Virus record (IMG/VR): IMGVR_UViG_3300020041_000035
Span: 1-6,403 of that record
From: a virus
Length of the DNA stretch: 6,403 nt
Reading direction: 5' to 3' (one strand)
Below, piece after piece: positions 1 through 6,403 of this stretch. Position numbers and translations under genes: made by a program. Position 1 is the first letter of the stretch. Every line of letters starts with the position of its first letter. The notes beneath the pieces are model-generated. The model was not told the origin of the DNA, did not search any database, and saw only the letters and a program-made list of their open reading frames with translations.

Positions 1-121
1 AATTCTTTGCCTGTTCCTCAGAGATCACACCCTCACGAATCATATTCCAATATTGTGCACCATTCATTTGCAACTGTATGCGCTTTTCCTCGGGGAGATA
101 CATATTCAAAATCTCCTGAGC
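1..121. repeat. Terminal redundancy, identical to 6283..6403. This is the circular-genome overlap, not a biological repeat.
   Basis: Direct comparison: aattctttgcctgttcctcagagatcac...atctcctgagc occurs at both ends. Position 1 corresponds to 6283 and position 121 to 6403. Confidence 0.97.
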
Positions 122-685
122 ATCGTTGCGAAGAAGAAGATTAGCTCTCTGTGCGATCGCAACATCCGCTTGTCTCTGAGTAAAATAAGTATCTGCCATA
201 GTCTTTCCAATCTGAGATTCATAGGTAGGTGCACCGTACTGATCAAGTAGATCAGACTCAGTATTAGTTTTACGAGCATCAGACATAGATTTCATGGCAG
301 CAGCATAAGAAGCAACATCACCAATCATATTAGTAGGCGTAAACTGATAAGGCGAACCACCTGAACCAGAAGCACCTGATACAGTATTAGCAGAAGTAGA
401 AGAAGCTGTACCAGCAGAACCTCCATTCATCATCAAATAAGGATTTAAACCAGCTTCCTCTAAGCGTGCACGCTGATTTTTAGCGGAGTTCCATTCGTTC
501 GTAGCGTCAAACATTGATTTAGCAAAATCACGTGATTTCTGGGATTCAGAACTTGCCCATTCGTTCTGAATCCGCTGCATCTCAAGCTGATGTTTACGAT
601 TCTTAGAACCTTGCCGGTTATTTCCAATAGCATTAACAACACCGCTGGCTAAAGAACCAGCAGCGCCGATAGCTGCACCAATCAT
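1..685 (-). CDS. VP2: Minor capsid / DNA pilot protein VP2, N-terminal 5' portion. The ORF runs off the window start and continues at 6403..5903 because the genome is circular. The reconstructed protein is 354 aa.
   Basis: ATG at 685..683 overlaps the upstream gene's TGA (684..682) as ATGA. I checked every minus-strand codon from 685 down to 2 by hand and found no stop. It is absent from the ORF track because it has no stop inside this copy. The translation begins MIGAAIGAAGSLASGVVNAIGNNRQGSKNRKHQLEMQRIQNEWASSESQKSRDFAKSMFDATNEWNSAKNQRARLEEAGLNPYLMM. The ...AGLNPYLMM block followed by a Gly/Ser/Ala-rich linker is typical of microvirus VP2. It is in frame with track ORF 5903..6391 (685-109=576, divisible by 3; position 109 equals 6391). 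Confidence 0.85.
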   Translation of the reverse strand, partial: MIGAAIGAAGSLASGVVNAIGNNRQGSKNRKHQLEMQRIQNEWASSESQKSRDFAKSMFDATNEWNSAKNQRARLEEAGLNPYLMMNGGSAGTASSTSANTVSGASGSGGSPYQFTPTNMIGDVASYAAAMKSMSDARKTNTESDLLDQYGAPTYESQIGKTMADTYFTQRQADVAIAQRANLLLRNDAQEILNMYLPEEKRIQLQMNGAQYWNMIREGVISEEQAKN

Positions 686-1200
686 TCCGTAAACGACTGG
701 GCGGTAGATTGAGTAGATTGAGTAGACTCAGTAGATTGAGTAGACTCAACAGCAGAGGCTGACAAAGAAGCAGCATAAGCCTGCAAATCAGATTCTAAAG
801 ATTGACCTTCAGAAAGAAGATAATTAAGCCAAGAAGCCATTTCAGTAGCCGACTGAACATTGCGATCCTTGCAATAGTCAAGCAAGAAGTCATCATTGTA
901 GTTACGCGTATAATTCGAAGAGCGAGGAACAAGACTATTCATATAACGACGTAACTGAGTCTGATTCATATTGTCAATAGCTTTTTGACCAAACAAAATG
1001 CCATAGTCTGAACAGAACGTAACAGAACCGTCTGCATTTTGATCAAAAAGAAAATCACCAACAGGATTAGGTTCAGGCAAAACACCCTGAGCAAGCATTT
1101 CGGGAGTTACAACACACCGACAACTCTGAGAATGATCAGAAATATCAGAATTAAGCGAATATTTCGCAAAACCTCTTAAAGGAATATTTTTTTCAGACAT
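682..1200 (-). CDS. Hypothetical 172-aa protein between VP1 and VP2. It may be an internal scaffolding (VP3-like) protein, judged from position only.
   Basis: ATG at 1200, 11 nt after the VP1 stop. Its stop overlaps the VP2 start (ATGA). The C-terminus is acidic and Ser/Thr/Gln-rich. I recognise no catalytic motif, so the function call rests on synteny alone. Confidence 0.75.
   Translation of the reverse strand: MSEKNIPLRGFAKYSLNSDISDHSQSCRCVVTPEMLAQGVLPEPNPVGDFLFDQNADGSVTFCSDYGILFGQKAIDNMNQTQLRRYMNSLVPRSSNYTRNYNDDFLLDYCKDRNVQSATEMASWLNYLLSEGQSLESDLQAYAASLSASAVESTQSTESTQSTQSTAQSFTE
704..748. repeat. Five tandem 9-bp units (gtagattga x3, gtagactca x2) inside the 3' end of the 172-aa gene. They encode a STQ/STE tripeptide repeat (...VESTQSTESTQSTQSTAQ...).
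   Basis: Read directly: gtagattga gtagattga gtagactca gtagattga gtagactca. The unit length is a multiple of 3, so copy-number change stays in frame. Confidence 0.95.
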
Positions 1201-1211
1201 AACGATAAATA

Positions 1212-3068
1212 TTAATAAGGTAAACCATCGTAAGACAAATTACGAGCAACACGGACATCAAAATCACAATTGACAAGCAATTGATCAGTATTCCATGAAC
1301 CATCAGCGACAACACCGAAAATAGGATTGACAACAGATGGATTTATTTTAAACCACGTGTAAAAACCAAAACGCGCACTACCGGGAGCATTATTATTATC
1401 GAAATAGATTTTTAAATAATCCTGTCCGATCGGAGCAGTCCAAGATTTTAAAGTGTCAATGAAAGCACCTCGAACAACATCAACAGACGTTTTCCAACTG
1501 ATGTAGCGAGGAACATAACCGAAAGGTTTAGACTCTTGAACCGGCTGAACATCGCTAGTATTTAGCAACGAATAAGACGGAAGTTCTTCAAAACCGATTG
1601 AATCCATCTCAGGAACAGGCCATGAATCACCGTCAACAGTGGTCATAAATTGAAGATCAGGGCCGGTAGGCGCATAATCCAACAGAGGAACTGCGTGATA
1701 GATACACATCAAAACACCATGTTCGGTAGTTTTAAACGTTTCAGGTTTATTTACACGATAACCGCCAAGACCTTTACCTCTAATAATAGCTTCATCAGAA
1801 ACAAGGTTTGTATTTTCAACAGCGGAAATATCAATCGAACCATCAAAACCACAAACACGAGTAGCACGATGGGAAGTAATCGGATTTGGAGAAACACCAA
1901 AGTGAGCCTTAACCTGTGAAGCATAATTTTGACCGTTCGCCTGAGCAATCTCTTTCCACTTCTGCAAACATTCAGCAGCACGAAGTTGAAGAACAGAAAA
2001 TTTTGCATTCAATTGACCTGACAACCGTGCATCGAAGTCAGAACCATCTACATTAGCAGGATTAAAAATACGACCAAAAGCATTCGTACTAGTAGCAAAA
2101 AGATAACCATTGTCTTTATTACTAACATCTTCCTGTACAGTAGTAACCTGCTGAGCATCATTAATACCAACAGGATTATAAAGACGAGATTGCGAACGAA
2201 TACCCATACCATCACGACCACCGTAACCAACTGGCATATTACCTGAAACTAAAGCGGTACCAGTAACACCAACTTTCATAGTAGAAGTATCAAGGCCAAC
2301 AGAAACGGCAGCAACATCACCAAACTGAGTGTTAGGCATAGCACCCATATAAAGATCTTTGTTCCAGTTAGCATATCGAAGTTCAAAAACTGAATCGTTC
2401 GGATTAGTATCAAAAAGATCTTTTGAAAAAGCTACAGGTGTAGAATCCTCACCGTTCCAAAAGTCGCAGTTATAAGTCCAAGGCTTATTTACTTCCCATT
2501 GAGATTGCCGATAGTAATCGTTATAAATCTTTTGATAGGCATAGAACGGGAAAGCAGATATACGAAGATTGGAAAGCGTCTTAGACGGGTCAATTTCACC
2601 TGTACCTAAATAATTAAAAAGCTTGTAGAAACCACTTGAACGAGCAAAACCAAACATATTATTATGATATGTAGAAGCCTGAACATTAGTAACAGCATTG
2701 TGCAAAGTCTGAAGATCAACCCAAGGAAGTTTGCGATTGAAAGTAATACTTTGAGCACTTGATGCAGCATAGTTAGGTTGATTTTCCATTGACATAATTG
2801 CTTCGTTTGAGTTTCTATACATCAAATGTAAAGGAACAAAGAACCACTCGTAATACTCACGAATACGGGTAAATGCAGAAGTGTCAACAGGTTGAGTACG
2901 GGTAAACCATTCCTGCGAAATCTTAAACTTATCACCGGGAAGGCAGAACTTCCAATAGACAGGCAGAAGTTCACCGACCTTAGCAGTGAAAGAGTTCTTG
3001 TTGCCAAGATCAAAACCAGAGCGACGAGGTTTATTCTTAATGTCGCCATACGAAAAAAGACCAGCCAT
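1212..3068 (-). CDS. VP1: Major capsid protein VP1 (Microviridae F-protein family), 618 aa
   Basis: ATG start at 3068. The N-terminus reads KPRRSGFDLGNKNSFTAKVGELLPVYWKFCLPGDKFKISQEWFTRTQP. This matches the conserved microvirus VP1 pattern (PRS-FD-S...F.A G.L.P......LPGD.F.I). The size is typical of gokusho/alpavirus-type capsid proteins with a large insertion loop. Confidence 0.96.
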   Translation of the reverse strand: MAGLFSYGDIKNKPRRSGFDLGNKNSFTAKVGELLPVYWKFCLPGDKFKISQEWFTRTQPVDTSAFTRIREYYEWFFVPLHLMYRNSNEAIMSMENQPNYAASSAQSITFNRKLPWVDLQTLHNAVTNVQASTYHNNMFGFARSSGFYKLFNYLGTGEIDPSKTLSNLRISAFPFYAYQKIYNDYYRQSQWEVNKPWTYNCDFWNGEDSTPVAFSKDLFDTNPNDSVFELRYANWNKDLYMGAMPNTQFGDVAAVSVGLDTSTMKVGVTGTALVSGNMPVGYGGRDGMGIRSQSRLYNPVGINDAQQVTTVQEDVSNKDNGYLFATSTNAFGRIFNPANVDGSDFDARLSGQLNAKFSVLQLRAAECLQKWKEIAQANGQNYASQVKAHFGVSPNPITSHRATRVCGFDGSIDISAVENTNLVSDEAIIRGKGLGGYRVNKPETFKTTEHGVLMCIYHAVPLLDYAPTGPDLQFMTTVDGDSWPVPEMDSIGFEELPSYSLLNTSDVQPVQESKPFGYVPRYISWKTSVDVVRGAFIDTLKSWTAPIGQDYLKIYFDNNNAPGSARFGFYTWFKINPSVVNPIFGVVADGSWNTDQLLVNCDFDVRVARNLSYDGLPY

Positions 3069-3073
3069 AAAAA

Positions 3074-3283
3074 TTAATCTTTAAAGTTAAACTTAAGTTG
3101 AATTATCTCCGTTTCTGAAAGAGCGTCAAGAGGTCTAACAAAAACATCAATATTTTGCGAAATACGTTTATCCTCAATTTCATATAAATACTGTTTAAAA
3201 TAATGAACATAACTTTCGGGTATCCCGTCTACTGTATCATTATGAATAGACGGGAAACTCTCAATATCAATACCGTAGGCCAT
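3074..3283 (-). CDS. Hypothetical acidic 69-aa protein
   Basis: Its ATG (3283..3281) shares one base with the TGA of the upstream peptidase gene (TGATG). Its stop lies 5 nt before the VP1 ATG. It exactly fills the gap in an otherwise gap-free operon. No recognisable motif. Confidence 0.6.
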   Translation of the reverse strand: MAYGIDIESFPSIHNDTVDGIPESYVHYFKQYLYEIEDKRISQNIDVFVRPLDALSETEIIQLKFNFKD

Positions 3284-3678
3284 CAGTTATCTTTTACAAT
3301 AACTTCATGCCGATAAGTAGGAGAATAGGACACATGAACAAACTTCTTCTTCTGATAATAGATCAATTGATCAAAAGGAAGATCAGATTCAGCGATAAGA
3401 TCAAAGAGTGCTTTCGGGTCATCACAACGAAGATCAGCAGCCAAACCTTGCATGTGTTGCGAAGTAGAAACACCACCAACTAAGCGGTTAAGAAACGGAG
3501 TCCGGAAACCTGAAGTAACAACAATAGGCTTACCGTACTTCTCACGGACAGGGTCAAGAATCCAACGGCAAAGCAAGGTAAGACGCTGAATATCGTCCCA
3601 AGAAGGAATGTTATTTTCCTGTGCGGTAGACGCAGTTGAGATCAACTCGTCAAAACCAAAAAATTTAGGTGTATACAT
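3283..3678 (-). CDS. Peptidase M15 family (Peptidase_M15_3 / PF08291-like) zinc D-Ala-D-Ala or L-Ala-D-Glu type cell-wall peptidase, 131 aa
   Basis: Signature SGFRTPFLNRLVGGVSTSQHMQGLAADL (S-x-H-x-x-G-x-A-x-D zinc/catalytic block) plus the downstream FVHVSY histidine block. The upstream KYGKPIVVTSG segment also fits the family. ATG start at 3678. Confidence 0.9.
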   Translation of the reverse strand: MYTPKFFGFDELISTASTAQENNIPSWDDIQRLTLLCRWILDPVREKYGKPIVVTSGFRTPFLNRLVGGVSTSQHMQGLAADLRCDDPKALFDLIAESDLPFDQLIYYQKKKFVHVSYSPTYRHEVIVKDN

Positions 3679-3679
3679 A

Positions 3680-3832
3680 TCAATCGGGATTATCTAAGAC
3701 TTTAATAATATCAAGCAACTCAACAACATAACCTTTACTTAAGTAGGTATTAACACAAAAGGAACTGATAACGCAACGGGTAGACTCATTACAATAATGC
3801 AAAACAGCCAAATAATAAATTTTCTTTTCCAT
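3680..3832 (-). CDS. Small hypothetical protein, 50 aa, not in the ORF track (below its length cutoff): MEKKIYYLAVLHYCNESTRCVISSFCVNTYLSKGYVVELLDIIKVLDNPD
   Basis: The ATG at 3832..3830 lies 6 nt after the VP4 stop (3839..3841). The TGA at 3682..3680 lies 1 nt before the peptidase ATG. It therefore fills the only other intergenic gap on the coding strand. Contains 4 Cys. No homology is recognisable by eye. Confidence 0.5.
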   Translation of the reverse strand: MEKKIYYLAVLHYCNESTRCVISSFCVNTYLSKGYVVELLDIIKVLDNPD

Positions 3833-3838
3833 AATATT

Positions 3839-5449
3839 CTAATATTTATCACATTCGGCAATCAATGCGCAATTCAAATCATTGAGATATTTGTGCTTTA
3901 TACGCTGTCGATTATCTGCAGCAACCTCTGCATAGGCAGCTCGACAAAACGGAGATAAAGCCAGCACTTCACGATAAGAATTACGCATCAACTCACCGTC
4001 AGTAAGAGGATAAAAATATCTAAAATCAACCTGAGTAGACAGATAATTATTACGAGACCAAGACTCAACCTTTACAAGCTGATCATGAAGATGTTTAGCG
4101 TCCATATAGCTATAAAAGGCATAGATCGTTCGGAACGCCCTACGTAATTGACCATAAAAAGCAATATGATTAGACGGAACAGTTATCCAATGATCACAAA
4201 GATTGCGATAAGCCAAAAACAAGCGATACACAGCAGAACATCCCTCTAATTCGCTAAAATTGAGATACAAAGATAAACGACAAGCATTGTAGATGAAACG
4301 AAGCGTTTCAGGGGCATTGTCCAAACTGTGATCAACTTGCAAATATTTTTTAATAACAAAGAAAGTACGCTTAGCCTGCTCAAACAAAGTCACTTCATCG
4401 AGGAATCCAAACCTTGCGAGGACTTGAGGTATTTTAGAGACAAAGATCGCAGTTCTAACGTTAGAATCAACATCCGATACAGAAGAGCGGTCAAGGATGG
4501 GGTATAGTCGATTGATAAGCGACCGCTTAGGCCGGCAAAGTGTAGGCTTACCACCGAGAGAGAGGTAAATTCCATCAACGAACTTATCGAATACTTCTTC
4601 GTTTTCTTCGGGCTTAAAAGCTTCGATAAACGAGCGTTCCGCAAAATGCTGTGAAAAACGTCCGAATGGCGCGATTTTTCTATTACATCTATAAAACTCG
4701 GGAAGACAGTGAGAGCTATTAAGGTATCCCGCAACATACGATGAAGCGGAAGACCATACACGTTGCGTATCTGAATTACCAAAGCGCCATGTCTTATCCA
4801 CAAGCTGTCCAAATACTTGGGCGAGCCGTTCCGAGTCAAAGAAAAATAGGAGATGGAAATGCGGACGGAATGTTTTAGGACCGTATTCTCCGACAGTGTA
4901 CGTATGAATCTTTTCATTTGTATATTTTTTTATTTGTTGATTAATTCTTTTATGAAACAATTGAACATCTCGGTAGTTAAGGTAGGGTAACAAATCGCCC
5001 ATATTAGGATATTTAACAACAGAACGACCATCAGGATAAACAGTCCTATCAAGATGTGTTTTAGCCAAGAGATCGGTAACTGCTTCATCACTGAGATTAG
5101 TAGGATAATCAAATTCTTCATCACAAAAAGACATTTTACAATTATATCCTTGAGATGTAACATACGTGTAAACATGATCACGAGGTACACAACAAAGATG
5201 GTAAGAATCATCAAGTTTATAAAACCTTGCAACAGGTATATGCTCTGTGGCATAAGTCAAAGTTACAAAGAAACAACAACGAGAAGATGCAAGCTGAATA
5301 TTACAACGAAGTTCCTTCTGAATGGCTTTATTGGAAAGACACACCTCACATGTACCACATTCAACATATATGGGATCACCTGTATGTTTGTTTTTAACAA
5401 TAACAGGATGCAAACAAGAGCAATATGGTTTAACTATTGGACTAATCAT
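3839..5449 (-). CDS. VP4: Replication initiation protein VP4 (rolling-circle HUH endonuclease), 536 aa from ATG 5449. The track ORF begins at an upstream in-frame TTG at 5488.
   Basis: All three RCR motifs are present: motif I CCFFVTLTYA, motif II RPHFHLLFFF (HUH, codons at 4861..4853), and motif III SSYVAGYLNS (two Tyr spaced Y-x-x-x-Y as in phiX174 protein A). The N-terminal Cys cluster CLHP...ECGTCEVC is typical of microvirus VP4. I prefer ATG 5449 (MISPIVKPYCSCLHP...) to TTG 5488, but the start is not proven. Confidence 0.93.
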   Translation of the reverse strand: MISPIVKPYCSCLHPVIVKNKHTGDPIYVECGTCEVCLSNKAIQKELRCNIQLASSRCCFFVTLTYATEHIPVARFYKLDDSYHLCCVPRDHVYTYVTSQGYNCKMSFCDEEFDYPTNLSDEAVTDLLAKTHLDRTVYPDGRSVVKYPNMGDLLPYLNYRDVQLFHKRINQQIKKYTNEKIHTYTVGEYGPKTFRPHFHLLFFFDSERLAQVFGQLVDKTWRFGNSDTQRVWSSASSYVAGYLNSSHCLPEFYRCNRKIAPFGRFSQHFAERSFIEAFKPEENEEVFDKFVDGIYLSLGGKPTLCRPKRSLINRLYPILDRSSVSDVDSNVRTAIFVSKIPQVLARFGFLDEVTLFEQAKRTFFVIKKYLQVDHSLDNAPETLRFIYNACRLSLYLNFSELEGCSAVYRLFLAYRNLCDHWITVPSNHIAFYGQLRRAFRTIYAFYSYMDAKHLHDQLVKVESWSRNNYLSTQVDFRYFYPLTDGELMRNSYREVLALSPFCRAAYAEVAADNRQRIKHKYLNDLNCALIAECDKY

Positions 5450-5452
5450 GTA

Positions 5453-5460
5453 CAAAGATA
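5453..5460 (-). promoter_or_regulatory. Possible Bacteroidetes-type -7 promoter box (TATCTTTG, matching consensus TAnnTTTG) immediately upstream of the VP4 ATG
   Basis: This is the only exact TAnnTTTG match I found on the coding strand of the 5450..5902 non-coding region. It would place the transcription start at or within the ATG (leaderless). The nearest upstream TTTG is about 25 nt away, longer than the usual -33/-7 spacing, so support is weak. Confidence 0.25.
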
Positions 5461-5577
5461 AACGATAAAAATCGAAATGTGCAAGCAAACGTTTTTTTTT
5501 TAACTATAAATTAACATTAAGAACATACCTATATATATAGTGATGTCACTTTTGCTAATCATGAACAAGGAAGTTTG

Positions 5578-5603
5578 AATCGGAAATAACAGTTAATCCG
5601 ATT
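5578..5603. promoter_or_regulatory. AT-rich stem-loop with a 7-bp perfect stem (5578..5584 aatcgga pairs with 5597..5603 tccgatt) and a 12-nt loop. Candidate origin or nick-site hairpin.
   Basis: Pairs verified base by base. Three further inner pairs around a CTG triloop are possible. It sits 1 nt from a GCGAAGC mini-hairpin. The function is inferred. Confidence 0.55.
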
Positions 5604-5604
5604 T

Positions 5605-5611
5605 GCTTCGC
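5605..5611 (-). other. GCGAAGC heptamer on the packaged-sense strand (mini-hairpin motif), copy 1. The flanking T and A can add a third pair.
   Basis: The plus strand reads gcttcgc, so the minus strand reads GCGAAGC. d(GCGAAGC) is known as an exceptionally stable DNA mini-hairpin. Confidence 0.5.
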
Positions 5612-5662
5612 ACAAAAGTGAAGAGAACTACGTACCAGAATAAAATAACTATGCAGACCAAC

Positions 5663-5669
5663 GCTTCGC
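5663..5669 (-). other. GCGAAGC heptamer on the packaged-sense strand, copy 2, at the AT-proximal edge of the GC-rich island
   Basis: The plus strand reads gcttcgc at 5663..5669. A degenerate third copy (GCGAAGA) lies at 5727..5733. Confidence 0.5.
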
Positions 5670-5687
5670 TAAGACCCTTCCGGGGGA

Positions 5688-5706
5688 CCACGGCTACGGC
5701 CCGTGG
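5688..5706. other. Stable GC hairpin: ccacgg/ccgtgg (6 bp), plus a C-G pair closing a 4-nt loop, with one bulged base
   Basis: Pairs are 5688-5706, 5689-5705, 5690-5704, 5691-5703, 5692-5702, 5693-5701 and 5694-5699. The loop reads UACG (UNCG class) in window-plus sense and CGUA in gene sense. Confidence 0.6.
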
Positions 5707-5730
5707 ACGGCCGACGTTTTTTTCATTCTT

Positions 5731-5762
5731 CGCTCCCGCTCGACATAGAGATTTAGGGAGCG
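5731..5762. other. Hairpin with a 7-bp GC stem (5731..5737 cgctccc pairs with 5756..5762 gggagcg), an inner 3-bp helix (5739..5741 with 5748..5750) and a 6-nt loop
   Basis: Pairs verified base by base from the sequence. Confidence 0.6.
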
Positions 5763-5902
5763 TGCCTGCTCCCCCCAGAGGGGCCCCCCATGCGCTGGAC
5801 AGATAGAGGGGACAGGACAGAGGGTGAAGCAGGAGGGCCAAACGGCTAAGGGCCGACTCATCACGAGCCAGCCGATAGCAATTAACCAACAAAACAAACA
5901 CA

Positions 5903-6403
5903 CTACCTACGATAACGTTGACGAGTAGAGGAATAACCTTGATTATCGTCAAATTGCTCTGTCATCGAACGACCTTCACGACGGAAATTACCAAACTTCA
6001 ATAGCGAACCAACAGCGTTAGAAAGACCATCAATAAACTTGCCTGCATTGTTAATACCGCGATCCCAACGTGCTTTAACGGGGTCTTGAAGCCAACGATC
6101 CATCTTACCTGTACGAAAACCAACATCATTAGAAAATTGGGAATAACCACGGTTAAAAGCAGCCTCATTCTCCTTAGCTGTACGAGTAGCGTCGATAACA
6201 GCATCGGCAGTTGAACGAGCGATTTTATTAGAAATATGCTGTCCCTGAGTACGTGCTTCAATCTCCAATCGGGAAGCAATCAAATTCTTTGCCTGTTCCT
6301 CAGAGATCACACCCTCACGAATCATATTCCAATATTGTGCACCATTCATTTGCAACTGTATGCGCTTTTCCTCGGGGAGATACATATTCAAAATCTCCTG
6401 AGC
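5903..6403 (-). CDS. VP2: VP2 pilot protein, C-terminal 3' portion, with stop TAG at 5905..5903. Its upstream end is cut by the window and continues from 685..1.
   Basis: Same reading frame as 1..685 across the circular junction. The track ORF 5903..6391 merely starts at an internal TTG, and codons 6392..6403 remain open. The protein ends ...QGYSSTRQRYRR. Confidence 0.9.
   Translation of the reverse strand, partial: AQEILNMYLPEEKRIQLQMNGAQYWNMIREGVISEEQAKNLIASRLEIEARTQGQHISNKIARSTADAVIDATRTAKENEAAFNRGYSQFSNDVGFRTGKMDRWLQDPVKARWDRGINNAGKFIDGLSNAVGSLLKFGNFRREGRSMTEQFDDNQGYSSTRQRYRR
6283..6403. repeat. Second copy of the terminal redundancy (equals 1..121)
   Basis: Exact identity by direct comparison. 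Confidence 0.97.

Follow-up and report, generated by a model that had tools for sequence, protein, structure and literature searches.

The intergenic region and its insertion

What does a compact, G+C-rich block of DNA do in the only intergenic region of a microvirus? The question is raised by the window studied here, the whole 6,403-nt stretch of the viral record IMGVR_UViG_3300020041_000035. All genes in the window lie on the minus strand, and 5450..5902 is, as the initial annotation had stated, the sole sizeable non-coding stretch. The packaged strand of Microviridae is the gene-sense strand, and the G+C-rich island is placed in its non-coding part. The window begins and ends with the same 121 nt, giving a circular genome of 6282 nt with an intergenic region of 414 nt. 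The VP2 (pilot protein) gene, whose 3' part occupies 5903..6403 (minus strand; stop codon TAG at 5905..5903) and whose assignment rests in part on the annotation and paper of phage phiHBP1, runs on across the circular junction. A recount reproduced exactly the previously described jump in G+C, from 61/200 (5461-5660) to 138/220 (5661-5880), in a genome whose mean is 0.399 and whose highest 220-nt window outside the island reaches 0.477.

Pairwise alignment with the relatives L091 and L094 showed that the island proper is a clade-specific insertion of 197 nt (5656..5852, minus strand), bordered by GAGTCGG, in the 3' arm of a terminator-type hairpin (H1), and by TGCAT...TTATTTTATT, the former T-run. 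The insertion splits the H1 stem from its T-run, just upstream of an origin-like domain at 5547..5620; the island-free junction in the relatives reads GAGTCGG-TGCATTTTATT. In about 22 more distant relatives without the island, the H1 hairpin is joined directly to the origin domain, the distance from the VP2 stop to that domain is 71-88 nt, and nhmmer matches the origin domain only. We find the island in 26 independent genomes, among them that of the cultured Bacteroides fragilis phage phiHBP1, which was verified by PCR and Sanger sequencing, so that a chimeric assembly is excluded. It is kept, as a single copy per genome, throughout a clade in which Rep identity has fallen to about 59%. The island is a real, conserved 197-nt insertion in one clade of Bacteroides-infecting microviruses.

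Between two lineages with Rep about 59% identical, the island core (5690-5789) is 87% identical, whereas identity is 50% at the VP2 3' end, 38% in H1, 27% in the promoter region and 68% at the VP4 5' end. Because the island occurs in 26 independent genomes and the identity of its core exceeds that of its flanks, it is likely to be functional. The island is also a mosaic formed by recombination, with all four allele combinations found for several module pairs and with identity of up to 100% in segments of lineages that have otherwise diverged, and its high identity could stem in part from recent recombination rather than from constraint. Our best, still tentative, account of its history is that the insertion arose in the ancestor of the phiHBP1-like clade, beside an origin-like domain that was already there.

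Elements flanking the insertion

H1 (GGCTGGCTC-GTGAT-GAGTCGGCC; 5851..5873, minus strand) follows VP2, and the last two bases of its 3' arm (5852 and 5851) already belong to the insertion. A hairpin of 9-13 bp, with an RNA folding energy of -15.6 to -18.7 kcal/mol, is found in 25/25 homologues covering the stretch; five of its first seven pair positions change from one Watson-Crick pair to another, and its numerous G.T pairs are valid in gene sense only. Distant relatives share the H1 core CTGGCTCGTGATGAGTCGG followed by ATTTTATTT. The T-run is clear both in these relatives (ATTTTATTT) and in the phiHBP1 lineage (TTTTTTGT), and half of the clade has H1 and then T6. In the window the insertion has replaced the T-run by CTTAGCCGTTTGG, and a consensus scan gave no minus-strand terminator.

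The conserved origin-like domain (5547..5620, minus strand), which lies outside the island, is built from an outer stem of 8-9 bp (CACTTTTG/CAAAAGTG), a mini-hairpin TGC[GAA]GCA at 5612..5604, a 7-bp hairpin AATCGGA/TCCGATT with a 12-nt loop at 5603..5578, and an unpaired segment CAAACTTCCTTGTTCATGATTA. Its DNA fold has a z score of -3.47, eight of its pairs have changed on both sides, and nhmmer matches it in relatives whose VP4 is 26-43% identical. The viral strand would be nicked by Rep in this domain, with the site predicted to lie within the unpaired CCTTGTTCATGATTAGC.

A -7 promoter box, TATCTTTG (5453..5460, minus strand), lies 4 nt upstream of the VP4 ATG at 5449 and matches TAnnTTTG, which we take to be the Bacteroides-type consensus. 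It is the only such box in the non-coding DNA and, as we read the alignment, is present in every homologue covering it, within a segment only 27% identical between two lineages. A scan of the island for TAnnTTTG found none on either strand, and an island-specific promoter was rejected. Flanked by H1 on one side and by the sole conserved promoter box on the other, the island is probably little transcribed; in the half of the clade with T6 after H1, which together would make a strong terminator, read-through RNA may still arise. Outside the island, one lineage has a weak AT-rich resemblance to a dif-like XerCD site (TTAATGTTAAT).

Folding and covariation of the island

The initial annotation had described the island as folding richly in the sense of the genes. 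Compared with dinucleotide shuffles, the exact insertion (5656-5852) gave z scores of +0.29 as DNA and -0.11 as RNA. For 5662-5880, the values were -0.02 (gene sense) and -0.68 (plus strand) for DNA folds, and -1.81 and -0.58, respectively, for RNA folds. The island folds no better than its base composition predicts, and the appearance of rich folding is produced by high G+C alone.

The complementary segments on which that description was based do exist: an inverted repeat of 6 bp at 5688-5706, arms of 7 bp at 5731-5762, and a long-range helix between 5765-5776 and 5822-5833 with 10 Watson-Crick pairs, one G.T and one mismatch. In a count of these helices over the 26 homologues, 89.0% of the cells were paired versus 89.2% in shuffles, and one pair had changed on both sides versus 1.5 expected. 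The two-tier hairpin at 5731-5762 is broken in 6/26 sequences and the long-range helix is only 81% paired, while the 5688-5706 hairpin is invariant and so is uninformative on this point. The long-range helix, the nested CCCC/GGGG helix and the two-tier hairpin were therefore rejected for lack of covariation. The pyrimidine tract could pair with the G runs in many registers, with one-sided changes only, and no single fold is dominant across the homologues.

A different set of hairpins fared better. No sequence leaves H1, H4 or H6 unpaired; the three show compensatory changes, and their cells include G.T but no A.C, which places the constraint on the gene-sense strand. The covariation signal stems mostly from the origin domain next to the island; the island itself contributes only about one compensatory event for each of H4 and H6, and differences between alleles in the stems of H5 and H7. 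The structures that the alignment supports are short gene-sense hairpins, several of them with a c[GNA]g or c[GNNA]g loop.

Parts of the island

Read in gene sense (all parts are on the minus strand), the island begins with a polypyrimidine tract at 5797..5839, GGCCCTCCTGCTTCAC and a C/T-rich stretch, in which aligned homologues differ mainly by C/T transitions; a supported pairing partner was sought among the homologues and none was found. The tract is followed by a G6-CCCC-TCT-G6 block (5771..5789), whose G runs vary from G5 to G8. A G-quadruplex or i-motif was rejected by eye, the G and C tracts not being conserved in the phiHBP1 lineage. H4 (GGGGAGC-loop-GCTCCCT, 5755..5774) has 100% of its cells paired in the 26 sequences around a variable loop (AGGCAC, AAG, TCGCAG or AAGCAT) and shows one compensatory change, GGAGA/TCTCC in L052; it competes with the 5731-5762 hairpin of the initial annotation and is the better supported of the two. 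The 17-mer CTCCCTAAATCTCTATG (5744..5760) is identical in 25/26 homologues; bases 5755..5760, at its 5' end, serve as the 3' arm of H4, and the remainder lies outside any supported helix. H5 is a mini-hairpin, GC[GGGA]GC (5732..5739), with the variants AC[GGGA]GT, GC[GGTA]GC and AC[GGTA]GT.

The invariant block ATGAAAAAAACGTC (5713..5726) contains an A7 run at 5723..5717 and adjoins H6 (CGGCC-GTCCACG-GGCCG, 5697..5713), which is 100% paired, has an invariant loop and overlaps the previously proposed 5688-5706 hairpin. H6 shows one compensatory change, CCGCC/GGCGG in L001 and L062, and its seven G.T cells with zero A.C cells point to gene sense as the selected strand. On the plus strand the A7 run is T7, and H6 followed by T7 resembles an intrinsic terminator. 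A primer RNA templated by the packaged strand would contain this element. Such a primer-RNA terminator was rejected as the selected feature, as the gene-sense G.T pairs in 6 homologues would be A.C mismatches on that strand. The unrelated L077 lineage also has a hairpin with this TCCACG loop, placed upstream of its origin domain; comparison of the island with the hairpin arrays of that lineage and of other distant relatives revealed no homology. H7 (CCC[GGAA]GGG, 5675..5684) has the variants GCC[GGA]GGC, CTC[GGA]GAG and CTC[GGGA]GAG. The 3' end of the island exists as two alleles, only one of which contains the mini-hairpin H8 (GCGAAGC, 5663..5669; GCGGAGC in L026), a member of a described motif class (PMC13037366); TAGCGA at 5671..5666 is likewise in one of the two only. 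Long invariant blocks without pairing partners are CTCCCTAAATCTCTATG, ATGAAAAAAACGTC, GTCCACGGG and AGCCGTGG.

Mini-hairpin motifs on the gene-sense strand

Five of the seven gene-sense c[GNA]g or c[GNNA]g motifs in the 6282-nt genome fall in the 414-nt intergenic region (binomial p = 2e-5), a number reached in 0/2000 dinucleotide shuffles; the opposite strand has none. Over the 26 homologues, 122 such motifs, with covarying stems, were counted in gene sense versus 19 on the opposite strand, and near the origin domain of distant relatives the counts were 45 versus 2. The island holds GCGGGAGC, CCGGAAGG and GCGAAGC, and the origin domain holds GCGAAGC; a further mini-hairpin, AC[GTA]GT, lies outside the insertion at 5627..5633 (minus strand) and is AC[GAA]GT in other homologues and in distant relatives. 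The loop variants GAA, GGA, GTA, GGAA, GGGA and GGTA, with GATA in distant relatives, fit the DNA classes GCGNAGC and GCGNNAGC, and GGTA, GATA and the triloops fall outside the GNRA loops of RNA. Mini-hairpins of these classes sit at the complementary-strand origins of G4, St-1 and alpha3, at ssiA of RSF1010 and in the single-stranded DNA promoters of N4; SSB has a low affinity for such DNAs, and their RNA counterparts are far less stable (PMC13037366).

Searches for related sequences

Rfam searches at permissive thresholds, covering the whole window, the intergenic region and 10 homologous genomes, gave no match near a gathering score. The best was Proteo-phage-1 (RF03044), with 18.4 bits versus a gathering score of 42 and an E value of 0.58 in a 401-nt search, and this identity was rejected on its sub-threshold score and on predicted helices that do not covary. 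With ARAGORN, the window yielded neither tRNA nor tmRNA genes. Sensitive blastn against 50,697 phage records returned phiHBP1 and two short matches at E about 0.9, with no similarity to the G4 or phiX174 origins, and blastn of the island against plasmids returned no match. The matches L012, L013, L015 and most of L016-L068 were discarded as chance pattern matches.

Scans of 185,579 species genomes gave zero matches to one exact 19-base island motif and no VP1 relatives with two conserved peptide patterns. A search for a donor, which included a search of 5.8 billion proteins with a spurious island ORF, found none; the 20 ORF-derived clusters were all on contigs of 7.6 kb or less or on records named Microviridae. 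The sensitivity of these mobile-element and donor searches is confined to exact motifs and the protein level. Capture from a host, or origin from a prophage, was rejected on the empty species-genome scans and plasmid blastn, and a prophage attachment site on the absence of VP1 relatives from the same 185,579 genomes and of lysogens from the phiHBP1 paper. A mobile element (a MITE, or a PATE derived from IS200/IS605) found no support either: there is one copy per genome, and the exact-motif and protein-level searches turned up no unrelated contexts.

A possible role in initiation on single-stranded DNA

The reading that we favour, tentatively, is that the island serves as an accessory single-strand initiation module on the packaged gene-sense DNA. 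It is based on the strand-specific short hairpins, their GNA/GNNA loops and the position of the island directly upstream of the origin-like domain. Of the functions suggested by the initial annotation, a complementary-strand origin is thus the best supported, as an accessory signal only and on grounds other than an exceptional overall fold. When the circular single-stranded DNA enters a Bacteroides cell and receives its coat of SSB, the G+C-rich hairpins H4, H5, H6, H7 and H8, several of which are closed by loops of the very stable c[GNA]g or c[GNNA]g types, would stay folded. Together with the invariant unpaired blocks they would offer an SSB-free entry site at which, we infer, the host machinery could begin priming. 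Since there is no promoter-like box in the island, primase or PriA seems more likely than RNA polymerase as the priming enzyme. The island lies just 5' of the origin domain, and if the nick is made there as predicted, each round of rolling-circle replication would displace the island last.

Several observations limit this reading. The island is not lineage-wide, being absent from about 22 relatives that keep both H1 and the origin domain, and for that reason it is not the essential complementary-strand origin of the group. An accessory module does not account for the 5' half of the island, with its pyrimidine tract and G runs, or for two of the invariant blocks; the lack of a fold better than shuffles and of similarity to known origins or plasmids also counts against it.

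Alternative explanations

Gene sense is also mRNA sense, so strand-specific G.U pairs would fit equally well with an RNA-level element, made by read-through past H1 as a cluster of 3' UTR hairpins or a small non-coding RNA, which might strengthen termination or shield the 3' end from exonucleases. Read-through is plausible in the lineage of the window, where the H1 stem is parted from its T-run (CCCTTAGCCGTTTGG); the RNA fold of 5662-5880, which includes H1, reaches a z of -1.81, and some of the loops are GNRA. However, the RNA z of the exact insertion is only -0.11, the phiHBP1 lineage retains T6 after H1 with the island equally conserved, and the GGTA, GTA, GAA and GGA loops belong to classes that are stable as DNA, not as RNA. 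With the best Rfam score far below its cutoff, no promoter box in the island and no dominant fold, the structured RNA of the initial annotation is not supported, and we regard this explanation as unlikely. A somewhat different role, as a protein-binding platform for the neighbouring origin, would make the invariant blocks sites for Rep or a host protein that boosts nicking, ends the rolling-circle round or couples replication to packaging. Blocks that lack pairing partners hint at sites read for their sequence and not their shape; the island is a direct neighbour of the origin domain, and the TCCACG-loop hairpin of the L077 lineage likewise lies upstream of such a domain. Yet Rep is only about 59% identical across lineages whose blocks are identical, relatives with similarly large Reps have no island, and duplex binding sites need neither 63% G+C nor strong strand asymmetry. 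Iteron-like repeats in the island amount to two weak ones of 9-14 nt, and a platform is, in our estimate, rather unlikely.

The mosaicism of the island, its absence from the outgroups and its foreign composition would also suit a selfish or neutral insertion, foreign or derived by recombination, that would have landed at a recombination-prone origin region and would persist or spread by recombination while doing nothing for the phage. Against this stand its retention throughout a clade diverged to about 59% Rep identity, hairpins whose compensatory changes indicate selection, the single copy per genome, the restriction of the ORF-derived clusters to short contigs or Microviridae, and the lack of any match to the 19-base motif in species genomes or to the island in plasmids; microvirus genomes are, moreover, tightly constrained in size. 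We consider such an insertion improbable. The suggestion of a recently captured segment is correct in that the island is an insertion relative to the outgroups; its sharing by lineages whose Rep is about 59% identical argues that it is not recent, and no donor was found in the species genomes, plasmids and proteins searched. Rather doubtful, in turn, is an autonomous non-coding cassette that recombination at the origin region would carry from one co-infecting Bacteroides microvirus to another and that would do more than prime, acting on the host, for example as a single-stranded DNA or RNA decoy against a defence or nuclease, or as a host-range determinant that retargets the machinery converting single-stranded DNA. 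Finally, stop-free stretches cross the island in gene sense in 26/26 sequences, GenBank has a CDS there and gene callers have made 20 such 'protein' clusters, raising the prospect of a small protein, be it the 136-aa phiHBP1 CDS, a 119-aa ORF (5593..5952) or a micro-ORF starting at ATGAAAAAAACG. C/T- and G+C-rich DNA is, however, expected to be stop-free; indels of 1 and 2 nt shift the frames between close relatives, each lineage has H5 alleles of both 21 and 22 nt, and the ORFs of the window and phiHBP1 align over only 60 aa, at the most conserved DNA block. Codon 11 of the micro-ORF is TAG, CAG, AAG or GAG and its ends vary, and no Pfam or PHROG match was obtained. A protein-coding gene was rejected on either strand for its frame-breaking indels and lack of a family match or conserved frame, and a small protein is very improbable indeed.

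Comparison with known systems

The primase-dependent complementary-strand origins of G4, St-1 and alpha3 are, like the island, non-coding, intergenic, on the packaged strand and composed of several hairpins, and both include a GCGNAGC or GCGNNAGC mini-hairpin, which at those origins is SSB-resistant (PMC13037366). The island differs from them in sequence, in the phylum of its host and in being an optional insertion. The n' (PriA) primosome assembly site of phiX174 is also an intergenic hairpin region of a microvirus viral strand that is read as single-stranded DNA, and it has no similarity to the island. Bacteroidota primosome components differ from those of E. coli.

The sso elements of rolling-circle plasmids are strand-specific, host-specific, cassette-like elements of about 160 nt with a recombination site. 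The island resembles ssoA, ssoU, ssoT and ssoW in being a non-coding cassette in the range of about 160-200 nt that is shuffled by recombination; these function on one strand, and the island has strand-specific wobble pairs and loop motifs and no conserved ORF. Unlike them, it has no promoter-like element (TAnnTTTG scan) and no similarity to any plasmid. Elements of the ssoA type have conserved RSB and CS-6 (TAGCGT/A) motifs and a promoter-like entry for RNA polymerase; in the island, the TAGCGA of one allele resembles CS-6. Such sso elements are not strictly essential. In the Ff phages (M13, f1) a terminator-type hairpin after the last gene is followed by a structured region and then the viral-strand origin, the same order of elements as in the present intergenic region; the M13 minus-strand origin, however, is a promoter mimic for RNA polymerase, and none was seen in the island. 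Conserved, non-coding intergenic hairpins with compensatory substitutions, as in the island, have been proposed, though not proven, to be negative-strand initiation sites in reekeekee- and roodoodoo-microviruses, which have one or two hairpins of 13-64 nt versus the 197-nt G+C-rich insertion here (PMC9865509). Proteo-phage-1 RNA aligns weakly but over its full length with 5706..5799 (minus strand), including the A-run and the following CGGC, at a score below gathering and with helices that covariation does not support.

Implications

Bacteroidota microviruses are very abundant in the human gut, and the island may bear on how they start complementary-strand synthesis. The first cultured member, phiHBP1, carries the island, across which GenBank annotates a hypothetical protein that is probably spurious. 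The adjoining origin-like domain is broadly conserved and has a DNA mini-hairpin as at the G4, St-1 and alpha3 origins. The island itself is a 197-nt element with exact borders that could be deleted from phiHBP1, a phage that forms a tractable pair with its host.

Genome organization and homologues of the island

The microvirus genome in the window is circular and 6282 nt long, and the 121-nt direct repeat at the ends of the window (1..121 identical to 6283..6403) is the assembly overlap of the circle. All genes are carried by the minus strand (Phage_F capsid gene, 3068..1212; Rep gene VP4, 5449..3839; M15 peptidase gene, 3678..3283; VP2, ending at 5903), so gene sense, the packaged strand in Microviridae, is obtained by reverse-complementing the window. 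The sole sizeable non-coding stretch, 5450..5902, includes the GC-rich island. Between VP1 and VP2, a 172-aa ORF (682..1200, minus) carries a C-terminal short serine/threonine/glutamine repeat (STQSTESTQSTQST) and matched no family. Of the isolated phages, phiHBP1 of Bacteroides fragilis (PV598014) is nearest, with ~75% identity across 48% of the genome and 83% across the island; its genome was verified by PCR and Sanger sequencing, and lysogens were not found (phiHBP1 paper, PV598014).

Protein-guided searches and DNA-pattern scans of IMG/VR and metagenomes yielded 26 distinct homologous VP2-VP4 intergenic regions (alignment A3), which fall into two lineages with Rep ~59% identical between them. 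Nucleotide identity between the lineages is 0.50 at the VP2 3' end, 0.38 in hairpin H1, 0.73 in the island, 0.87 in the island core (5690-5789; up to 1.00 in some pairs), 0.73 in the origin domain, 0.27 in the promoter segment and 0.68 at the VP4 5' end. The island is a mosaic of four short modules, whose alternative versions occur in all combinations across both lineages; recombination within its ~200 nt is therefore frequent, and exchange, rather than constraint, may be the source of part of the high identity. Two blocks, CTCCCTAAATCTCTATG and ATGAAAAAAACGTC, are invariant. The island's two G runs (5771..5789; A3 columns 141-162) range from G5 to G8 among homologues, which suggests slippage. 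Gene-sense A-runs followed by CGT are seen within the island (invariant A7-CGTC, 5717..5723) and upstream of the VP4 promoter (A10-CGTT, ~5494..5503). An imperfect 14-nt direct repeat (5842..5855 and 5690..5703; ACGGCTAAGGGCCG and ACGGCTACGGCCCG, + strand), confined to the window's lineage, joins the insertion's 5' border to the region of hairpin H6.

The island is an insertion in a terminator-type hairpin

More distant relatives were retrieved with a VP4 profile (VP4 identity 26-43%). When these were searched with an nhmmer profile of A3, matches were limited to an AT-rich segment on the island's downstream side (~5540-5650; E 1e-10 to 1e-2); none of the distant relatives gave a match over the island, and upstream of VP4 none shows a G+C peak like the island's. 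The distant relatives, within a total of ~22 IMG/VR genomes of this arrangement, have 71-88 nt (27-37% G+C) from the VP2 stop to the origin-like domain, and this spacer holds just one hairpin, sharing the core of the window's H1 (gcaCTGGCTCGTGATGAGTCGGtgc) and followed by ATTTTATTT. In pairwise alignment, the additional DNA of the window falls between GAGTCGG and TGCAT...TTATTTTATT; the island is therefore an insertion of 197 nt (5656..5852) that separates the stem of a terminator-type hairpin from its T-run. Since several outgroup lineages are without it, the parsimonious reading is that the ancestor of the phiHBP1-like clade acquired it. A 19-base invariant motif had 0 matches in 185,579 species genomes, a VP1 profile found no prophage in the same genomes, and blastn of plasmids with the island returned no match. 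A search with the translated spurious ORF discussed below gave 20 clusters, each on contigs of <=7.6 kb or named Microviridae. The initial annotation had considered a recently captured segment, which was half right: the island was inserted, but long ago, and these searches gave no donor.

Composition and folding of the island

The reported jump in G+C is exact (61/200 at 5461-5660 vs 138/220 at 5661-5880), and the maximum for any 220-nt segment elsewhere in the genome is 0.477. The complementary segments named in the initial annotation also exist, but the exceptional folding claimed for them was not borne out, as dinucleotide shuffles, the control that it had itself proposed, folded no worse. 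For 5662-5880, z was -0.02 (DNA) and -1.81 (RNA) in gene sense, and -0.68 (DNA) and -0.58 (RNA) on the + strand; for the exact element, 5656-5852, it was +0.29 (DNA) and -0.11 (RNA). These complementary segments are what any sequence of the island's composition yields. Pair probabilities averaged over homologues gave no dominant global fold. In comparison among homologues, the proposed helices were paired in 89.0% of cells vs 89.2% in shuffles, with 1 both-side change vs 1.5 expected; the two-tier hairpin was broken in 6/26 sequences, and the hairpin at 5688-5706 was invariant. The claim about composition is confirmed, and those about structure are mostly unconfirmed.

An alternative helix set was 98.0% paired vs 93.1% in shuffles, with 11 both-side changes vs 5.0, values reached in 0/500 shuffles, and slid controls were 24-52% paired; the bulk of its covariation signal comes from the neighbouring origin-like domain, not the island. 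Three hairpins, all in gene sense, are supported inside the island or at its edge. H1 (5851..5873) folds in all 25 homologues covering the stretch, and 5/7 inner positions covary. H4 (5755..5774) is always paired, with one compensatory change and a loop varying in length and sequence, and H6 (5697..5713), also always paired, has one compensatory change, with 7 G.T cells and 0 A.C. This wobble pattern (G.T without A.C) shows that structural selection acts on the gene-sense strand. A terminator-like hairpin with T7, called by a scan on the + strand, was rejected as the selected feature, the wobble pattern pointing to gene sense.

Mini-hairpins and the origin-like domain

The most specific pattern consisted of very short hairpins with a C-G closing pair and a GNA or GNNA loop. 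Five of the seven gene-sense motifs in the whole genome (GCGGGAGC, CCGGAAGG, GCGAAGC, ACGTAGT and GCGAAGC) lie within the 414-nt intergenic region (binomial p 2e-5); a count of five is reached in 0/2000 shuffles, and the opposite strand has none. They are kept at the same places in 26/26 homologues, with covarying stems (e.g. GC[GGGA]GC or AC[GGGA]GT; CC[GGAA]GG, CC[GGA]GG or TC[GGA]GA; GC[GAA]GC, GC[GAAA]GC or CC[GAA]GG), and the homologues total 122 in gene sense vs 19 on the opposite strand. Near the origin domain of distant relatives the counts are 45 vs 2, and the origin mini-hairpin there takes the forms GCGAAGC, GCGGAGC, GCGTAGC, GCGATAGC, GCGGTAGC and GCGAAAGC. The motifs belong to the GCGNAGC or GCGNNAGC class of mini-hairpin DNA. 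Such hairpins occur where primase starts at the complementary-strand origins of G4, St-1 and alpha3, as well as in RSF1010 ssiA and the single-stranded promoters of N4; SSB binds them poorly, and as RNA they are far less stable (2026 review, PMC13037366). Several loop variants (GGTA, GATA, GTA, GAA, GGA) are not RNA GNRA loops, which would favour folding as DNA.

The origin-like domain (5547..5620, minus) has an 8-9 bp outer stem, inside which lie a mini-hairpin and a hairpin of 7 bp whose loop is 12 nt long, and its DNA fold gave z = -3.47. It is kept in related microviruses (e.g. L091:1532-1622, L087:1386-1492, L077:1958-2039) though Rep is only 26-43% identical, the shared parts being the outer stem, the mini-hairpin (GCGNAGC or GCGNNAGC) and the 7-bp hairpin, the loop of which is lineage-specific. 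An unpaired segment, CCTTGTTCATGATTAGC, could be the location of the Rep nick site, and the domain itself could be a G4-type complementary-strand origin; it may be a more important finding than the island. In L077, from a different microvirus lineage, arrays of C[GAA]G-capped hairpins (1740-1960 and 2040-2190; GTCCGAAGGAC, GTCAACGAAGTTGAC, GGATTCGAAGAATCC, GGACACGAAGTGTCC) flank the domain on both sides, and a hairpin with a loop identical to that of H6 (acggTCCACGccgt) is followed by an A12 run; these arrays have no alignable homology with the island.

Transcription and coding

The sole TAnnTTTG box in the non-coding DNA (5453..5460, minus), a -7 promoter element of Bacteroides type, was seen by eye in every homologue covering the stretch, in a segment otherwise only 27% identical between lineages; neither strand of the island carries one. 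Since just 4 nt separate the box from the VP4 ATG (5447..5449), the VP4 mRNA may have little or no leader, or translation may in fact begin at a different codon. As RNA, H1 has a folding energy of -15.6 to -18.7 kcal/mol, and T6 follows it in the phiHBP1 lineage; the island is predicted to lie between transcription end (H1) and start (the box upstream of VP4). In the window's lineage the insertion moved the T-run away from H1, and read-through past H1 is possible. In the stretch separating the origin domain from the VP4 promoter, an AT-rich motif, AATGTTAAT (window ~5500..5520; one lineage only), is tandemly expanded in the related sequence L018, and its window copy bears a weak resemblance to a dif site's XerD arm.

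The phiHBP1 record (PV598014.1) annotates a 136-aa hypothetical protein over the island (2326..2736, minus), and stop-free stretches span the island in every homologue, as is expected from C/T- and G+C-rich DNA. Close relatives differ in frame through 1- and 2-nt indels, as with the H5 versions of 21 and 22 nt that are both present within each lineage, the window ORF aligns with the annotated CDS over only 60 aa, on the most conserved DNA, and Pfam and PHROG hold no family for it. This pattern indicates that the CDS is probably spurious, and that the island encodes a small protein is very improbable.

Possible roles of the island

The best-supported reading, which we hold tentatively, is that the island is an accessory single-strand initiation module, which would act in packaged ssDNA directly 5' of the origin-like domain. 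It resembles the sso elements of rolling-circle plasmids in its size, in being strand-specific, in being exchanged like a cassette and in being dispensable to relatives. For other microviruses, the same initiation role has been proposed for conserved hairpins in intergenic DNA (PMC9865509). The complementary-strand origin of the initial annotation survives here in weakened form. Confidence is held down because relatives live without the island and its overall fold is unexceptional, and because this reading leaves the 5' half (pyrimidine tract, G runs) and the invariant blocks CTCCCTAAATCTCTATG and ATGAAAAAAACGTC unaccounted for.

The main rival, although unlikely, is a cluster of RNA hairpins made by read-through, in which the structured RNA suggested earlier persists; Rfam gave nothing near a gathering score, ARAGORN found nothing and no fold dominates. 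Somewhat less probable is a protein-binding platform for the neighbouring origin, and a selfish or neutral insertion is less probable again.

The searchable literature holds no description of the island, and the phiHBP1 paper is silent on it. As phiHBP1 grows in culture, the island is open to direct testing. If the initiation-module reading is true, the island would represent a known functional kind, in a phage group and host phylum without studied complementary-strand initiation.
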